Assembly: GCA_031386065.1 (NCBI GenBank)
Contig: JANNBZ010000184.1
Coordinates: 1,155 to 65,154 of the forward strand
Direction: 5' to 3'
From: Burkholderiales bacterium
Lineage (GTDB): Bacteria > Pseudomonadota > Gammaproteobacteria > Burkholderiales > Burkholderiaceae_C
Length of the DNA stretch: 64,000 bases
Positions within the stretch are counted from its first letter, which is position 1; each line of letters begins with the position of its first letter. Positions 1 through 64,000 of this stretch are shown in pieces. The notes under the pieces are model-generated. The model saw only the letters and a list, made by a program, of their open reading frames with translations. It was not told the origin of the DNA and searched no databases. The position numbers and the translations under genes are program-made.

Positions 1-36
1 GCCGCCAAGGCCAAACCCGTGTTCGAAGGCGACTGA
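1..36 (+). CDS. 3' end of an upstream CDS (...[11 protein letters not shown]), product not assignable
   Basis: Open frame runs into TGA at 34-36, 4 nt before the next ATG. Too short to identify. Confidence 0.3.
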
Positions 37-40
37 AGCC

Positions 41-1201
<1,161 letters not shown>

Positions 1202-1211
1202 GGTGCAGTGC

Positions 1212-2837
1212 ATGACCGCCCACGTCGACACCTTTGCGCGCGACCAGCTGCCGCCGCCTGATCAATGGCCCGAGTTCGTGTTCGACGGGCCAGGCTTGCA
1301 ATTCCCCGCGCAGCTCAATTGCGCCACCGAGCTGCTGGACCGCCGCGTGGCCGAAGGCGACGCTGATCGGCTGTGCATACAGGGCACTGGCCTCCGCTGG
1401 ACCTATGCAGATTTGCTGAAGCAGGCCAACCGCATCGCCCACGTGCTGGTGCGCGACCTCGGCGTGGTGGCGGGCAACCGCGTGCTGCTGCGCGGTGCCA
1501 ATTCGCCGATGCTCGCGGCCTGCTGGTTCGCGGTGGTCAAGGCCGGCGGCATCGCGGTGGGCAGCATGCCGCTGCTGCGCGCGAAAGAGCTGAAGCAGAT
1601 CATCGACAAAGCGCAGATCAGCCACGCACTGTGCGATGCGCGGCTGGCCGACGAGCTGAACCTGGCCTTACCGAACTGCCCCACGCTGAAGCACACGTTG
1701 CACTTCAACGGCACATCGGCGAGCGACCTCGAAGCGCGCGCCGCAAGCCAACCCACGCAGTTCGACAACGTCGCCACCGCCGCTGACGACACCTGCCTGA
1801 TGGCCTTCACCTCGGGCACCACCGGCACACCGAAAGGCACGCTGCATTTCCACCGCGACGTGATGGCCGCCTGCGCCTGCTGGCCGCTGCACGTGCTGCG
1901 CGCTCACCGCGACGACGTGTTCATCGGCAGCCCGCCGCTGGCCTTCACCTTCGGCCTCGGCGGGCTGCTGCTGTTCCCGCTGTCCATCGGCGCGTCGTGC
2001 GTGCTGCTGGAAAAGACGCCGCCCGATGCGCTGCCGGCTGCCATTGCCCAATACCGCGCCACGGTGTGCGTGACGGCGCCCACGTCGTACCGCGCCATGG
2101 CCGCGAACATGGCGGCGCACGACGTGGGCTCGCTGCGCAAATGCGTCAGCGCCGGCGAAGCCTTGCCGGCTGCCACCCGCCGGTTGTGGAAAGACGCCAC
2201 CGGCATCGAGATGATCGACGGCATCGGTGCCACCGAAATGCTGCACATCTTCATCTCGCACCGCGACGACGATGCGCGTCCCGGCGCCACCGGCAAGCCG
2301 GTGCCTGGCTACACCGCCTGCATCCTCGACGACGACTTGAACCCGCTGCCTGCAGGCAAGGTCGGCCGCCTCGCCGTGAAAGGCCCGACCGGCTGCCGCT
2401 ACCTGGCCGACGAGCGACAGGCGCAGTACGTGCAGGGCGGCTGGAACCTCACCGGCGACGCCTATTTGATGGACGCGGACGGCTGGTTCGTCTACCAGGC
2501 GCGCACCGACGACATGATCATCTCGGGCGGCTACAACATCGCCGGCCCCGAGGTCGAAGGCACGTTGCTGCTGCACCCGGCGGTGGCCGAGTGCGGCGTC
2601 ATCGGCGTGGCCGACGAAGAGCGCGGCCAGATCGTCAAGGCCGTGGTCGTGCTGCGGCCCGGCTTTGCGCCCGGCGACGCGCTGGCGCACGAGCTGCAGG
2701 ACTTCGTCAAGCGCGCCATCGCGCCCTACAAATACCCCCGCGCGATCGAATTTCGCAGCGCCCTGCCGCGCACCGAGACCGGCAAGTTGCAGCGCTTTCG
2801 CCTGCGCACCGAATCCAACCACCAGAGCACGCCATGA
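1212..2837 (+). CDS. AMP-dependent acyl-CoA synthetase/ligase (aryl/benzoate-CoA-ligase-like)
   Basis: AMP-binding signature FTSGTTGTPKG and C-terminal YKYPR...LPRTETGK. ATG at 1212 is preferred over GTG 1203 because GAGG lies 8 nt upstream. Confidence 0.85.
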   Translation: MTAHVDTFARDQLPPPDQWPEFVFDGPGLQFPAQLNCATELLDRRVAEGDADRLCIQGTGLRWTYADLLKQANRIAHVLVRDLGVVAGNRVLLRGANSPMLAACWFAVVKAGGIAVGSMPLLRAKELKQIIDKAQISHALCDARLADELNLALPNCPTLKHTLHFNGTSASDLEARAASQPTQFDNVATAADDTCLMAFTSGTTGTPKGTLHFHRDVMAACACWPLHVLRAHRDDVFIGSPPLAFTFGLGGLLLFPLSIGASCVLLEKTPPDALPAAIAQYRATVCVTAPTSYRAMAANMAAHDVGSLRKCVSAGEALPAATRRLWKDATGIEMIDGIGATEMLHIFISHRDDDARPGATGKPVPGYTACILDDDLNPLPAGKVGRLAVKGPTGCRYLADERQAQYVQGGWNLTGDAYLMDADGWFVYQARTDDMIISGGYNIAGPEVEGTLLLHPAVAECGVIGVADEERGQIVKAVVVLRPGFAPGDALAHELQDFVKRAIAPYKYPRAIEFRSALPRTETGKLQRFRLRTESNHQSTP

Positions 2838-3226
2838 AAATTCTGCAACCGCCCGGCTGGGCCGCACCGCGCGGCTACGTGAACGGTGTGGCCGCCAGCG
2901 GCACGCATGTTTTCGTGGCTGGCCAGATCGGCTGGAACGCGCAGTGCCAGTTCGAGACCTATGACCTGGTCGGCCAGGTGCGCCAAGCCTTGCTCAACAT
3001 CAACGCCGTGCTGGCCGAGGCCGGCGCCGGGCCGGAGCACATCACCCGCATGACCTGGTACCTGATCGACAAACGCGACTACCTGGCACGCGGCCGCGAG
3101 ATCGGCAAGGTGTTCCGCGAACTGGTGGGCGTGTACCACGCCGCGATGAGCGCGGTGCAAGTCAGCGCGCTGATGGAAGACCGCGCGCTGGTGGAGATCG
3201 AGGTGACGGCGGTGGTGCCGGGGTAG
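2834..3226 (+). CDS. RidA/YjgF family protein
   Basis: 130 aa, [19 protein letters not shown]...VFVAGQIG...[13 protein letters not shown] overlap with the ligase stop. Confidence 0.85.
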
Positions 3227-3414
3227 TGCCGGGGAGTGCCCGGGAGTGCCGGAATAGCGTCGGGGTCGTGCGGGATAGTGCCAGCGCGGCACGGCGCCTG
3301 AAACAGGGCGGCTCGGAGCGGTTTTCCGGTCAAGTCCTGCGCCCACCTGCCGAATACCCACGAGTGACTGCAAGTTTCAACGGACTCCGTCCGACTTTCG
3401 ACCGGACAACCAAG

Positions 3415-5511
3415 ATGCCCATTCTTCACCGCCTGAGCCTGGCTCAGAAATTCAACTTGCTCGGTGCCATTGCCTTGATGCTGGCGGGATTGCCCGCGTG
3501 GATGTACCTCAAGCAGTCGACTGCCGAGATCGACACCGCCGTGCTCGAAGCCAAGGGCACGGCGCCGGTGAGGGCGCTGCTGAGCGTGGCTCGTCTGACC
3601 CAGCAGCACCGCGGGCTGACCGCCGGCATGCTGGGCGGCAACGAGGCGATGGGGGCGAAGCGACTTGAGACGCGCGACGCGGTGCTGAAGTCCATCGTGG
3701 CCGTGGACGCCAGCCTGAAGGAGGCCGACGCGCCCGCTGCGATCATGGCCAGCTGGGCCGAGCGCAAGCAACGCTGGGCGGGGCTCGAGCAGGCGGTGGC
3801 GTCGCAGCAGATCAAAGGGACTGAAAGCATGGCGCGGCACACGCAGTTGATCGCCGACCTGCTGGCCCTCAACGACGACTTGCTGGACGCGTACGCACTG
3901 TCGCTCGACCCCCAGGTCGACAGCTATTCGATGATCATCGCGTCGTCCGTGAGCGCGCCTGCGCTGGCCGAACGCCTGGGCCAACTGCGGGGCCTGGGCA
4001 CGGCGGTGCTGGTGGCTGGCAGCTTGCCGGCCGACATGCGGGCCAGGTTGACGGCGGTGCACACGCGTGCCGTTGAACTGACCGGCGAAATGATGCGCAG
4101 CCTTGCCAAGGCCAGCGCGGCCAACGGCAATTTGAAGGAAGCGCTGGGCAGCAAGGCAGAGATGCTGAACACGAAGATCGGCAAGACACTGGCGGCGGCG
4201 GACCAGAACCTGCTCAGGGCCGGAGAGCTGAAGTGGCCTGCGGCGGACTATTTCCAGGAGTTCACCGACACCATCGACGCGGTGTATGAATTCAACGCTG
4301 TCTCGCTCGACAAGCTCGGTGTGTTGTTGAACACGCGCGTGCACGACTTGCGGCGTGTGCAGTTCATCGTGGCGGGGGCGATGCTGATGCTGCTGACCGC
4401 AGGCGCGTTGCTGACGCTGGCGGTTGCTCGCAGCGTTCTGCTGCCGGTGCATCAAGCCCTGCGCGTGGCGCGCTCGGTGGCCGATGGCGACCTGAGCGTT
4501 GACGTTCCCTTGCGCGGCAGCAACGAGATCGGCCGGTTGATGCGGGCACTGGCGTCGATGAAGGACAGCCTGGCCCAGGTGGTGGGTGGCGTGCGTGTCA
4601 CGGCTGAAGGCGTGGCCACCGCCAGCGCGCAGATCGCCCAAGGCAACAACGATCTCAGCCAGCGCACCGAAGAACAAGCCTCGGCGCTCGAAGAAACCGC
4701 CGCGGCCATGGAGCAACTCAGCGCCACCGTCAAACAGAACGCCGACAACGCTAGGCAGGCCAACCAGCTCGCGCTCAGCGCCTCGGCCGTGGCCGTCCAG
4801 GGCGGCGACGTGGTCGGCCAGGTGGTCAGCACCATGAAGGGCATCAACGACAGCTCCAAGAAAATCGCCGACATCATCAGTGTGATCGACAGCATCGCCT
4901 TCCAGACCAACATCCTTGCGCTCAACGCCGCCGTGGAAGCCGCGCGCGCCGGCGAACAAGGTCGGGGCTTTGCCGTCGTGGCCAGCGAAGTACGCAGCCT
5001 CGCCGGGCGCAGTGCCGATGCGGCCAAGGAGATCAAGAACCTCATCAGCGCCAGCGTCGAACGCGTCGCGCAGGGCACGGCGCTGGTCGACCGGGCCGGC
5101 GCGACGATGACCGACGTGGTGTCGTCGATCAAGCGCGTCACCGACATCATGGGCGAGATCAGCGCCGCATCCACCGAGCAGAGCGCCGGGGTCTCACAGA
5201 TCGGCGAAGCCATCAGCCAGATGGACCGGGTGACGCAGCAGAACGCGGCGCTGGTCGAACAAAGCGCAGCCGCAGCCGAGAGCCTGACGCAGCAGGCCCG
5301 GCAACTGGTGCAGGCGGTGGCGGTGTTCAAACTGACGGCGGGCGAGCCGCGCAGTGCAGGCCTTCAGGCCGCCGCGCCGGCCGCCGTCGAGCGGCGCAGC
5401 CCGGCCCGCGCGAAGAACGTCACACGGCCCCGCTTCGGTGGGCAGGCCACGCTGATTGACGAGACCGCACCGCGCAAGACCGGCACCGACGGCGACTGGA
5501 CGAGCTTCTGA
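3415..5511 (+). CDS. methyl-accepting chemotaxis protein with NIT-like periplasmic sensor domain
   Basis: N-terminal TM, about 300-aa helical periplasmic region ([16 protein letters not shown] is NIT-like), second TM, HAMP, then a conserved MCP signalling domain ([29 protein letters not shown]). Start moved to MPILHRL at 3415. Confidence 0.85.
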
Positions 5512-5513
5512 TA

Positions 5514-8342
5514 TCAGGACGCCGCTGTCTGGGCGCGGCTGTCCAGCACCTGACGCACCCTGCGCGCCAACGCGTCGCGGGCGTAGGGCTTGGCCAGCAG
5601 TTCGACACCCGCGTCGAGTCGACCGTCGTGAACTATTGCGCTCTCTGAATACCCCGAGGTGAACAGCACCGCAACCTTCGGCAATGCCAGCCGCACCCGC
5701 GCTGCCAGTTCGGGGCTGCGCAGCGGGCCGGGCATCACCACATCGGTGAACAGCAGGTCGATGCGCGCGCCGCTTTCCACCATGCCCAGTGCGCTGGCCG
5801 CGTCGGGCGCCACCAGCACGCGGTAACCCAGTTCGCGAAGCATCTCGACCACGGTGCCGCGAACGCCCTCGTCGTCCTCGGCGACCAGGATCGTCTCGTT
5901 ACCGCCTTCAACCGGCCCGGCCGCAGCCGGCACCGTCGCAGCCTCGCTGCCCAGCGTGCGCGGCAGGTACAGCGTGATCGTGGTGCCGCGGCCGACCTCG
6001 CTGCGAATGGCCACGTGGCCGCCCGACTGTTTCACGAAACCGTAGACCATCGACAGGCCCAGCCCGGTGCCGCTGCCCACCGCCTTGGTCGAGAAAAACG
6101 GCTCGAAGGCCTGCGCCTGCACCTCGGCCGACATGCCGCAGCCGGTGTCGCTGACGGCCAGCAACACGTAGTCGCCCGGCGGCACCTCGGCGTGTTCGGC
6201 GGCGTTGGCCGATGCGACGCTGGCGTTGCTGACGGCGATGCTCAGTCGGCCGCCCGCGCCCATTGCATCGCGCGCGTTGAGGGCCAGGTTCAGCACCGCG
6301 TTCTCTATCTGCGCCGGGTCGACGAAGGTGTTCCACGGCGGGTGCGCAGCGCGGGTCTCGATCTGCACCGCCTCGCCCAGCGTGCGGTGCAGCATGTCGT
6401 CCAGCCCCGTCACCAGGCGGCCCAGGTCGACGACCTTCGGGTCGAGTGCCTGGCGGCGGCTGAAGGCCAGCAACTGCCCGGCCAGCTTGGCGCCGCGCTG
6501 CACGGCTGCCAGCGCCTTGGCCACGCGCTCGTCGATCTGCGAATGACCGTTGGCGAAGCGACCGATCAGGTGCAGGTTGCCTGCGATGACCTGCAGCAGG
6601 TTGTTGAAGTCGTGCGCCACACCACCGGTGAGCTGGCCGATGGCTTCCATTTTTTGCGACTGGCGCAACTGCGCTTCTGCGGCGCGGCGCTCGGTGATGT
6701 CCATCGCTTCGGGCACGATGGCGATGACCGCGCCGGCGCTGTCGAACACCGGGCGCATCGAGAAGTCGAAGTCACGCCGGCCGATCAGCAGGTTCAGCGA
6801 CACCTCCTGGCGCACCGTCTGCCCTGCGGCCGCCAGCGGAACCGCCGCTCGCACCAGCTCGGGCAATCCCGGCGTGTCAGTGAACCAGGGGGTGTCCCAG
6901 ATCGGCCAGCCGACGACTTCTTCGAGCTGAGCGCCGATGCTGGCGAGCGACGTGCGGTTCACGTCCAGCAACAGACCCTGCGGCGTCAGAAAGCCCTGGT
7001 AGGTGTAGCTGGTCTGGAAGATGGACCGCACGCGCGCTTCCGAGCGTTCCAGCGCGTCGATGCGCTCTTTCGCGGCCGTGACATCGCGGCCGACTGCCAC
7101 CATCAGTCCATTCCCCACCGCAGCCGACCAACTGATCCACACGTGGTGGCCCGCTCTGTGGCGGTATCTGTTTTCGAAGTACCAGAGCGGCTTGCCTTGC
7201 AGGACCGTTTGCGCTGCGCGATGGGTGCCCTCCAGATCGTCGGGGTGCACGAACTCGAACAAGGGGCGGCCGATCAACTCGGCCTCGCTCCAGCCCAGCG
7301 TGGCCGGCCAGGCCGGATTGATGGACATCATCACGCCGTCGAGGCCGGCCACCAGCATCAGGTCGGTCGACAACTGCCAGAGCCGGTTGCGGTCGGCGGT
7401 GCGCTCGCTCACCTGGTGCTCCAGCGTCTCGTTCAGCTTTGTCAGCGCCAGCGCGGCCCGGTGCGCCTCGGTGACGTCGAAACCGTGCGCTGCAATGCCG
7501 CTGACCTGTCCGTCGGGCTCGACCACGGCTTGATAGATGAAGTCGATGTAGGCCTTCTCGGGCGGGCGCTCGGGATCGCGTTGCAGCACGATCGACATGC
7601 CCCGGCCGACGAAGGGCTGACCGGTGGCGTACACCTGATCGAGAAGGTCGATGAAGCCTTGCCCTGCCACTTCGGGCAACGCGTCGACAACGCGGCTGCC
7701 GACCAATTGCCTGCGGCCGGTGAGGCGCTTGTAGGCCTCGTTGGCAAACTCGAACACATGCTCCGGCCCGCGCGCCACCGCAAAGAAGCCGGGCGCCTGC
7801 TCGAAAAACTGCGCCAGCTGCGACGCGACTCGCTGGCTGTGCGACAGCAGGCTCGCATCGCGGCGTTCCCGCGCGACCCGTTCGGTGGCCGGCGTCACTG
7901 TCACCAGCACGCCGCCGACGGAGCCGTCGTCGACCCGCATCGGCGCGTAGGCCACGGAAAAATAGTGGGCCTGCGAGGCGCCATCGACGTTCAGCACGTA
8001 CGACTGGTCTTCGAGCAGGGTGGCTTCGCCGGCCTGCATCGCGCGGCGGTAGATCGGCTGGTTGAAGTCCCACACTTCGGGCCAGCAGTCGCGGGTGGGC
8101 TGTCCCAGGGCCGCCGGGTCGCGCGTTTTAAGAATCTCGCGATAGGCGTCGTTGTAGATCTGCAGCAGGTCGGGCCCCCACAGAACGATCTGCGCCAGCG
8201 GGCAGTCGAGTGCCGCGCTGACGGCGCAGCGCAGCTCGGGCGGCCACAGCGTGCAGGCGCCAAGCGGCGTGGCACCCCAGTCCTTGTCGCGAATGGCCTG
8301 TGCCGCACGCGTGGTGTGGGTGGGCCAGGCGCGCGCGGTCAC
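5514..8342 (-). CDS. hybrid sensor histidine kinase/response regulator with multiple PAS domains
   Basis: Several PAS-like blocks, HisKA (GGVAHDFNNLL), HATPase (GTGLGLSMVYGFV), C-terminal REC (ILVAEDDEGVR...DVVMPG). In-frame GTG at 8342 overlaps the upstream TGA as GTGA. The longer ORF N-terminus is out-of-frame overlap with the REC gene. Confidence 0.8.
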   Translation of the reverse strand: MTARAWPTHTTRAAQAIRDKDWGATPLGACTLWPPELRCAVSAALDCPLAQIVLWGPDLLQIYNDAYREILKTRDPAALGQPTRDCWPEVWDFNQPIYRRAMQAGEATLLEDQSYVLNVDGASQAHYFSVAYAPMRVDDGSVGGVLVTVTPATERVARERRDASLLSHSQRVASQLAQFFEQAPGFFAVARGPEHVFEFANEAYKRLTGRRQLVGSRVVDALPEVAGQGFIDLLDQVYATGQPFVGRGMSIVLQRDPERPPEKAYIDFIYQAVVEPDGQVSGIAAHGFDVTEAHRAALALTKLNETLEHQVSERTADRNRLWQLSTDLMLVAGLDGVMMSINPAWPATLGWSEAELIGRPLFEFVHPDDLEGTHRAAQTVLQGKPLWYFENRYRHRAGHHVWISWSAAVGNGLMVAVGRDVTAAKERIDALERSEARVRSIFQTSYTYQGFLTPQGLLLDVNRTSLASIGAQLEEVVGWPIWDTPWFTDTPGLPELVRAAVPLAAAGQTVRQEVSLNLLIGRRDFDFSMRPVFDSAGAVIAIVPEAMDITERRAAEAQLRQSQKMEAIGQLTGGVAHDFNNLLQVIAGNLHLIGRFANGHSQIDERVAKALAAVQRGAKLAGQLLAFSRRQALDPKVVDLGRLVTGLDDMLHRTLGEAVQIETRAAHPPWNTFVDPAQIENAVLNLALNARDAMGAGGRLSIAVSNASVASANAAEHAEVPPGDYVLLAVSDTGCGMSAEVQAQAFEPFFSTKAVGSGTGLGLSMVYGFVKQSGGHVAIRSEVGRGTTITLYLPRTLGSEAATVPAAAGPVEGGNETILVAEDDEGVRGTVVEMLRELGYRVLVAPDAASALGMVESGARIDLLFTDVVMPGPLRSPELAARVRLALPKVAVLFTSGYSESAIVHDGRLDAGVELLAKPYARDALARRVRQVLDSRAQTAAS

Positions 8343-8764
8343 GGCGCGGGCCTTCGCAGCAGCTCGTCGGGTGGATTTTTCGGCGGGACGCCGGCCGTGA
8401 TCCAGGCCGACAGCACGGCCGGGTCGACCGGCTTCAACACATGCGAATCGAAGCCGGCCGCTTGCGCATGCGCCCAGTCGACGCCGCCACCGGTCAATGC
8501 GACCAGCCGTGCCTGCCGACCCCAGTCCTGCTGGCGAATGCGCCGCGCCACTTCGTAGCCATTGAGCCCCGGCATGCCGATGTCGAGCAACAACACCGGT
8601 GGCTGCTCGCGCGTGGCTTGCTCGATGGCGGACAGTCCGTCGTACGCCACGATCACTCGGTGGCCGTCGAGCTGAAGGCACAGCGCCAGCGTGTCGGCCG
8701 CGTCCCGGTTGTCGTCGGCGATCAGCACGCCGGCTCGCGGCTGTGCAGGCGGGGCGCGGTTCAC
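8339..8764 (-). CDS. single-domain (CheY-like) response regulator
   Basis: 141 aa from GTG 8764: VLIADDNRDAADTL...LLLDIGMPGLNGYEV...LKP. GTGA overlap with the upstream kinase stop. Confidence 0.8.
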   Translation of the reverse strand: MNRAPPAQPRAGVLIADDNRDAADTLALCLQLDGHRVIVAYDGLSAIEQATREQPPVLLLDIGMPGLNGYEVARRIRQQDWGRQARLVALTGGGVDWAHAQAAGFDSHVLKPVDPAVLSAWITAGVPPKNPPDELLRRPAP

Positions 8765-10650
8765 GCGTCCGCCCCGTTCACCGCGCCGCCGTCGGGCGGG
8801 CGACCCGGCTGGCGCAGCGGCTTGACGTAGAACGCATCGAAACCGGAGTCGAGCGCGCGGTCGCGGTCTTCGACCCGGCCGTGGCCGGTCAGGGCGACGA
8901 TGCGGGTCGGATGCCCGGCCAGGCTGTCGCGCAGGCTCTGCACCAGCTCGTAGCCGTCGACATCGGGCAGGCCGATGTCGCACACCACCAGGTCGGGCGC
9001 GAAGCTGGCCGCGATTCGCAGACCGTCGGCCGCGTTGCCGGCGGTCATCACCTCGTTGCCCGCCATCTCGATCAGCACACGCAGGCTGTCGCGCGCGTCG
9101 TCGTTGTCTTCGATGATCAGCACACGGCGGCCGGACACGCTTGAAAGGTCGGTGTCCGCAGCCTCGGCCGCCGCACCGGCGTCCGTGCCGGCAAGCAAGG
9201 GCAGCCGCAGCGTGGCCTGGCTGCCTCGGTTCACGCCGGCGCTGGCGATGTCCACGCTGCCGCCGTGCAGTTCGACCACGCGCCTGGCGATGGTCAGCCC
9301 GACGCCCAGGCCGCCCTGCTCGTGCCCGCCCGACGCGTCGCCCTGCACGAACAGGCCGAACACCTGCGGCAGCAACTCGGGCGCGATGCCGCGGCCGGCG
9401 TCGCGCACGTCGATCACCGCGCTGTCGCCGTCGAGCCGGCACGCCACCAGAATGCTGCTGCCGTCGGGTGAAAACTTGGCCGCGTTGCGCAGCAGGGCCG
9501 CCAGCGCCTGCGACAGGCGCTGCGCGTCGCCGTGGCAGCGCAGGCGGGTCGGATGGCGCGCGATGCGCACGAACTGGCCACGCTGTTCGGTCTCGCCCGC
9601 CACCTCGCCCACCGCGCTGTCGATCAGGTCGTCGATGTCCACGCTCTCGCGCTGCAAAACGATCTTGCCTTGGGTGATGCGGGTCACGTCGACCAGGTCG
9701 GTGATCAGGCGGCGCAGGTGGTCGACCTGGCGTTCGACGATCTCGCGCACCATGACCAGCCTGTCGTCGCCGCCTTCGAGCCGGCGCAGGATGGCGGCCG
9801 CGTTGGCGATGGGCGCCAGCGGGTTGCGCAATTCATGCGACAGCCGGGCCAGGAAGTCTTCGCGGCGGTGGCTGGCAAGGCGCAACGCGCGCGTGTGCGC
9901 CGCGAGCTGGTCTTCGAGCAGCTTGCGGTCGGTGATGTCCAGGCAACTGCCAACGTAGCCCAGGAACGCACCGTCGGCACCGAGGCGCGGCATGCCGGTG
10001 TCCATCACCCAGCGGAACGCGCCGTCGTGGCGCTGCAGCCGGTAGTCCATCGTGAACGCCTCGCGCTCCTGAAGGCTGTTGGCGATGATGCCGGCGCAGC
10101 GCTCGGTGTCTTCGGCGTGCACGCCCTGCATCCAGCCACCGCCGAGTTCCTGGCCCAGGCTGCGACCGCGAAACCCCAGCCACGACTTGTTGAACCAGTC
10201 GCGCGACAGGTCTTCGTCGGCCATCCACAGCAACACGGCCGCCGAGTCCGACGACGCCTTGGATCGGCTTTCGGCCTCTTGCGCCGCACGCGTGGCCTGC
10301 ACCGAGGCGGTCACATCGCGCAGCACCAGAAAGCAGTGCGCGGCCTCAGCTGTCGAGTGACCGGCGGGGAACAGGGTGGCGTCGACATGGTGCGAAGAGC
10401 CGCTGAGAGAACGCGCCCGCAGCCGGCGGGTCCAGCCGGGGTTGCGATGCTGCGGCTCCGCCGCAGGCGCGTGCCAGGCCAGGCCGGTCAGCTGGGCGAA
10501 CGACGGGTAGCGGCCGTCCACCGCCAACCAGGCCGCCGCGCAGTTCCCGCGCACCACCTCGCCTGCAGGGTCCAGCACCAGCACCGCGTTCGGGTGGTTG
10601 TCGAAAAACGCATGCGCGAGCGAGTCGCTCGACAGATTTGAAGTGGGCAT
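8761..10650 (-). CDS. hybrid sensor histidine kinase/response regulator (PAS-PAS-HisKA-HATPase-REC)
   Basis: HisKA H-box LSHELRNPLAPI, HATPase GGLGVGLTIARRVVELHGG, REC VLIIEDNDDARDSL...CDIGLPDVDGYEL. Start set at ATG 10650 (MPTSNLSS) to avoid overlap with the upstream CMD gene. Confidence 0.8.
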   Translation of the reverse strand: MPTSNLSSDSLAHAFFDNHPNAVLVLDPAGEVVRGNCAAAWLAVDGRYPSFAQLTGLAWHAPAAEPQHRNPGWTRRLRARSLSGSSHHVDATLFPAGHSTAEAAHCFLVLRDVTASVQATRAAQEAESRSKASSDSAAVLLWMADEDLSRDWFNKSWLGFRGRSLGQELGGGWMQGVHAEDTERCAGIIANSLQEREAFTMDYRLQRHDGAFRWVMDTGMPRLGADGAFLGYVGSCLDITDRKLLEDQLAAHTRALRLASHRREDFLARLSHELRNPLAPIANAAAILRRLEGGDDRLVMVREIVERQVDHLRRLITDLVDVTRITQGKIVLQRESVDIDDLIDSAVGEVAGETEQRGQFVRIARHPTRLRCHGDAQRLSQALAALLRNAAKFSPDGSSILVACRLDGDSAVIDVRDAGRGIAPELLPQVFGLFVQGDASGGHEQGGLGVGLTIARRVVELHGGSVDIASAGVNRGSQATLRLPLLAGTDAGAAAEAADTDLSSVSGRRVLIIEDNDDARDSLRVLIEMAGNEVMTAGNAADGLRIAASFAPDLVVCDIGLPDVDGYELVQSLRDSLAGHPTRIVALTGHGRVEDRDRALDSGFDAFYVKPLRQPGRPPDGGAVNGADA

Positions 10651-10787
10651 CGACCGCGACCAGTCTCGGAACAGGGGTTGGCCCGCGCTATCGGCGTGCC
10701 TCAGAAGCCAGTGTGAGCGGTCGCCACGGATGGCCGGCCAGACAGCGCCCCATCCCAACGTAGGCGAAGACCCCGCGCAGCGAACCG

Positions 10788-11315
10788 TCAGCTGGCCTCG
10801 ACCTCGATCTGCAGCGCTTCCAGAAAGCGCGACACCATGTTGTAAGCCGCCACCGTGGCGGTCAGCTCGACCACCTCGCGGTCGCTGAAGTGACGCCGCA
10901 GCGCGTCGAACACCGGCTGCGCCACCTGCACCTGCAGCGTCATCGCCTGCGCATAGGCCAGCACGTCGCGTTCGCGATCGCTGAAGGCGCTCGACGCGTG
11001 CCAATCGGCCAACGCATCGAGCTGGCCTTGCGACACGCCTTCAGCCAAGGCCACTGGCGCATGCTGCGCAAATTCGTACGGCGCGCGGTTCAGCAGCGCC
11101 ACCAGCAGGATCACCAGTTCGCGCAGTGCGCCATCAAGCACGCCGCCGGTGCGGATGGCACCGAGGTAAGCATTCCAGCCGCGCGCGATGGGTGCGCTGT
11201 GCAGCAGCTGCCGGTCCAGGTTCAGCAGCGTGCCGCCGCGCCGCGCCTGCACGGCATGCACCAGTTCCACATCCACACCTGCGGTGTGCGCGTCGACGAA
11301 GGGAAGGCGGGCCAT
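10788..11315 (-). CDS. carboxymuconolactone decarboxylase (AhpD-like) family protein
   Basis: 175 aa. Resembles the CMD/AhpD-like helical family (RELVILLVALLNRAPYEFAQH). Confidence 0.75.
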   Translation of the reverse strand: MARLPFVDAHTAGVDVELVHAVQARRGGTLLNLDRQLLHSAPIARGWNAYLGAIRTGGVLDGALRELVILLVALLNRAPYEFAQHAPVALAEGVSQGQLDALADWHASSAFSDRERDVLAYAQAMTLQVQVAQPVFDALRRHFSDREVVELTATVAAYNMVSRFLEALQIEVEAS

Positions 11316-11351
11316 GGGAATTCCTTGATGGTGGGTGGGGTCGACGGCAGT

Positions 11352-12329
11352 TCAGTCCACCACCACGCCCGACTGCTTGACGATGCGCCCCAGCCGCACC
11401 GATTCCGTCAGCACCAGGCTGCCGAACTGCTCGGGCGAGCCGCCGACGATGGGCGAGCCGATCTCTTCCCAGCGCTTTTTCACGGCCGGCTCGGTGAAGA
11501 TCGCATTCAGTGTTTCGTTCAGCCTCTTGACGATGGGCGCCGGCGTGCCCGCCGCCACCGAAATGCCGTGCCAGGCGGCGAAGTCGATGGCCACCCCCAG
11601 CTCCGCCATCGTCGGCACCTTGGGCAGCGCCGGGCTGCGCTGTGCGGTGGTCACCGCAATGGCGATCAGCTTGCCGGCGTTGATGTGCTGGATCGAGCTG
11701 CCGATGATGTCGAACATCACCGGCACCTGGCCGCCCAGCACGTCGTTCAGTGCCGGCCCGGCGCCTTTGTACGGCACGTGCTGCATCTTCACGCCGGTTT
11801 GTTTGTTGAAGATCTCGCCGGCCAGGTGCTGCGGCGTGCCGTTGCCGGCCGAGGCGAAGTTGTAGCCGGTGGGATTCGCCTTCAGCACCGCCAGAAACTC
11901 TTTCATCGAACGGGCCGGAAAGCCGGGATGAACTTCCAGCACCAGCGGAAAGGCCGAGATCTGGATCACCGGCGCCAGGTCTTTCACCGGGTTGTAGGGC
12001 AGGGCGGTGTACAGCGTGGGGTTCACCGACATCGGGCCGCTGGCGGCCAGCAGCAGCGTGTGGCCGTCGGGTGCCGATTTGGCGACGCCGTCGGTGCCCA
12101 GGTTGCCGCCGGCGCCGGCCCGGTTCTCGACGATCACCGGCACGCCCAGGCGCTGCTGCAGGCTGGGCGCGAGGATGCGCGCCATCAGGTCCGTCGGCCC
12201 GCCCGGCGGGTAGGGCACCACGAACTTGATCGGCTTGCCCGGTGTGGGGTAGGCATCGACCGCGAGGGCCGCCAGCGGTGTGCCGGCGGCGGCCACGGCG
12301 AAAGCGCAAAGCAGCAGGCGGTACAGCAT
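11352..12329 (-). CDS. Bug-family (TctC-like) tripartite tricarboxylate transporter substrate-binding protein
   Basis: Signal peptide MLYRLLLCAFAVAAAG, then PIKFVVPYPPGGPTDLMARI...ENRAGAGGNLG, typical of Bug proteins. ATG at 12329. Confidence 0.85.
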   Translation of the reverse strand: MLYRLLLCAFAVAAAGTPLAALAVDAYPTPGKPIKFVVPYPPGGPTDLMARILAPSLQQRLGVPVIVENRAGAGGNLGTDGVAKSAPDGHTLLLAASGPMSVNPTLYTALPYNPVKDLAPVIQISAFPLVLEVHPGFPARSMKEFLAVLKANPTGYNFASAGNGTPQHLAGEIFNKQTGVKMQHVPYKGAGPALNDVLGGQVPVMFDIIGSSIQHINAGKLIAIAVTTAQRSPALPKVPTMAELGVAIDFAAWHGISVAAGTPAPIVKRLNETLNAIFTEPAVKKRWEEIGSPIVGGSPEQFGSLVLTESVRLGRIVKQSGVVVD

Positions 12330-12601
12330 TGAAAACTCCGGTGAGCCCGAATCCATTCGCCGGGCGAGCATGAACGCGGGGCAGCAGCCCGCAAGCTCGA
12401 TTTTCACGTGAGCGCGGCGACCGTCCGGTACGCAATCGCCACATCCAGCGTCTGTCGCGCCGGTGCTTCGCCGACGCTGCGCCGACGCTTTGCCGGCCTG
12501 CGACCGGTTGAGTGGCGACGTGGATTTGATTTGGCGTAAGGTCAATGTCCGCCCGAAGGTGTCAACTTCGATTCGGCAATTCAATCTGCAAGGAGACAAG
12601 C

Positions 12602-13786
12602 ATGAGCAAGCGTGATGTGGTGGTTCTGGGCGCGGCCCGGTCGGCGATCGGCACCTTCGGTGGGGCGCTGGCCGACATCGAGCCCGCCGAACTGGCGGGC
12701 ACCGTGATGAAGGAAGCCGTCAAGCGTTCGGGCGTCGATCCGAAGGCGATCAACTACGTGACGGTGGGCAACACCATTCCCACCGACAGCCGCTTCGCCT
12801 ACGTGGCGCGGGTGGCGGCCATCCAGGCCGGTCTGCCGATGGATTCGGTGGCGATGTCGGTGAACCGGCTGTGCTCGTCGGGCCTGCAAGGCATCGTCAC
12901 GACGGCGCAGAACATCCTGCTCGGCGACTGTGACTACGGCGTCGGCGGCGGGGTCGAGGTGATGAGCCGAGGCGGCTATTTGTCCACCGCGATGCGCAGC
13001 GGCGCCCGCATGGGCGACAGCAAGATGATCGACACGATGGTGGCCACGCTGACCGACCCGTTCGGCGTCGGCCACATGGGCATCACGGCCGAAAACCTGG
13101 TCACCAAATGGGGCATCACGCGGGAAGAGCAGGACGCGCTGGCGGTCGAGTCGCACCGGCGTGCAGCAGCGGCGATTGCCGAAGGCCGCTTCAAGACGCA
13201 GATCGTCCCCATCGTCAAGCAAACGCGCAAGGGCGAAGTCACCTTCGACACCGACGAACACGTGAAAGCCGGCACCACGATGGAGACGCTGGCCAAGATG
13301 AAACCCGCCTTCAAGAAAGACGGCTCGGTGACCGCAGGCAACGCCTCGGGCATCAACGACGGCGCGGCCTTCTTCGTGCTGGCCGACGCGGCGGTGGCGG
13401 CTGCTGCCGGCCACAAACCGATGGCGCGGCTGGTGTCGTACGCGGTGGCCGGCGTGCCGAACGAGATCATGGGCGAAGGCCCGATCCCGGCCACCAAGCT
13501 GGCGCTGAAAAAGGGCGGCCTGACGCTCGACCAGATGGACGTGATCGAGAGCAACGAAGCCTTCGCCGCGCAAGCCATCGCGGTGGCGCGCGGGCTGGAG
13601 TTCGACCTGAAGAAGGTCAACCCGAACGGCGGCGCGATTGCACTCGGCCACCCCATCGGCTGCTCGGGCGCCTTCTTGGCCACCAAGGCGGTCTACGAAT
13701 TGCACCGCAGCGGCGGCCGCTATGCGCTGGTGACGATGTGCATCGGCGGCGGGCAGGGCATCGCGGCGGTGTTCGAGCGGCTTTGA
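12602..13786 (+). CDS. acetyl-CoA C-acyltransferase (thiolase)
   Basis: [10 protein letters not shown] (active Cys), [25 protein letters not shown] before ATG 12602. Confidence 0.9.
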
Positions 13787-14009
13787 GGGTGGAGGAGCCG
13801 ACCCCGACGATGGCGTCGCCGGCGCGCATGAAAACGATGTTCGTGGTCCGCCGTGCCAGGTCATCGCAGGAGTGGCAGGCCGGCGGCTGGCTGTTGAAAA
13901 CAGGCATCGTGGGTCGGCAGTACAGGCGTTGATTCGCGCGCGGCCGAGACGGCCCCGTTCTGCACACGGTCGATGCTTCACCGTATGCTGCGGGTCCGGA
14001 TTTTCAATC

Positions 14010-14034
14010 GGCCGGCGCGCCCGGCGCGCCGGCC
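14010..14034. promoter_or_regulatory. perfect 12-bp-arm GC palindrome (GGCCGGCGCGCC-C-GGCGCGCCGGCC) 20 nt upstream of the aldehyde dehydrogenase ATG
   Basis: Read directly from the sequence; the arms are exact reverse complements. Confidence 0.6.
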
Positions 14035-14054
14035 CCTCACCGCAAGGAAAAACC

Positions 14055-15488
14055 ATGTACTCAGACGTGCAACTCTTCATCGACGGCGAATGGTGCCAAG
14101 GCACCGGCGGCAAGAGCGAAGCCATCGTCAACCCTGCGACGGGGCAGGTGATCGCGCGTCTGGCGCACGCCGACCGCAGCGACCTCGACCGCGCGCTGGC
14201 TGCGGCCGACAAGGGCTTCAAGCAATGGCGTGCGGTGTCGGCCTTCGAGCGCTACAAGCTGCTGCGCAAGGCGGGCGAGTTGATCCGCAGCCGGGCTGGC
14301 GAGATTGCCGAACTGATGACGCTGGAACAGGGCAAGCCGCTGGCCGAGGCGAAGGCCGAGACGATGGCGGCCGGCGACATCATGGACTGGTTCGCCGAGG
14401 AAGCGCGCCGCACCTACGGCCGCGTGGTGCCGGCGCGTGCCGACGGCGTCAGCCAGTTGGTGATCAAGGAGCCGGTGGGTCCGGTGGCCGCGTTCACGCC
14501 GTGGAATTTCCCCATCAACCAGGCGGTGCGCAAGCTGTCGGCGGCGCTGGCGGCGGGTTGCTCGGTGATCCTGAAGGGGCCTGAAGAAACGCCGGCCAGT
14601 TGCGCGGCGCTGGTGCGCGTGTTCGCCGATGCCGGTGTGCCGGCGGGCGCCATCAACCTGGTGTTCGGCGTGCCGGCGGACATCTCGGCCTACCTGATTG
14701 CGCACCCGGTCATTCGCAAGATCACTTTCACCGGCTCCACCGCCGTGGGCAAGAAGCTGGCGGCGCTGGCCGGCGAGCACATGAAGCGGGTCACGATGGA
14801 ACTCGGCGGGCACGCGCCGGCCATCGTGTTCGGCGACGCCGATGTCGACAGCGCCGCGCGCATGTTGGCCGGCGCCAAGTTCCGCAACGCGGGCCAGGTG
14901 TGCGTGGCACCCACGCGCTTTCTGGTGCACGAGTCGGTCTACCCGCGCTTCGTCGACAGCTTTGTCGCAGCGGCGTCGGCCATCAAGGTCGGCAGTGGCA
15001 TGGACAAGGAGACCCGCATGGGCCCGCTCGCCAACAGCCGGCGTGTCGAGGCGATGGAGATGTTCGTGGCCGACGCAGTCGGCAAGGGCGCGAAGCTGTT
15101 GCTGGGCGGCAAGCGCATCGGCAGCGAGGGCTACTTTTTCGAGCCGACGGTGTTGACCGAGGTGCCGATGAGCGCGCGCATCATGCAGGAAGAACCGTTC
15201 GGACCGATCGCGCCGATCACGTCGTTCAAGGACTTCGACGAGGTGGTGGCCGAGGCGAACCGGCTGCCTTACGGGCTGGCCGCGTATGCGTTCACCAAGT
15301 CATTGAAAACCGCCTCGGCCATTGGCGCGGCGTTCGAGAGCGGCATGGTGTCGATCAACCATTTCGGGCTGGCCCTGCCCGAGGTGCCGTTCGGCGGCGT
15401 GAAGGATTCGGGCTACGGCTCCGAAGGCGGCACCGAAGCCATCGAGGCCTACCTGAACACCAAGTTCATCACGCAGGTGGGCTTGTAG
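14055..15488 (+). CDS. NAD(P)-dependent aldehyde dehydrogenase (succinate-semialdehyde-DH-like)
   Basis: [27 protein letters not shown] (catalytic Cys), EEPFGPI. Start at [13 protein letters not shown]. Confidence 0.9.
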
Positions 15489-16962
15489 CTTGACGTGAGC
15501 CAGCGGCGCGCACCACGGTGACGGTGCACGCCGACTCGGCCACCACGCGGGCCGAGACACTGCCCAGGTAGCGCCGCAGCACCGAGTTGCTGCGCGCGCC
15601 CATCACGATGTGGTCGACCTGGTTCTTGCGCGCGTAGTCGACGATGGCGGCGGCGGCGTCGGGCGCTTCGATCACGTGGAAGGTCACGCGCGCGTCCTGC
15701 TGCAACTTGCTCAGCGCCAGCGTGTTCACCACCGGCCGCGCCCAGTGCTTCAGTTGGACCAGCAGGTTCACGTGCTTGCTGCTGCCGTCTTTTTCCATCG
15801 GCACGTCGATGGCGATGCGCTGCGTCTTCATCACCGCCAGGCAGGCCAGCCGCGCGCCGGGCTCGGTTTGCAGCACGCGCTGCACGCTGGCGCGCACCGC
15901 GTCGAGCAGCGCAGCTTCGGAGCCGCCGATGTCCAGCGCCGCCAGCACGATGGGGTTGTCGCTGGCTGGCGATCCGCTGGGCGCGCCGCCGCGCGGCTCG
16001 GCACCGAGTGCGGCAAACCAGCGCCGCACCACGCGAAACAGGCCGCTGCGCTGCGAGCGCTCGGCGCGGGCGGTCAGCGTGACCTGTTCCGGGTGCTGCA
16101 GGTCGAACGCCAACTGCGCCGCGCTCTGGTGGCGCCGTTCGGGCTTCACGTCCAGGCAGCGCAGGATGATTTCCTGCAGCCACGGCGGACAGTCGGCGCG
16201 CAGCGCGCGCGGCGGAACCGGGTCGCGGTACAGCCGCTCGCGCAGCCCGCGCACGCTGGCGGGTGCGCCGAACGGACGTGCGCCGGTGGTCAGGTGGTAC
16301 AGCATGACGCCGAGCGCGAACAGGTCGCTGCGCGGATCGCTGCGAACGAACTGAATCTGCTCGGGCGACATGTAGGGGCTGGTGCCCATCGGCAGCTCGA
16401 ATTCTTCTTCCAGCAGGTCGGGCAGCTGGTCGTGGCGCGACAGGCCGAAGTCGATCAGCACCGCCTCGCCACGCTCACCGTCCAGACCTGCGCGGAACAG
16501 GATGTTGCTGGGCTTCACGTCGAGGTGAACCACATGCTGCCGGTGCAGGTCGTGCAGCGCGGTGGCGACTCGGTGGCCGATGTCCACCACCTCGGCAATG
16601 GCCAGCGGGGCGGCATCGAAGCGCGCCTTCAGCGACTCGCCGGGAATGCGCTCCATCACGATGTAGGGCTGTGCCGTGAAGTCGCCCTTGGCGACGAAGG
16701 CCGGCACGTGCGGGCCGGCGAGCATCGGCATGATCATCTGCTCGACCTCGAAGCCGACGATGGTGGTCGGGTCGTCGCCACCGCGCAGGCGCGGCACCTT
16801 CATGATCAGCGGACGCGCCTCAACGCTGTCGATGTGCGTGACGCGCCACAGGTTTGCCATGCCGCCCTGGTGGGTGCGCTCTTCCAGGCGAAACCCATCG
16901 ATGACCTGGCCGGCAGCCAACGGGCTTCTGGGCGTGCGGGCAGGCGATGGCTCAGACGCCAT
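15469..16962 (-). CDS. Ser/Thr protein kinase fused to a C-terminal universal stress protein (USP) domain
   Basis: Hanks kinase motifs ([25 protein letters not shown]). The C-terminal ~150 aa is USP-like ([21 protein letters not shown]...[19 protein letters not shown]). Confidence 0.85.
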
Positions 16963-16965
16963 CGC

Positions 16966-17709
16966 TCATGCACCATCACTCAGGCGTTCGGCGAGGCGCT
17001 CGGGCAGGCCGGCGGCGCGAATCTTCGCGCCCGCCGCGTCCACGTCATACGGAACGCGGTGGAAGGTGAGGGTGGCGCTGGCGGTGTCGAACATCGCGTA
17101 GCAGGCGGCGGGGTTGCCGTCGCGCGGCTGGCCGGCCGAGCCGGGAATGGCCAGCCACTGCCGCTGTGGCGACAGCGCGATCGGCACCTCGGGCACCGGC
17201 ACGAAATCGCCCGCCTTGCCGGTGGCCGACAAGTGGTACAGCGCCGGCTCGTGGACATGGCCGCAGAAGGTGTGGCGGCGCTCGGTGGCGAGCAGGCTGC
17301 GCACCGCGTCGAGCCGGCTCTGGATGTAGTGCCAGGCAGCCGGGGCAAAGGCGTTCGCGTGCACGAACAGGCAGTTGTCGCGCGCCACCGACAACGGCAG
17401 CGCGCCGAGGAAGGCGAGTTGCGAGGCGTCGAGCCGCTCGCGCGTCCAGTCGACCACCAGACGCGCCTGCTCGATCATGGTCGGCGATGGGCCGTTCACC
17501 ACCGCCGCGTCGTGGTTGCCCATCACCGCAATGGCACCTTGTGCGACGTGCTCACGCACCAGGTCGACCACCCAGGCCGGGTCGGCGCCGTACCCCACGA
17601 AGTCGCCGAGGAAGGCGTAGGCGGCGGCGTGCTGCGTGCGTGAATGCGCCATCACCGATTCCACCGCTTCGCGGTTGGCGTGCAGGTCGGTGATGAGGGC
17701 GAGTTTCAT
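16966..17709 (-). CDS. metallophosphoesterase (PPP-like phosphatase family)
   Basis: ITDLHAN, FLGDFVGYGADP, MGNHD, CGHVH motifs. Its stop lies 3 nt before the kinase ATG. Confidence 0.8.
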   Translation of the reverse strand: MKLALITDLHANREAVESVMAHSRTQHAAAYAFLGDFVGYGADPAWVVDLVREHVAQGAIAVMGNHDAAVVNGPSPTMIEQARLVVDWTRERLDASQLAFLGALPLSVARDNCLFVHANAFAPAAWHYIQSRLDAVRSLLATERRHTFCGHVHEPALYHLSATGKAGDFVPVPEVPIALSPQRQWLAIPGSAGQPRDGNPAACYAMFDTASATLTFHRVPYDVDAAGAKIRAAGLPERLAERLSDGA

Positions 17710-17749
17710 GATGAGCGCAGCAAAAAGTTCGCGACCCTCGAAGCTCGAA

Positions 17750-18712
17750 TCAACCGATGCGTCCCAGCAGCAGGTATTCCATCAACGCCTTCTGCACGTG
17801 CATGCGGTTCTCGGCTTCGTCCCACACCACCGACTGTGGGCCATCGATCACGTCGGCGCTGACTTCTTCGCCGCGGTGCGCTGGCAGGCAGTGCATGAAC
17901 AGTGCGTCGGGCTGCGCGACGGCCATCATCGAGGCGTCGACGCACCAGTCGGCGAAGGCCTTCATGCGCTTCTCGTTCTCGGCCTCGTAGCCCATGCTGG
18001 TCCACACGTCGGTGGTGACCAGGTGCGCACCCCGGCAGGCATCGAGTGGCTTCTTGAACACCTTCACGCAGTCGGTGTTGCTGACGCCGGCCACGGCCGC
18101 GTCGATCTCGTAGCCGCTGGGCGTGCTGACGTGCAGCGTGAAGCCCAGGATGTCGGCCGCCTGCAGCCAGGTGTTGGCCATGTTGTTGCCGTCGCCCACC
18201 CACGCGACGACCTTGCCCTTGAGACACTGGAGCGCATCGGCTGCGCCGCTGCTGGGCCCGCGCTGCTCGATGAAGGTGAACACGTCGGCCAAAATCTGGC
18301 ACGGGTGGTTTTCGTTCGTCAGGCCGTTGATCACCGGCACCCGCGAGTGCGCGGCGAAGGCATCGAGCTTGGTTTGTTCGTAGGTGCGGATCATCACCAG
18401 GTCGACCATGCGGCTGATCACGCGCGCGCTGTCTTCGATCGGTTCGGCGCGGCCGAGCTGGCTGTCGCCGGTGGTCAGGTTCACCACCGAGCCGCCCATC
18501 TGGTACATGCCGGCCTCGAAGCTGACGCGGGTTCGCGTGCTGGCTTTCTCGAAGATCATCGCCAGCGTGCGGTCAACCAGCGGCGTGTACTTCTCGTAGT
18601 TCTTGAAGCGCTGCTTGATGTTGCGCGCGCGCTCGAACAGGTAGGCGTATTCCTCGGCCCGAAAGTCCTTGAACTGCGTGTAGTGCTTGATGAGCTTGGG
18701 GCCGGGCTTCAT
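17750..18712 (-). CDS. argF: ornithine carbamoyltransferase
   Basis: STRTR, HPCQ, HCLPAHRGEEV motifs. ATG 18712 forms an ATGA overlap with the argD stop. Confidence 0.9.
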   Translation of the reverse strand: MKPGPKLIKHYTQFKDFRAEEYAYLFERARNIKQRFKNYEKYTPLVDRTLAMIFEKASTRTRVSFEAGMYQMGGSVVNLTTGDSQLGRAEPIEDSARVISRMVDLVMIRTYEQTKLDAFAAHSRVPVINGLTNENHPCQILADVFTFIEQRGPSSGAADALQCLKGKVVAWVGDGNNMANTWLQAADILGFTLHVSTPSGYEIDAAVAGVSNTDCVKVFKKPLDACRGAHLVTTDVWTSMGYEAENEKRMKAFADWCVDASMMAVAQPDALFMHCLPAHRGEEVSADVIDGPQSVVWDEAENRMHVQKALMEYLLLGRIG

Positions 18713-19935
18713 GGCGCGGTGGGAGTCGGCGAAGTCGCCAGCAAGTCCTTGATCAGTGGGCACAGAATCATTGCGATCTGCTCGGCCTCGGCGGGGCTGA
18801 GGATCAACGGCGGCACCAGTCGAATCACGCGCTCGGCCGTCACGCTGATGAACAAGCCGGCTTCGGCGGCACGGCCCAGCAGCTCGCCGCAGGGGCGGTT
18901 CAGCTCGATGCCTAGCATCAAACCCTGGCCGCGAATTTCGACCACGCCCGCCACGCCTGCCAGCTCGCGCGCCAGTGCGGCGCGCAGCACGGCACCGGTG
19001 CTGGCGGCGTTTTCGAGCAGCTTGTCTTCTTCGATGATGCGAAGCGTTTCGATGCCGGCGCGCATTGCCAGTGGGTTACCGCCGAAGGTGGTGCCGTGGT
19101 TGCCCGGCCCGAACACCAACGCCGCTTTCGGGCCGCAGACCACGGCGCCGATCGGCACGCCCGAGCCCAGGCCCTTGGCCAGCGGCATCACATCGGGCTG
19201 AATGCCGGCCCACTGGTGGGCGAACCACTTGCCGGTGCGGCCGATGCCGCACTGCACCTCGTCGAGCATCAGCAGCCAGCCCTGCTCGTCGCAGATGCGG
19301 CGCACCGCGCGCAGGTAGTCGGCCTTGGCCGGGTGGATGCCGCCTTCACCCTGGATCACTTCAAGGAACACCGCCACCACGTTCGGGTGCGTCTGCGCCA
19401 CTTCTTCGATCGCCGCCACGTCGTTCAGCGGGACCCGCACGAAGCCTTCGACCAACGGGCCGAAACCTTCCTGCACCTTCGGGTTGCCGGTGGCCGACAG
19501 GGTGGCGATCGAGCGGCCGTGGAAGGCTTTTTCGTAGACGATGATTTCCGGGCGATCGATTCCGTTGTCGTGGCCGTATTTGCGGGCGATCTTCAGCGCC
19601 GCTTCGTTGGCCTCCAGCCCGGTGCTGCAGAAGAAGACGTTGGTCAGCCCGGACAGCTCGCACAGCTTGGCGGCCAGCCGTTCCTGCATCGGCGCGGCGT
19701 AGTAGTTCGAGCTGTGGATCAAGCGGCCGATCTGCTCTTGCAGCGCAGGCACCAGCTTCGGGTGCGCGTGGCCCAGCGTGTTGACGGCGATGCCACCGAG
19801 CCCGTCGAGGTACTTCTTGCCGTCGGTGTCCCAGACCCAGCAGCCTCGGCCATGCGACAGTGCCATCGGCAGCCGGCCATAGGTGTGCATCACATGCGGT
19901 TCGAGGTCGGCGGGGATTTTTTCCGGGGCGTTCAT
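18709..19935 (-). CDS. argD: acetylornithine/succinylornithine-type class III aminotransferase
   Basis: Class III aminotransferase pattern (DEVQCGIGRTGKWFAHQ, GTTFGGNPLA). ATG 19935 has GGAG 8 nt upstream. Confidence 0.85.
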   Translation of the reverse strand: MNAPEKIPADLEPHVMHTYGRLPMALSHGRGCWVWDTDGKKYLDGLGGIAVNTLGHAHPKLVPALQEQIGRLIHSSNYYAAPMQERLAAKLCELSGLTNVFFCSTGLEANEAALKIARKYGHDNGIDRPEIIVYEKAFHGRSIATLSATGNPKVQEGFGPLVEGFVRVPLNDVAAIEEVAQTHPNVVAVFLEVIQGEGGIHPAKADYLRAVRRICDEQGWLLMLDEVQCGIGRTGKWFAHQWAGIQPDVMPLAKGLGSGVPIGAVVCGPKAALVFGPGNHGTTFGGNPLAMRAGIETLRIIEEDKLLENAASTGAVLRAALARELAGVAGVVEIRGQGLMLGIELNRPCGELLGRAAEAGLFISVTAERVIRLVPPLILSPAEAEQIAMILCPLIKDLLATSPTPTAP

Positions 19936-20164
19936 CACGGGCTCCAGCAAGGGTCACAGGGACCAGAAACGCAGGGCGTTCGGCCGTTTTTGCTGAGGGA
20001 ATTCTAAGGGTCGCCCCCGATGTGCCGAAAAGTCTGCGATGGGCGCTTTCGATCTCGGCATCACGCTTGCTGCACTGCAACAAAATGACGGCACAATACC
20101 GGCTGCCGGAAGGCATCTGTGGCCGGAGTCCTTGGCCTGGATTCCTAGGCGCGCCGCAGCGAGC

Positions 20165-20491
20165 ATGACCCCACCCAAACCCAGCGAACTGTTCATCCAG
20201 GGCATCACCTCGGACGGCAAGCCGTTTCGCCCCAGCGACTGGGCCGAGCGCCTGGCCGGCGCCATGTCGTGCTTTCGACCCGAAGGCTCGGCCAGCGGCA
20301 TCGCCTCGTTCATCGGCTATTCGCCTTACTGTGTGCCACGCGTCATCAACGGTGTGAAGTGCGTGATCGTCAACGAGAAGCTGCGCGACATCGAGCCAAT
20401 GGCCTGGGACTTCGTGATGAGCTTCGCCCGCGACAACCAGCTCCAGGTCGCCCAGGCCTGCCTGTTGCCTGACGCGGGCAAACCGAACTGA
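20165..20491 (+). CDS. DUF3579-like small conserved protein
   Basis: 108 aa from ATG 20165 (ELFIQGITSDGKPFRPSDWAERL...). Family assigned from memory only. Confidence 0.55.
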   Translation: MTPPKPSELFIQGITSDGKPFRPSDWAERLAGAMSCFRPEGSASGIASFIGYSPYCVPRVINGVKCVIVNEKLRDIEPMAWDFVMSFARDNQLQVAQACLLPDAGKPN

Positions 20492-20525
20492 ACGTGGTTG
20501 TGCGCCGGGCAAGAGCGCGCCCATG

Positions 20526-20552
20526 AAAAAGGCCCGCAGTGCGGGCCTTTGT
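20526..20552. terminator. bidirectional intrinsic terminator between the DUF3579 gene and rpsT
   Basis: AAAAA-GGCCCGC-agt-GCGGGCC-TTT: a 7-bp GC stem flanked by A and T tracts, between convergent genes. Confidence 0.65.
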
Positions 20553-20571
20553 TCTGGGCGGTGTGTGCGAC

Positions 20572-20880
20572 TCAGGCCGCGGCAGACGTTGCGAGCGCCT
20601 TGATCTTGGCCGACAGGCGGCTCTTGTGGCGAGCGGCCTTGTTCTTGTGGAACAGGCCCTTGTCGGCCACGGAGTCGATCACGCTTTGCGCGGTGGCGTA
20701 CAGCTCGGCGGCCTTGGCCTTGTCACCGGTCAGCACGGCTTTCTGCACGTTCTTGACGACGGTGCGGAACTTGGAACGAAGGGCGGTGTTGGCCGCGTTC
20801 AGCTTCACGTCTTGGCGCACGCGCTTAAGGCCCGATGCAATGCGGACTGTCTTTTTCTTGGCTTTAGCGGAGGTTGCCAT
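20572..20880 (-). CDS. rpsT: 30S ribosomal protein S20
   Basis: [40 protein letters not shown]... is unmistakably S20. Confidence 0.95.
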
Positions 20881-20914
20881 GCTGGTAGTAAGTTGAAATT
20901 TGTAGAAGTCGGCG

Positions 20915-20945
20915 AGTATAGCATTTGGCTGAAATCGGCTGCCAA
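20915..20945 (-). promoter_or_regulatory. candidate sigma70 promoter for rpsT (TTGGCA-19 nt-TATACT)
   Basis: Hexamers read on the minus strand about 35 nt upstream of the rpsT ATG. The 19-nt spacer is long. Confidence 0.3.
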
Positions 20946-21038
20946 CCCCAGGACGGGAAGAGCAAGAGCAAGCCGTCGATCTGTGCTGCGTTCACGGCGC
21001 GTGCCCGACTCTATGCAGATCGATTGGCAGAGGTCCTC

Positions 21039-21671
21039 CTAGCCCCGCCCTCTTCCTCGCGCCGCCGCACCGATGGCGAACAGGCCGGCCAGGACGAGCG
21101 CGTAGGTTGCCGGTTCCGGGACCATCGTTACGTCACATCCGCCGCCGCCATTACCGACAGCGACGCAGGCACCCGCGTAGTTCAACCGGAGCGACTCACC
21201 GTTTCGACCGACCACATTGCGTTGGAAGATCGAATCAGGCCCAAAGTCAAGATGCGTCACACCATTTGCAACAGCGGTGAAGGTGAGATCGAAGAGGAGG
21301 AACGGATCGTTCGTTTGTAGAGCGCTGAGGTCAGTATCGCTGGTTAGCAGTGAATAGATCACGACACCTCGATTACCCGAATCGAACGATGAATCCAACA
21401 CTCCATCAGTTCCTCCGAACTGCGTTTTCGATTCGAAAGAGACGATCCCTGCGGTACTCAGGATGGTTGAGTTGAACAAAACGTTCAGATCCAGCGCCGA
21501 GACAATCTCATTGATGGAATGCAGTCCGCTGATGCTTACACTAACCTTGACGGAATCTCCAACCGCGACGCTTTGCTGCGTTGGCGTCATGTAGAGAAGC
21601 GGCACAGCGAGAGACGCTCCCGGCAGCAGTGTAACGAGGGCTAGGCCGATAGTTGCCAAGAGCTTATTCAT
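21039..21671 (-). CDS. cohesin-like domain protein with PEP-CTERM sorting signal
   Basis: Signal peptide, then a cohesin-like opening (TPTQQSVAVGDSVKVSVSISGL...ALDLNVLFNSTIL...FDLTFTAVANGVTHLDF). C-terminus VPEPATYALVLAGLFAIGAAARGRGRG has the form PEP motif + TM + basic tail. Confidence 0.7.
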   Translation of the reverse strand: MNKLLATIGLALVTLLPGASLAVPLLYMTPTQQSVAVGDSVKVSVSISGLHSINEIVSALDLNVLFNSTILSTAGIVSFESKTQFGGTDGVLDSSFDSGNRGVVIYSLLTSDTDLSALQTNDPFLLFDLTFTAVANGVTHLDFGPDSIFQRNVVGRNGESLRLNYAGACVAVGNGGGGCDVTMVPEPATYALVLAGLFAIGAAARGRGRG

Positions 21672-21717
21672 AACGTTATCTCCGTGGTGAGATCAGAAAT
21701 TCGAAACCGCAACCGCT

Positions 21718-23508
21718 TTATTGAGCACAGTTTGGCCGCGTGCATTGAAGGGTGCACTTTCGTACGTCATTTATGGTGATCCTTCCGTCGCCGTCTGCGT
21801 CACGCGGATCGTTGGCGACCGGGATTTGCCCAATGCCAGCGCGGACAAGAGCGATATCTAGAGAGTCCACATCACCATCACCATCGATATTGCAAGTGAT
21901 CGCCGCCTTGCTACTGACTGTCAGGTCGAACAATAGAGGCGACTGGCCGTCCGTGGTCGCGTTCAAGCGAGTCAAAATCTGAATGAAGCGTCCTGAGGCT
22001 GCAAAGTCGACACCTTTACTCACGGTTTGATAGCTTTGAAGGGGCAAAGATGCTTGCGTGTCGGCAGCACGAACCTGAACGATAACTGTTGCACCCTGCG
22101 GAACAAGGTCGTTCCAGTTGACCTTCCCCCATGCTGTTCCGTTAGCGCCTCCGTCTAGGCTCGCGGTCCACGTACCAGTGTTGTTGGTCGCGTTGCGCGC
22201 TGCGAACCCAGCAGCATCGCTGTAAGTGTATGGCATATTACCGACTGGGAATACACCGAGCGGCGATCCGTCCGAACCTCTGTACTTTTGCATGCGTCCA
22301 GCGCTAGCGAATCCGATCTGCCAAACATCGTTATTCGAATCGACTTGTATTCCGATTGCGCTTGTGCCGCCAGCCTGGAGCGGAGCTTGCCACAAGAGTG
22401 TCCCGGTTGGACTGACTTTGCGGATACTTGACTGCCCGCCGATAATGTTTCCGGAACCATCAACCACGATACCCGAAGTCCCCACATTTAAATTGACAAT
22501 TGGGCTGAATGTGTTAGTTACCGGATCGAATTCGATATTTGCAGAGCCAAGATAAACTTTATTATTACCGAGGGCAATTCCGTAGTTGAAACTGCTATTG
22601 TATGCCGAAACAATGTATGGGCCGGTATTGCTTGCTGTATTCGTGATCTTTCCCAAGGTCCCACCGAGGGATGCACTCCATAAGACGCCTTTATTATCAA
22701 TTAAACAGCCGTAAGGCGTCCATTGGTTTCCGGGCTGCCCGGCGGAAGGCGTAGTGCTGATGGGGCCTGCAATTTGACTGCCGTCGGCCGCACTGATCTT
22801 GTAGTATGTCCGCTCGTTGTACATGCCTACCCATAGATTACCATCAGTTCCGACGCAGAGCGAACGACCTAAACCGTTCTGTGATCCAACTTCGGCTACC
22901 CATGCGATACGTTCGTCAGTTATTTCATTTGCATCGATTTTTCCATTACCGTTAAGGTCTGCCATCGGCTTGATTTCGCCCGCGTCAATTACGCCGTTTC
23001 CATTCGTATCTTCAGACGTGTCCATGACGCCATTTCCGTTGCGATCAATGAAGCCCTCGGTGAGAACTTTGATCAGCACAGGTTTTACATTAGCGAACCA
23101 GCGATTCAAAATGTACGCGTTGCCCTGGATATCGACTGCAGTACGTGATGGCGCCGGCCCGGCGTAGGCGTTGTTCAAGTGATTCACATACCCGGCTTGA
23201 CCGCTCGGCCCGAACCAGGTGCGATACCGCGCGAGTTCCTTGTTGTTGACAGTATCGAACTTGGATAGTGAGTCTTCGCCGGCGTTGGCAATCCACATCA
23301 CTGGAAAGGTGGTCCCAATAGTATTGAGTTGCAATTGGTTGTGAACGGTATCGAAGTTCACGCCGGAAAGAGCTCCGAGAGCGAAGTCGGCATCGAGCGT
23401 GTATGTCTTCGATGCTGCGAGCGTAGCGGTGGGTATCACAGCGGCGACCGAAGCGAGCGCTAAAAGGCTGTTTTGGCTTACTTTCGACAGATTCCAGGTG
23501 CTTGCCAT
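21718..23508 (-). CDS. secreted beta-propeller-like protein with internal Ca-loop triplet and C-terminal dockerin-like module
   Basis: Signal peptide; repeated ...DGNLWV/...GVLWSA/...NDVWQ strand motifs; DRNGNGVMD, DTNGNGVID and DLNGNGKID. C-terminus is DGDGDVDSLDIALVRAGIG...DADGDGRITINDVRKC, i.e. two EF-hand-like dockerin repeats. Confidence 0.65.
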   Translation of the reverse strand: MASTWNLSKVSQNSLLALASVAAVIPTATLAASKTYTLDADFALGALSGVNFDTVHNQLQLNTIGTTFPVMWIANAGEDSLSKFDTVNNKELARYRTWFGPSGQAGYVNHLNNAYAGPAPSRTAVDIQGNAYILNRWFANVKPVLIKVLTEGFIDRNGNGVMDTSEDTNGNGVIDAGEIKPMADLNGNGKIDANEITDERIAWVAEVGSQNGLGRSLCVGTDGNLWVGMYNERTYYKISAADGSQIAGPISTTPSAGQPGNQWTPYGCLIDNKGVLWSASLGGTLGKITNTASNTGPYIVSAYNSSFNYGIALGNNKVYLGSANIEFDPVTNTFSPIVNLNVGTSGIVVDGSGNIIGGQSSIRKVSPTGTLLWQAPLQAGGTSAIGIQVDSNNDVWQIGFASAGRMQKYRGSDGSPLGVFPVGNMPYTYSDAAGFAARNATNNTGTWTASLDGGANGTAWGKVNWNDLVPQGATVIVQVRAADTQASLPLQSYQTVSKGVDFAASGRFIQILTRLNATTDGQSPLLFDLTVSSKAAITCNIDGDGDVDSLDIALVRAGIGQIPVANDPRDADGDGRITINDVRKCTLQCTRPNCAQ

Positions 23509-23568
23509 GATGTTGACTCCGTAATAGTCGCGCCACCCGGGCGCCGGTTGCTGGTCGAGCCGAACGAA

Positions 23569-24618
23569 CTAACGCTTCGCGAGGGGTCGCGATGCCGGCT
23601 CCATGTCGTGCGAGGTATTGCTGCTTATGCGGGCGGTTTCGCCGCTGGAAATATAGACCCGGAATAGCTGCGAGGTTCCGGTCTGTAAACTGTCGAACAC
23701 GATACTTTTGCCGTCTGCCGACCACTGCGGGTCAAATTCCTCATAGGGAGTTCTTGTCAGATTTCGGATATTGCTTCCGTCGACGGCGATCAAAAATATA
23801 TCGTTACGAGACCGCAGAGGGTCGTCGCGGTTACTGGCAGCGACGATTTGTTTGCCGTCGGGCGACCAGCGAGGCGACTCATACGAGGCCGCCTCGTCCA
23901 ACGTCAGGATTTGCGACTCACCAGTCTCGACGTTCGCAAGGACAACAGGTTTGGTCACCCGCAGGTCAGCCACGTATGCGACGCGTTTGCCATCGGGCGA
24001 AATCGATGCCCACGCCTTGTCGCGGGCAGCGAACTTTCCGCTGATGTCGTGCAGAGCGCTGCCATCGCGATTGACGACCCATACCTGGGCTTTGTCTTTG
24101 TCGTCGCGTCCCATGAATGCAAGGCGACTTCCGTCGGCAGACCAAGCTGGCGGTTGCGTTCCTTTGTCCTTGCCGTTGCCAACCACGGAAACACTCTTTC
24201 CACTTGCTATTTCCGTGATGCGCATTTCCATTGCGCCCGATTCGATCACAGTCGAAAAGAACGCTACCGATTTGCCATCAGGCGACCACGAGGCAGAGCC
24301 TTCAATGCGATCATCCTGTGTCAAACGCCGCTGACCGCTTCCATCGTCATTCATAAGATAGATGCGCGGCAGCCCATTGCGCGACGAGGTGAAGGCCAGT
24401 CGTCCATCGACGGACCACGCTGGCTGCGTGTTAATGCTCTTGCCTTGCGTAAGTACGCGGTCGACGCCATCACGGTTGGAATAGATGTGCGCATCTCCGC
24501 TTCGTATCGAAACGAAAACTATGTCCGCTGCGGAGGCCGAAAGGGTATTGTCTGCACGAATCCCCTGCATCGCAAATGCAGCGCAAGCTACGAAGGCTGA
24601 GGCAATAATACGGGTCAT
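23569..24618 (-). CDS. TolB-like PD40/WD40-like beta-propeller repeat protein (secreted)
   Basis: Signal peptide MTRIIASAFVACAAFA. Repeated WSPDGK/WSADG/SPDGKRVAY PD40 motifs. ATG 24618 preferred over GTG 24630. Confidence 0.75.
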   Translation of the reverse strand: MTRIIASAFVACAAFAMQGIRADNTLSASAADIVFVSIRSGDAHIYSNRDGVDRVLTQGKSINTQPAWSVDGRLAFTSSRNGLPRIYLMNDDGSGQRRLTQDDRIEGSASWSPDGKSVAFFSTVIESGAMEMRITEIASGKSVSVVGNGKDKGTQPPAWSADGSRLAFMGRDDKDKAQVWVVNRDGSALHDISGKFAARDKAWASISPDGKRVAYVADLRVTKPVVLANVETGESQILTLDEAASYESPRWSPDGKQIVAASNRDDPLRSRNDIFLIAVDGSNIRNLTRTPYEEFDPQWSADGKSIVFDSLQTGTSQLFRVYISSGETARISSNTSHDMEPASRPLAKR

Positions 24619-24629
24619 GGCGGTTTGCA

Positions 24630-24986
24630 CTAAGGCACCGAATTGATATTCACCATAGACAATTCCTTGCCGGAGCTGTCGAGAATTCTCAGTTGGTATA
24701 TGCCGGGTGAGTTTGACTTGAGCTTGTACTTAAGTGTGCCGTCGCTGGAAACCATGACTCCATAGTGCGCCTCGGCCCCCTGAGGCGTGGTCACTGCGAC
24801 GGTGACTGACGTGTTGGGCGTCAACCCGGTGGCTTTAAAAACTCCTGCTGACGCGACAGTTAGGATTGATGGCCCCGAAAGCGACGGATTGCCAGCCATT
24901 GCCTGAGGGACGAGCATTGCCGATGCAACCAGCGCCAAGAGACGTGACGCGATGCCAATGGCGGTTTTTGAGTAGAAGTTGAACAT
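24630..24986 (-). CDS. small secreted protein, probably Ig-like beta-sandwich (hypothetical)
   Basis: 118 aa. Signal peptide ending QAMA-G, beta-rich T/V/S sequence, AGGAGA RBS 6-7 nt upstream of the ATG. No family recognised. Confidence 0.5.
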   Translation of the reverse strand: MFNFYSKTAIGIASRLLALVASAMLVPQAMAGNPSLSGPSILTVASAGVFKATGLTPNTSVTVAVTTPQGAEAHYGVMVSSDGTLKYKLKSNSPGIYQLRILDSSGKELSMVNINSVP

Positions 24987-25323
24987 GCCGTCTCTCCTAG
25001 GTCAGGGGGTAGGTCTGCGCCAGCGACGTTGCCGACACGTTTGGAACAAGGTGGGCCACGATGCCCGTAAGGCTGCGTTGGTCTACTTCGCTGCGGTGGC
25101 GATTGACTACGACTTCGCGCACTCGACAAACTGATTCAATGGAACAAAATGTAGATTCGTTCGCAGGTCTTGACTTGTGTTGTTCTAGGGGTTCCCCCAA
25201 AACATAGGGGGGTGATACGGGTTTGCCCCGTGTCCCAAGTGCTGCGCCGTCATCTGGCCGATGATTTATATAATTGATTGTTCGGCCCGTCGTCCGCCAC
25301 GCCGACCCCTGTTCCCGTCCCCC

Positions 25324-26880
25324 ATGAACCTGCTGCGGACCGCCTCCACCATTTCCTTGTTCACCCTCGCATCGCGCGTGTCGGGGCTGGTGCGCGACAC
25401 GCTGCTGGCCGCAGCATTCGGTGCGGGCGCCTGGATGGACGCTTACCAGGTGGCGTTTCGCATCCCTAACCTGCTGCGAAGGATGTTCGCCGAGGGCGCG
25501 TTTTCGCAGGCCTTCGTGCCCATCCTGTCCGAAACCCGGGCCCGTGAAGGTGAAGAGATCACCCGCCGCCTGATCGATGCGGTGGCCACGGTGCTGACCT
25601 GGGCGCTGTGCCTGACCTGCGTGGTGGGCATCGTGGCGGCACCTCTGATCGTCTGGTTGATGGCCTCGGGCCTGGAGCGATTCGACGCGGCAGTGTTGAT
25701 GACGCGCTGGATGCTGCCCTACATCGGCTTCATGTCCCTGGTGTCCCTGTCGTCGGCCATTCTGAACACCTGGAAGCGGTTTGCCGTGCCGGCCGCCACA
25801 CCCGTGTTGCTGAACCTGGCGGTGATCGGCGCCACCGTGTGGCTTGCGCCGACGTTCAAACGGCACGGCATCGAGCCGATCTACGCGCTGGCGGTAGGCG
25901 TGCTGATCGGCGGCGTGTTGCAGCTTGCGGTGCAGGTGCCGGCCTTGATGCGCATCGGCGGCCTGCCTCGCATCGGCATCACGCCGGCCAGCGTCGGGCG
26001 GGCCTGGAACCACCCCGGCGTGGGTCGCGTGCTGGGCAGGATGGCGCCGGCCTTGCTGGGGGTTTCGGTGGCCTACCTGTCGCAGCTGATCAACACCCAG
26101 TTGGCATCGCGCATCGGTGTCGGGGCGGTGTCGTGGCTCACCTATGCCGACCGCTTGATGGAGTTTCCGACCGGCCTGCTCGGTGTGGCGCTTGGCGTGG
26201 TCTTGCTGCCGCAATTGGCGGCGGCCAAGGCGCTGGACGATTCCGACGCGTACTCGGGTTTGATCGACTGGGGCCTGCGCCTGGTGCTGCTGCTGGCGCT
26301 GCCCTGCGCGGTGGCGCTGGTCGTGTTCCCCACGCCGATGGTGGCCACCCTGTTTCACCACGGCGCATTCACCGACACCGACGTTACGCAGACGGTTCGC
26401 GCGCTGATGGGTTACGGCGTCGGCCTGATGGGGCTGATCGGCGTCAAGATTTTGGCGCCCGCGTTTTATGCGCGACACGACATTCGCACCCCGGTCAAGG
26501 TGGCCATCGTCGTGCTGGTGCTGACGCAGTTGCTCAACGTGGTGTTCGTGCCGCGCCTGGGCCACGCGGGGCTGGCCTTGTCGATCGGCGTCGGCGCGCT
26601 GGTCAACGCGATGTGGTTGTTCATCGGCCTGCGCCGCAGCGGAACTTACCGGCCTGTCGCAGGATGGGGCCGCTTCACTTTGAAGGTGTGCGTGGCCTGC
26701 ATTGCGTTGGGCGCCGGCCTGGCCTGGGCCGCGCAAGCCGTCGACTGGCTGGCCCTGGGAAATCAAAAGTGGACCCGTGCCGGCCTGCTGGCCGCTGGCC
26801 TGGGGTCGGCTGCGTTGCTGTACCTGGGCTTGCTCGCCGCGATGGGACTGCGGCCGCGCCAGTTCATGCGCCGGGGATAA
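25324..26880 (+). CDS. murJ: lipid II flippase MurJ (MviN)
   Basis: MNLLRTASTISLFTLASRVSGLVRDTLLAAAFGAG...AFRIPNLLRRMFAEGAFSQAFVPIL is the canonical MurJ N-terminus. Polytopic membrane protein. Confidence 0.9.
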   Translation: MNLLRTASTISLFTLASRVSGLVRDTLLAAAFGAGAWMDAYQVAFRIPNLLRRMFAEGAFSQAFVPILSETRAREGEEITRRLIDAVATVLTWALCLTCVVGIVAAPLIVWLMASGLERFDAAVLMTRWMLPYIGFMSLVSLSSAILNTWKRFAVPAATPVLLNLAVIGATVWLAPTFKRHGIEPIYALAVGVLIGGVLQLAVQVPALMRIGGLPRIGITPASVGRAWNHPGVGRVLGRMAPALLGVSVAYLSQLINTQLASRIGVGAVSWLTYADRLMEFPTGLLGVALGVVLLPQLAAAKALDDSDAYSGLIDWGLRLVLLLALPCAVALVVFPTPMVATLFHHGAFTDTDVTQTVRALMGYGVGLMGLIGVKILAPAFYARHDIRTPVKVAIVVLVLTQLLNVVFVPRLGHAGLALSIGVGALVNAMWLFIGLRRSGTYRPVAGWGRFTLKVCVACIALGAGLAWAAQAVDWLALGNQKWTRAGLLAAGLGSAALLYLGLLAAMGLRPRQFMRRG

Positions 26881-26889
26881 ACTTTGGCG

Positions 26890-27762
26890 ATGTCCGGCTC
26901 CTTCCCGTTCACCGCCCCCACGCCGCTGGCGTTCTTCGCGTCGCTGGTGGCCGACGACGCCAACCTGCTGCTCATTGAGGCGGCCGCGTCGATTGCCCAG
27001 GATGACCAGCCCGCGCTGGACCTGCAGACCGTGCTGGCCGAGTTCGACCTGCTGGCCGATAAACTGAAGCGGCGGGTTCCTGCGGACGCGGTTCCGGTGC
27101 AGCGCCTGCGCCTGCTGAACCGATATTTCTTCCAGGAACTGGGCTTTGCCGGCAACGTCAACAACTACTACGACCCGCACAATAGCTACCTGCACAGCGT
27201 GCTGAAAACGCGGCGCGGCATCCCGATCACGTTGGCGCTGGTGTACATCGAACTGGCTTGCCAGATCGGCCTGAAGGCCAGCGGGGTCTCGTTCCCCGGG
27301 CACTTTTTGATCAAGCTGCGAATGCCCACCGGCGATCGGCTCGGCGATGTGGTGCTGGACCCGTTCACCGGGCAGTCCCTGTCGCGCGAGGCGCTCGACG
27401 GCATGCTGCAGCCGTATCGCCGCCAGCGCGGGCTGCTGGGCGATTTCGAAACGCCGCTAGGTCTGTTTTTGCAGACCACCTCGCCACGCGAGGTGCTGGC
27501 CCGCATGCTGCGCAACTTGAAAGAGATTCACCGCAGCGCGCAAGACTGGCCGCGCGCGCTGAAGGTCATGGAGCGGCTCGTGGTGTTGCTGCAGGCCTGG
27601 GAAGAGCAGCGTGACCGCGGCCTGGCGCACGCCCGGCTCGGGGCGCTCGATGCCGCCGCGCGCGACTTCTCGGCCTACCTGCAGCATGCCGGCGACGCCG
27701 CCGACCGCGGAGACGTGGCTGCGCGGCTCGCCCATCTTTCGCGGCCGCCCCGGCTGCACTGA
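26890..27762 (+). CDS. SirB1/YchA-like protein (transglutaminase-like N-domain + TPR-like C-domain)
   Basis: YYDPHNSYLHSVLKTRRGIPITLALVYIELACQIGL...FPGHFLIK is typical of the SirB1 family. Confidence 0.7.
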   Translation: MSGSFPFTAPTPLAFFASLVADDANLLLIEAAASIAQDDQPALDLQTVLAEFDLLADKLKRRVPADAVPVQRLRLLNRYFFQELGFAGNVNNYYDPHNSYLHSVLKTRRGIPITLALVYIELACQIGLKASGVSFPGHFLIKLRMPTGDRLGDVVLDPFTGQSLSREALDGMLQPYRRQRGLLGDFETPLGLFLQTTSPREVLARMLRNLKEIHRSAQDWPRALKVMERLVVLLQAWEEQRDRGLAHARLGALDAAARDFSAYLQHAGDAADRGDVAARLAHLSRPPRLH

Positions 27763-27788
27763 CCCATCACCGTGGCGACACCTCCCGC

Positions 27789-28850
27789 ATGACCATGACC
27801 ACCGCGCAACGTCAGGCCGGCAGCTGGCTTGCCATCAGCCTGATCGCCGGCCTGCTGATCTGGCTGCTGGCGCCGGTGCTCACGCCGTTTCTCATCGCCG
27901 GTGTGCTCGGCTACGTGCTGCACCCGTTGGTCGAAAGGCTCGCGTCGAAGCGGGTGCCGCGGGTCGTTGCGGTGTCGCTGGTCGAAGTGACGGCCATCGT
28001 GCTGGTGCTGGCGGTGATGTTGCTGATCGTGCCCATCCTGTCGAAGCAGTTGCCGCTGCTGCGCGAACAGATCCCGCTCTTCGCCGAGCGCCTGAACGCA
28101 GGCCTGTCGCCGCTGCTGGCGCGCTTCGGCTTAGACGTGACGCTCGACACCGCGAGCATCAAGGCCTTCGTGCTCAAGTACCTCGACGCCAACCTCGAAG
28201 AGTGGATCGCCACCGCGCTCAGCTCGGCGCGCATCGGCGGCAGCATTCTGCTGGCGGTGGTGGGCAACGCGCTGCTCGTGCCGGTGGTGCTGTTCTACCT
28301 GCTGATGGACTGGCCGAACCTGGTGCGCCGCGCTGCGGCGATGGTGCCGCCGCGCATGCGCACGAAGGCGCACAGCTTCACCGTGGATTGCGACGCCGTC
28401 CTCGGCCAGTACCTGCGCGGGCAGTTGATGCTGATGCTGACGCTGGCGGTGTTCTACAGCGTCGGCCTGTTCCTGTTCGGCTTCGACCTGGCGGTGCCGG
28501 TGGGCGTGTTCACCGGGCTGGCCGTGTTCATCCCGTACCTCGGTTTCGGCCTGGGCCTGGTGCTGGCGCTGATCTCCGGCGTGTTGCAGTTCGCCGGCTG
28601 GCACGGCGTGGTCGGCGTCGCGGTGGTGTACGGCATCGGGCAGGTGCTGGAGAGCATGGTTCTCACCCCGCGCCTGGTCGGTGACCGCATCGGCATGAGT
28701 TCGCTCACGGTGATCTTTGCGCTGCTGGCGTTCGGGCACTTGCTGGGCTTTGTCGGCGTGCTGATCGCGCTGCCGGTGAGTGCAGTGATGGTGGTGGCGG
28801 TGCGGCGGCTGCGCGGCGTTTACCTGGCGAGCGACCTGTTTCGCGGATGA
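27789..28850 (+). CDS. AI-2E family transporter (PerM/YhhT-like permease)
   Basis: 353 aa polytopic membrane protein with AI-2E-like layout (FIPYLGFGLG...VVYGIGQVLESMVLTPRLVGDRIGMS). Confidence 0.85.
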   Translation: MTMTTAQRQAGSWLAISLIAGLLIWLLAPVLTPFLIAGVLGYVLHPLVERLASKRVPRVVAVSLVEVTAIVLVLAVMLLIVPILSKQLPLLREQIPLFAERLNAGLSPLLARFGLDVTLDTASIKAFVLKYLDANLEEWIATALSSARIGGSILLAVVGNALLVPVVLFYLLMDWPNLVRRAAAMVPPRMRTKAHSFTVDCDAVLGQYLRGQLMLMLTLAVFYSVGLFLFGFDLAVPVGVFTGLAVFIPYLGFGLGLVLALISGVLQFAGWHGVVGVAVVYGIGQVLESMVLTPRLVGDRIGMSSLTVIFALLAFGHLLGFVGVLIALPVSAVMVVAVRRLRGVYLASDLFRG

Positions 28851-29518
28851 AGCAGATCCCGCTGCCCATCACCGAGGAAGCTGCACGAACGTTCGACACC
28901 TTCCTGCCCGGCGCGAACGCGTTGGCGGTGGCCCACCTGCAGGCCTTGTCGGCACCGGCCGCGCCGGTGTACCTGTGGGGCGCCAGCGGCAGCGGAAAGA
29001 CGCACCTGCTGCAAGCCACGGTGGGGCGCTTCCAGGCGCAGGGCTTGCAGGCCAGCTGGTTCAGTGCAGCCGAGCCGGCGCCCTGGCCCTTCGACGAGTC
29101 GCGCGCACTGATCGTGATCGACGACTGCCACGCGCTCGATGCCGAGCAGCAGCACGCCGCGTTCGCGCTGTTCGTCGAGAGCGCCACCCACGGTGTGCCG
29201 GTGCTCGCCGCAGGCCGCCTGCCGCCGGTCGACCTGGGTGTACGCGAAGACCTGCGCACGCGCCTGGGCTGGGGCCATGTGTTTGCGCTTCAGCCGCTGG
29301 GCGAGGCCGAGGTGCGTGCCCGCCTGCGCCGCGCCGCCGACCAGAGCGGGCTGTTCCTGTCCGACGAGGTGATGGACTACGTGCTGGTGCGCTTCGAGCG
29401 CGACCTGAAGCACCTGATGGGCTTGCTCGCGCGGCTCGACCGTTTTGCAATGACCACACAGCGGCCGATCACCGTACCCATGCTCAAGCAGATGCTGGCC
29501 GAGGAGGGCGCTGAGTGA
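28847..29518 (+). CDS. hda: DnaA regulatory inactivator Hda
   Basis: Truncated DnaA-AAA+ pattern: LWGASGSGKTHLLQA, DDCHAL, RLGWGHVFALQPL. ATGA overlap with the upstream stop. Confidence 0.85.
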   Translation: MKQIPLPITEEAARTFDTFLPGANALAVAHLQALSAPAAPVYLWGASGSGKTHLLQATVGRFQAQGLQASWFSAAEPAPWPFDESRALIVIDDCHALDAEQQHAAFALFVESATHGVPVLAAGRLPPVDLGVREDLRTRLGWGHVFALQPLGEAEVRARLRRAADQSGLFLSDEVMDYVLVRFERDLKHLMGLLARLDRFAMTTQRPITVPMLKQMLAEEGAE

Positions 29519-30207
29519 GCCACCCCGCCCGCCCGCCAACCAACCTGTGCCTGTTCGACCTCGACGACACCTTGCTGCCGTTCGACTCCGACCACGCCTG
29601 GGGCGAGTTCCTCATTGCGCAGGGCTGGGTCGATGTGGCGGCGTTCCGGCTCGGCAACGACGCGTTCTATGCGCAGTACAAGGCGGGGCAACTCGACATT
29701 CACGCCTACATCGCGTTCGCCGCCGAGCCGCTGCGCCAACGCAGCGCCGCCGAACTCGACGCCGCCCACGCGCGTTTCATGCGCGATGTCATCCTGCCCG
29801 GCATACGGCCAGCGGCGCTGCAGCTCGTGCAACAGCACCAGTCGCAGGGTGACCTGGTGGCGCTCGTGACCGCCACGAACGACTTCATCACTGCGCCCAT
29901 CGCCCGTGCCTTCGGCATTGGCGACTTGCTGGCGGTGCGGCTGGCCCGAACGCCCGGGGGTACCATCACGGGTGGTATTGACGGTACGCCCAGCTACCGC
30001 GCCGGCAAGGTCGTGCGGGTGCATGAATGGCTTGCGGCGCGCGGCGAAGCGCTCGAAGGGTTCGAGCGCATCACCGTCTACAGCGACTCCGTGAACGACC
30101 TGCCGCTGCTGGAACTGGCGACCGACCCGGCCGCCACCAACCCGACGCCGGCGCTTGCCGCGATTGCCCGCGAGCGCGGGTGGCGCATCCTCCAATTGTT
30201 CGAATGA
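29515..30207 (+). CDS. HAD-IB family hydrolase
   Basis: LFDLDDTLL (motif I), VTATNDF, YSDSVNDLPLL. GTG start in a GTGA overlap with the hda stop. Confidence 0.8.
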   Translation: MSHPARPPTNLCLFDLDDTLLPFDSDHAWGEFLIAQGWVDVAAFRLGNDAFYAQYKAGQLDIHAYIAFAAEPLRQRSAAELDAAHARFMRDVILPGIRPAALQLVQQHQSQGDLVALVTATNDFITAPIARAFGIGDLLAVRLARTPGGTITGGIDGTPSYRAGKVVRVHEWLAARGEALEGFERITVYSDSVNDLPLLELATDPAATNPTPALAAIARERGWRILQLFE

Positions 30208-30217
30208 AGCCGAGCGA

Positions 30218-31810
30218 ATGATCAAGAAATTCATCGAGAAACTGCTCGGCAAGACCGGCGCCACCGACAAGCCGGCCCGCGCCACCAAGGCGAAGGACGC
30301 CGACACCGGCGCCGCACCGGCGGGCAAACGCGTCGAGGTGCCAAAGAGCGAGCACCAGATCGACCCGGGTCTCGTCGATGAACGTGCCGTGAAGGTGGTG
30401 CGCACGCTGATCGAGGGCGGCTTCGAGGCCTACATCGTCGGCGGTGCGGTGCGCGACCTGCTGGTCGGCCTGCGCCCGAAGGACTTCGACGTGGCCACCA
30501 ACGCCACGCCCGAGCAGGTCAAGGGTTTGTTCAGGCGCGCCTTCATCATCGGCCGGCGTTTCCGCATCGTTCACGTCGTGTTCGGGCGCGGCCGCCAAGA
30601 CCGGGGCCTCTCCGAGGTGATCGAGGTGTCGACCTTCCGCGCCATGGTCGACAACGCGGCGGCGGAGCAGGTGACCGGCAGCGAGAAGACCTCGCGCAAC
30701 GAGCTGGCGGGCAAGAGCCATGTGGTCGATGCCGAGGGCCGCGTGCTGCGCGACAACGTCTGGGGCCCGCAGATCGACGATGCCGCGCGCCGCGACTTCA
30801 CCATCAACGCCATGTACTACGACCCGGTGCGCGAGATCGTGGTCGACTACCACGGCGGCATCAAGGACGTGCAGCGCAAGCTGCTGCGTATGATCGGCGA
30901 CCCGGCCACGCGCTACCGCGAGGACCCCGTGCGCATCATCCGCGTGGTGCGCTTCGCGGCCAAGCTGGGCTTCGAAATCGAGCCCAAGACGCGCGCGCCG
31001 ATCAAGGAGATGGCGGCCCTGCTCGACAACGTGCCGCCATCGCGCACCTTCGACGAGATGATCAAGCTGCTGCAGACCGGCCACGCACTGGCCAGCATTG
31101 CCGAACTGCGCAAGCAAGGTCTGCACCGCGGCGTGTTCCCGGTGCTCGACGTCGCACTCGATGAATCTCAGCGCCACGACGGCCGCGAGAAGTTCGTGCA
31201 ACTGGCCCTGGCCGACACCGACCGCCGCGTCGGCGAAGACAAGCCGGTGGCGCCGAGCTTCATGCTCGGCTGCATGTTGTGGCACGACGTGCTGGACCGC
31301 TGGAACAAGCTGAAGGCGGGTGGCGAACCATCGTTCCCGGCATTGCAGCAGGCCATCGATGCGGTGTTCGACGCGCGCATCGGCGACATCTCCGGCCGGG
31401 GCAAGCTGGCCGCCGACATGCGCGAGATCTGGATGATGCAGCCGCGCTTCGAACGCCGCACCGGCGCCAGCGTGGCCACACTCGTCGAGCAGCCGCGCTT
31501 CCGTGCCGGCTTCGACTTCCTGCGCCTGCGCGGCGACGCCGGCGAGGTCAGCGGTGAGCTGGCCAACTGGTGGGAAGACTTCTCGCTCGCCGACGACACC
31601 GAGCGCCGCCGCCTGCTCGACGAGGCGCGTGACCAAGACCAGGTGCGGCGCGCCGCCGGTGGCCCCGCGCCCGGGGCTGACGGCCAGTACGCACCGAGTG
31701 CCGACGGCGACCCCGCCCGCAAGCGCCGCCGGCGGCGCCGCAAACCGGCGGGTGCGGGCGACGGTGATGCCAGCAACAGCAGTGAACCCGGTGCGGCGCC
31801 TGATGCCTGA
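30218..31810 (+). CDS. pcnB: poly(A) polymerase I
   Basis: AYIVGGAVRDLLVGLRPKDFDVATNATPEQV...FRIVHV...RRDFTINAMYYDP. Arg-rich C-terminal tail. Confidence 0.9.
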   Translation: MIKKFIEKLLGKTGATDKPARATKAKDADTGAAPAGKRVEVPKSEHQIDPGLVDERAVKVVRTLIEGGFEAYIVGGAVRDLLVGLRPKDFDVATNATPEQVKGLFRRAFIIGRRFRIVHVVFGRGRQDRGLSEVIEVSTFRAMVDNAAAEQVTGSEKTSRNELAGKSHVVDAEGRVLRDNVWGPQIDDAARRDFTINAMYYDPVREIVVDYHGGIKDVQRKLLRMIGDPATRYREDPVRIIRVVRFAAKLGFEIEPKTRAPIKEMAALLDNVPPSRTFDEMIKLLQTGHALASIAELRKQGLHRGVFPVLDVALDESQRHDGREKFVQLALADTDRRVGEDKPVAPSFMLGCMLWHDVLDRWNKLKAGGEPSFPALQQAIDAVFDARIGDISGRGKLAADMREIWMMQPRFERRTGASVATLVEQPRFRAGFDFLRLRGDAGEVSGELANWWEDFSLADDTERRRLLDEARDQDQVRRAAGGPAPGADGQYAPSADGDPARKRRRRRRKPAGAGDGDASNSSEPGAAPDA

Positions 31811-32981
31811 CGGTGCGCGGGGCGTCGGCCTGAATGCCGCTGCCTTGCATCGCTTGACCACGGCGATGCAGGCGCTGGTCGATGCCGGCCGCCTGCCCGG
31901 CGCCGTGATGCACGTTGAACGGCACGGCCAGTTGGCCTTCGCGCAGGCGCTGGGCCGGCAAGACCCGGCCCAGGCCGAGCCGATGCGCGGTGATGCGATC
32001 TTCCGCATCTACTCGATGACGAAGCCGCTGGTGTCGGTGGCCGTGATGATGCTCGTCGAGCAAGGCCGCTTGCAGTTGACCGATGCGGTCGCGAAGTACT
32101 TGCCGGCATTCGCCGATGTGCGCGTGGGTGTCGAGCGCGACGGCGTGTTGCAACGCGTGCCGCCGGCGCGCGCGATGACCGTGCAAGACCTGCTGCGCCA
32201 CACCGCTGGCCTGACCTACGAGTTCCATGAACCGTCGATCGTGCGCGGGCTGTACACGCAGGCCGACCTGTTCACCCGCAAGCGCACCAACGCCGAGTTC
32301 TGCGCCACGCTCGCGGCCTTGCCGTTGATGGTCTCGCCCGGCACTCGCTGGGAATACAGCCGCGCCACCGATGTGCTGGGCCGCTTGCTCGAAGTCCTGA
32401 GCGGGGAGCCGCTGGGTGCCCACTTGCACCGCGTGATCTTCACGCCGCTGGGCATGGCCGACACCGGTTTCCACGTGCCGGCAGCGCAGCAGCACCGTCT
32501 CGCCGAAGGGTTCGCAATCGATCCCGACACCGGCGCTGCGGTCGAGATGCACGAAGTGCGCATGCCGCCCAGGTTCGAATCGGGCGGCGGCGGCCTGGTG
32601 TCGACTGCAGCCGACTACATGCGCTTCTGTCGGCTGCTGCTGCAGGGCGGCGAGCTCGATGGCGTGCGCCTGCTCGGCCGCCACACGCTGGCGTGGATGA
32701 CGGCCGACCACATCGACACGCAAGGCGCCGACAGCACCCAGCGCGACCAGCTGCCGCCCGGCTACGGCTTCGGTCTGGGCTTTGCCGTGCGCACGCATGC
32801 CGGCATGTCGGCGCTGCCCGGCTCGGTGGGCTCGTTCGGCTGGAGCGGCGCGGCCGGCACGCTGTTCATCGTCGACCCGGCCGAGCAGCTGACAGGCGTG
32901 CTGATGGTGCAGGCGCTGGGGCAGGCGGCCGAGGTGCGTGCGTTGTTTCAGAGCCTCGTGTATGCCGCTCTCGCCGACTGA
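31803..32981 (+). CDS. serine hydrolase (beta-lactamase/class C esterase family)
   Basis: SxxK motif IYSMTKPL, YSRATDVLG, GWSGAAGT. ATG 31803 overlaps the pcnB stop. Confidence 0.8.
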   Translation: MPDGARGVGLNAAALHRLTTAMQALVDAGRLPGAVMHVERHGQLAFAQALGRQDPAQAEPMRGDAIFRIYSMTKPLVSVAVMMLVEQGRLQLTDAVAKYLPAFADVRVGVERDGVLQRVPPARAMTVQDLLRHTAGLTYEFHEPSIVRGLYTQADLFTRKRTNAEFCATLAALPLMVSPGTRWEYSRATDVLGRLLEVLSGEPLGAHLHRVIFTPLGMADTGFHVPAAQQHRLAEGFAIDPDTGAAVEMHEVRMPPRFESGGGGLVSTAADYMRFCRLLLQGGELDGVRLLGRHTLAWMTADHIDTQGADSTQRDQLPPGYGFGLGFAVRTHAGMSALPGSVGSFGWSGAAGTLFIVDPAEQLTGVLMVQALGQAAEVRALFQSLVYAALAD

Positions 32982-33462
32982 GGCGCAGCCGGCTTATGTG
33001 GGTGTCGGCGCGAACCTCGGCGATGCACGTTCGCACCTGCTGCAGGCGCACGATGCGCTGGGTCAATTGCCGCACACCGCGCTTGTCGGCCAGTCCGGCA
33101 TCTACCGCAGCGCGCCGATCGAGTCGAGCGGCCCCGACTACCTGAATACGGTCGTGCTGCTGCACACCCGGCTCGGCGCCCACGAACTGCTGGCCCACAT
33201 GCTGCGCATCGAGCAGGCGCACGGCCGCGAGCGCCCGTACCGGAACGCGCCACGCACCCTCGACCTCGACCTGCTGGTGTACGGCGAAGAGCGCATCCAC
33301 ACCGATGCGCTCACCGTGCCGCACCCGCGCATGCACCTGCGGGCGTTCGTGTTGCTGCCACTCGCCGAGTTGGCGCCGGGGCTGGTCATCCCCGGCCTCG
33401 GAAAGGTGACTGCGCTGCTCGGAACGGTGGCCGGCCAGCGCATCGATAGACTTGGCTCATGA
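32962..33462 (+). CDS. folK: 2-amino-4-hydroxy-6-hydroxymethyldihydropteridine diphosphokinase
   Basis: AYVGVGANLGD...YRSAPI...RTLDLDLLVYG...LTVPHPRMHLRAFVLLPL. Confidence 0.9.
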   Translation: MPLSPTEAQPAYVGVGANLGDARSHLLQAHDALGQLPHTALVGQSGIYRSAPIESSGPDYLNTVVLLHTRLGAHELLAHMLRIEQAHGRERPYRNAPRTLDLDLLVYGEERIHTDALTVPHPRMHLRAFVLLPLAELAPGLVIPGLGKVTALLGTVAGQRIDRLGS

Positions 33463-33675
33463 ATGCGTTGCCTACCCCTGTGCAGACGGTTCTGCTGCTG
33501 ATCGCCTCGAACGTGTTCATGACATTCGCCTGGTACGGCCACCTGAAGAACCTGGCCGACAAGCGGCGTGTTCGTGCCGTTCGCGATGCTCTACATGGAC
33601 CAGCCCTTCAAGCTCGACTTCCTCTGGGCCGGCCTGTGCATGGTGGGCGCGGTGTACTTCATTTTCCGCGCCTGA
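33459..33675 (+). pseudogene. DUF486/DMT-like small membrane protein gene with internal out-of-frame deletion
   Basis: Frame 0 gives MNALPTPVQTVLLLIASNVFMTFAWYGHLKNLADK and then nonsense. From 33568, frame +1 gives VFVPFAMLYMDQPFKLDFLWAGLCMVGAVYFIFRA* (TGA 33673-33675). The span is 217 nt, not a multiple of 3, and the middle of the protein is missing. Confidence 0.6.
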
Positions 33676-33685
33676 GGCACGACTT

Positions 33686-34357
33686 GTGAACAACGTGCAA
33701 GCCGGCCTGCAGCGCTTCAGGACCATCGCCATCGAAGGCCCCATCGGTGTGGGCAAGAGCACGCTGGCACGCAAGCTCGCCGCGCGCCTGGGTGCAGACC
33801 TGCTGCTCGAGCAGGCCGAGGAGAACCCGTTCCTCGAACGCTTCTATGCCGACATGCCCGGCTATGCCTTCCAGACCCAGCTGTTCTTCCTGTTCCAGCG
33901 CGTCAAGCAGATGCAGGCGGTGGCGCAGCCGGGCATGTTCGCGAGCCACCTGGTCAGCGACTTCCTGTTCGCGAAAGACAGCCTGTTCGCGCGCCTGAAC
34001 CTGAGCGACGACGAGTTCCGGCTCTATTCGCAGATGTACGCGCAGGTGGCACCGCAAGTCACCGAGCCTGACCTCGTGATCTGGCTGCAGGCCTCGCCCG
34101 CGACGCTGCTGCAACGCGTGCACAAGCGCTCGATTCCGATGGAGCAGAGCGTGTCGTCCGCCTACCTGCAGCGCCTGTGCGACGCGTACGTCGAGTACTT
34201 CCACGGCTACGACGGGGCGCCGGTGTTCGCGCTCGGCACCGACCACTTCAACCCGGTCGACGTGGACGCCGACTTCGAGCAACTGCTGCACCGCCTGGTG
34301 GCGTTTCGCGGCCGCCGCGAGTTCTTCAACTCGCATGTCGAGATCCCGTTCGCCTGA
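33686..34357 (+). CDS. deoxynucleoside kinase family protein
   Basis: P-loop IAIEGPIGVGKSTLA, ENPFLERFY, FQTQLFFLFQR. GTG 33686 chosen because the upstream ORF extension overlaps folK and the pseudogene. Confidence 0.8.
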   Translation: MNNVQAGLQRFRTIAIEGPIGVGKSTLARKLAARLGADLLLEQAEENPFLERFYADMPGYAFQTQLFFLFQRVKQMQAVAQPGMFASHLVSDFLFAKDSLFARLNLSDDEFRLYSQMYAQVAPQVTEPDLVIWLQASPATLLQRVHKRSIPMEQSVSSAYLQRLCDAYVEYFHGYDGAPVFALGTDHFNPVDVDADFEQLLHRLVAFRGRREFFNSHVEIPFA

Positions 34358-34470
34358 TGGCTTGATTGCCTGACATCCCGAGGGCGGCGCTTACACTCCC
34401 GGCCTGCCACATTTGATGACAGTTGCGTGACACGCGGCTGTCGTGCGGCTTCAACCGACGGGAACGATCC

Positions 34471-35118
34471 ATGCTCTTTGGCAAGCTGCTGCCGCGTGAA
34501 GGCAACTTTTTCGAGCTGTTCAACCAGCATGGTGACTACATCGTGGCCGGGGCACGTTCGTTCATCTTGTTGATCCAGAACTACGCCGACCTGGAGTTGC
34601 GCGAGAAGTACGCGAACGAGGTCGGCCATGCCGAGCGGCAAGCCGACCGCATCACGGCCGAGGTGAACCGGCTGCTGCACAAGACCTTCATCACGCCGAT
34701 CGACCGCGAGCAGATCCACGGGCTGATCAACGCGATGGACGACATCCTCGACCTGCTGCAGGACGCGACCGAGACCATGTCGCTCTACGACGTGCGCACG
34801 ATGACCGAGGACGTGCTGCGCCTGGGCGACCTCTCCGCCAAGTGCTGCGAGCGCGTGCAGCACGCGGTGTCGCTGCTGCCCAAGATCAGCCAGGCCGATG
34901 CGGCCGAGGCCGCGATCAAGACCTGTGAAGAGATCGACAAGCTCGAAAGCGATGCCGACCGCGTGATGCGCTCGGCGATGTCGAAGCTGTTCCGCGAAGA
35001 GAACGACGTGCGCGAACTGATCAAGTTGAAGGCGATCTACGAGCTGCTGGAGTCGATCTCGGACCGCTGCGAAGATGTGGCCAATCTCATCGAGGGCGTG
35101 GTCCTCGAGAACTCATGA
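34471..35118 (+). CDS. DUF47 (PhoU-like, YkaA/TIGR00153) phosphate-transport-associated protein
   Basis: MLFGKLLPREGNFFELF...HAERQADRITAEV...FITPIDREQIH; followed by a PiT gene, as is usual for this family. Confidence 0.85.
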   Translation: MLFGKLLPREGNFFELFNQHGDYIVAGARSFILLIQNYADLELREKYANEVGHAERQADRITAEVNRLLHKTFITPIDREQIHGLINAMDDILDLLQDATETMSLYDVRTMTEDVLRLGDLSAKCCERVQHAVSLLPKISQADAAEAAIKTCEEIDKLESDADRVMRSAMSKLFREENDVRELIKLKAIYELLESISDRCEDVANLIEGVVLENS

Positions 35119-35225
35119 CTGCCCCCGGTGCTCGCGGCTGCGCAGCGATCCCACCCCCCGAGGGGGTCGGGCCTTCCTTGGGGCGGCCCGGCGGTGCGGC
35201 CCGGACTCTGGTGAGCTGATCCTCG

Positions 35226-36239
35226 ATGGGTTCCGTACAGACCGCCTTCTGGGTCGTCGCGATGCTGGTCGTGCTGGCCGTCGCGTTCGACTTCATGAAC
35301 GGCTTTCACGACGCCGCGAATTCGATCGCGACGGTCGTGTCCACCGGTGTGCTCAAGCCGCAGCAGGCCATCGTGTTCGCGGCGTTCTTCAACGTCGTGG
35401 CCATCGCGGTCTTCCATTTGAACGTGGCGGCGACGGTGGGCAAGGGCATCGCGGTGCCGGGCGTGGTGGACCACCACGTGGTGTTCGGCGCGCTGATCGG
35501 CGCGATGTTCTGGAACGTGCTGACCTGGTGGTACGGCATCCCGTCGAGCTCGTCGCATGCGCTGATCGGCGGGATCGTCGGCGCGGTGATCGCGAAAGCC
35601 GGCACCGGCTCGTTGATCGCTGCAGGCGTGGGCAAGACGGTGCTGTTCATCTTCCTGTCGCCGGCGCTCGGCTTCTTGTTGGGCTCGCTGTTGATGGTGC
35701 TGGTGGCGCAGCTCTGCCGGCACACGTCGCCACTGCGCGTCGACAACCTGTTCCGGCGGCTGCAGCTCGTGTCGGCCGGCCTTTACAGCCTTGGCCACGG
35801 CGGCAACGATGCGCAAAAGACCATCGGCATCATCTGGATGCTGCTCATCGCCACCGGCTACACCGCAGCGGGCGACAAGATGCCGCCGAGCTGGGTGATC
35901 TGGTGCTGCTACATCGCCATCGGCCTGGGCACGATGTTCGGTGGCTGGCGCATCGTCAAGACCATGGGCCAGAAGATCACGAAGCTGAAACCAGTGGGCG
36001 GCTTCTGTGCCGAGACGGGCGGCGCCATCACGCTGTTCCTGGCCACCGCGCTGGGCGTGCCGGTTTCCACCACGCACACCATCACCGGCGCCATCGTCGG
36101 CGTGGGCTCGGTGCGCCGTGCCTCGGCAGTGCGCTGGGGCGTGGCGGGCAATATCGTCTGGGCGTGGATCTTCACGATCCCTGCCACGGCCTTCGTGGCG
36201 GGCGTCTTCTACTGGATCAGCCTGGCGCTGTTCGTCTGA
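35226..36239 (+). CDS. inorganic phosphate transporter, PiT family
   Basis: FDFMNGFHDAANSIATVVST...HGGNDAQKTIG...STTHTITGAIVGVG. Confidence 0.9.
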   Translation: MGSVQTAFWVVAMLVVLAVAFDFMNGFHDAANSIATVVSTGVLKPQQAIVFAAFFNVVAIAVFHLNVAATVGKGIAVPGVVDHHVVFGALIGAMFWNVLTWWYGIPSSSSHALIGGIVGAVIAKAGTGSLIAAGVGKTVLFIFLSPALGFLLGSLLMVLVAQLCRHTSPLRVDNLFRRLQLVSAGLYSLGHGGNDAQKTIGIIWMLLIATGYTAAGDKMPPSWVIWCCYIAIGLGTMFGGWRIVKTMGQKITKLKPVGGFCAETGGAITLFLATALGVPVSTTHTITGAIVGVGSVRRASAVRWGVAGNIVWAWIFTIPATAFVAGVFYWISLALFV

Positions 36240-36268
36240 CCCGCGTCGGCTGAACCAGACCCTCTGGG

Positions 36269-36727
36269 CTACTTAGCGCTGTGGCCCAGCTCGGCTTCGG
36301 CCTGGTACTCGAAGTAACGCTGACCGCTGAACGCGAGCGTGGCCATCAGCACGCCGGCGCCCAGCACCAATGCCGCGACCACGCCGAAGATCGTTGCCCA
36401 ACTGGTCTGGTGGGCCGGGCCGCCAGGGTTGTAGCGCGCGTTCCAGGTGTCGTCGGGTGTCAGGCCATGGACGATGGCCGAGATCATCGCCACCGACAGC
36501 GTCAGCCCCAGCAGCGGGATGCATGCCCACGCGACGTGGTCGTCGGCGCCAAGGGCGCGCATGCGCTGCACGCCGTAGAGGCCAATGAGCGTGGGCAGCG
36601 GGAAGAGCCAGCCCCAGCGGTCGCCGAAGCCATGCAGATAGAAGCGGTGCAGCCCGAGGCTGCCGCCGACGAGCGCGATCCAGGTCGCGAGCGTCTTCGA
36701 CTTGTAGGTGTCGCTGGTGGCGATCAT
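36269..36727 (-). CDS. TM2 domain-containing membrane protein
   Basis: 152 aa, GGSLGLHRFYLHG TM2 signature. ATG 36727 forms an ATGA overlap with the GNAT stop. The longer listed ORF is an out-of-frame extension through the GNAT gene. Confidence 0.8.
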   Translation of the reverse strand: MIATSDTYKSKTLATWIALVGGSLGLHRFYLHGFGDRWGWLFPLPTLIGLYGVQRMRALGADDHVAWACIPLLGLTLSVAMISAIVHGLTPDDTWNARYNPGGPAHQTSWATIFGVVAALVLGAGVLMATLAFSGQRYFEYQAEAELGHSAK

Positions 36728-37272
36728 TCGGCGGCGTCCACGGGTGAGGCGCTGGCGCCGAGGCCGAGGCTTTTCTGCATCACGACCACATCGAGCCAGC
36801 GCTCGAACTTCCAGCCAGCCGCTTTCATCGTGCCCACGGGCTCGAAGCCGAGCGTGCGGTGCACGCCGATGGAGCCGAGGTTGGCCGAGTCGCCGATGAT
36901 GGCGATCATCTGCCGCGTGCCGGCCGCCTCGCAGCGCGCCATCAACTCGGCCAGCAGCCAGCGCCCCAGGCCCTGGCCTTGCGCGCTGGGGGCGATGTAG
37001 ATCGAGTCTTCCAGGCAGAAGCGGTAGGCGCGGCGAGGCTTGAAGTGGTTGGCGTAGGCATAACCCAGCACCTCGCCGCCGCGCTCGGCCACGAGCCACG
37101 GCAGGCCCTTGGCGAGCACGTCGTCATGGCGCTTTGCCATCTCGGCTTCGTCCGGCGCTTCGAGCTCGAACGTGCCCGTGCCGTGCAGCACGTGGTGGGT
37201 GTAGATCGCGGTGAGGGCAGGCACATCGGCAGCGGTACTCGGCCGTAACAGCAGGGCGGTCGAACTCATCAC
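36724..37272 (-). CDS. GNAT family N-acetyltransferase (phosphinothricin-acetyltransferase-like)
   Basis: [20 protein letters not shown]...[16 protein letters not shown]...GFEPVG...[12 protein letters not shown]. Confidence 0.85.
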
Positions 37273-37297
37273 ACTCCTTGGGCGGTGTCGCTGAGTT

Positions 37298-37303
37298 TAT
37301 AAT
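37298..37303 (+). promoter_or_regulatory. candidate -10 box (TATAAT) for the rpsP operon
   Basis: Perfect TATAAT 155 nt upstream of the rpsP ATG. No convincing -35 (TCCTTG at 17-nt spacing). Confidence 0.3.
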
Positions 37304-37457
37304 GCGTGGTTTTGTTGCTGGCCGGTCGGGTGATTGGCGTATCTACGGCGACGTTTCACGCGACCACTGCATCTGCGTGTGCCGGCCAGATGCCGGGCAC
37401 GGTGTCCGGGCAAGGTGGCGCCCGCTAGGCCTCTTTAAGCAACCTCAAGGAATCATC

Positions 37458-37706
37458 ATGGTCGTCATTCGACTTGCACGCGGCGGCGCCAAGAAGCGCC
37501 CCTTCTTCAACATCGTGGTCGCCGATTCGCGCACCCGCCGCGACGGCCGCTTCATCGAGCGCGTCGGCTTCTACAACCCGGTCGCATCGGGCGCCGAGCA
37601 GCCGCTGCGCGTGGCGTTCGACCGCGTCGAGCACTGGGCCAGCAACGGCGCGCAGCTGTCGCCCACGGTGCAACGCCTGGTCGCTCAAGCCAAGGCTGCG
37701 GTCTGA
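37458..37706 (+). CDS. rpsP: 30S ribosomal protein S16
   Basis: [41 protein letters not shown]. Confidence 0.95.
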
Positions 37707-37731
37707 GCTTTTGCCCAGCCCGCTGTGACGC

Positions 37732-38340
37732 ATGCCCGTCGTGAGCGCAGCCACTGCAACGCAGGCCGCGCCATCGGGTGATTGGCCTGCTGATGCGATC
37801 GAAGTTGGCTGCATCGTCGATGCGTGGGGATTGAAAGGCTGGATCAAGGTCAAGCCCTTCGCAGCCGACCCGCAGGCGCTGTTCTCGACGCGCCGCTGGT
37901 ACCTCAAACCGTCCGAGAAGGCTGGCGTTGCGCGGCCGGCCACAGTGACCAGCGCCTTCCCGACGCACCTGAAGATCACGCAGGCTAAGGAGCACGGCGA
38001 CGTGGTCGTGGCCCTCGCCCAGGAAGTGCCGGACCGAACGGCCGCCGAAGCGCTGCGCGGCGCGCGCGTGTTCGTCGGCCGGTCCAGTTTCCCGACCGCC
38101 GGGCCGGACGAGTTCTACTGGGTTGACCTGATCGGCCTGGCCGTGGTGAACCGGGAAGGCGTGGCGTTGGGCGCCGTCGTTGGCTTGCTCGACACCGGTC
38201 CGCACAGCGTGCTGCGCGTCGCGCTCACGCCCGATGCCCCGGCCGAGGCGGAACGCCTGATCCCGTTCGTTGCCGCCTACGTGGACGACGTGAGCCTGGC
38301 GCAGCGCCGCATCACGGTCGATTGGGGTCTCGACTACTGA
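37732..38340 (+). CDS. rimM: 16S rRNA processing protein RimM
   Basis: VGCIVDAWGLKGWIKVKPF...FYWVDLIGLAVVN. Position between rpsP and trmD. Confidence 0.9.
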   Translation: MPVVSAATATQAAPSGDWPADAIEVGCIVDAWGLKGWIKVKPFAADPQALFSTRRWYLKPSEKAGVARPATVTSAFPTHLKITQAKEHGDVVVALAQEVPDRTAAEALRGARVFVGRSSFPTAGPDEFYWVDLIGLAVVNREGVALGAVVGLLDTGPHSVLRVALTPDAPAEAERLIPFVAAYVDDVSLAQRRITVDWGLDY

Positions 38341-38351
38341 TCTCGGCAGCG

Positions 38352-39131
38352 ATGCGCTTCGATGTCATCACGCTGTTCCCCGACCTTTTTGCGCCGCACC
38401 TGACGCAGGGCATCACGCGGCGGGCATTCGAGTCGGGCAGTGTCGATGTGAAGCTCTGGCAGCTGCGCGACTTTGCCGACAACACCTACCGCCGCGTCGA
38501 CGACAGGCCGTTCGGCGGCGGGCCGGGCATGGTGATGCTGTTCGAGCCGCTGGCGCGCGCGCTGAAGGCGGTGCGCGCCGCTCGAGCCGAGGCTCAAGCC
38601 GCGCCGCTGGTGCACTTCACACCGACCGGCCACCGCATCGACCAGGCGCTGCTGCGTGAGTTCGCGGTCGGCGCTGGCGCCGTGCTGCTGTGCGGCCGCT
38701 ACGAAGGCATCGACCAGCGCTTCATCGATGCCCATGTCGACGTCGAACTGAGCCTCGGCGACTTCGTGCTCTCGGGCGGCGAACTGCCTGCGCTGGCCTT
38801 GCTGGATGGCGTGGCGCGCTTGCAGGACGGCGTGCTGGGCGATGCGCAGTCGCACCAGCAGGACAGCTTCTCCGACGGCGCCCTCGACGGCCTGCTCGAC
38901 TGCCCGCACTACAGCCGCCCCGAGGTGCTGGCGGGCAGTACCGGTCACGCTGATAACTTGGCGGTTCCGGCCGAGTTGATGTCGGGCCACCACGCGCAAA
39001 TTGCCCGTTGGCGCCGCGAGCGCTCGTTGGAACTGACCGCCCGGCGGCGCCCCGACTTGCTGGCGGCCGCGCGGGCAGCAGGCCGCCTGAGCGCGCTCGA
39101 CGAACGGTGGCTCGCCCACCTCGGGCTATAA
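38352..39131 (+). CDS. trmD: tRNA (guanine37-N1)-methyltransferase
   Basis: [13 protein letters not shown]...[13 protein letters not shown]...[12 protein letters not shown]...[14 protein letters not shown]. Confidence 0.9.
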
Positions 39132-39244
39132 TCAAAGGCTGTTCGATCCTCTGCTGCGCGAGAGCACCGGTGCTCACCCCACTGCTCAACACACTACAAC
39201 CAGCCTTTCAAACCAGCGCGCTGGCACGATCATTTGGAGAACTC

Positions 39245-39598
39245 ATGGACTTGATCCAGACCCTCGAGCGGGAAGAAATCACCCGTCTCAACAAGACCAT
39301 TCCGGTGTTCGCACCGGGTGACACCGTGATCGTCAGCGTCAACGTGGTCGAAGGCACGCGCAAGCGCGTCCAGGCTTTCGAAGGCGTGGTGATTGCCAAG
39401 CGCAACCGCAGCCTGAACTCCAGCTTCATCGTGCGCAAGGTCTCGAGCGGCGAAGGCGTGGAACGCACATTCCAGCTGTACAGCCCGCTGATCGCGTCGA
39501 TCGAAGTCAAGCGCCGCGGCGACGTGCGCCGCGCCAAGCTGTACTACTTGCGTGACCGCTCGGGCAAGTCGGCTCGCATCAAGGAAAAGCTGGCCTGA
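39245..39598 (+). CDS. rplS: 50S ribosomal protein L19
   Basis: [12 protein letters not shown]...[36 protein letters not shown]. Confidence 0.95.
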
Positions 39599-39641
39599 CC
39601 CCCGGCCGGCAAGCGCCTTGCGGTTGCGAGGCGACCGCAGC

Positions 39642-39666
39642 CAAGGCCGCCCATCGGGCGGCCTTG
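39642..39666 (+). terminator. intrinsic terminator after rplS
   Basis: CAAGGCCGCC-catc-GGGCGGCCTTG followed by TTCGTT, 44 nt after the rplS stop. Confidence 0.6.
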
Positions 39667-39696
39667 TTCGTTGCGAGGCCACCAGCAAGGCTGCCC

Positions 39697-40389
39697 ATGG
39701 CGATGAGCTTCGACCCACAGAAACTGCCGGTGCTCGGGGTGGACCACCACCTCGCTGCGGTCGCGCCCGATGCGCTGTCGGCTGTGTCACTGCGCCAGCG
39801 CTTCACGGCGCCACCGATCTGGGTGCCCGAGATCGCCGCCGAGGCGCGCTTCACGGAGCGCGCTGCAACCCATGCTTCGGTGCTGGTGGCGCTGGTGCCG
39901 GCAGCGGCCGGTGGCGCGTTGACAGTGCTGCTGACACAGCGCACCGACCACCTGACCGACCACCCCGGCCAGGTCAGCTTCCCCGGTGGCCGCCGTGAGC
40001 CGACCGATGCCGACGCAGCCGCCACGGCGCTGCGCGAAGCGTTTGAGGAGATCGGTCTCGCGCCCGCCTTCGTCGACGTGATCGGCGCCATGCCCACCTA
40101 CACCACCGGCAGCGGCTTCATCGTCACGCCGGTGGTCGCGCTGGTGCAGCCGGGTTTCGTGCTGAAGGCTGACCCGTTCGAGGTGGCCGAGGTGTTCGAG
40201 GTACCACTCGCGTTCCTGATGAACCCGGCGCATCACCGCTGGCACGCGGTCGACATCGCCGGCACACAGCGGCGCTTCCTGTCGATGCCCTTCGACAGCA
40301 TCGACGAGACCGGCGCGCCACGCCGCTACTTCATCTGGGGCGCGACAGCGGCGATGCTGCGCAACCTGTACCGCTTCCTCGCGGCATAG
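39697..40389 (+). CDS. NUDIX hydrolase, CoA pyrophosphatase type
   Basis: HPGQVSFPGGRREPTDADAAATALREAFEEIGL NUDIX box, with the upstream motif typical of NudL-type enzymes. Confidence 0.8.
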   Translation: MAMSFDPQKLPVLGVDHHLAAVAPDALSAVSLRQRFTAPPIWVPEIAAEARFTERAATHASVLVALVPAAAGGALTVLLTQRTDHLTDHPGQVSFPGGRREPTDADAAATALREAFEEIGLAPAFVDVIGAMPTYTTGSGFIVTPVVALVQPGFVLKADPFEVAEVFEVPLAFLMNPAHHRWHAVDIAGTQRRFLSMPFDSIDETGAPRRYFIWGATAAMLRNLYRFLAA

Positions 40390-40420
40390 CCCGCAATTTG
40401 CGTCGGTATCATCGGCCCGC

Positions 40421-41410
40421 ATGAGTTTCTTCGCCGTCCTGTTCGCGCTGCTCATCGAACAATTGAAGCCATTGCCGCAGGGCAATGTGGTGCACGATTC
40501 GTTGACTGCGTGGATGCGCTGGACCGGCCGCAACTTCGACGCCGGGCGTGACCGGCACGCGTGGATCGTCTGGTCCATCACGGCGGTGCTGCCGGCGTTG
40601 GCGGCGTGGGGCCTGCATGCGCTCATCAGCCATTTCAGCTTGTTGCTCGCCCTGGTGTGGGACGTGGTCGTGCTGTACCTGACGCTCGGCTTCCGGCAGT
40701 TCAGCCACTACTTCACCGACATCCGCGAGGCGCTCGACCGGGGCGATGAATCACGCGCGCGGCAGCTGCTGTCGGAGTGGCGCCACCTCGATGCGAGCGA
40801 GCTGCCGCGAACCGAACTGCTGCGCCACGTGATCGAGCATTCGTTGCTGGCCGCCCACCGGCATGTGTTCGGCGTGTTCTTCTGGTTCGTTCTGTTGTCG
40901 TCGTTCGGGTTCGGCCCGGCGGGCGCCATCCTGTACCGCATGGCCGAGTACGCGAGCCGTTACTGGGCCTTCAAGAGCCGCACCATCGACGCGCCAGTCA
41001 ACGCCAAGCTGATGGCCTTGTCGCAGCGCATGTTCAACCTGCTCGACTTCGTCCCCGCGCGGCTCACTGCATTCGGCTTCGCGGTGGTCGGCAACTTCGA
41101 AGAAGCGGTGACATGCTGGCGCCGCGACGCGGGCCTGTGGAAGCACCCGAACGAAGGCATCATCCTGGCCGCCGCATCGGGCGCGGTGGGCGTTCAATTG
41201 GGTGGCGGTGCCGCGCCTGGCGTCACGCCCGACCGGTCCAAGACCTTCGAGGCCGGCGCCGAGCCCGATGCGGTGGTCGCCGAAGGCTCCACCACCGGGA
41301 TGCCGCCGGAGCTGGGCCACCTGCGCAGCGTCGTCGGGCTGGTTTGGCGCTCGGTGGTGCTGTGGATGCTGCTGCTGGCGCTGCTGTCGCTGGCCAACCT
41401 CGTCGGTTGA
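40421..41410 (+). CDS. CobD/CbiB-family membrane protein
   Basis: 329 aa membrane protein. The N-terminus MSFFAVLFALLIEQLKPLP and overall layout resemble the CobD/CbiB (AmpE-like) family. From memory only. Confidence 0.65.
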   Translation: MSFFAVLFALLIEQLKPLPQGNVVHDSLTAWMRWTGRNFDAGRDRHAWIVWSITAVLPALAAWGLHALISHFSLLLALVWDVVVLYLTLGFRQFSHYFTDIREALDRGDESRARQLLSEWRHLDASELPRTELLRHVIEHSLLAAHRHVFGVFFWFVLLSSFGFGPAGAILYRMAEYASRYWAFKSRTIDAPVNAKLMALSQRMFNLLDFVPARLTAFGFAVVGNFEEAVTCWRRDAGLWKHPNEGIILAAASGAVGVQLGGGAAPGVTPDRSKTFEAGAEPDAVVAEGSTTGMPPELGHLRSVVGLVWRSVVLWMLLLALLSLANLVG

Positions 41411-41441
41411 CGGCAGGCGCTTGCAGGCCGAGCACGCCGAG

Positions 41442-42344
41442 TCAGCGGCGCTGGCTCAGCTCGCTCAAGATCTCGCCGTAGATGCGGTAGCGCGACTCGC
41501 TGATCTCGCCGCGCGCCAGCGCATCGCGCACGCCGCAGCCGGGTTCGTGCTGGTGCGCGCAGTTGTAGAACTTGCAGTTGTCGGCATGCTTGCGCAGGTC
41601 GGGCATCAGCATCGCGAGTTGCTGCGCGTCGATCTGGCGCAGGCCGAATTCCTGGAATCCGGGGGAGTCGATCAGGCCGCAACGGCGCTCGGCATCGAGC
41701 CAGTACCACTGCGTCGACGTCGTCGTGTGGCGGCCGGAATTCAGCGCCGTCGAGATGTCGCCGATCTGCGCTTTTGCATCGGGTGCGAGCAGGTTGATGA
41801 GCGTGCTCTTGCCCGTGCCGCTCGGGCCGAGCACCAGCGTGGCCTTGTCTTGCAGCAGCGGCAGGATGGCATTCGTCGCGTCATCGGGCCGCGCCTTCAT
41901 CGCGACCTCGATCACATCGACGCCCATCGCGGCATAAGGCAACAGCCGCGCGCGTGCCACATCGATGGAGGGCAGGTCGGCCTTGTTGAGCACGATGCGC
42001 GCGGGGATGCCGGCGCTCTCGGCCGCCACCAGGGCGCGCGCCAGCTGCGATTCGCTGAACACGGGCTGGGCAGCCACCAGCACCAGCAGTTGGTCGAGGT
42101 TGGCGGCGAACGACTTGGTCTTCCACTCGTCCTGGCGGAACAGCAGGTTGCGGCGCGGCTCGACGTGTTCGATCACGCCTTCGTCGCCGGTCACCTGCCA
42201 GCGCACCCGGTCGCCGACCACGCAATCACTCTTCTTGCCGCGCGGGTGGCAGGTGGTCCGTACGCCTTCGAGTGACTCGACGATGTAGTGCCGGCCATGC
42301 CCGGCCACCACCAAGCCGGTGTCGAGCTCTGCGTGCTTGCTCAA
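41442..42344 (-). CDS. rsgA: ribosome small-subunit-dependent GTPase A
   Basis: Circularly permuted GTPase: LNKADL, GPSGTGKSTLINLL, DSPGFQEFGL. C-terminal zinc knuckle CKFYNCAHQHEPGCGV. Confidence 0.9.
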   Translation of the reverse strand: MSKHAELDTGLVVAGHGRHYIVESLEGVRTTCHPRGKKSDCVVGDRVRWQVTGDEGVIEHVEPRRNLLFRQDEWKTKSFAANLDQLLVLVAAQPVFSESQLARALVAAESAGIPARIVLNKADLPSIDVARARLLPYAAMGVDVIEVAMKARPDDATNAILPLLQDKATLVLGPSGTGKSTLINLLAPDAKAQIGDISTALNSGRHTTTSTQWYWLDAERRCGLIDSPGFQEFGLRQIDAQQLAMLMPDLRKHADNCKFYNCAHQHEPGCGVRDALARGEISESRYRIYGEILSELSQRR

Positions 42345-42356
42345 CGAGCGGCCAGG

Positions 42357-42689
42357 TCAGACATCGAATGCAACCAGCGCATCGACCTTGGCGGCGCAGA
42401 TGAAGTCATTGATGGAGATGCCCCCGACCGAATGGGTGTTCAAGCGCACCACGCAGCGGCTGTAGCTGACACTCAGCTCGGGGTGGTGGTCTTCGGTGTG
42501 GGCGATCCACGCGACCGCATTCACGAACGCGATGGTCTCGTGGTAGTTCTTGAACGCATAGGTCTTCTCGATGGCGCCGTTGTTCAGGTGCCAGCCGCTC
42601 ACTTGCGCGAGGTGGTCTCGCACGCCAGCGTCGCCCATCGCAGCGCCGCCTTCGAGGGCCACACAATGTTGACTCAGCAGGTTGCTCAT
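42357..42689 (-). CDS. phhB: 4a-hydroxytetrahydrobiopterin dehydratase
   Basis: 110 aa, ...FKNYHETIAFVNAVAWIAHTEDHHPEL... Confidence 0.9.
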   Translation of the reverse strand: MSNLLSQHCVALEGGAAMGDAGVRDHLAQVSGWHLNNGAIEKTYAFKNYHETIAFVNAVAWIAHTEDHHPELSVSYSRCVVRLNTHSVGGISINDFICAAKVDALVAFDV

Positions 42690-42695
42690 GGTGTG

Positions 42696-43979
42696 TCAGG
42701 CAGGTTGGGGAACGGGCGCTCCGGCGAGCGCAGCGAGCCGCTCCGATGCAGGTGGGTGCGAGTAATAAAAGCGCACGTACAACGGGTCGGGCGTCAGCGT
42801 CGACGCATTGTCTTCGTGCAGCTTGAGCAACGCGGCCGCGAGGTCATTGCCGCTGGCTTGCTGGCACGCGTAGGCATCGGCCTGGAACTCGTGCTTGCGT
42901 GAAAGCTGCGCGAAGAGCGGCGACACGAAGAATGCGAACACCGGTATCGCCAGCAGGAACAGCAGCAGCGCCAACGCATCGTTCGGCGCCGAGAGCGAGG
43001 GCCGGACACCCAGCCCGGCATAGAACCACGGCTGCACCGACAGCCAGCCCAGCAACGCAAAGCCGGCCAGGCTGAGCGCGAACATCGAGCCCATGCGTTT
43101 GAGCACGTGCTTGTGCTTGAAGTGCCCGAGCTCGTGCGCCAGCACCGCCTCGACTTCGCCTGGCGTCAACTTGCTCAGCAGCGTGTCGAAGAAGACCACT
43201 CGCTTGGCGGCGCCGAAGCCGGTGAAGTAGGCGTTGGCATGGGCAGAGCGCTTGCTTCCGTCCATCACGAACAGACCCTTCGCCGCGAAGCCGCAGCGCT
43301 GCATCAGTGCTTGCACACGGACCTTCAGCGATTCATCGGCGAGCGGCTCGAAGGTGTTGAACAGCGGCGCGATCACGGTGGGGTACAGCACGAGGATCAG
43401 CAGGTTGAATGCCATCCAAGCGCCCCACGCCCACAACCACCACAGGCTGCCCGCGGCCCCCATGATCCACAGCATCAGTGCGGCCACCGGCAGGCCGATC
43501 AGCACCGTGACGAGCGCGCCCTTGGCCGCGTCGGCGAGGTAGAGCTTCCAGGTCATCCGGTTGAAGCCGAAGCGCTGCTCGATGCGGAAGGTGCTGTACA
43601 GCTCGAACGGCAGGTCGAGCACCGCGCCGATGAGCGCGAAACACGCCAGCAACGCGAGCTGGTACGCCATGTTGCCGAAGCGCGGTTGCACGCTGGTAAG
43701 CAAGCCTTGGTTGAGCTGTTCGATGCCGCCGAGCAGCGTCCAGCCGAGCAGTACCGCAGCGCTGAACGCCATGCTGAGCAAGCCGAAGCGGCCCTTCGCC
43801 AGCGTGTAGTCGGCCGCGCGCTGGTGGGCGGGCAAGGTGATCGTGGAGGTAAAGGCCGGCGGCACCACGCTGCGGTGGGCCGCCACGTGGCGCATCTGCC
43901 GGGTCGCGAGCCAGAACTTCACCAGCAACGAAGCCAGCAGCGCGGCCGCAAACAAGAGAGTCAGGAAGAGTGCTTGCAT
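42696..43979 (-). CDS. M48 family (Ste24/HtpX-like) zinc metallopeptidase
   Basis: Polytopic protein with HELGHFKHKH (HExxH). ATG at 43979 (MQALFLTLLF). Confidence 0.85.
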   Translation of the reverse strand: MQALFLTLLFAAALLASLLVKFWLATRQMRHVAAHRSVVPPAFTSTITLPAHQRAADYTLAKGRFGLLSMAFSAAVLLGWTLLGGIEQLNQGLLTSVQPRFGNMAYQLALLACFALIGAVLDLPFELYSTFRIEQRFGFNRMTWKLYLADAAKGALVTVLIGLPVAALMLWIMGAAGSLWWLWAWGAWMAFNLLILVLYPTVIAPLFNTFEPLADESLKVRVQALMQRCGFAAKGLFVMDGSKRSAHANAYFTGFGAAKRVVFFDTLLSKLTPGEVEAVLAHELGHFKHKHVLKRMGSMFALSLAGFALLGWLSVQPWFYAGLGVRPSLSAPNDALALLLFLLAIPVFAFFVSPLFAQLSRKHEFQADAYACQQASGNDLAAALLKLHEDNASTLTPDPLYVRFYYSHPPASERLAALAGAPVPQPA

Positions 43980-44026
43980 GGGCGCGCAGTGTAGACCTGC
44001 GAAAATGACCTGATGGAGCACCTTGC

Positions 44027-44596
44027 ATGAATCAAACCACCCCCACCGCATTGACCCGCAGCGACGACAACCTGGTCTGGATCGACCTGGAAATGACCGG
44101 CCTGTACCCCGACACCGACCGCATCATCGAGATCGCCGTGGTCGTGACCGATGCGAACCTGGGCAACCGCACTGCCGGCCCGGTGTTCGCCGTGCACCAG
44201 AGCGACGCGTCACTCGACGCGATGGACGCCTGGAACAAGGGCACGCACGGCCGCAGCGGCCTGATCGACCGGGTCAAGGCGTCGACCGTCGACGATGCGC
44301 AAGCCGAGGCGCAGGTCATCGAATTCCTGAAGCAGTACGTGGGCAACAACAAGTCGCCGATGTGCGGCAACAGCATCTGCCAGGACCGGCGCTTTCTTGC
44401 CAACTACATGCCCAAGCTCGAAGCGTTCTTTCACTATCGCAATCTCGATGTGAGCACGCTGAAGGAACTGGCCAAGCGCTGGAAGCCCGAGGTGGCCGCG
44501 AGTTTCAAGAAGGCGCAGGCGCACACGGCGCTGGCCGACATCCAGGAGTCCATCGACGAACTCGCACACTACCGCGAGCACTTCTTGGTGAAGTGA
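44027..44596 (+). CDS. orn: oligoribonuclease
   Basis: [11 protein letters not shown]...[10 protein letters not shown]...[12 protein letters not shown]...[13 protein letters not shown]...[12 protein letters not shown]. Confidence 0.95.
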
Positions 44597-44620
44597 TGCC
44601 CGGTCAAGTGATGCCCGGTC
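44591..44620 (+). repeat. perfect 15-bp tandem duplication (AAGTGATGCCCGGTC x2) spanning the orn stop codon
   Basis: Read directly: 44591-44605 is identical to 44606-44620. Confidence 0.9.
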
Positions 44621-44655
44621 CATTGCGGCGTTAACCTCGCAAAGAGCGGGTGATC

Positions 44656-44684
44656 TTGCGGGAAAACCCCATCCGGCATAGAAT
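44656..44684 (+). promoter_or_regulatory. candidate sigma70 promoter (TTGCGG-17 nt-TAGAAT) for the DEAD-box helicase gene
   Basis: Hexamers with an ideal 17-nt spacer. Implies a leader of about 350 nt before ATG 45041. Confidence 0.4.
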
Positions 44685-45040
44685 CGCAGGCTTGCAGCAG
44701 TTCAGACCGCTGCATTTCGTTCATCCCCTCTGACCTCTTCGAGTCTTCCGGCATTTGGTGCAGGCAAAAAGCCCAGCGCACGCTGCACAGCCGGTACGTT
44801 CGAACCCCAGTGGCCCCATGTGCAAAGTGCACGGGCCCTGCAAGGAATGGTTGGCGGCGATGCCGTCGCTTTGACTGTTCCCGAGGTTCAGCCCCACGCC
44901 GTTCTGGCAAGGGCTGGTTCGGACCTTCTCCCCAGCGACTGATTGGCTTGCTCCCTCACCGGAGCGGCTGGTGCGTTGATGCACGCCTTTCACAAGGTGG
45001 CGTGCAGCCGTGCCGTGTATGAAGATGAAAGAAGACGACC

Positions 45041-46627
<1,587 letters not shown>

Positions 46628-46630
46628 GCC

Positions 46631-46720
46631 TGTGAACAACGCGCCGACGGCGCCTTGATGTGAACAACGCGCGAAGTGCGCGTTAAATGAACAAGGCCCG
46701 CTGATGCGGGCCTTGTTGTT
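46631..46720. repeat. three tandem modules of TGAACAA + GC hairpin between convergent genes
   Basis: TGAACAA at 46633, 46661 and 46688, each followed by a different hairpin (5-, 7- and 12-bp stems). Confidence 0.75.
46690..46717. terminator. strong intrinsic terminator (12-bp stem AACAAGGCCCGC-tgat-GCGGGCCTTGTT, then GTT)
   Basis: Read directly. Lies between the helicase stop (46627) and the convergent transglutaminase-like gene stop (46744). Confidence 0.7.
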
Positions 46721-46743
46721 GGTGCTTGCCGGTTCGGTGCGGC

Positions 46744-47676
46744 TCACAGCCGGTGCACCACCACCTTCACCGTCATGCCCAGATAGTCGCCCGGCTCGCC
46801 GTACCAGCTGCCGGATATCGGCGCCGCCTGGGCCGGGTCACGAGCCACGCCGACGCGGATCAGCTGGTTGCCGCCGGTGAAGTTGTTGGTCGGGTCGAAC
46901 GGCACCCAGCCCGCACCCGGCAGGTAGGCCTGCAGCCATGCATGCGTGGCGCCAGCGCCGACGGTGGCGCTGCTGTCGTCTCCTGTGGCACCCACGCTGT
47001 CGAGCGCCGGGTCGTACAAGTAGCCCGACACGAAGCGCGTGGCAACACCCAGGCGGCGCACGGCTTCCATCATCAGCAAGGCGAAGTCGCGGCACGAACC
47101 GGTGCTGAGCTTGAGCGTTTCCTGCGGCGTCTGCGTGCCTTCTTCGTCGCGCTCGGCGTAGCGGAAGTTGTCGCGGATGGCCTGGTTCATCGTGACCAGC
47201 AACTCGCGCGTGCCGGTCAGTCCGTCGGTGCGCAGGAACTGGCGCGCCCAGGCCGTCAGGTGGCCGCCCGGGTCGTCATGGTGGGGCCGCAGGTACTGCT
47301 CCAGGTCGAAGCGCTCGTCCAGGCTGTAGGCGAACGGGAACACCTCGGCGGTGGGCGACAGCGGCAGCTCCAGGTTGTTGGTGTGCGCATGCTCGATGGT
47401 GAAGCTGCAGACGATCTTCAGCTCGGCCGCCGAGGCAAGCGGCTGCACCAGCGCGACCGAGTTCGAGTGCGGGTCCTGGATCATGCGCACCAGCGAATCG
47501 GGGCTGACCTGCAGATCGGTGGCGAGCACGCGCAGGTCGTGGCTGTCACGCGGGCGGAACATCACGCGGTGCTCGCCGAAGCTCACCGGCTGCCGGTAGT
47601 GGTAGATCGTGGTGTGGACGATCTCGTACTGGACCGGCAAGGCCCACTCGACTGCTGCGTCAGACGAATCAGACAC
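46744..47676 (-). CDS. transglutaminase-like family protein
   Basis: N-terminal Bact_transglu_N-like region ([11 protein letters not shown]); core [28 protein letters not shown]...[20 protein letters not shown]. Confidence 0.85.
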
Positions 47677-48016
47677 CGAGCAGGTCGACTTCGAACATCA
47701 GCGTGGCGTTCGGCGGGATCGCGCCGCCCGCGCCACGGGCGCCGTAGCCCAGTGCGGCCGGGATCACCAGCACGCGCGTGCCGCCGACCTTCATGCCTTG
47801 CACGCCTTCGTCCCAGCCCTTGATGACCTGGCCTGCGCCCAGACCGAAGCGGAACGGGTCGCCACGGTCCTTGCTGGAGTCGAACTTCGCGCCCTTGACG
47901 CCGTCGTTGTAGAGCCAGCCGGTGTAGTGCACCGAGACGTGCTGGCCTGCGGTGGCGGTGGCGCCGGTGCCGGCCACGGTGTCTTCGTATTGCAGGCCGG
48001 AAGGGGTGGTGTTCAT
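47669..48016 (-). CDS. FKBP-type peptidyl-prolyl cis-trans isomerase
   Basis: 115 aa, [12 protein letters not shown]...[40 protein letters not shown]. Confidence 0.9.
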
Positions 48017-48092
48017 GGGGTGCCTTTCTGTGGGTTTGGAGAGGGAGTCAACCCGCGATGATGCCAGCCTTGCCAACGGCGCCTGCACCCCG

Positions 48093-49004
48093 TCATCGGC
48101 CATACCAGCGATCGCGCCAAGCGGCCACCGCATCGTGCAGCCACGCGGCCTGCGTGTCGGCTGGCGAGTGGACCGCAAGATGCGCGCCCGCCGCCCGCAG
48201 TGCCGCCGGCGGGTCGCGCAGGTCGAGCGGCAGCGCGCCGTTCTGCTTCGACAGCTTCTCGCCGTTGAGTCCGAGCACCAGCGGCGTGTGCATGTACAGC
48301 GGGCAGGGCAAGCCCAGCGCGCGTTGCAGGTGGATCTGGCGCGGCGTGTTGTCGGCCAGGTCTTCGCCGCGCACCACGTGGGTGATGCCCTGTGCCGCGT
48401 CGTCGATCACGACCGCCAGTTGATACGCCCACAAGCCGTCGGCACGGTGCAGCACGAAGTCACCGACCTGGGCGTTCAGGTCTTGCCGGGCAGCGCCCAG
48501 GCGGCGGTCGTGCCACTCGACGACGGCGCCCGAGGCACCGGCCGCCGGCGACACCGTGGTCAGCAGGCGTTGCGCACGCGCCGGCTTGCCGGCCAGGCCG
48601 CATCGGCACGTGCCTGGATACGGGGTCTCGGCATGACGTGGCCAGTGCACGCCGCGCGCGAGCCAGGTGGCCTCGATCTCCTTGCGCGTGCAGCCGCAGG
48701 CGTAGGCCCAGCCGCTGCGCTGCAGCTGCGCGAGCGCCTGCTCGTACAGCGCGCTGCGCTTTGATTGCCACACCGGCGCTTCGTCCGGCAGCAGCCCGCA
48801 GGCGGCGAGCTGATCGACGATCAGCGTGTCTGCGCCTGGCACACAGCGCGGTGCATCCACGTCTTCGATGCGCACCAGCCAGCGGCCACCGTGCGCGCGG
48901 GCGTCGAGCCACGAGGCGAGTGCCGCCACCAGCGAGCCCGCATGCAACGGCCCGGTGGGCGACGGCGCGAACCGCCCGACATAGCCCCGTGCAGGCGCCG
49001 TCAT
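48093..49004 (-). CDS. gluQ: tRNA glutamyl-Q(34) synthetase
   Basis: [38 protein letters not shown] 49004 chosen. The 556-aa listed ORF continues upstream out of frame through the LysR gene. Confidence 0.85.
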
Positions 49005-49030
49005 GGGCGCCGTCACATGCGCCGTCACAT
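48995..49030. repeat. three tandem 12-mers (GCGCCGTCATGG / GCGCCGTCACAT x2) at the LysR-stop / gluQ-start junction
   Basis: Read directly. Units 2 and 3 are identical; unit 1 differs at 2 positions. Confidence 0.85.
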
Positions 49031-50110
49031 GCCCGCCAGCGGCACCGCGCAGTGGCGCTCCAGCAGGGCCAGGCGCGTGGTCGGGCTGCGCAACTGCTCC
49101 AGCCACCAGCGCAGCGCCAGGCCCAGCGCGGGCTTGCGCGCCGCGCCATGCTGCGCCGCCGGCAGGGTGCGCCACGCGTAGCCCAGGCGCGCCGCCGGCA
49201 GCACGCGCTGTACCGGTTTCACCACCAGCCGGCCGGCGGCAATGTGTTCGCGGGCCAGCGGCTCGGGCACGAAGCCGCAACCCATGCAGCGCAGCTGCGC
49301 CTCGATCTTCAGCTGCATGCTGGCCACGGTGAGCACGTCCTGCCCCGGCAGCAGGTTGACGGTGATGCGCGTGTTGCGCAGGGCCGAATCGGCCACCGCC
49401 ACCGCGCGGTGGCGCTGCAGCTCGGCGTCGCTGATCGGCGCCGTGCTGGCGGCGAGCGGGTGGTGCGGTGCGACAGCGAAAACGAAGGGCAGCACACCGA
49501 GTTCCTGCGTCTGCACATCGGCCGGCGCACCGCGCTCCAGGCCCACGCCGATGGCCAGGTCGGCGATGCCGCTGGTGAGTGCCTCCCAGGTGCCGGCCAG
49601 CACTTCGGTGCGCAGGCGCAGCCGCGTTCCAGGCCCGAGCGCGCGGGCGGAGAAAGATACGAGCGTGGCCGTGGGCGCGGGTGCGCGCGCGCCCTGAGCC
49701 GGGGCGCCGCCGATCATGCCGAACGCGTCGGCCTGCGGGTCCAGCGCGTAGAACGCCTCGCACAGTTCGAACACCGTGAGGCGCGAGATCACGCCGTCCA
49801 CCGCCACGGTGAGCTGGGTTTCCCAGCCCGTCGCTACGCGCTTCACGCGGTGCGCAACGGCGTCCATCTGTTCCAGCAGGCGCCGGCCTTCGTTGAGCAG
49901 TTCTTCACCGGCGGCGGTCAGCCGTGCCTGGCGCGAATGGCGGTCGAACAGCAGCACGTCGAGCGCGTCTTCGAGCTGCCGCACGCTGTAGGTCAGCGAC
50001 GACGGCACCTTGCCCAGTTCTCGCGCGGCGGCCGCGAAGCTGCCGGTGCGGGCGATCACGTCCATCATCGCCAGCGCGTCGGGAGTCAGTACGTTTCGGG
50101 GTGTGATCAT
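49025..50110 (-). CDS. LysR family transcriptional regulator (YhaJ-like, divergent from a pirin gene)
   Basis: wHTH: [42 protein letters not shown]. The substrate-binding domain is interrupted by an Ala/Pro/Gly-rich stretch. ATG 50110. Confidence 0.85.
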
Positions 50111-50177
50111 CAACGTGGGGATTGGGCAAGGGGCTCGTGAAACAGGGGTCGGCACCGAAGCTTCATCTTATTTGAAC

Positions 50178-50195
50178 GAACGCTTCAATGCGTTC
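50178..50195. promoter_or_regulatory. inverted repeat GAACGC-N6-GCGTTC in the LysR/pirin divergent intergenic region (candidate operator)
   Basis: Read directly. Overlaps a TTGAA-N7-TTCAA repeat. Confidence 0.35.
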
Positions 50196-50248
50196 CGCTG
50201 GCATCACCGATGCGCGCGCCTACATTCGTGGTCAAGGAGAAACCGATC

Positions 50249-50968
50249 ATGCTGACCCTGCGCAAATCATCCGACCGCGGCCATGCCGACCACGGCTGGC
50301 TCAAGAGCCACCACAGCTTCTCGTTCGCCGATTACCACGACCCGAAGCACATGGGCTTCGGCAACCTGCGTGTCATCAACGAAGACCGCATCGCTCCCGG
50401 CACCGGCTTCGGCACGCATGGCCACCGCGACATGGAGATCGTGAGCTACGTGCTCTCCGGCGAACTCGCTCACAAGGACAACATGGGCAACGGCCAGGCC
50501 GGTGCCGCCGTGAGTGGCGTGATTCGCCCCGGCGACGTGCAGCGCATGAGCGCCGGGCGCGGCGTGATGCACAGCGAGTTCAACCACGCGCCGGCCGCTA
50601 TCACCCATTTCCTGCAGATCTGGATCGAGCCCAGCGCGCGCGGCATCGACCCCGGCTACGAGCAGAAGCACTTCGACGCCGCATCGAAGCGGGGCGCGCT
50701 GCGCCTGGTCGCGTCACCCGATGGCCGCGACGGCTCGGTGACCATCCACGCCGACGCCGCCATCTACAGCGGCCTGTTCGACGGCGACCAGCAGCTCACG
50801 AAGCCACTCGATGCCGCCCGCAAGACGTATGTGCACCTCGTTCGCGGCCAGCTCGACGTGAACGGCCAGCACCTGACCGCCGGTGACGCGCTCAAGCTCG
50901 AAGCCGAGCCGGCATTGAGCCTCAGCCACGGCGTCGATGCCGAGGTGCTGGTGTTCGATCTTCACTGA
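50249..50968 (+). CDS. pirin family protein
   Basis: RGHADHGWLKSHHSFSFADYHDP...GFGTHGHRDMEIVSYVL.G...H.D..GN. Confidence 0.9.
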   Translation: MLTLRKSSDRGHADHGWLKSHHSFSFADYHDPKHMGFGNLRVINEDRIAPGTGFGTHGHRDMEIVSYVLSGELAHKDNMGNGQAGAAVSGVIRPGDVQRMSAGRGVMHSEFNHAPAAITHFLQIWIEPSARGIDPGYEQKHFDAASKRGALRLVASPDGRDGSVTIHADAAIYSGLFDGDQQLTKPLDAARKTYVHLVRGQLDVNGQHLTAGDALKLEAEPALSLSHGVDAEVLVFDLH

Positions 50969-51004
50969 CTCCCCGACCACCCCAACCCAACCCGAAGGAA
51001 CCCC

Positions 51005-51559
51005 ATGCTCAAAATTGCCATCGTCTTTCACAGCGGCTACGGCCACACCCAACGCATGGCGCAGGCCGTGGCCGAGGGCGCCGCTGGTGAGCTGATCACC
51101 ATCGACGCCGAGGGCAACATCACCGAAGCGCAGTGGGCCACGTTGGCCGCTGCCGACGCCATCATCTTCGGCTCGCCGACCTACATGGGCAGCGTGTCGT
51201 GGCAGTTCAAGAAGTTCGCCGATGCGTCCAGCAAGCCGTGGTTCACGCAGGTCTGGAAAGACAAGATCGCCGCCGGCTTCACCAACTCGGCCACGATGAA
51301 CGGCGACAAGCTCTCGACGCTGCACTACATGTTCACGCTGTCGCAGCAGCACAGCATGCTCTGGGTCGGCACCGGGTTGATGCCCAGCAACGCCAAGGCC
51401 GCGAACCGCAACGACGTGAACTACGTCGGCTCGTTCGCAGGCGCCATGGCGCAGAGCCCGTCTGACGCCAGCCCTGCCGAGATGCTGCCGGGTGACCTGG
51501 AGACCGCCAAGCTGTTCGGCGCGCGCGTGGCTGCGGTGGCGGACCGCTTCAACAAGTAA
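51005..51559 (+). CDS. flavodoxin-like NAD(P)H-dependent oxidoreductase (WrbA-like)
   Basis: MLKIAIVFHSGYGHTQRMAQAVAEGA...IIFGSPTYMGSVSWQFKKFAD. Confidence 0.8.
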   Translation: MLKIAIVFHSGYGHTQRMAQAVAEGAAGELITIDAEGNITEAQWATLAAADAIIFGSPTYMGSVSWQFKKFADASSKPWFTQVWKDKIAAGFTNSATMNGDKLSTLHYMFTLSQQHSMLWVGTGLMPSNAKAANRNDVNYVGSFAGAMAQSPSDASPAEMLPGDLETAKLFGARVAAVADRFNK

Positions 51560-51603
51560 GCCTGGTGAGCAGGCCTGATAAGCAGGCTTGGTAAGCAGGC
51601 TTG
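51556..51603 (+). repeat. 13-bp tandem array ((G/A)T(A/G)AGCAGGC(C/T)TG x3 plus a partial copy containing the stop codon)
   Basis: Units at 51565-51577, 51578-51590 and 51591-51603. Partial GTAAGCCTG at 51556-51564 includes the TAA of the flavodoxin-like gene. Confidence 0.8.
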
Positions 51604-51671
51604 TTCGTGGCGCTTGCCGCACGCAAGCCGGATGCGCCACGGCGACTGCCCGGCTTGCTACAGTCCCGCGC

Positions 51672-52376
51672 ATGGACGCCACGATCAAGCTCGTCAGCCT
51701 GCTGCCCTGGATCGACTGGCTCGCGCTCGCGCTGTTTTTCTTCACTTGGGTCGGCTATGCACGCTTCTCGCGCCAGCGCGACGGTGCGCGCCAGTCGGTG
51801 CTGGGCGCCACCAACGCCGTACGCCGGCAATGGATGCTACAGACCACCTACCGCGAGGTGCGCGTGATCGACGGCGTGGTGGTTCAGAACCTGTCGACGA
51901 GCCCGTCTTTCTTCGCTTCCACCACCATCCTGATCATCGGCGGCCTGCTCGCCGTGCTCGGCACCGACAAAGCGAGCGAACTGGTGCGTGAACTGCCCTT
52001 CGCGGCACGCACCAGCACGCTGATCTTCGACATGAAGGTGATGCTGCTGCTGGCGATCTTCGTGCATGCGTTCTTCCGCTTCACCTGGTCAATGCGGCAA
52101 TACACGTTCGGCGCGCTGCTCGTGGCAGCGGCGCCCGAAGCCGAGGTGTTCCGCACCGAGGGCCTGTCACGCGAGGCCTTCGCCAACAAGGCCGGCCGGG
52201 TGGTCGGCATGGCGGCCGAGACCTTCAACGACGGCTTGCGCGCGTACTACTACTCGTTCGCGGCCATCGGCTGGTTCTTCTCGCCTTACGTGTTCATGCT
52301 GGGCACAGCGGGCGTGGTCTACGTGCTCTACGAGCGTGAGTTCCGCTCGGATGTTCTGGCGGTGCTGACCTCGTAG
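51672..52376 (+). CDS. DUF599 family membrane protein
   Basis: 234 aa from ATG 51672: WIDWLALALFFFTWVGY...RRQWM...NLSTSPSFFASTTILIIGG. Confidence 0.7.
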   Translation: MDATIKLVSLLPWIDWLALALFFFTWVGYARFSRQRDGARQSVLGATNAVRRQWMLQTTYREVRVIDGVVVQNLSTSPSFFASTTILIIGGLLAVLGTDKASELVRELPFAARTSTLIFDMKVMLLLAIFVHAFFRFTWSMRQYTFGALLVAAAPEAEVFRTEGLSREAFANKAGRVVGMAAETFNDGLRAYYYSFAAIGWFFSPYVFMLGTAGVVYVLYEREFRSDVLAVLTS

Positions 52377-52399
52377 CGCGCCGAGCGCGTGTCAGCGTT

Positions 52400-53704
<1,305 letters not shown>

Positions 53705-53756
53705 GGTGGCCTCTAGACGGCGCCAACACCTGGCGGCGTTGCAGCGTGCCGCAACC

Positions 53757-54509
53757 TTACGGGCCCGACGCGGCCGACGCTGTAGGACAAAGCCCAGCGT
53801 CGAGCGTGGTGCGCGCATCGAAGACGAAACAATCGCCGTCGAAGTGTTCGCCACCGGTCTGCTCGAAGTACGTCAGGATGCCACCTTCGAGTTGCAGCAC
53901 GTTCGCGACACCCGCGCTCGCCATGAACAGGGCCGCCTTCTCGCAGCGTATGCCGCCGGTGCAATAACTCACGACGGTCTTGCCGGCAAGCTCGGTGCGG
54001 TGCGCGAGCAGCGCCTCGGGGAACTCGCTGAAGCGCTCGATGCGCCAGTCGATGGCGCCGCGAAAGCGCCCGGCATCGGCCTCGAACGCGTTGCGCGTGT
54101 CGAGCATCGCCAGCGGCCGGCCGGCATCGTCGGTGCCTTGCGCCAGCCAGCGCGCCAGCGTGGTCGCGTCGACCGACGGTGCACGCCCGGCTTGCGGCTG
54201 AACGGCCGCGTGGTTCATGCGGATGATCTCGGGCTTGACCTTGACCAGCAGCTTGCCGAAGGGCACATCGGCCGAGTGGCTCTCCTTGACTTCGAGTGCC
54301 GTGAAGGGCTCTTGCGCCTGCAGCCAGCCCAGCCAGCGGCGCACGTTGGCCTCGGTGCCGGCCAGGCACAGGTTGATGCCTTCGCCGGCCAGCAGCACCG
54401 TTCCCTTGAGCGCACACGCCTCGGCCTGCGCCCGGATGCGGGCTCGCCAATCCTGCAAGTCGGTCAATGCGACGAAGCGGTACGCGGCGATGTTCAGTGT
54501 CGATGTCAC
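53757..54509 (-). CDS. UPF0176/YceA(TrhO)-family rhodanese-domain protein
   Basis: LNIAAYRFV...GTVLLAGEGINL. Rhodanese active-site loop YCTGGIRCEKA. At 250 aa it is shorter than my recollection of E. coli YceA (about 350 aa). Confidence 0.8.
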   Translation of the reverse strand: MTSTLNIAAYRFVALTDLQDWRARIRAQAEACALKGTVLLAGEGINLCLAGTEANVRRWLGWLQAQEPFTALEVKESHSADVPFGKLLVKVKPEIIRMNHAAVQPQAGRAPSVDATTLARWLAQGTDDAGRPLAMLDTRNAFEADAGRFRGAIDWRIERFSEFPEALLAHRTELAGKTVVSYCTGGIRCEKAALFMASAGVANVLQLEGGILTYFEQTGGEHFDGDCFVFDARTTLDAGLCPTASAASGP

Positions 54510-54565
54510 GGGCGTAATTTTACGAGGCCGTCTTTCTTCAAAGGCCCACTCCCTAAAATGCCCGG

Positions 54566-57500
54566 ATGGCCTTCGTTCACCTGCGTACCCACACCGAATT
54601 TTCCGTCGTCGACGGCACCTTGCGCATCGACGATGCCGTCGCCGCGGCGGCGGCCGATTCCCAGGGCGCCCTCGCCATCACCGACCTGGCCAACCTGTTC
54701 GGCGCCGTCAAGTTCTACAGCGCGGCGCGCAAGCGCGGCATCAAGCCGATCATCGGCGCCGACCTCTGGTTGGAGCCGCAAGGCGGCGAGAAGGCCGCCA
54801 GCCGCCTCGTGGTGCTGGTACAGAACAGCGAGGGCTATCACCACCTGTGCGAGCTGCTGTCGCGCGCCTGGCTGCGCAATGTGCAGCGCGGGCTGGCTTG
54901 CGTCACGTGGGAGGGGCTGGCCGAGCTCGGCGAGGGCTTGATCGTGCTCTCGGGCGCGGAGTTGGGCCCGGTCGGGCAGGCCCTGGTGGCGGGTGATGCG
55001 GAGCGTGCGGCGCTGCTTGCCACGCGGCTGGCCCAACTGTTCAAGGGCCGCTTCTACATCGAGCTGCAACGCGCCGGCCTGCCCGGCAACGAGGCCCACG
55101 TGCGCGCCGCAGTGCAACTGGCGGCGGAACTGAAGCTGCCGGTGGTGGCCACGCACCCGGTGCAGTTTGCGCAGGCCGACGACTTCGAGGCGCATGAAGC
55201 CCGCGTGTGCGTGTCGGAGGGTGAGTTGCTCAGCAACCCGAAGCGCGCCAAGCGCTTTTGCGAAGAGCAGTACTTCAAGACCCAGGCGCAGATGGAAGCG
55301 CTGTTTGCCGACCTGCCCAGCGCCGTTCGCAACACGGTCGAGATCGCGCGCCGCTGCAACCTGAGCCTCGTGCTCGGCCAGGCCCAGCTGCCGGACTTCC
55401 CGACGCCCGTGGTCGACGGCGTGCCGCTCGCGATGGACGCGTATTTCCGCATCGCCTCGCACGAGGGCCTGGAGAAGCGGCTCGCGCAGCTCTACCCCGA
55501 CGCCGCCGTGCGTGAGGGCCAACGCGCCCGCTATGTCGAGCGGCTGGACTTCGAGATCGCGACGATCCTGAAGATGGGCTTCCCGGGCTACTTCCTGATC
55601 GTGGCCGACTTCATCAACTGGGCCCAGAACAATGGCTGCCCGGTGGGGCCGGGGCGCGGCTCGGGCGCGGGCTCGCTGGTCGCGTATTCGATGGGTATCA
55701 CCGGCCTCGACCCGCTTCAATACAACCTGCTGTTCGAGCGCTTCCTGAACCCCGAGCGGGTCTCGATGCCCGACTTCGACATCGACTTCTGCCAAGGCAA
55801 CCGCGAGCGCGTGATCGACTACGTGAAGCAGAAGTACGGCCGTGATGCAGTCAGCCAGATCGCCACTTTCGGCACCATGGCCGCGAAGGCCGCGCTGCGC
55901 GACGTGGGCCGCGTGCTGGGCATGGGCTATGGTCATGTCGACTCGATCGCCAAGCTGATCCCGGCGCCACCGGGCAAGCAGGTCACGCTGGCGCGCGTGC
56001 CGGCCGAGCCCGAGGCCGGGCTCATCTACGCCCGCAAGGAAGCGCCCGAACTCGAACAACGCGAAGCCGCCGAAGAAGAGGTGGCCGAACTGCTGGCGCT
56101 GGCGATGCGCGTCGAGGGCCTGACCCGCAACGTCGGCATGCACGCCGGCGGGGTGTTGATAGCACCCGGCAAGATCACCGACTTCTGCCCGCTCTACATG
56201 CAACCCGGCAGCGACAGCGCGGTGAGCCAGTTCGACAAGGACGACGTGGAGGCCATCGGCCTCGTCAAGTTCGACTTCCTGGGCCTGGCCACGCTGACGA
56301 TTCTCGAGCTCGCGAAAGAGTTCATCAAGGCGCGCCGGCCGCAACACGCAGCCTTCGACTACGACCGGCTGCCGCTCGACGACGCACGGGTCTACAAGCT
56401 CTTCTCGGACGGCCGCACCGAGTCGGTGTTCCAGTTCGAAAGCGCGGGCATGCAGCGCATGCTGAAAGACGCAAAGCCCACCCGCATCGAAGACCTGATC
56501 GCGCTGAACGCCATGTTTCGCCCCGGGCCGATGGAGAACATCCCGACCTTCTGCGCCCGCAAGCACGGCAAGGAAGAGGTGAGCTACCCGCACCCGCTGC
56601 TCGAAACCGTGCTCGGCGAAACCTACGGCGTGATGGTCTATCAAGAGCAGGTGATGCAGGCCGCGCAGGTGTTGGGCGGCTACTCGCTCGGTGGCGCCGA
56701 CCTGCTGCGCCGCGCGATGGGCAAGAAGAAGGCCGAAGAGATGGCCACGCACCGCACAATCTTCCGCGACGGGGCGGCCGCGAAGCACATCAGCCCCGCT
56801 GTGGCCGACGAAGTGTTCGACCTGATGGAGAAGTTCGCGGGCTACGGCTTCAACAAGTCGCACGCGGCCGCTTACTCGCTGCTGGCGTATCACACGGCCT
56901 GGATCAAGGTGTATTGCACGGCCGAGTTCTTCGCGGCGAACATGACGGTCGAGGCCGACGACACCGACAAGCTGCGCGTGCTGCTGATCGACGCGAAGAG
57001 CTTCGGCGTCACCGTGCTCGCGCCCGATGTGAACCAGGGCGTGCACCGCTTCGTGCCCGCGTCCGACACCGTGGTGCAGTACGGCCTGGGCGCCATCAAG
57101 GGCACGGGGCAGGGCGCGATCGAAGCCATCGTTGCGGCGCGCACCGAAGGGGGCCCGTTCACGAGCCTGTTCGACTTCTGCGCGCGCGTGGACCGCAGCC
57201 GCATCAACAAGCGTGTGATCGAGGCGCTGATCAAGTCGGGCGCGTTCGATGCGCTGCACCCCGAGCGCTCGCGCATGCTCGCAAGCGCGAGCCTCGCGAT
57301 GGACTGGGCCGATGCGCAGGCCGCACACGCCGACCAAGGCGGCCTGTTCGACTTTGCCGATGACGATGCCAGCGTGCACGGTGCAAGCACGCAGGAGCCC
57401 GAGCTGGAGGCGGCCGAGCCGTGGAGCATCAAGCAGCGTTTGCTGCTGGAGAAGGCGGCGCTCGGCTTCTACCTCTCGGGCCACTTGTTCGACCAGAGCG

Positions 57501-58078
57501 CCGACGAAGTGCGGCGCTTCGCCAAGCGCCGCATCGCCGACCTGATGGACAGCCGCGATGTGCAGTTGCTCGCCGGCATCGTGAGCGACCTGCGAATCGT
57601 CAACGGCCAGCGCGGGCGCGTGGCGATCTTCAAGCTCGACGACAAGACCGAGCCCATCGAGGCGGTTGCCAACGAAGACCTGCTGAACGCGAACCGCGAC
57701 CTGCTCAAAGACGACGAGCTCATCATCGTGCAAGGCAAGGTGCAGCTCGACCGCTTCTCCGGCGGCCTGCGCCTGAACGTGAGCGCGGTGTGGGACCTGG
57801 CGGCCGCGCGCTGCCGCTTCGGCAAGTACCTGCGCGTGAACGTGAACGGCAGTGTTCCGCCAGTGGCCGAGGTGCTGCGCGACTTCCCGCAGCGGCGCAT
57901 TGCCACCGAGCAGGGCGACCTGCCGCAAGGCCTGACCGTGCGGCTGCAACTGCTGCGTGCCAGCGCCAGTGGCGAGCTCGACCTGGGCGATGCGGCCCGC
58001 TTCTACCCGACCGACGACGCACTCGACCGCTGGCGTGCGGCGGCGCATGGCGGGCAGGCGGTGGTCGTGTACGAGTGA
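54566..58078 (+). CDS. dnaE: DNA polymerase III subunit alpha
   Basis: MAFVHLRTHTEFSVVDG (PHP domain), PDFDIDFC, GVLIAPG, KFDFLGL, FNKSHAAAYS. Confidence 0.95.
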   Translation: MAFVHLRTHTEFSVVDGTLRIDDAVAAAAADSQGALAITDLANLFGAVKFYSAARKRGIKPIIGADLWLEPQGGEKAASRLVVLVQNSEGYHHLCELLSRAWLRNVQRGLACVTWEGLAELGEGLIVLSGAELGPVGQALVAGDAERAALLATRLAQLFKGRFYIELQRAGLPGNEAHVRAAVQLAAELKLPVVATHPVQFAQADDFEAHEARVCVSEGELLSNPKRAKRFCEEQYFKTQAQMEALFADLPSAVRNTVEIARRCNLSLVLGQAQLPDFPTPVVDGVPLAMDAYFRIASHEGLEKRLAQLYPDAAVREGQRARYVERLDFEIATILKMGFPGYFLIVADFINWAQNNGCPVGPGRGSGAGSLVAYSMGITGLDPLQYNLLFERFLNPERVSMPDFDIDFCQGNRERVIDYVKQKYGRDAVSQIATFGTMAAKAALRDVGRVLGMGYGHVDSIAKLIPAPPGKQVTLARVPAEPEAGLIYARKEAPELEQREAAEEEVAELLALAMRVEGLTRNVGMHAGGVLIAPGKITDFCPLYMQPGSDSAVSQFDKDDVEAIGLVKFDFLGLATLTILELAKEFIKARRPQHAAFDYDRLPLDDARVYKLFSDGRTESVFQFESAGMQRMLKDAKPTRIEDLIALNAMFRPGPMENIPTFCARKHGKEEVSYPHPLLETVLGETYGVMVYQEQVMQAAQVLGGYSLGGADLLRRAMGKKKAEEMATHRTIFRDGAAAKHISPAVADEVFDLMEKFAGYGFNKSHAAAYSLLAYHTAWIKVYCTAEFFAANMTVEADDTDKLRVLLIDAKSFGVTVLAPDVNQGVHRFVPASDTVVQYGLGAIKGTGQGAIEAIVAARTEGGPFTSLFDFCARVDRSRINKRVIEALIKSGAFDALHPERSRMLASASLAMDWADAQAAHADQGGLFDFADDDASVHGASTQEPELEAAEPWSIKQRLLLEKAALGFYLSGHLFDQSADEVRRFAKRRIADLMDSRDVQLLAGIVSDLRIVNGQRGRVAIFKLDDKTEPIEAVANEDLLNANRDLLKDDELIIVQGKVQLDRFSGGLRLNVSAVWDLAAARCRFGKYLRVNVNGSVPPVAEVLRDFPQRRIATEQGDLPQGLTVRLQLLRASASGELDLGDAARFYPTDDALDRWRAAAHGGQAVVVYE

Positions 58079-58167
58079 GCCTCGTGCAGCGGCGTGTCCG
58101 GCTGCCCATGATGCGACGCGCGAAGCCGCGCGTGTCAGGTTTGGCGCCGCCGAACCGATAAGGTGAC

Positions 58168-59439
58168 ATGGCCGTATCCGCACCCACCTCTGCCGCGCCC
58201 GGCCCGGTCACTGGCCTCGTGCTCTCGGGCGGCGGCGCGCGCGCGGCCTACCAGGTCGGCGTGCTGCAGGCGATTGCGCAGATTCGGCGTGACGCGCAAT
58301 CCACCGGTGCGGCGCCCGCCGGCAACCCGTTCCCGGTGATCGCCGGCACCTCGGCCGGTGCCATCAACGCGGCGGCTCTCGCGTGCCGCGCCGACGACTT
58401 CGACGGCGCGGTCAACATGCTGTGCGAGGTGTGGCGGAACTTCCATGCCGAGCAGGTGTACCGGGCCGATTCGATGGGGGTGATCCGCACCGGCGCGCGC
58501 TGGCTCACGATGCTGTCGATCGGCTGGGTGATCGCCCGCTGGCGCCGCGCGCGGCCGCGCTCGCTGCTCGACAACACGCCGCTGCAAGGGCTGCTGACAC
58601 GGCTCGTCAGCACCGAACGGCTGCAGCAGATGATGGCGCAGGGGCACCTGCACGGCCTGGCCGTGACCGCGTCGAGCTATGGCACGGGGCTGCACGTGAC
58701 CTTCTACGACGCGGTCGAGCACATCCTGCCGTGGACGCGCTCGCAGCGCATCGCCGTGCGCGACGCCATCGGCGTGCCGCACCTGATGGCGTCGTCGGCA
58801 ATTCCGTTCGTGTTCCCTGCCGTGGCGCTCGACATCGACGGCCATGCCGAGTACTGCGGTGACGGCTCGATGCGCCAGGCCGCGCCCATATCGCCGGCGG
58901 TGCATCTGGGCGCCGAGCGCATCCTCGTGGTCGGTGCCGGGCGCATGCACGAGCCACCGGGCCAGCGCGCGGGCAGCAGCGAGTACCCGAACCTGGCGCA
59001 GGTGGCTGGGCATGCGCTTTCGAGCATCTTCCTGGATGCGTTGGCGGTTGATGTGGAGCGCCTGCAGCGCATCAACACGACGCTCGCGCTGCTCACGCCC
59101 GAACAGCGCGCGGCGACCCGGCTCAAGCCGATCGACGTGCTCGTGATCTCGCCGAGCCAGCGGCTCGACGACATTGCGGCGCGCCACCTGGGCGAGTTGC
59201 CGCTGCCCATACGGGCCATGCTGCGCGGCCTGGGTGTGCAAGGGCAAGGCAGCGATGCGCGGGGCGCGGCGCTGGCGAGCTACCTGCTGTTCGAAGCGCC
59301 GTACACGCGCGAGCTGATGGCGCTGGGCGTGCGTGACACGCTGGCCAAGCGCGAAGAGGTGCTGCGCTTTTTCGGCTGGGTGGGCAGCGCGCCGAGCGTG
59401 CCGAGCGCGCCGCGCGAGGAGCTTGCGGCGGCCCCATGA
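58168..59439 (+). CDS. patatin-like phospholipase family protein
   Basis: [17 protein letters not shown] (oxyanion hole), [11 protein letters not shown] (GxSxG), DGS (catalytic Asp region). Confidence 0.85.
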
Positions 59440-59442
59440 AAA

Positions 59443-59463
59443 CGCCCCGCACGGGGCGGGGCG
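59443..59463 (-). terminator. intrinsic terminator candidate (CGCCCCGC-acggg-GCGGGGCG, T-run on the minus strand)
   Basis: 8-bp GC stem between convergent genes. On the minus strand it is followed by TTTT (59439-59442). Confidence 0.5.
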
Positions 59464-59526
59464 CTGATCGCATCACAGGCCGGGCCGGCCTGCGTTGCCA
59501 CAGGCCTGGTCGGGCCAGCCGCGGGC

Positions 59527-60183
59527 TTACTTCTTCGCGGCGCTGGCCGGTGCGGCAGCAGCGGCAGGCTTGTCTTCCTTCGCAGCCTTCTTGGTGTCGG
59601 CCTTGGCGTCGGCCTTCGCTGCAGCCTTGTCGGCCTTGGCCTTCTTGGCTTCGTCGGCAGCAGCGGCCTTGGCGGCCTTCTTGTCTTCCTTCTCCTTCTT
59701 GGCAGCAGCCTTCTTGTCGTCAGCGCTCGGGGCAGATGCAGCGGCGGCGGGCTTGGCTGCATCGGCCTTGGCCATCGGCGCGGCGTCGGCCTTGGCCATC
59801 GGGGCGGCGGTTGCCGGTGCGGTGGTCACGGGCGCAGCAGCCGGTGCTGCCGCCTTCTTGTCTTCCTTCTTTTCTTCCTTCTTGGCGGCCGCCGGAGCAG
59901 CTGCCTTGGCCGGTGCGCCGCTGAAGGCAGCGCCGTTCACGGTCAGGCCTTCGGTCGAGAACTTGGCGGCATTGCCTTCGCCCACGCCCTTGACGCGCTC
60001 GACCATGTCTTGCCAGTCCTTGAACGAACCCTTCTTGCGCTCGTCGAGGATCTTGCCCGCGATCGACGGGCCGATGCCCTTGACGGCTTCGAGTTCGGCT
60101 TGCGTCGCCTTGTTGACATCGACCGCGGCGAATGCGACGGCGGCGAACAGGGCCAGCATGGCGGCGAGAATTTTCTTGATCAT
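59527..60183 (-). CDS. ComEA-like helix-hairpin-helix protein with signal peptide and ~130-aa Ala/Lys/Pro-rich tail
   Basis: MIKKILAAMLALFAAVAFA-AVDVNKATQAELEAVKGIGPSIAGKILDERKKG...VKGVGEGNAAKF, then AKKEEKKEDKKAAAP...PMAKADAAPMAKADAAK...KKAKADKAAAKADAKADTKKAAKEDK. Confidence 0.75.
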   Translation of the reverse strand: MIKKILAAMLALFAAVAFAAVDVNKATQAELEAVKGIGPSIAGKILDERKKGSFKDWQDMVERVKGVGEGNAAKFSTEGLTVNGAAFSGAPAKAAAPAAAKKEEKKEDKKAAAPAAAPVTTAPATAAPMAKADAAPMAKADAAKPAAAASAPSADDKKAAAKKEKEDKKAAKAAAADEAKKAKADKAAAKADAKADTKKAAKEDKPAAAAAPASAAKK

Positions 60184-60290
60184 GGCGTTCCTCGGATCGT
60201 GGTGGAAAGGTTGCGCGCCGGGCACGGTGCCGTCGGCGCTGGAGTCATAACGAAGGGTCTGTCGACAGGGTTGACCCTGCGGCAAAAGAA

Positions 60291-61295
60291 TCAGCCCGCC
60301 GCTGCCAGCCAGGCGGCGTAGGCGGCCACGCCGGTGGCTACATCGGCGAACCGGTGGTGGCAACCAGTGGCGCGCAGGCGCGCCAGGTCGGCCTCGGTGA
60401 AGCACTGGTACTTACCGACCAGCGCCTCGGGGAATGGGGTGTACTCGATCAACCCTGTACTCACCATCTCGGCCAGCGCCAGCGGCGCATCGCCAGCGGC
60501 CGCTCGCTGGGCGTTCACGGTGGCCACGGCCACGTCGTTGAACGGCTGGGCGCGGCCAGTGCCGAGGTTGAAGATGCCGCTTTGATCAGGGTGCTGCAGG
60601 AACCACAGGTTCACAGCCACCACGTCGTCCACGAACACGAAGTCGCGGCTCTGCTGGCCGGGGCCATAGCCGCCGTACTCGCCGAACAGCTTGACCTTGC
60701 CGTTCTCGCGGAACTGGTTGAAGTGGTGGAACGCGACCGACGCCATGCGGCCCTTGTGCTGCTCGCGCGGGCCGTAGACGTTGAAGTAGCGGAAGCCCGC
60801 GACCTGCGTGAATGGACCCGAGCTCGAGCTAGGCAACATGCGCCGCACCACGTTGTCGAACAGCAGCTTCGAGTAGCCGTACACGTTCAGCGGGCGCTCG
60901 AACGCCGGCTCTTCGCGGAACGCGGCACTGCCGCCGTAGGTGGCGGCCGACGAGGCATAGAGCAGCCGCGTGCCCTGCGCCTGGCAGGCGTCGAGCAGGT
61001 CTTTCGAGCAGCGGTAGTTGGTGTCGAGCATGAAGCGGCCGTTGTGCTCCATCGTGTCGGAGCAGGCGCCTTCGTGGAACACGGCGTCGACGTGGCCGAA
61101 CTCGCGCCGCGCGAAGCGGGCGTAGAACTCGCTCCGGTCGAAGTAGTCGCTCAGTTGCGCGCCCAGAAGGTTGCGGTATTTGGGGCCGTCGGTCAGGTCG
61201 TCGACACCGATCACGTCGTCGATGCCGATGGCGTTCAGGCCCTGCACGATGTTGCTGCCGATCATGCCGGCCGCGCCTGTGACCACGACTCTCAT
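60291..61295 (-). CDS. hldD: ADP-glyceromanno-heptose 6-epimerase
   Basis: [15 protein letters not shown]...FHEGACSDT...YGYSK...[14 protein letters not shown] overlap with the hldA stop. Confidence 0.9.
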
Positions 61296-62269
61296 GCGGA
61301 TGCTTTCATGTGGGGGAACAACTCGTCGAACGCGACGCTGGCGGTGCCGAACTTGCCGACCACGATGCCGCCGGCGCGGTTGGCGACCGGCATCGCTTCG
61401 CGCAGGCTCGCGCCGCACGCGAGCATGGCGGCGAGCGTGGCGATCACGGTATCGCCGGCGCCGGTCACGTCGAACACCTCGCGCGCCTGCGCGGGGACGT
61501 GCGCATGCGCCGGCGCGCCGTCGACCGTGTCGAACAGCGACATGCCGTCTTCGGACCGTGTGAGCAGCAGGGCGCCGAGCTTGTGCTCGGCGCGCAGGCG
61601 CTCGACGCGCTCGTGCAGTTGCGCTTCGCTGCTCCACGCGCCGATCACCTGCGCCAACTCGGCCCGGTTCGGCGTGATGACGGTCGCACCCGCGTAGCGG
61701 CTGTAGTCGGCCCCCTTGGGGTCGATCAGCACCGGCTTGCCATGCTGGCGCGCGAGTTCGATCATGTGCGGCAGGTGCGTCAGGCCGCCCTTGCCGTAGT
61801 CGGAGAACAGCACGGCGTCATGCTCGGGCAGCACGCGCTCGAAGTCACTCAGCATGCTGGCCAGCACCTCATGGTCGGGCTGGTTCTCGAAGTCCACGCG
61901 GAGCAGTTGCTGCGCCCGGCCGATGACGCGCAGTTTGACGATGGTGTAGAGCTGCGGGTCGCTGCCGAGCAACGCAGTGACGCCTTGTTCTTCGAGCAGC
62001 CGGCGCAGCGTGCGGGCGGGCTCGTCGACGCCGACCACGGTGAGCAAGGTGGCCTGCGCGCCCAGCGTCTTGACGTTCAGCGCCACGTTGGCGGCGCCGC
62101 CCAGGCGTTCTTCCTCGCGCGTGACACGCACGACCGGCACCGGCGCTTCCGGCGAGATGCGGTCGACGGCGCCGAACCAGTAGCGGTCGAGCATGGCGTC
62201 GCCGACGACGAGCACCCGGGCGCGTGCCATCTGCTCGCGCGTGACCGCGGTGGCTGGGGTCGACTTCAT
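61292..62269 (-). CDS. hldA: D-glycero-beta-D-manno-heptose-7-phosphate kinase (RfaE domain I)
   Basis: [15 protein letters not shown]...[10 protein letters not shown]...GGAANVA...[14 protein letters not shown] 62269 shares one nt with the lapB stop (TGATG). Confidence 0.85.
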
Positions 62270-63420
62270 CACAGGTCCTCAAGCCGCTGCGGCGGGTAAC
62301 TGTCCCAGCTCAGGCAGCCGGGGCATTGCCAGAAGTAGTGCTGTGCCTCGAAGCCGCAGGCGGCGCAACGGTAGCGTTGCAACGGTTGTGCGGCACGGCC
62401 GACCGCGTCACGCAGCGCCTTGGTTTCGGTGGCGGTGAACGGCGCATCTCCTTGCTGACCGAGCAGGGCTTGCGCGGCCGACAAGGTGGGGTGCTCGCGC
62501 AACTGCGCGAGCAGGCGCTCGCGCTGCGCTTCAAGGCGCGCGTCGAGCAGGGCGAGCGCGTCGAGCAGGTCCATCGCCGGCGCGCGTGCGTACAGCGCCT
62601 GCAGCCGCTGCAGCGCCGCCGGGCCTTGGCCGGTGGCCAGCGCGCTGCGGGCGTAGTCCCGCGCGACGAGGTTGAACATGACGGGGTGCGTGACCATCAA
62701 CTCGCCCCACAGCGCCAGCACCTGCGCGTGGTCACCGCTGCGCAGCGCGCGCTGGCCGGCCAGCACGAGCGGGCGGGCGGCTTGCGGGGCGGCTTCGCGG
62801 GCGCGTTGCAGGGCGGCGTCGGCATCGGCGGTCTGGGCTTGCGCATCGGCCTCCAGCGCGATCTCGCACCAGTGGTGCGCGATGCGTGATGCGAACGAGC
62901 CGGTGCCCCGTTGCTCCAGCTTGCTGGCCACGTCTGCGGCGGCGCGCCATTCGCGTGAGCGTTCATGCAGCGTCAGCAGCGCGAGCCGCGCCTCGGTGTC
63001 GAACGCGGTGCCGTCGAGCGCAAGGTAGGCGGCCTCGGCGCGGTCGAGCAGGCCGGCCTTCATGAAGTCTTGTGCCAGCGCATGCTGGGCGCGGTCACGT
63101 TCACTCGCGGGCAGGTCGGCGCGGTTCAGCAGGTGCTCGTGCACGCGCACTGCGCGCTCGTATTCGCCGCGCCGGCGGAACAGGTTGCCAAGCGCAAAGT
63201 GCAGGTCGGATGTGTCGGGGTCGTGCTGAACGGCCTCGATGAAGGCGTCGATGGCCTTGTCGTGCTGTTCGTTGAGCAGCAGGTTCAGTCCCTTGTAGTA
63301 GGCCTTCGGTGAGTCTTTCTGTTCACGCTTCCATTGGCGCACATCGAACCGTGACGCGACCCAGCCGAGCGCGAAGGTGAGGGGCAGCCCGAGCAGCAGC
63401 CACTGCAGGTCAAAGTCCAT
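62269..63420 (-). CDS. lapB: lipopolysaccharide assembly protein LapB (YciM)
   Basis: N-terminal TM, TPR repeats (YYKGLNLLLNEQHDKAIDAF), C-terminal rubredoxin-like YRCAACGFEAQHYFWQCPGCLSWDSYPP. Confidence 0.9.
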   Translation of the reverse strand: MDFDLQWLLLGLPLTFALGWVASRFDVRQWKREQKDSPKAYYKGLNLLLNEQHDKAIDAFIEAVQHDPDTSDLHFALGNLFRRRGEYERAVRVHEHLLNRADLPASERDRAQHALAQDFMKAGLLDRAEAAYLALDGTAFDTEARLALLTLHERSREWRAAADVASKLEQRGTGSFASRIAHHWCEIALEADAQAQTADADAALQRAREAAPQAARPLVLAGQRALRSGDHAQVLALWGELMVTHPVMFNLVARDYARSALATGQGPAALQRLQALYARAPAMDLLDALALLDARLEAQRERLLAQLREHPTLSAAQALLGQQGDAPFTATETKALRDAVGRAAQPLQRYRCAACGFEAQHYFWQCPGCLSWDSYPPQRLEDL

Positions 63421-63721
63421 CGCGGGGCGGGTGCGGCAGGGTGATCTCAGCTGCGGCTCTCGGTGGTGCGGGCTCGTCCACCGCAGCAATCACCGGCGCG
63501 TGCTTGCGTGCCACGCGGCGGTGCCGCCACCAGCTTGGCACCATCGCGAACACGCCGAAGGCGCAGCCCAGCGCAAATGCAGCCAACACGATGAACACCA
63601 TCGGCGCACGCCACTCCTGGCCGAAGAACCAGCGGATCGCAGCGTCGTGCTGGTTGTTCAGCGCGAACGCGAACAGCGTGAAGACGATGGCGGCTCGAAC
63701 GAGCCAGACGATGAGGCGCAT
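63410..63721 (-). CDS. lapA: lipopolysaccharide assembly protein LapA (YciS, DUF1049)
   Basis: 103 aa, two TM helices, immediately upstream of lapB and overlapping it. Confidence 0.8.
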   Translation of the reverse strand: MRLIVWLVRAAIVFTLFAFALNNQHDAAIRWFFGQEWRAPMVFIVLAAFALGCAFGVFAMVPSWWRHRRVARKHAPVIAAVDEPAPPRAAAEITLPHPPRDGL

Positions 63722-63739
63722 GAACGGTGAAAACGGCCG

Positions 63740-64000
63740 TCAGACAACGGGCGCCTTGGTCGCGCGCGCCACGGGCTCGGCCGCCAGCGGCACCTGCGCA
63801 TCGACCGCTTCACGCAGCGCCTTGCCAGGTTTGAAATGGGGGACGAGCTTCTCGGGGATCACCACCTGCTCGCCGCTGCGCGGGTTGCGGCCCACACGGG
63901 GCGGGCGGCGGTTGATCGAGAAGCTGCCGAAACCACGGATCTCGATGCGGTGCCCCTTGGCGAGCGCCGCAGACATTGCATCGAGGATGGTCTTGACCGC
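63740..64000 (-). CDS. ihfB: integration host factor subunit beta (5' end beyond the window)
   Basis: ...[54 protein letters not shown]. The frame stays open to the window edge. Confidence 0.85.

Follow-up and report, generated by a model that had tools for sequence, protein, structure and literature searches.

A low-G+C four-gene cassette inserted between rpsT and murJ of a Burkholderiales bacterium and its predicted cohesin–dockerin pair

We could show that a segment of ∼4.4 kb is inserted between the upstream regions of the genes rpsT and murJ of a Burkholderiales bacterium (the island, minus strand, positions 20940–25320 of the window, which is the whole 64-kb stretch of DNA analyzed here) and that this segment consists of a four-gene cassette including a leader and a trailer of its own. 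The comparison with related genomes supports that the island is horizontally acquired cargo in a normally empty spacer. Taken as a whole, we favor, with some reservation, the reading that the operon was gained by horizontal transfer, that its alleles were later exchanged and that it encodes a cohesin–dockerin system for surface display.

Positions 20950–25260, which the initial annotation had singled out as an abrupt low-G+C block, have a G+C content of 54.7% compared to 67.7% elsewhere in the window and are the lowest-G+C stretch of 4.3 kb within the 64 kb (sliding mean 0.667, sd 0.032). The codon profile deviates clearly as well, since GC3 is 0.56–0.65 in the four island genes and 0.79–0.92 in the 45 other called genes, two disjoint ranges. 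At codon positions 1 and 2 the G+C difference between island and host genes is small; thus, the shift reflects codon usage and not amino-acid content. The left border of the block had been placed correctly to within ∼10 nt, whereas on the right the variable segment is ∼60 nt longer and reaches the start of murJ.

The island is flanked on the left by rpsT (20572–20880, minus strand; 30S ribosomal protein S20; Pfam Ribosomal_S20p 7e-26, TIGR00029 4e-29; GC3 0.83) and on the right by murJ (25324–26880, plus strand; lipid II flippase; Pfam MurJ 2e-127, TIGR01695 6e-133). The upstream region of rpsT is retained (20881–20939, minus strand): blastn homology to the empty-site genome L001 extends up to 20939, a three-way junction alignment places the left junction at ∼20940, and the identity to the relative L081 drops from 94% to 40% at ∼20938. 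In our reading this region contains on the minus strand a putative −10-like hexamer, TATACT, as a candidate for the rpsT promoter. On the other side the long 5′ leader or regulatory region of the cassette (24987–25320, minus strand, ∼50–58% identical to L081) adjoins the murJ upstream region, in which a TATAAT is found at 25269–25274 on the plus strand.

In ∼70 of 80 related Burkholderiales genomes from many genera rpsT and murJ are direct divergent neighbors at a distance of 70–280 nt, in line with the initial annotation, which identifies the block as inserted DNA. The empty site is also found in L001, the closest GTDB relative (RpsT 96%, MurJ 82% identical to the window). None of the 80 related loci contains the cassette between the two genes; the sole match to an island protein within them is a weak PD40 match of 32% identity at ∼5 kb from murJ (L046). 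The earlier proposal of horizontally acquired cargo in a conserved intergenic region is supported by these empty sites. Marks of mobility are lacking, as already noticed: the window contains zero tRNA genes, the flanks of the block have no notable direct or inverted repeats, and neither an integrase or site-specific recombinase nor a plasmid or phage copy of the island was found.

The four open reading frames are co-directional on the minus strand, and the close spacing described before was confirmed, with gaps of 46 nt and 60 nt and then a 1-nt overlap in order of position. In order of transcription they encode a small Ig-like protein of 118 aa (p118), a PD40 protein of 353 aa, p596, and p210. 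In hosts with a G+C content of 36–71% this gene order is kept across dozens of genomic contexts without relation to each other; Inhella, Rheinheimera, and metagenome contigs, for example, have it in different surroundings. According to our own HMMs, all four genes are present in 30 of the 48 loci with room for four. The four genes are a conserved and widespread module and not an arbitrary mix of cargo. The cassette elsewhere follows the G+C content of its host, from 0.41 to 0.70, and none of the other loci among 30 with a cassette (mean −0.008) shows so large a deficit against its flanks as the window (−0.13). A description of the cassette was not found in the literature searched, and apparently it is an undescribed yet widespread kit for the surface display of a propeller protein.

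The last gene encodes p210 (210 aa; 21039–21671, minus strand), which has a signal peptide, a cohesin-fold domain, a conserved cysteine pair, and a PEP-CTERM tail, VPEPATYALVLAGLFAIGAAARGRGRG. A cohesin fold is strongly supported: although the confidence of the model is modest (pLDDT 68) and the Pfam Cohesin score is below threshold (19.2 bits vs a cut-off of 24.1), the top 45 Foldseek matches in the PDB are without exception cohesin modules (E 1e-8, TM up to 0.78). The PEP-CTERM assignment passes TIGR02595 (17.4 vs 16), and within the VPEP motif P185 and P187 are invariant and V184 and E186 nearly so in the family alignment. The preceding gene encodes p596 (596 aa; 21718–23508, minus strand). 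The protein (AF2 model with pLDDT 78) comprises a signal peptide, a β-propeller (∼33–436) with an insert (150–200) of three EF-hand-like calcium loops, a β-sandwich (444–533), and a Cys-rich dockerin-like tail (539–596). No Pfam model matches the propeller core; by Foldseek it resembles the propellers of Vgb lyase, PknD-NHL, YncE, and BamB. The tail has two F-hand loops in the two-helix layout of dockerins, and Cys539, Cys585, Cys589, and Cys594 are invariant or near-invariant. Nearly all PDB profile matches of residues 533–594, including all the best ones, are dockerins (E 0.06–0.8), next to a few EF-hand calcium-binding proteins, and Pfam Dockerin_1 stays below its threshold (19.6 vs 22.9); a dockerin-like tail is thus moderately supported. 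The p596 family shows 60–84% identity across Beta- and Gammaproteobacteria, and in larger proteins its core is fused to the adhesin stalk domains Big_9, cadherin-like, PKD, HYR, and SdrD_B.

The 353-aa protein (23569–24630, minus strand) has a signal peptide and a PD40 β-propeller (Pfam PD40 1e-36) related to the C-terminal domain of TolB. It matches TolB in the PDB at 2.7e-18 over the propeller only, and TIGR02800 over profile positions 243–417 only. The first gene of the operon, which is the conserved first cassette gene at other loci too, encodes the small exported protein p118 (24630–24986, minus strand). It has no Pfam or NCBIfam match and is probably an Ig/filamin-like β-sandwich, as suggested by weak matches to filamin Ig repeats (E 0.004–0.03). 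The domains guessed in the initial annotation were thus essentially right, firmly so for the PD40/TolB-like and cohesin domains, moderately for the dockerin and weakly for the Ig-like protein.

All four products are exported. We suggest that the host exosortase would attach p210 through its PEP-CTERM tail at the cell surface or the exopolysaccharide layer, where its single cohesin would be presented; an exosortase gene was not found in the ∼38 kb annotated. The calcium-binding dockerin-like tail would dock p596 on this cohesin and thereby hold the head of propeller and β-sandwich outside the cell, where the head may be a binding or adhesion module, or possibly an enzyme. The PD40 propeller and p118 might be accessory partners.

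Dockerin tail and downstream cohesin gene occur together in 51 of 56 loci, and the gene is present in none of the five tail-less variants (Fisher p = 4e-5, a value that ignores the kinship of the loci, the five tail-less cases being probably 2–3 lineages). There is some chance, although a minor one, that no complex is formed, and that p596, secreted or periplasmic, is a free enzyme or lectin with a calcium-binding, disulfide-rich tail that is a stabilizing element only, and p210 an independent PEP-CTERM surface protein. The subthreshold Cohesin and Dockerin scores would fit this, as would the resemblance of the p596 propeller to enzymes such as Vgb lyase (TM 0.67–0.70), the additional EF-hand loops within the propeller, and five tail-bearing homologs in which a cohesin gene was not detected (L096 twice, L116, L118, and L141; in L116 a downstream PEP-CTERM ORF was missed by the detection). 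Nevertheless, the fold search with p210 returned cohesins only through 45 ranks, the tail shows the dockerin layout, tail and adjacent cohesin gene are lost together, and gene order and tight spacing are kept across classes.

Peer et al. reportedly surveyed in 2009 the cohesin- and dockerin-like modules outside cellulosomes. Such non-cellulosomal pairs resemble the cassette in that adjacent genes encode a single cohesin module and a C-terminal duplicated F-hand module and no carbohydrate-active enzyme. Here, however, the anchor is a PEP-CTERM/exosortase signal in a Gram-negative rather than SLH or sortase, the dockerin is rich in Cys, and both modules belong to a fixed cassette of four genes that also encodes a PD40 propeller and an Ig-like protein. 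A combination of dockerin and PEP-CTERM was not found in the literature searched, and cohesin domain and exosortase appear together there only in a review of methanotrophic archaea. As to the clostridial cellulosome, p210 finds its best structural matches among type I cohesins from scaffoldins of Clostridium and Acetivibrio and the p596 tail aligns to type I dockerins, but the cassette has one cohesin and one dockerin with a propeller as cargo, and no scaffoldin with repeated cohesins, glycoside hydrolase, or CBM. Similarly, the 353-aa protein shares homology with the TolB propeller of the Tol-Pal system, but it lacks the TolB N-terminal domain, scores far below the equivalog cut-off of TIGR02800 (175 vs 343), and its gene belongs to an accessory cassette instead of the tol-pal operon.

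The same genes at this locus in close relatives had been named as a sign against acquisition; they are present in the nearest relatives, three closer metagenomic ones (L081/L082, L166/L167, and L168), and not beyond. The insertion is therefore not strain-specific. Compared to L081 the flanks are 93–97% identical (RpsT 100%, MurJ 96% at the protein level) and the island ∼72%, with abrupt steps at ∼20940 and ∼25330. The flanks have a dS of 0.12–0.41 and the island a dS from 1.1 to saturated, inflated by the GC3 difference between the alleles (0.56–0.65 vs 0.68–0.77), with a dN/dS of 0.06–0.24. Synonymous divergence of this extent between nearly identical flanks implies allele replacement or re-insertion, and one simple insertion is insufficient as a history. 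We suggest that the self-contained operon entered the empty spacer horizontally in the recent ancestry of a narrow lineage within the Burkholderiales, at a site between the upstream regions so that the essential genes rpsT and murJ would each keep their own upstream sequence, and that the codon usage of the window copy is still that of a donor with ∼50–55% G+C. Later, close relatives would have exchanged the locus or acquired it anew, most likely through homologous recombination in the conserved flanks, which would have left sister lineages with deeply diverged alleles at one and the same site.

Divergence in place after one ancestral insertion, by faster evolution of the island and without allele replacement, is rather improbable. 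It would invoke a weak codon bias together with independent amelioration to high GC and a diversification of surface proteins. The three same-site alleles are indeed mutually closest (a clade among ∼120 homologs; p596 identity 93% and 83%, next best 73%), the island dS between window and L166 (0.29–0.65) is just ∼1–2.5 times the flank dS, and the GC3 values of the alleles would fit amelioration at unequal rates. On the contrary, rpsT has a similar dS in the L081 and L166 pairs (0.22 and 0.26), whereas the island dS is 1.1 to saturated in one and 0.3–0.65 in the other. The low dN/dS argues against diversifying selection, identity falls abruptly at both borders, from 94% to ∼40–70% within 100 nt, and L081, unlike the window, keeps ∼75 nt of the murJ leader in its ancestral form as in L001.

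Still less probable are two or more independent insertions of cassette variants into a hotspot, without homologous replacement through the flanks. The spacer does carry other cargo elsewhere, SDR and DsbA-like genes in Polaromonas (L035/L054) and ∼5 kb of other DNA in L019, and the right junction differs between window and L081. Their left junctions, however, lie within the same few nucleotides relative to L001, the same-site alleles form one clade, and a site-specific recombinase and repeats are absent. That the locus is ancestral, was lost in relatives and has a low G+C content by gene-specific constraints is strongly disfavored, as the cassette at this site in all nearest relatives is outweighed by the compact spacer in ∼70 genomes of many genera, the shift at third codon positions, and cassettes at unrelated sites elsewhere which follow the host G+C.

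Genomic islets without an integrase are known to be exchanged by recombination in their flanks, for example, capsule or O-antigen loci. The island is similar to these as a block of foreign composition between conserved core genes whose alleles in close relatives are deeply diverged with sharp identity steps at the borders. It differs from them in being small (4.4 kb) and protein-encoding, without polysaccharide synthesis genes, and in lying between two essential divergent genes; here we infer recombination from few genomes.

In proteobacteria a PEP-CTERM gene typically forms an operon by itself, preceded by a sigma-54 promoter and a box containing TTTACA (Haft et al. 2006, PMC1569441). The end of p210 corresponds to this system, as it combines the VPEP motif with a hydrophobic helix and an Arg-rich cluster, but the p210 gene closes a tightly packed series of four. 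Neither a sigma-54 promoter nor a TTTACA box was found upstream in betaproteobacterial cassettes; in the window leader the best sigma-54 score is 10.5 of 15.5, which is not convincing, TTTACA is missing as well, no Rfam family was found, and the folding is not out of the ordinary (z −0.37). Instead, the conserved upstream element of the cassettes is a C-run/G-run inverted repeat, in the window CCCCCCTATGTTTTGGGGG (operon sense; 25194–25212, minus strand), which precedes the first gene by 100–230 nt in 18 of the 38 non-redundant cassettes, where 1.15 are expected from the same-locus background.

The low-GC block between rpsT (20572–20880, minus strand) and murJ (25324–26880, plus strand) is an insertion into a spacer that is compact in related genomes. 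By a MurJ-seeded scan with one genome per GTDB species we collected 80 loci from the Rubrivivax/Rhizobacter/Piscinibacter/Aquabacterium group and from the Comamonadaceae. In about 70 of them rpsT is divergent to murJ at a distance of 70–280 nt, in agreement with the direct adjacency which the initial annotation had described, and none of the 80 loci carries the four-gene cassette between both genes. The sole match to an island protein is a weak PD40 match (32% identity) ~5 kb away from murJ in locus L046. The closest of the 80 genomes is a Burkholderiales MAG (L001; RpsT 96%, MurJ 82%), which has a spacer of 148 nt and whose DNA homology to the window ends at 20939 on the left and restarts at 25316 on the right. 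Because the empty compact spacer is normal in the relatives and the homology to L001 is interrupted by the block, the claimed insertion into a conserved spacer holds. A filled site was seen only in the closest metagenomic relatives.

On the left side ~60 nt of rpsT upstream sequence common to the empty site are kept, including a TATACT hexamer on the minus strand, and on the right side a TATAAT is found at 25269–25274, 50 nt before the murJ start. Judging from these motifs, the cargo would be placed between the two back-to-back promoters of rpsT and murJ. The spacer occasionally carries other cargo, namely an SDR gene together with a DsbA-like gene in two Polaromonas MAGs (L035, 8500–9983, and L054) and ~5 kb of unidentified DNA of host-like GC in L019 (4880–10000), whose plus-strand open reading frames have no Pfam match. 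The rpsT–murJ spacer may be a mild insertion hotspot. A 21-nt near-perfect inverted repeat (20518–20560, 86% complementary, 1-nt loop) lies between the DUF3579 gene and rpsT, whose 3′ ends converge; it is probably a bidirectional terminator, and its position is kept in L001 as a short reverse blastn match. Further away, two adjacent genes of large hybrid PAS histidine kinase/response regulators and a Ser/Thr kinase–universal stress protein fusion (5514–11004 and 15469–16962, minus strand) lie upstream of arginine biosynthesis genes; their composition is that usual for the host, and they are not evidently linked to the island.

The block holds four open reading frames on the minus strand, in the order of transcription p118 (118 aa, 24630–24986), the PD40 protein (353 aa, 23569–24630), p596 (596 aa, 21718–23508), and p210 (210 aa, 21039–21671). 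Read from p210 to p118, the genes are separated by 46 nt, by 60 nt, and by a 1-nt overlap. The G+C content from 20950 to 25260 is 0.547 versus 0.677 in the rest of the 64-kb window, which makes it the lowest stretch of such length (sliding mean 0.667, sd 0.032), and windows of 300 nt drop from 0.62–0.73 in the flanks to 0.48–0.58 at ~21150–25200. The GC3 of the four genes (0.56–0.65) does not overlap with the range of the 45 remaining gene calls in the window (0.79–0.92), whereas the G+C content at codon positions 1 and 2 is nearly equal. Thus, the anomaly is one of codon usage and not of amino-acid composition. With the sliding GC and codon profiles the abrupt change of composition noted initially proved real and sharp, and the four co-directional genes with gaps of at most 60 nt were recovered as described. 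At 24630 the stop codon of p118 and the GTG annotated as PD40 start share 1 nt, both in the window and in its near-identical relative L168. In L081, a metagenomic relative which also has the cassette between rpsT and murJ, a gap of 12 nt separates both genes and the PD40 protein is 349 aa long; translation of the PD40 gene in the window may in truth begin at the downstream ATG (MTRII...).

ARAGORN did not find a tRNA anywhere in the window, a repeat search around the block returned only short chance matches in place of flanking direct or inverted repeats, and mobility genes are absent among the annotated window neighbours as well as in five other annotated cassette contexts. These results sustain the earlier report that no integrase, transposase, tRNA, or flanking repeat is visible. 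In addition, the p596 copy has no match in plasmid or phage collections, and scans for sigma-70 promoter and terminator consensus sequences were uninformative at the island borders. The block shows deviant composition and codon usage, is absent at the orthologous site in relatives, and bears no mobility signatures; it belongs to the known class of small genomic islets without an integrase, and as a plain genomic island it is ordinary.

The low G+C content is not an intrinsic trait of the cassette, since in 29 other loci the cassette follows its host. Across the 30 loci with long flanks the cassette G+C ranges with the host from 0.41 to 0.70 with a mean difference of −0.008, and the difference of −0.13 in the window is the most extreme. 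We therefore regard the low G+C content as a trait of the recent acquisition in this lineage. The search for a donor led to no lineage; beyond the same-site alleles the nearest p596 homologues are 70–73% identical and come from metagenome contigs.

An exact-protein look-up yielded same-site relatives, all on short metagenome contigs, and their comparison tells more about the history of the locus. L168 is essentially identical to the window (99.5%). The allele of L166/L167 has ~88% nucleotide identity to the window (p596 93%, p210 88.5%) and an equally low GC3 of 0.51–0.63. In L081/L082 the flanks are 93–97% identical to the window (MurJ 96%, RpsT 100%, DUF3579 97%), whereas the island is only ~72% identical (p118 67%, PD40 protein 71%, p596 84%, p210 74.5%) and has a GC3 of 0.68–0.77. 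The identity between the window and L081 changes in abrupt steps at ~20940 and ~25330, and ~75 nt of the ancestral murJ leader, as present in L001, are kept in L081 and not in the window. By the method of Nei and Gojobori the flank dS between the window and L081 is 0.12–0.41, and the island dS reaches from 1.07 to saturation, a value inflated by the GC3 difference between the alleles. Between the window and L166 the island dS is 0.29–0.65 and the dS of rpsT, the sole flank available with 41 codons, is 0.26. As the flanks of the two pairs have diverged to a similar degree, the allele of L081 is far older than the backbone that carries it.

The island is hence neither private to the window genome nor the product of a single simple event. 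The most economical history is that the cassette would have entered the rpsT–murJ spacer in the ancestor of a small clade, that the alleles would then have diverged in separate lineages, and that they would have been exchanged by homologous recombination through rpsT and murJ. We consider an accelerated evolution of the island in place the weaker explanation, and the island dN/dS of 0.06–0.24 between the window and L081 indicates that the genes are under purifying selection. Repeated insertion into the same spacer is likewise weaker, the three same-site alleles being mutual nearest relatives among ~120 homologues by identity ranking and UPGMA, with the next best at 73% identity. Under the preferred history of entry, divergence, and exchange, the locus would illustrate how a block that lacks an integrase can settle between two essential divergent genes and later be swapped there while both genes remain undisturbed.

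The cargo itself is a conserved module. More than 900 p596 homologues were detected, of which the best 120 are 59–84% identical and 575–615 aa long; their annotation in Inhella, Paucibacter, Roseateles, Rheinheimera, and Alkalimonas is that of hypothetical proteins. In every annotated context the gene order is constant, with successive products of ~118 aa, ~350 aa (PD40), ~600 aa, and ~200–220 aa. The sites are unrelated to one another and without mobility genes nearby: in Inhella the partly duplicated cassette lies between lpxC and ruvC, in Rheinheimera nanhaiensis between a LuxR-type response regulator and a hybrid kinase, in L085 between fatty-acid metabolism genes, and in L086 after a LysE gene. 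A metagenome scan contributed 79 further loci. With HMMs of the four proteins all four genes were found in 30 of the 48 loci with room for four, among them nearly all with at least 58% p596 identity, and detection fades in distant loci. Some arrangements deviate. Inhella sp. GCA_041916855 (L083, 2587–10448) has a tandem partial duplication with the order p113, PD40, p589, p217, PD40, p587, p218, partial tandem duplications are also seen in L088/L091, and L096 has two PD40–p596 pairs with no cohesin gene detected. For the Rheinheimera cassette L084 (5750–13918 in BAFK01000005) the neighbours on either side are a response regulator of the LuxR/GerE type and a large hybrid histidine kinase with PAS domains.

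By our own reading of the sequences all four proteins appear to start with Sec-type signal peptides. For p210 the AF2 model is of moderate confidence (pLDDT 68), and the first 45 Foldseek ranks in the PDB are all cohesins with E-values down to 1e-8 and TM-scores up to 0.78; by this comparison the model has the nine-stranded jelly-roll fold of cohesins. The Pfam cohesin family PF00963 matches residues 31–85 only and below the gathering score (19.2 versus 24.1 bits), and some homologues have precomputed PF00963 matches. The C-terminus of p210 has the PEP-CTERM layout of a PEP motif, a transmembrane helix, and a basic cluster, scoring 17.4 against a cut-off of 16 for TIGR02595 and 20.1 against 20.7 for Pfam PF07589. 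In the family alignment P185 and P187 are invariant, V184 and E186 nearly so, and a Cys pair is conserved; the p210 tail of L084 reads IPAP in place of the VPEP of the other loci.

The AF2 model of p596 (pLDDT 78) consists of four parts: a β-propeller (residues ~33–436) nearest to the propellers of Vgb lyase, PknD-NHL, YncE, and BamB, an insert at residues 150–200 with three canonical EF-hand loops, a β-sandwich (residues 444–533), and a Cys-rich tail. The tail contains two F-hand loops, NIDGDGDVDSLD and DADGDGRITIND, with a predicted helix after each (549–557 and 579–586), and thus the duplicated segment of ~22 residues with a 12-residue Ca-binding loop followed by a helix that is characteristic of dockerins. 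Pfam PF00404 (Dockerin_1) is just under the gathering score for the window protein (19.6 versus 22.9 bits), many homologues have precomputed PF00404 matches, and a PDB search with the family profile over the tail returned mostly dockerins at weak E-values of 0.06–0.8. Propeller and sandwich (residues ~15–538) form a discrete module for which an exhaustive profile search found at least 871 clusters (50% identity) at E ≤ 1e-30 and for which there is no matching Pfam model. This core (residues ~30–538, 21895–23421, minus strand) is found either by itself with the tail or as part of longer proteins, which reach 4,067 aa. Those of the larger proteins that were examined join it to the adhesin stalk domains Big_9, cadherin-like, PKD, HYR, SdrD_B, and Big_13; ice-binding-like domains also adjoin the core in giant proteins.

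The 353-aa protein is a PD40 propeller of the TolB type. TolB combines an N-terminal α/β domain with a six-bladed PD40 propeller, whereas the cassette protein matches the propeller only and lacks the N-terminal domain. It is not TolB itself, as only profile positions 243–417 match and its score of 175 falls short of the cut-off of 343. For p118 only weak filamin-type Ig matches were obtained, and in NCBIfam none of the four proteins has a family of its own, the only similarity being the generic one to PEP-CTERM and TolB-propeller models.

The proposed pairing of cohesin and dockerin is mirrored in the gene neighbourhood. In a non-redundant set of 61 complete p596 homologues with downstream sequence, 56 have the dockerin-like tail, and in 51 of these a p210-like gene comes next; L116, one of the five exceptions, has a PEP-CTERM open reading frame missed by the HMM. 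The five tail-less homologues are longer, have other C-termini, and in no case precede a p210-like gene (Fisher p = 4e-5, phylogeny ignored). By this genomic co-occurrence the p210 cohesin may bind the dockerin-like tail. Thereby an arrangement is supported in which p210 would be anchored by an exosortase and present its cohesin, on which p596 would dock through its tail, displaying its extracellular head. Within this arrangement we infer the physical interaction of p210 and p596, the dependence on an exosortase, and a ligand or activity of the head. Among the genes annotated in ~38 kb of the 64-kb window there is no exosortase (EpsH/Xrt).

The best-known case of cohesin–dockerin assembly is the cellulosome of Gram-positive anaerobes. 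In contrast, the cassette has a single cohesin and not a multi-cohesin scaffoldin, and none of the four proteins contains a CAZyme or CBM domain. With one cohesin and no carbohydrate-active enzyme a cellulosome is ruled out. In the literature searched no paper joined dockerin with PEP-CTERM, and the single match for "cohesin domain" and "exosortase" was a review of methanotrophic archaea which is not relevant here. The cassette is made of known parts, cohesin, dockerin, PEP-CTERM, and PD40, in an arrangement that was not found described in the literature searched. Tentatively, and with the odds somewhat against the proposal as a whole, we suggest an undescribed, widely distributed Gram-negative display system in which the exosortase-anchored p210 cohesin would non-covalently dock the Ca-dependent dockerin-tailed p596 head with the PD40 and Ig-like proteins assisting; in some lineages it would be a swappable allele at a fixed site, similar to an antigenic or receptor variation locus, and the ~500-aa head would be a new extracellular domain family absent from Pfam. 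If the docking of p596 on an anchored p210 holds true, cohesin–dockerin assembly would extend to aerobic Proteobacteria of freshwater, soil, and sea and would be tied to the poorly understood PEP-CTERM/exosortase pathway, providing a testable client-and-anchor pair for exosortase biology. A ligand or activity for the abundant and highly conserved ~500-aa core would allow the annotation of thousands of proteins.

The regulation of the operon appears to differ from that of typical PEP-CTERM genes. Most of the proteobacterial ones are single-gene operons with a sigma-54 promoter and a TTTACA-containing box, and in the PrsK/PrsR regulon a −24/−12 promoter of sigma-54 and a TTTACA activator box lie upstream (Haft et al. 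2006, PMC1569441). In the window, by contrast, three genes precede the PEP-CTERM gene in the operon, and both motifs are missing upstream: sigma-54 scores ahead of p118 reach at most 10.5 of 15.5 and TTTACA does not occur, which also applies to the other betaproteobacterial cassettes. In Rheinheimera L084 a fair match to a sigma-54 site, TGGCTTGCACTATGCA, precedes the first gene by 92 nt. The leader RNA of the window is no better structured than shuffled sequence (z −0.37), and Rfam contains no known RNA family for island and leader, Thr_leader and sR32 being weak chance matches outside the leader.

A C-run/G-run inverted repeat is present instead at 25194–25212 on the minus strand, reading CCCCCCTATGTTTTGGGGG in operon sense, which is neither the sigma-54/TTTACA box nor an Rfam family. 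Among 38 non-redundant cassettes, 18 have the element 100–230 nt ahead of the first gene, where 1.15 are expected from the same-locus background; in a set of 80 Burkholderiales loci the background rate is 3% per 350 nt. Its carriers are the window, L081, L083, L085–L088, L091, L093, L097, L099, L124, L125, L142, L143, and L145–L147. It consists of C4–7, a variable spacer of 3–12 nt, and G4–8, with loop and spacing varying, and often an extra G or C run adjoins it so that alternative pairings are possible.

Follow-up and report, generated by a model that had tools for sequence, protein, structure and literature searches.

A putative dockerin-cohesin pair with a PEP-CTERM-tailed cohesin in a horizontally acquired four-gene cassette of a Burkholderiales bacterium

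Cohesin and dockerin modules are already known outside cellulosomes (Peer et al., 2009, cited in PMC5244752), and the passage of PMC5244752 that cites this work describes their role there as unknown. The Archaeoglobus fulgidus cohesin (2xdh) and the glycosidase/toxin cohesins of Clostridium perfringens (2jh2, 2vo8, 2w1n) with the dockerin 2jnk/2ozn represent such non-cellulosomal pairs, in which a single cohesin and a single dockerin reside on separate, non-cellulolytic secreted proteins. In cellulosomes, the anchoring scaffoldins (OlpA, OlpC and SdbA of C. thermocellum, ScaE of R. flavefaciens) are held in Gram-positive walls by SLH modules or by LPXTG/sortase attachment, recruit multi-cohesin scaffoldins and display CAZymes. 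The substrates of the PEP-CTERM/exosortase (XrtA/EpsH) system, such as the floc protein PepA, combine an N-terminal signal peptide with a PEP motif, a transmembrane helix and a basic cluster, and occur in EPS- and floc-forming Burkholderiales and Rhodocyclales (PMC1569441, PMC9850573). Their genes typically form single-gene operons with sigma-54 sites and encode no recognisable domains, and the sorting system was put forward as a hypothesis (PMC1569441). Our literature search returned no paper joining PEP-CTERM with cohesin or dockerin; the one paper in which exosortase, cohesin and dockerin all appear concerns ANME archaea and draws no link among them.

We analysed a 64-kb stretch of DNA from a Burkholderiales genome (the window, 64,000 nucleotides), for which a preliminary description had proposed a dockerin-like protein and, as the next gene downstream, a cohesin-like PEP-CTERM protein. 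Both open reading frames are on the minus strand and each is preceded by a GGAG Shine-Dalgarno sequence. The first encodes 596 aa (21718-23508) and the second, which is indeed the next gene downstream, 210 aa (21039-21671), although the spacer between them is 46 nt and not the 47 nt first given. Together they make up the 3′ half of a four-gene cassette. Its first gene (24630-24986, minus strand) encodes a 118-aa secreted small protein with a signal peptide and a domain of roughly 90 aa, possibly Ig-like (weak Pfam match to BiPBP_C, E=0.2), and an orthologue is found at the equivalent position in most proteobacterial loci. The second gene (23569-24630, minus strand), also syntenic in most loci, encodes a 353-aa secreted PD40 (TolB-like) beta-propeller with six repeats (PF07676, E=1.2e-36). 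Its identification as TolB was rejected, as the TIGR02800 score of 174.9 bits is below the equivalog cut-off of 343.15, leaving a PD40 propeller only. The dockerin gene and the cohesin gene follow as the third and fourth.

The four genes occupy a low-GC island (21000-25250; GC 47-60% versus 65-70% in the flanks) between rpsT (20572-20880, minus strand) and murJ (25261-26880, plus strand). GC3 is 0.56-0.65 in the island genes versus 0.83-0.92 in host genes, and the island is horizontally acquired. A search for tRNA genes, Rfam matches and direct repeats at its flanks found none. The cassette recurs in unrelated genomic contexts in many beta- and gammaproteobacteria; the pair is widespread and not peculiar to this Burkholderiales genome. 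Beyond the four genes, no neighbours are conserved except by within-genus synteny, and exosortase or EPS genes are not consistently near the cassette loci; at one locus (L077), prsT, a gene of the XrtA system (TIGR02917, 388.9 bits), is 4.5 kb away. No exosortase was found among the six largest multi-transmembrane open reading frames of the 64-kb window, nor is MurJ one, in agreement with the preliminary description. Neither upstream of the cassette (24987-25260) nor between the dockerin and cohesin genes is there a sigma-54 consensus of the PrsR type, and PrsR-type matches are fewer in the window than in shuffled sequence. The negative result for exosortase in the window counts against the model proposed below, as does the place of the 210-aa gene as the last of its cassette, whereas the usual arrangement of PEP-CTERM genes is a single-gene operon behind a sigma-54 site (PMC1569441).

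The 596-aa protein is composed of a signal peptide, an NHL/Vgb-type beta-propeller, a beta-sandwich and a two-repeat, four-cysteine dockerin, and belongs to a family of more than 900 homologues across bacterial classes, with 60-84% identity among the matches listed. Its AF2 model has a mean pLDDT of 77.4. The signal peptide (residues 1-32, ...ATLAA/SKTY; 23413-23508, minus strand) was read from the sequence and forms a helix at residues 5-21 in the model. The propeller body (residues 69-430; 22219-23304, minus strand; pLDDT 85-97) is of the NHL/PknD-sensor/Vgb-lyase type, with Foldseek matches to PknD (1rwl), Vgb lyase (2z2p), TRIM-NHL and YncE at target-normalised TM scores of 0.6-0.68 and weak Pfam matches to Reg_prop, Vgb_lyase and SGL in members of the cargo family. 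It contains an Asp/Asn-rich, EF-hand-like insert (residues 150-200, DRNGNGVMDTSEDTNGNGVIDAGE...DLNGNGKIDANE; 22909-23061, minus strand), matched by EF-hand_1 at residues 182-196 (E=1.1e-4), in which D155, N157, N159, D184, N186 and N188 are invariant. Between propeller and dockerin, the strands of the model outline a beta-sandwich (residues 444-533; 21910-22179, minus strand; pLDDT 63-86).

The C-terminal module (residues 539-596; 21721-21894, minus strand) holds the two EF-hand-like repeats that had been reported at the end of this protein, here placed at residues 540-559 and 570-586, and both the loop residues and the helices fit. The calcium-type loops N540-D551 and D570-D581 have D or N at positions 1, 3, 5 and 12 and D or T at position 9 (T in the second), helices are predicted after them in the AF2 model (residues 549-558 and 579-586), and the arrangement is the duplicated loop-helix of about 22 residues characteristic of type I dockerins (PF00404). 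The Asp columns are conserved across the family, as are four cysteines (539, 585, 589 and 594). For the window protein alone, the Dockerin_1 match (residues 541-582) has an E-value of 1e-3, its 19.6 bits being below the gathering cut-off of 22.9, and the same profile matches 30 of 51 homologues, the best at 4e-9. Full-length profiles gave weak PDB matches alone (E of about 0.1-0.3), and a dockerin-only family profile was needed; it retrieved the C. thermocellum dockerin 1ohz_B (E=2e-7) together with 2ccl_B (1e-6), 4fl4_A (9e-6) and 2y3n_B (2e-5), the solved dockerins (2e-7 to 1e-4) ranking ahead of calmodulins (about 1e-3). The dockerin assignment made in the preliminary description is borne out by these family-level matches.

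The 210-aa protein consists of a signal peptide, a cohesin-fold domain and a PEP-CTERM tail, and its family comprises 111 representative clusters at E<=1e-30. The signal peptide (residues 1-22, ...GASLA/VPL; 21606-21671, minus strand) was again read from the sequence, with a helix at residues 4-14 in the model. The domain that follows (residues 24-172; 21156-21602, minus strand; AF2 core pLDDT 85-94) is predicted to adopt the nine-stranded jelly-roll of cohesins (about 140-170 residues), and Cys169 and Cys179 are conserved. The top 45 Foldseek matches of the model in the PDB are all cohesins (E down to 1.7e-8, target-normalised TM 0.66-0.79), among them those of OlpA (3ul4) and OlpC (4dh2), and the Archaeoglobus and C. 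perfringens structures are among the best fold matches (ranks 5, 6, 9 and 16) and profile matches. The Cohesin profile PF00963 matches the window protein at residues 31-85 only (E=1.5e-3, 19.2 bits versus a cut-off of 24.1) and 7 of 19 family members at E<=0.01 (best 4.3e-6), with a precomputed match to PF00963 for one homologue. On the predicted fold and the family-level matches, the earlier recognition of a cohesin-type domain stands, but not the use of its opening strand motif (P-x-x-Q-S-V-x-V-G-D) as a cohesin-specific sign, since antibody light chains and Ig-like repeats align to this motif as well.

The PEP-CTERM sorting signal (residues 184-210; 21042-21122, minus strand), with VPEP, a transmembrane helix and RGRGRG as first noted, scores 17.4 bits against TIGR02595, above the cut-off of 16. 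PF07589 gives 20.1 bits versus a cut-off of 20.7 in the window protein and matches 19 of 19 homologues. P185, E186 and P187 are invariant in the 210-aa family, so PEP motif, transmembrane helix, basic cluster and N-terminal signal peptide together give the architecture of a PEP-CTERM substrate. Across host lineages the C-terminal tail of the anchor differs (VPEP, IPAP, SAP, VPLPG), IPAP or SAP replacing VPEP in Rheinheimera and Glaciecola, and the ectodomain is kept. The computational checks suggested in the preliminary description and carried out here all pointed its way at family or fold level: TIGR02595 passes and family members match Dockerin_1 and Cohesin. The two window proteins themselves fall below gathering for PF00404 and PF00963. 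These scores of the window proteins themselves also count against the model. Marginal Pfam E-values of about 1e-3, together with an N-terminal strand motif that matches Ig domains too, are what would be expected if the resemblance were due to chance and neither module were a true cohesin or dockerin; the fold search, the family-level HMM matches, the dockerin profile against the PDB and the conserved synteny described below all speak against this, and we consider it highly improbable. The reading of the two genes as a candidate cohesin-dockerin pair is supported by family profiles and predicted fold.

We surveyed the cargo side in 79 genome loci together with the earlier loci. Of the dockerin-bearing homologues whose flanks could be read, 64 of 64 had a PEP-CTERM-type partner gene next to them, 52 with a cohesin-like partner and 12 with a partner of an alternative family (ALT), versus 0 of 10 dockerin-less homologues (from archaea, Chloroflexi, Armatimonadota, Planctomycetes, Verrucomicrobia and Deltaproteobacteria). 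In this tally, five weak 'cohesin' matches are ALT proteins, the loci L061 and L079 have cohesin genes, and the fragment at L040 was excluded. One archaeal homologue has its own PEF-CTERM tail in place of the dockerin (TIGR03024, 33.3 bits, above the cut-off of 23). The reverse search from the anchor, a metagenome scan with a closer subset of the anchor alignment as query, yielded 19 loci with a cohesin protein, and the upstream gene was dockerin-bearing in 18 of the 18 with upstream sequence (L092 has none and was left out of the count). This upstream gene belongs to the cargo family in 17 and has a different body in L106. The two genes, whose co-occurrence elsewhere had been named as a check in the preliminary description, are thus found together across dozens of genomes.

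We then compared the distribution of partner types with the phylogeny of each part of the cargo, using trees taken from the full-length cargo alignment. The tree of the propeller-plus-sandwich body requires 8 changes of partner type (bootstrap 7-9), that of the dockerin only one (1-5). In sliding windows the drop from 8 changes to 1 occurs at the module boundary, between residues about 506-546 and residues 547-586. The Thauera protein shares 79% identity in its body with a cohesin-partnered Rheinheimera protein, but in its dockerin 47% with that protein and 81% with ALT-partnered dockerins. The two dockerin subtypes differ at repeat positions 10, 17 and 18 (LIRAGIGQ / ITINDVRACTLKC versus LISRARGQ / ITPNDVKVCIPKC), which are the canonical recognition positions of dockerin repeats. 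Among 53 cohesin pairs, the divergence of the cohesins is correlated with that of the dockerins after body divergence is taken into account (partial Mantel r=0.62, p<=5e-4). The dockerin module therefore goes with the type of partner gene, whichever body it is attached to.

The dockerin is encoded directly beside the partner gene, and exchange of a 3′ block of DNA by recombination could therefore yield both the co-segregation and the Mantel signal without physical interaction. Such exchange, which DNA adjacency alone can explain, would suit a situation in which the two proteins are co-inherited and do not interact, the dockerin-like tail being a calcium-binding, disulfide-stapled stabilising or ligand-binding module and the cohesin-fold protein an independent, co-transcribed component of the matrix or an adhesin. 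The sub-threshold HMM scores of the single sequences are compatible with this, PEP-CTERM proteins can work alone in floc formation (PMC9850573), and the role of cohesins and dockerins outside cellulosomes is given as unknown in the relevant passage of PMC5244752. However, the sharp breakpoint, at the module boundary and not anywhere in the last third of the gene, argues against simple 3′ block recombination. Since the presence/absence link is also perfect (64/64 versus 0/10), the subtypes differ at canonical recognition positions and the search from the anchor always reaches a dockerin, we regard co-inheritance without interaction as unlikely. Altogether, the comparative evidence says that the dockerin and cohesin modules are a putative matched plug-and-socket pair.

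The ALT partner accompanies the distinct dockerin subtype in all 12 of its loci and forms a family of 245-270 aa with the motif GGSITAGDKLFDNW ... KNILVWA ... FEQRFSQ-VPEP. Comparison with Pfam and the PDB gave nothing besides the PEP-CTERM tail, and the possibility that ALT is a divergent cohesin was rejected, as hhalign of the two partner alignments matches the PEP-CTERM tail alone. With a partner of no detectable similarity to the cohesin-like family in these 12 loci, the receptor of the dockerin need not be a cohesin. It is tempting to speculate, although we would put this at somewhat below even chances, that the dockerin travels with the PEP-CTERM partner encoded after it as one exchangeable plug-and-socket unit, that lineages have traded this unit at least about seven times, and that the ALT socket is not a recognisable cohesin. 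If so, ALT would represent a second, previously unrecognised class of dockerin receptor. More broadly, secreted proteins that lack a sorting tail of their own would then have exosortase-dependent anchoring open to them by way of a dedicated non-covalent adaptor, in a system spread by horizontal transfer.

For the pair in the window, we consider it probable that the 596-aa and 210-aa genes encode a matched, non-cellulosomal dockerin and cohesin, with the 210-aa protein adapting the cargo to exosortase anchoring. Both proteins would be exported by Sec, after which the C-terminal calcium-binding dockerin, probably disulfide-stapled, would plug non-covalently and presumably in a calcium-dependent manner into the one cohesin domain of the 210-aa partner. 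This partner would then be passed, through its PEP-CTERM tail, to the exosortase pathway for processing, a pathway that in other organisms delivers PEP-CTERM proteins to the cell envelope or to the exopolysaccharide matrix. If the dockerin plugs into a cohesin with a PEP-CTERM tail, the 210-aa protein would be a dedicated adaptor by which a tail-less cargo gains exosortase-dependent anchoring, and the pair would do so as the 3′ half of a mobile four-gene cassette.

To our knowledge, the fate of PEP-CTERM proteins after exosortase has never been established biochemically. The modules might therefore bind and the 210-aa protein nevertheless serve as a transient export carrier or periplasmic tether instead of a static surface scaffold, either holding the cargo at the inner membrane by an uncleaved transmembrane tail or allowing it to be piggy-backed through exosortase/EPS export and then released. 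Both proteins are predicted to reach the periplasm by Sec, where the PEP-CTERM helix would tether the cohesin before processing, and their companion in the cassette is a TolB-like PD40 propeller, typically a periplasmic fold. That the sorting system is presented as a hypothesis (PMC1569441) also favours such a role. On the other hand, the exosortase substrates examined to date are extracellular or located in the matrix (PMC12188702, PMC9850573), and the one archaeal homologue with a PEF-CTERM tail appears to be anchored directly at the surface. We give a carrier or tether only a small share of the probability and retain surface or matrix anchoring through the adaptor as the working model.

If this model is correct, the cassette joins non-cellulosomal cohesin-dockerin biology with PEP-CTERM proteins and offers a genetically hard-wired pair of one cohesin and one dockerin in cultivable aerobic Gram-negatives (Rheinheimera, Paucibacter/Roseateles, Rubrivivax, Alkalimonas), in which non-covalent recruitment to the exosortase pathway is directly testable. 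Cultured carriers include Rheinheimera nanhaiensis E407-8, Paucibacter sp. DJ2R-2, Rubrivivax albus ICH-3 and Alkalimonas amylolytica. The two dockerin subtypes, exchanged in nature and each with partners of its own, provide a ready specificity experiment and possibly orthogonal parts for Gram-negative surface display. A large, highly conserved and unannotated two-propeller protein system, with its more than 900 homologues, is also brought to notice.

Compared with known systems, the cassette is not a cellulosome, and the minimal cellulosome-like architecture first suggested for it has to be abandoned: it encodes one cohesin and one dockerin, and searches of its four proteins in Pfam and NCBIfam returned no family of glycoside hydrolases or carbohydrate-binding modules, the sole carbohydrate-related names being secondary or weak Pfam matches on the PD40 propeller. 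With the anchoring scaffoldins it would share, by analogy, the logic of an envelope-fixed cohesin that captures a dockerin protein, but there is no multi-cohesin scaffoldin here and anchoring would run via exosortase. The cargo resembles the six- to seven-bladed NHL-repeat, Vgb-lyase and PknD-sensor propellers in the fold of residues 69-430, yet has no significant sequence membership in these families, and its Asp/Asn-rich EF-hand-like insert and C-terminal sandwich with dockerin are specific to the cargo family. Like known PEP-CTERM substrates, the 210-aa protein has hosts among the Burkholderiales and Rhodocyclales that form EPS and flocs. In contrast to typical ones, it has a cohesin fold, is encoded by the last gene of a cassette and appears to be an adaptor for a second protein. 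In plan the pair resembles the Archaeoglobus and C. perfringens proteins, where one cohesin and one dockerin are likewise divided between two secreted proteins that are not cellulolytic; the present pair differs from them in the PEP-CTERM/exosortase tail on the cohesin, the four conserved cysteines in the dockerin, the NHL-type propeller cargo and the adjacency of the two genes within a mobile four-gene cassette of Gram-negative aerobes.

The cargo and anchor genes, which the preliminary description had paired as a candidate cohesin-dockerin surface tether, are real adjacent open reading frames on the minus strand (21718-23508 for the 596-aa cargo, 21039-21671 for the 210-aa anchor), with a 46-nt spacer between them and a GGAG ribosome-binding site ahead of each. 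The observation is confirmed, and its interpretation stands, with corrections, as a supported candidate. Both genes close a co-directional run of four, following those for a 118-aa secreted protein (24630-24986) and a 353-aa PD40 (TolB-like) propeller (23569-24630). This island lies between rpsT and murJ and differs in composition from its surroundings (GC 47-60% versus 65-70% in the flanks; third-position GC 0.56-0.65 versus 0.83-0.92 in genes of the host, an uncultured Burkholderiales-type bacterium). Searches at the island for tRNA genes, Rfam families and flanking repeats were negative. The sister assembly GCA_031364445.1, of the same species, has the same gene arrangement; its PD40 gene is called at 181 aa only (L086:2395-2940), with a gap of ~500 nt beyond the small gene, reflecting either a frameshift/pseudogene or an assembly difference. 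Upstream in the window, two adjacent PAS-rich hybrid histidine kinases and a Ser/Thr-kinase-Usp fusion (5514-11004 and 15469-16962, minus strand) have host-like GC3; they are ordinary host genes, and no link to the island was seen.

The anchor sequence of the window on its own matches the Cohesin HMM marginally (E=1.5e-3) and falls slightly below the Pfam PEP-CTERM cut-off, while TIGR02595 passes (17.4 bits versus 16). Profile matches are clearer at family level, with PEP-CTERM in 19/19 members, which bears out the proposed sorting signal, and Cohesin in 7 of the 19 (best 4.3e-6). The structure predicted with AlphaFold2 from 19 homologues is confident in its core (pLDDT 85-94). All 45 of its best PDB matches are cohesins, spanning types I, II and III and including those of C. 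perfringens and Archaeoglobus, which are non-cellulosomal (E as low as 1.7e-8; target-normalised TM 0.66-0.79). On this model, a cohesin fold is well supported for the anchor. The strand motif from which the domain had originally been recognised is not diagnostic by itself; it aligns to Ig domains too.

The AlphaFold2 model of the cargo (mean pLDDT 77.4) comprises an N-terminal signal peptide, a low-confidence segment with invariant residues (residues 33-68), a beta-propeller with an Asp/Asn-rich EF-hand-like insert (69-430, pLDDT 85-97), a beta-sandwich (444-533) and a two-helix C-terminal module (539-596). Fold comparison likens the propeller to those of NHL-repeat proteins, PknD sensors, Vgb lyases and YncE, and gave no specific enzyme assignment. 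Residues 33-68 (window 23305-23412) and 426-438 are both rich in invariant positions (SKTYTLDADF...QLQLN..GTTFP and PYTYSDAAGFAARN); model confidence is wholly or largely low there, and these stretches might need a partner, for instance the PD40 or small protein, in order to fold.

The C-terminal module has the anatomy of a dockerin, as had been claimed: two loops with D/N at calcium-ligand positions, each followed by a helix, with T at position 9 of the second loop. The window protein is itself marginal by profile; Dockerin_1 matches 30/51 cargo homologues (best 4e-9). A profile of the module alone ranks solved dockerins first (1ohz_B, 2e-7; 2ccl_B, 1e-6; 4fl4_A, 9e-6; 2y3n_B, 2e-5; 2jnk from C. 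perfringens, 4e-5), ahead of calmodulins at ~1e-3. Marginal scores on single sequences could be read as chance resemblance to cohesin and dockerin; given the family matches, the fold and this ranking, we consider that very improbable. Cysteines 539, 585, 589 and 594, absent from clostridial dockerins, are all conserved and probably form two disulfides, which would fit an oxidising environment, whether periplasmic or outside the cell.

For the cargo family, more than 900 homologues were found (60-84% identity among the matches listed), and an exhaustive profile search placed the anchor family in 111 representative clusters at E<=1e-30. The four-gene order recurs in Inhella, Roseateles/Paucibacter, Rubrivivax and Aquabacterium, in Zoogloeaceae with cohesin-like anchors, in Rheinheimera, Alkalimonas and Arsukibacterium, and, with another partner (ALT), in Thauera, Zoogloea and Accumulibacter; the flanking genes differ between lineages and are unrelated. 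More distant cargo homologues adjoin a cohesin-like anchor in Acidobacteria and in Glaciecola and Paraglaciecola, where a divergent PD40 gene lies farther upstream and the small gene is mostly missing; in Marinobacter the anchor gene lies upstream. Tandem duplication occurs in Inhella, where a single small gene precedes two PD40-cargo-anchor units (L001:2587-10448; L008 is identical), and in Paucibacter sp. PLA-PC-4, with two full cassettes in succession (L033:949-9384). An unclassified bacterium has two cargo paralogues in tandem and no anchor gene nearby (L085:4615-8347); the first ends in one degenerate dockerin-like repeat (CDVNTSLDVLADDALRTLLFAIG), and the second reaches the contig end shortly past its beta-sandwich, so that its C-terminus lies outside the contig.

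Dockerin and partner co-segregate. In each of the 64 homologues that have a dockerin and readable flanks, an adjacent gene encodes a protein with a signal peptide and a PEP-CTERM-type tail; the same holds for 0/10 of the dockerin-less ones (raw counts, kinship ignored), which come from archaea, Chloroflexi, Armatimonadota, Planctomycetes, Verrucomicrobia and one Deltaproteobacterium. Dockerin-less homologues from these hosts (L071:6896-8896; also L047, L060, L064, L066, L068, L076, L082 and L083) carry other C-terminal modules instead, and in Chloroflexi and the Deltaproteobacterium the PD40 gene still adjoins. Searching from the anchor side, the upstream gene carries a cargo-type dockerin in 18/18 metagenome loci with upstream sequence. 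One of these has it on a different body: a 566-aa protein with Ig-like domain matches only, the same cysteine-stapled dockerin and its own PEP-CTERM-like tail (PPEPEP...LLRRRR), immediately followed by a cohesin-like gene truncated by the contig end (L106:609-2309 and 2384-2542).

In 12 loci (L023, L026, L036, L037, L043, L044, L048, L053, L055, L056, L069 and L080), the gene directly after the cargo encodes ALT, a 245-270-aa PEP-CTERM family unrelated to the cohesin-like protein (for example L053:4303-5115; signature GGSITAGDKLFDNW ... NIDVTPLNDGG.DPGPGL ... KNILVWA ... FEQRFSQ-VPEP). Only the tail aligns with the cohesin-like family in hhalign, and only the tail matches a known domain. A distinct dockerin subtype (LISRARGQ and ITPNDVKVCIPKC) accompanies ALT in 12/12 loci, differing from that of cohesin-like loci (LIRAGIGQ and ITINDVRACTLKC) at canonical recognition positions 10, 17 and 18. 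Partner type has to change 8 times on the tree of the propeller plus sandwich body (bootstrap 7-9) and once on the dockerin tree (1-5). When changes were counted in 40-column windows sliding along the cargo, there were 7-10 up to residues 506-546, 3 at 516-556 and 1 at 547-596; the exchanged unit therefore begins at the dockerin boundary. Mean body identity is alike within and between partner types (56.5% versus 53.8%), whereas dockerin identity differs (70.8% versus 49.6%), and anchor divergence tracks dockerin divergence beyond that of the body (53 cohesin pairs, partial Mantel r=0.62, p<=5e-4). Because the dockerin-coding end adjoins the partner gene, block recombination feeds the tree discordance, the identity split and the co-divergence whether or not the proteins touch. 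Cargo and anchor could accordingly be co-inherited with no interaction; weighed against the 64/64 versus 0/10 split, the breakpoint at the module boundary, the differences at recognition positions and the search from the anchor side, we regard this as unlikely. It is tempting to speculate, tentatively, that ALT is a second dockerin-receptor class, part of an adaptor system for exosortase anchoring that has spread horizontally, although we hold this somewhat less probable than its opposite.

In the proposed mechanism, Sec would export both proteins, the cargo dockerin, probably held by disulfides, would bind the anchor cohesin domain, probably in a calcium-dependent way, and an exosortase would recognise and process the PEP-CTERM tail, so that the complex would presumably end up in the exopolysaccharide matrix or the envelope. 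PEP-CTERM proteins are found in species also having EpsH (Haft et al. 2006, PMC1569441). As the preliminary description had noted, the window holds no exosortase among its scanned multi-transmembrane ORFs. Anchor tails vary with host lineage: VPEP in most Betaproteobacteria, IPAP/VPAP-STLWL...RRF in Rheinheimera, SAPATL...KRR in Glaciecola and Paraglaciecola, and VPLPG in one Rhodocyclaceae genome (non-PEP tails: L002:9863-10462; the L013-L020 and L030 anchors; L070:8738-9361; L074; L075; L045:8825-9415). NCBIfam sorting-signal models matched none of the three tails scanned (Rheinheimera L002, Paraglaciecola L070 and Rhodocyclaceae L045), and the deviating forms may be undescribed exosortase-signal variants. 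An alternative that we judge improbable is that the anchor binds the dockerin but tethers the cargo in the periplasm or carries it through export, and is no surface scaffold. One dockerin-less Methanobacteriota homologue ends in PKD-like repeats and its own PEF-CTERM signal (TIGR03024, 33.3 bits versus a cut-off of 23), and prsT of an XrtA system lies 4.5 kb from one cassette; these observations, one case each, fit an anchoring role.

PEP-CTERM genes usually form single-gene operons behind sigma-54 sites (PMC1569441). In contrast, the cohesin gene lies within a cassette, and neither the region preceding the cassette nor the spacer ahead of this gene showed a sigma-54 site. The suggested minimal cellulosome-like architecture would hold in working mode, the pair resembling an anchoring cohesin with its dockerin; a cellulosome proper was rejected, since there is a single cohesin and neither Pfam nor NCBIfam matched a glycoside hydrolase or a carbohydrate-binding module. 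In the literature collection searched, we found no paper combining PEP-CTERM with cohesin or dockerin. The closest known relatives are cohesin-dockerin modules outside cellulosomes, which have been described from each of the three domains of life (PMC5244752, citing Peer et al. 2009). Compared with those, the present pair has an exosortase-type tail on its cohesin, a cysteine-stapled dockerin, adjacent genes fixed in a mobile four-gene cassette, and exchange with a non-cohesin partner.
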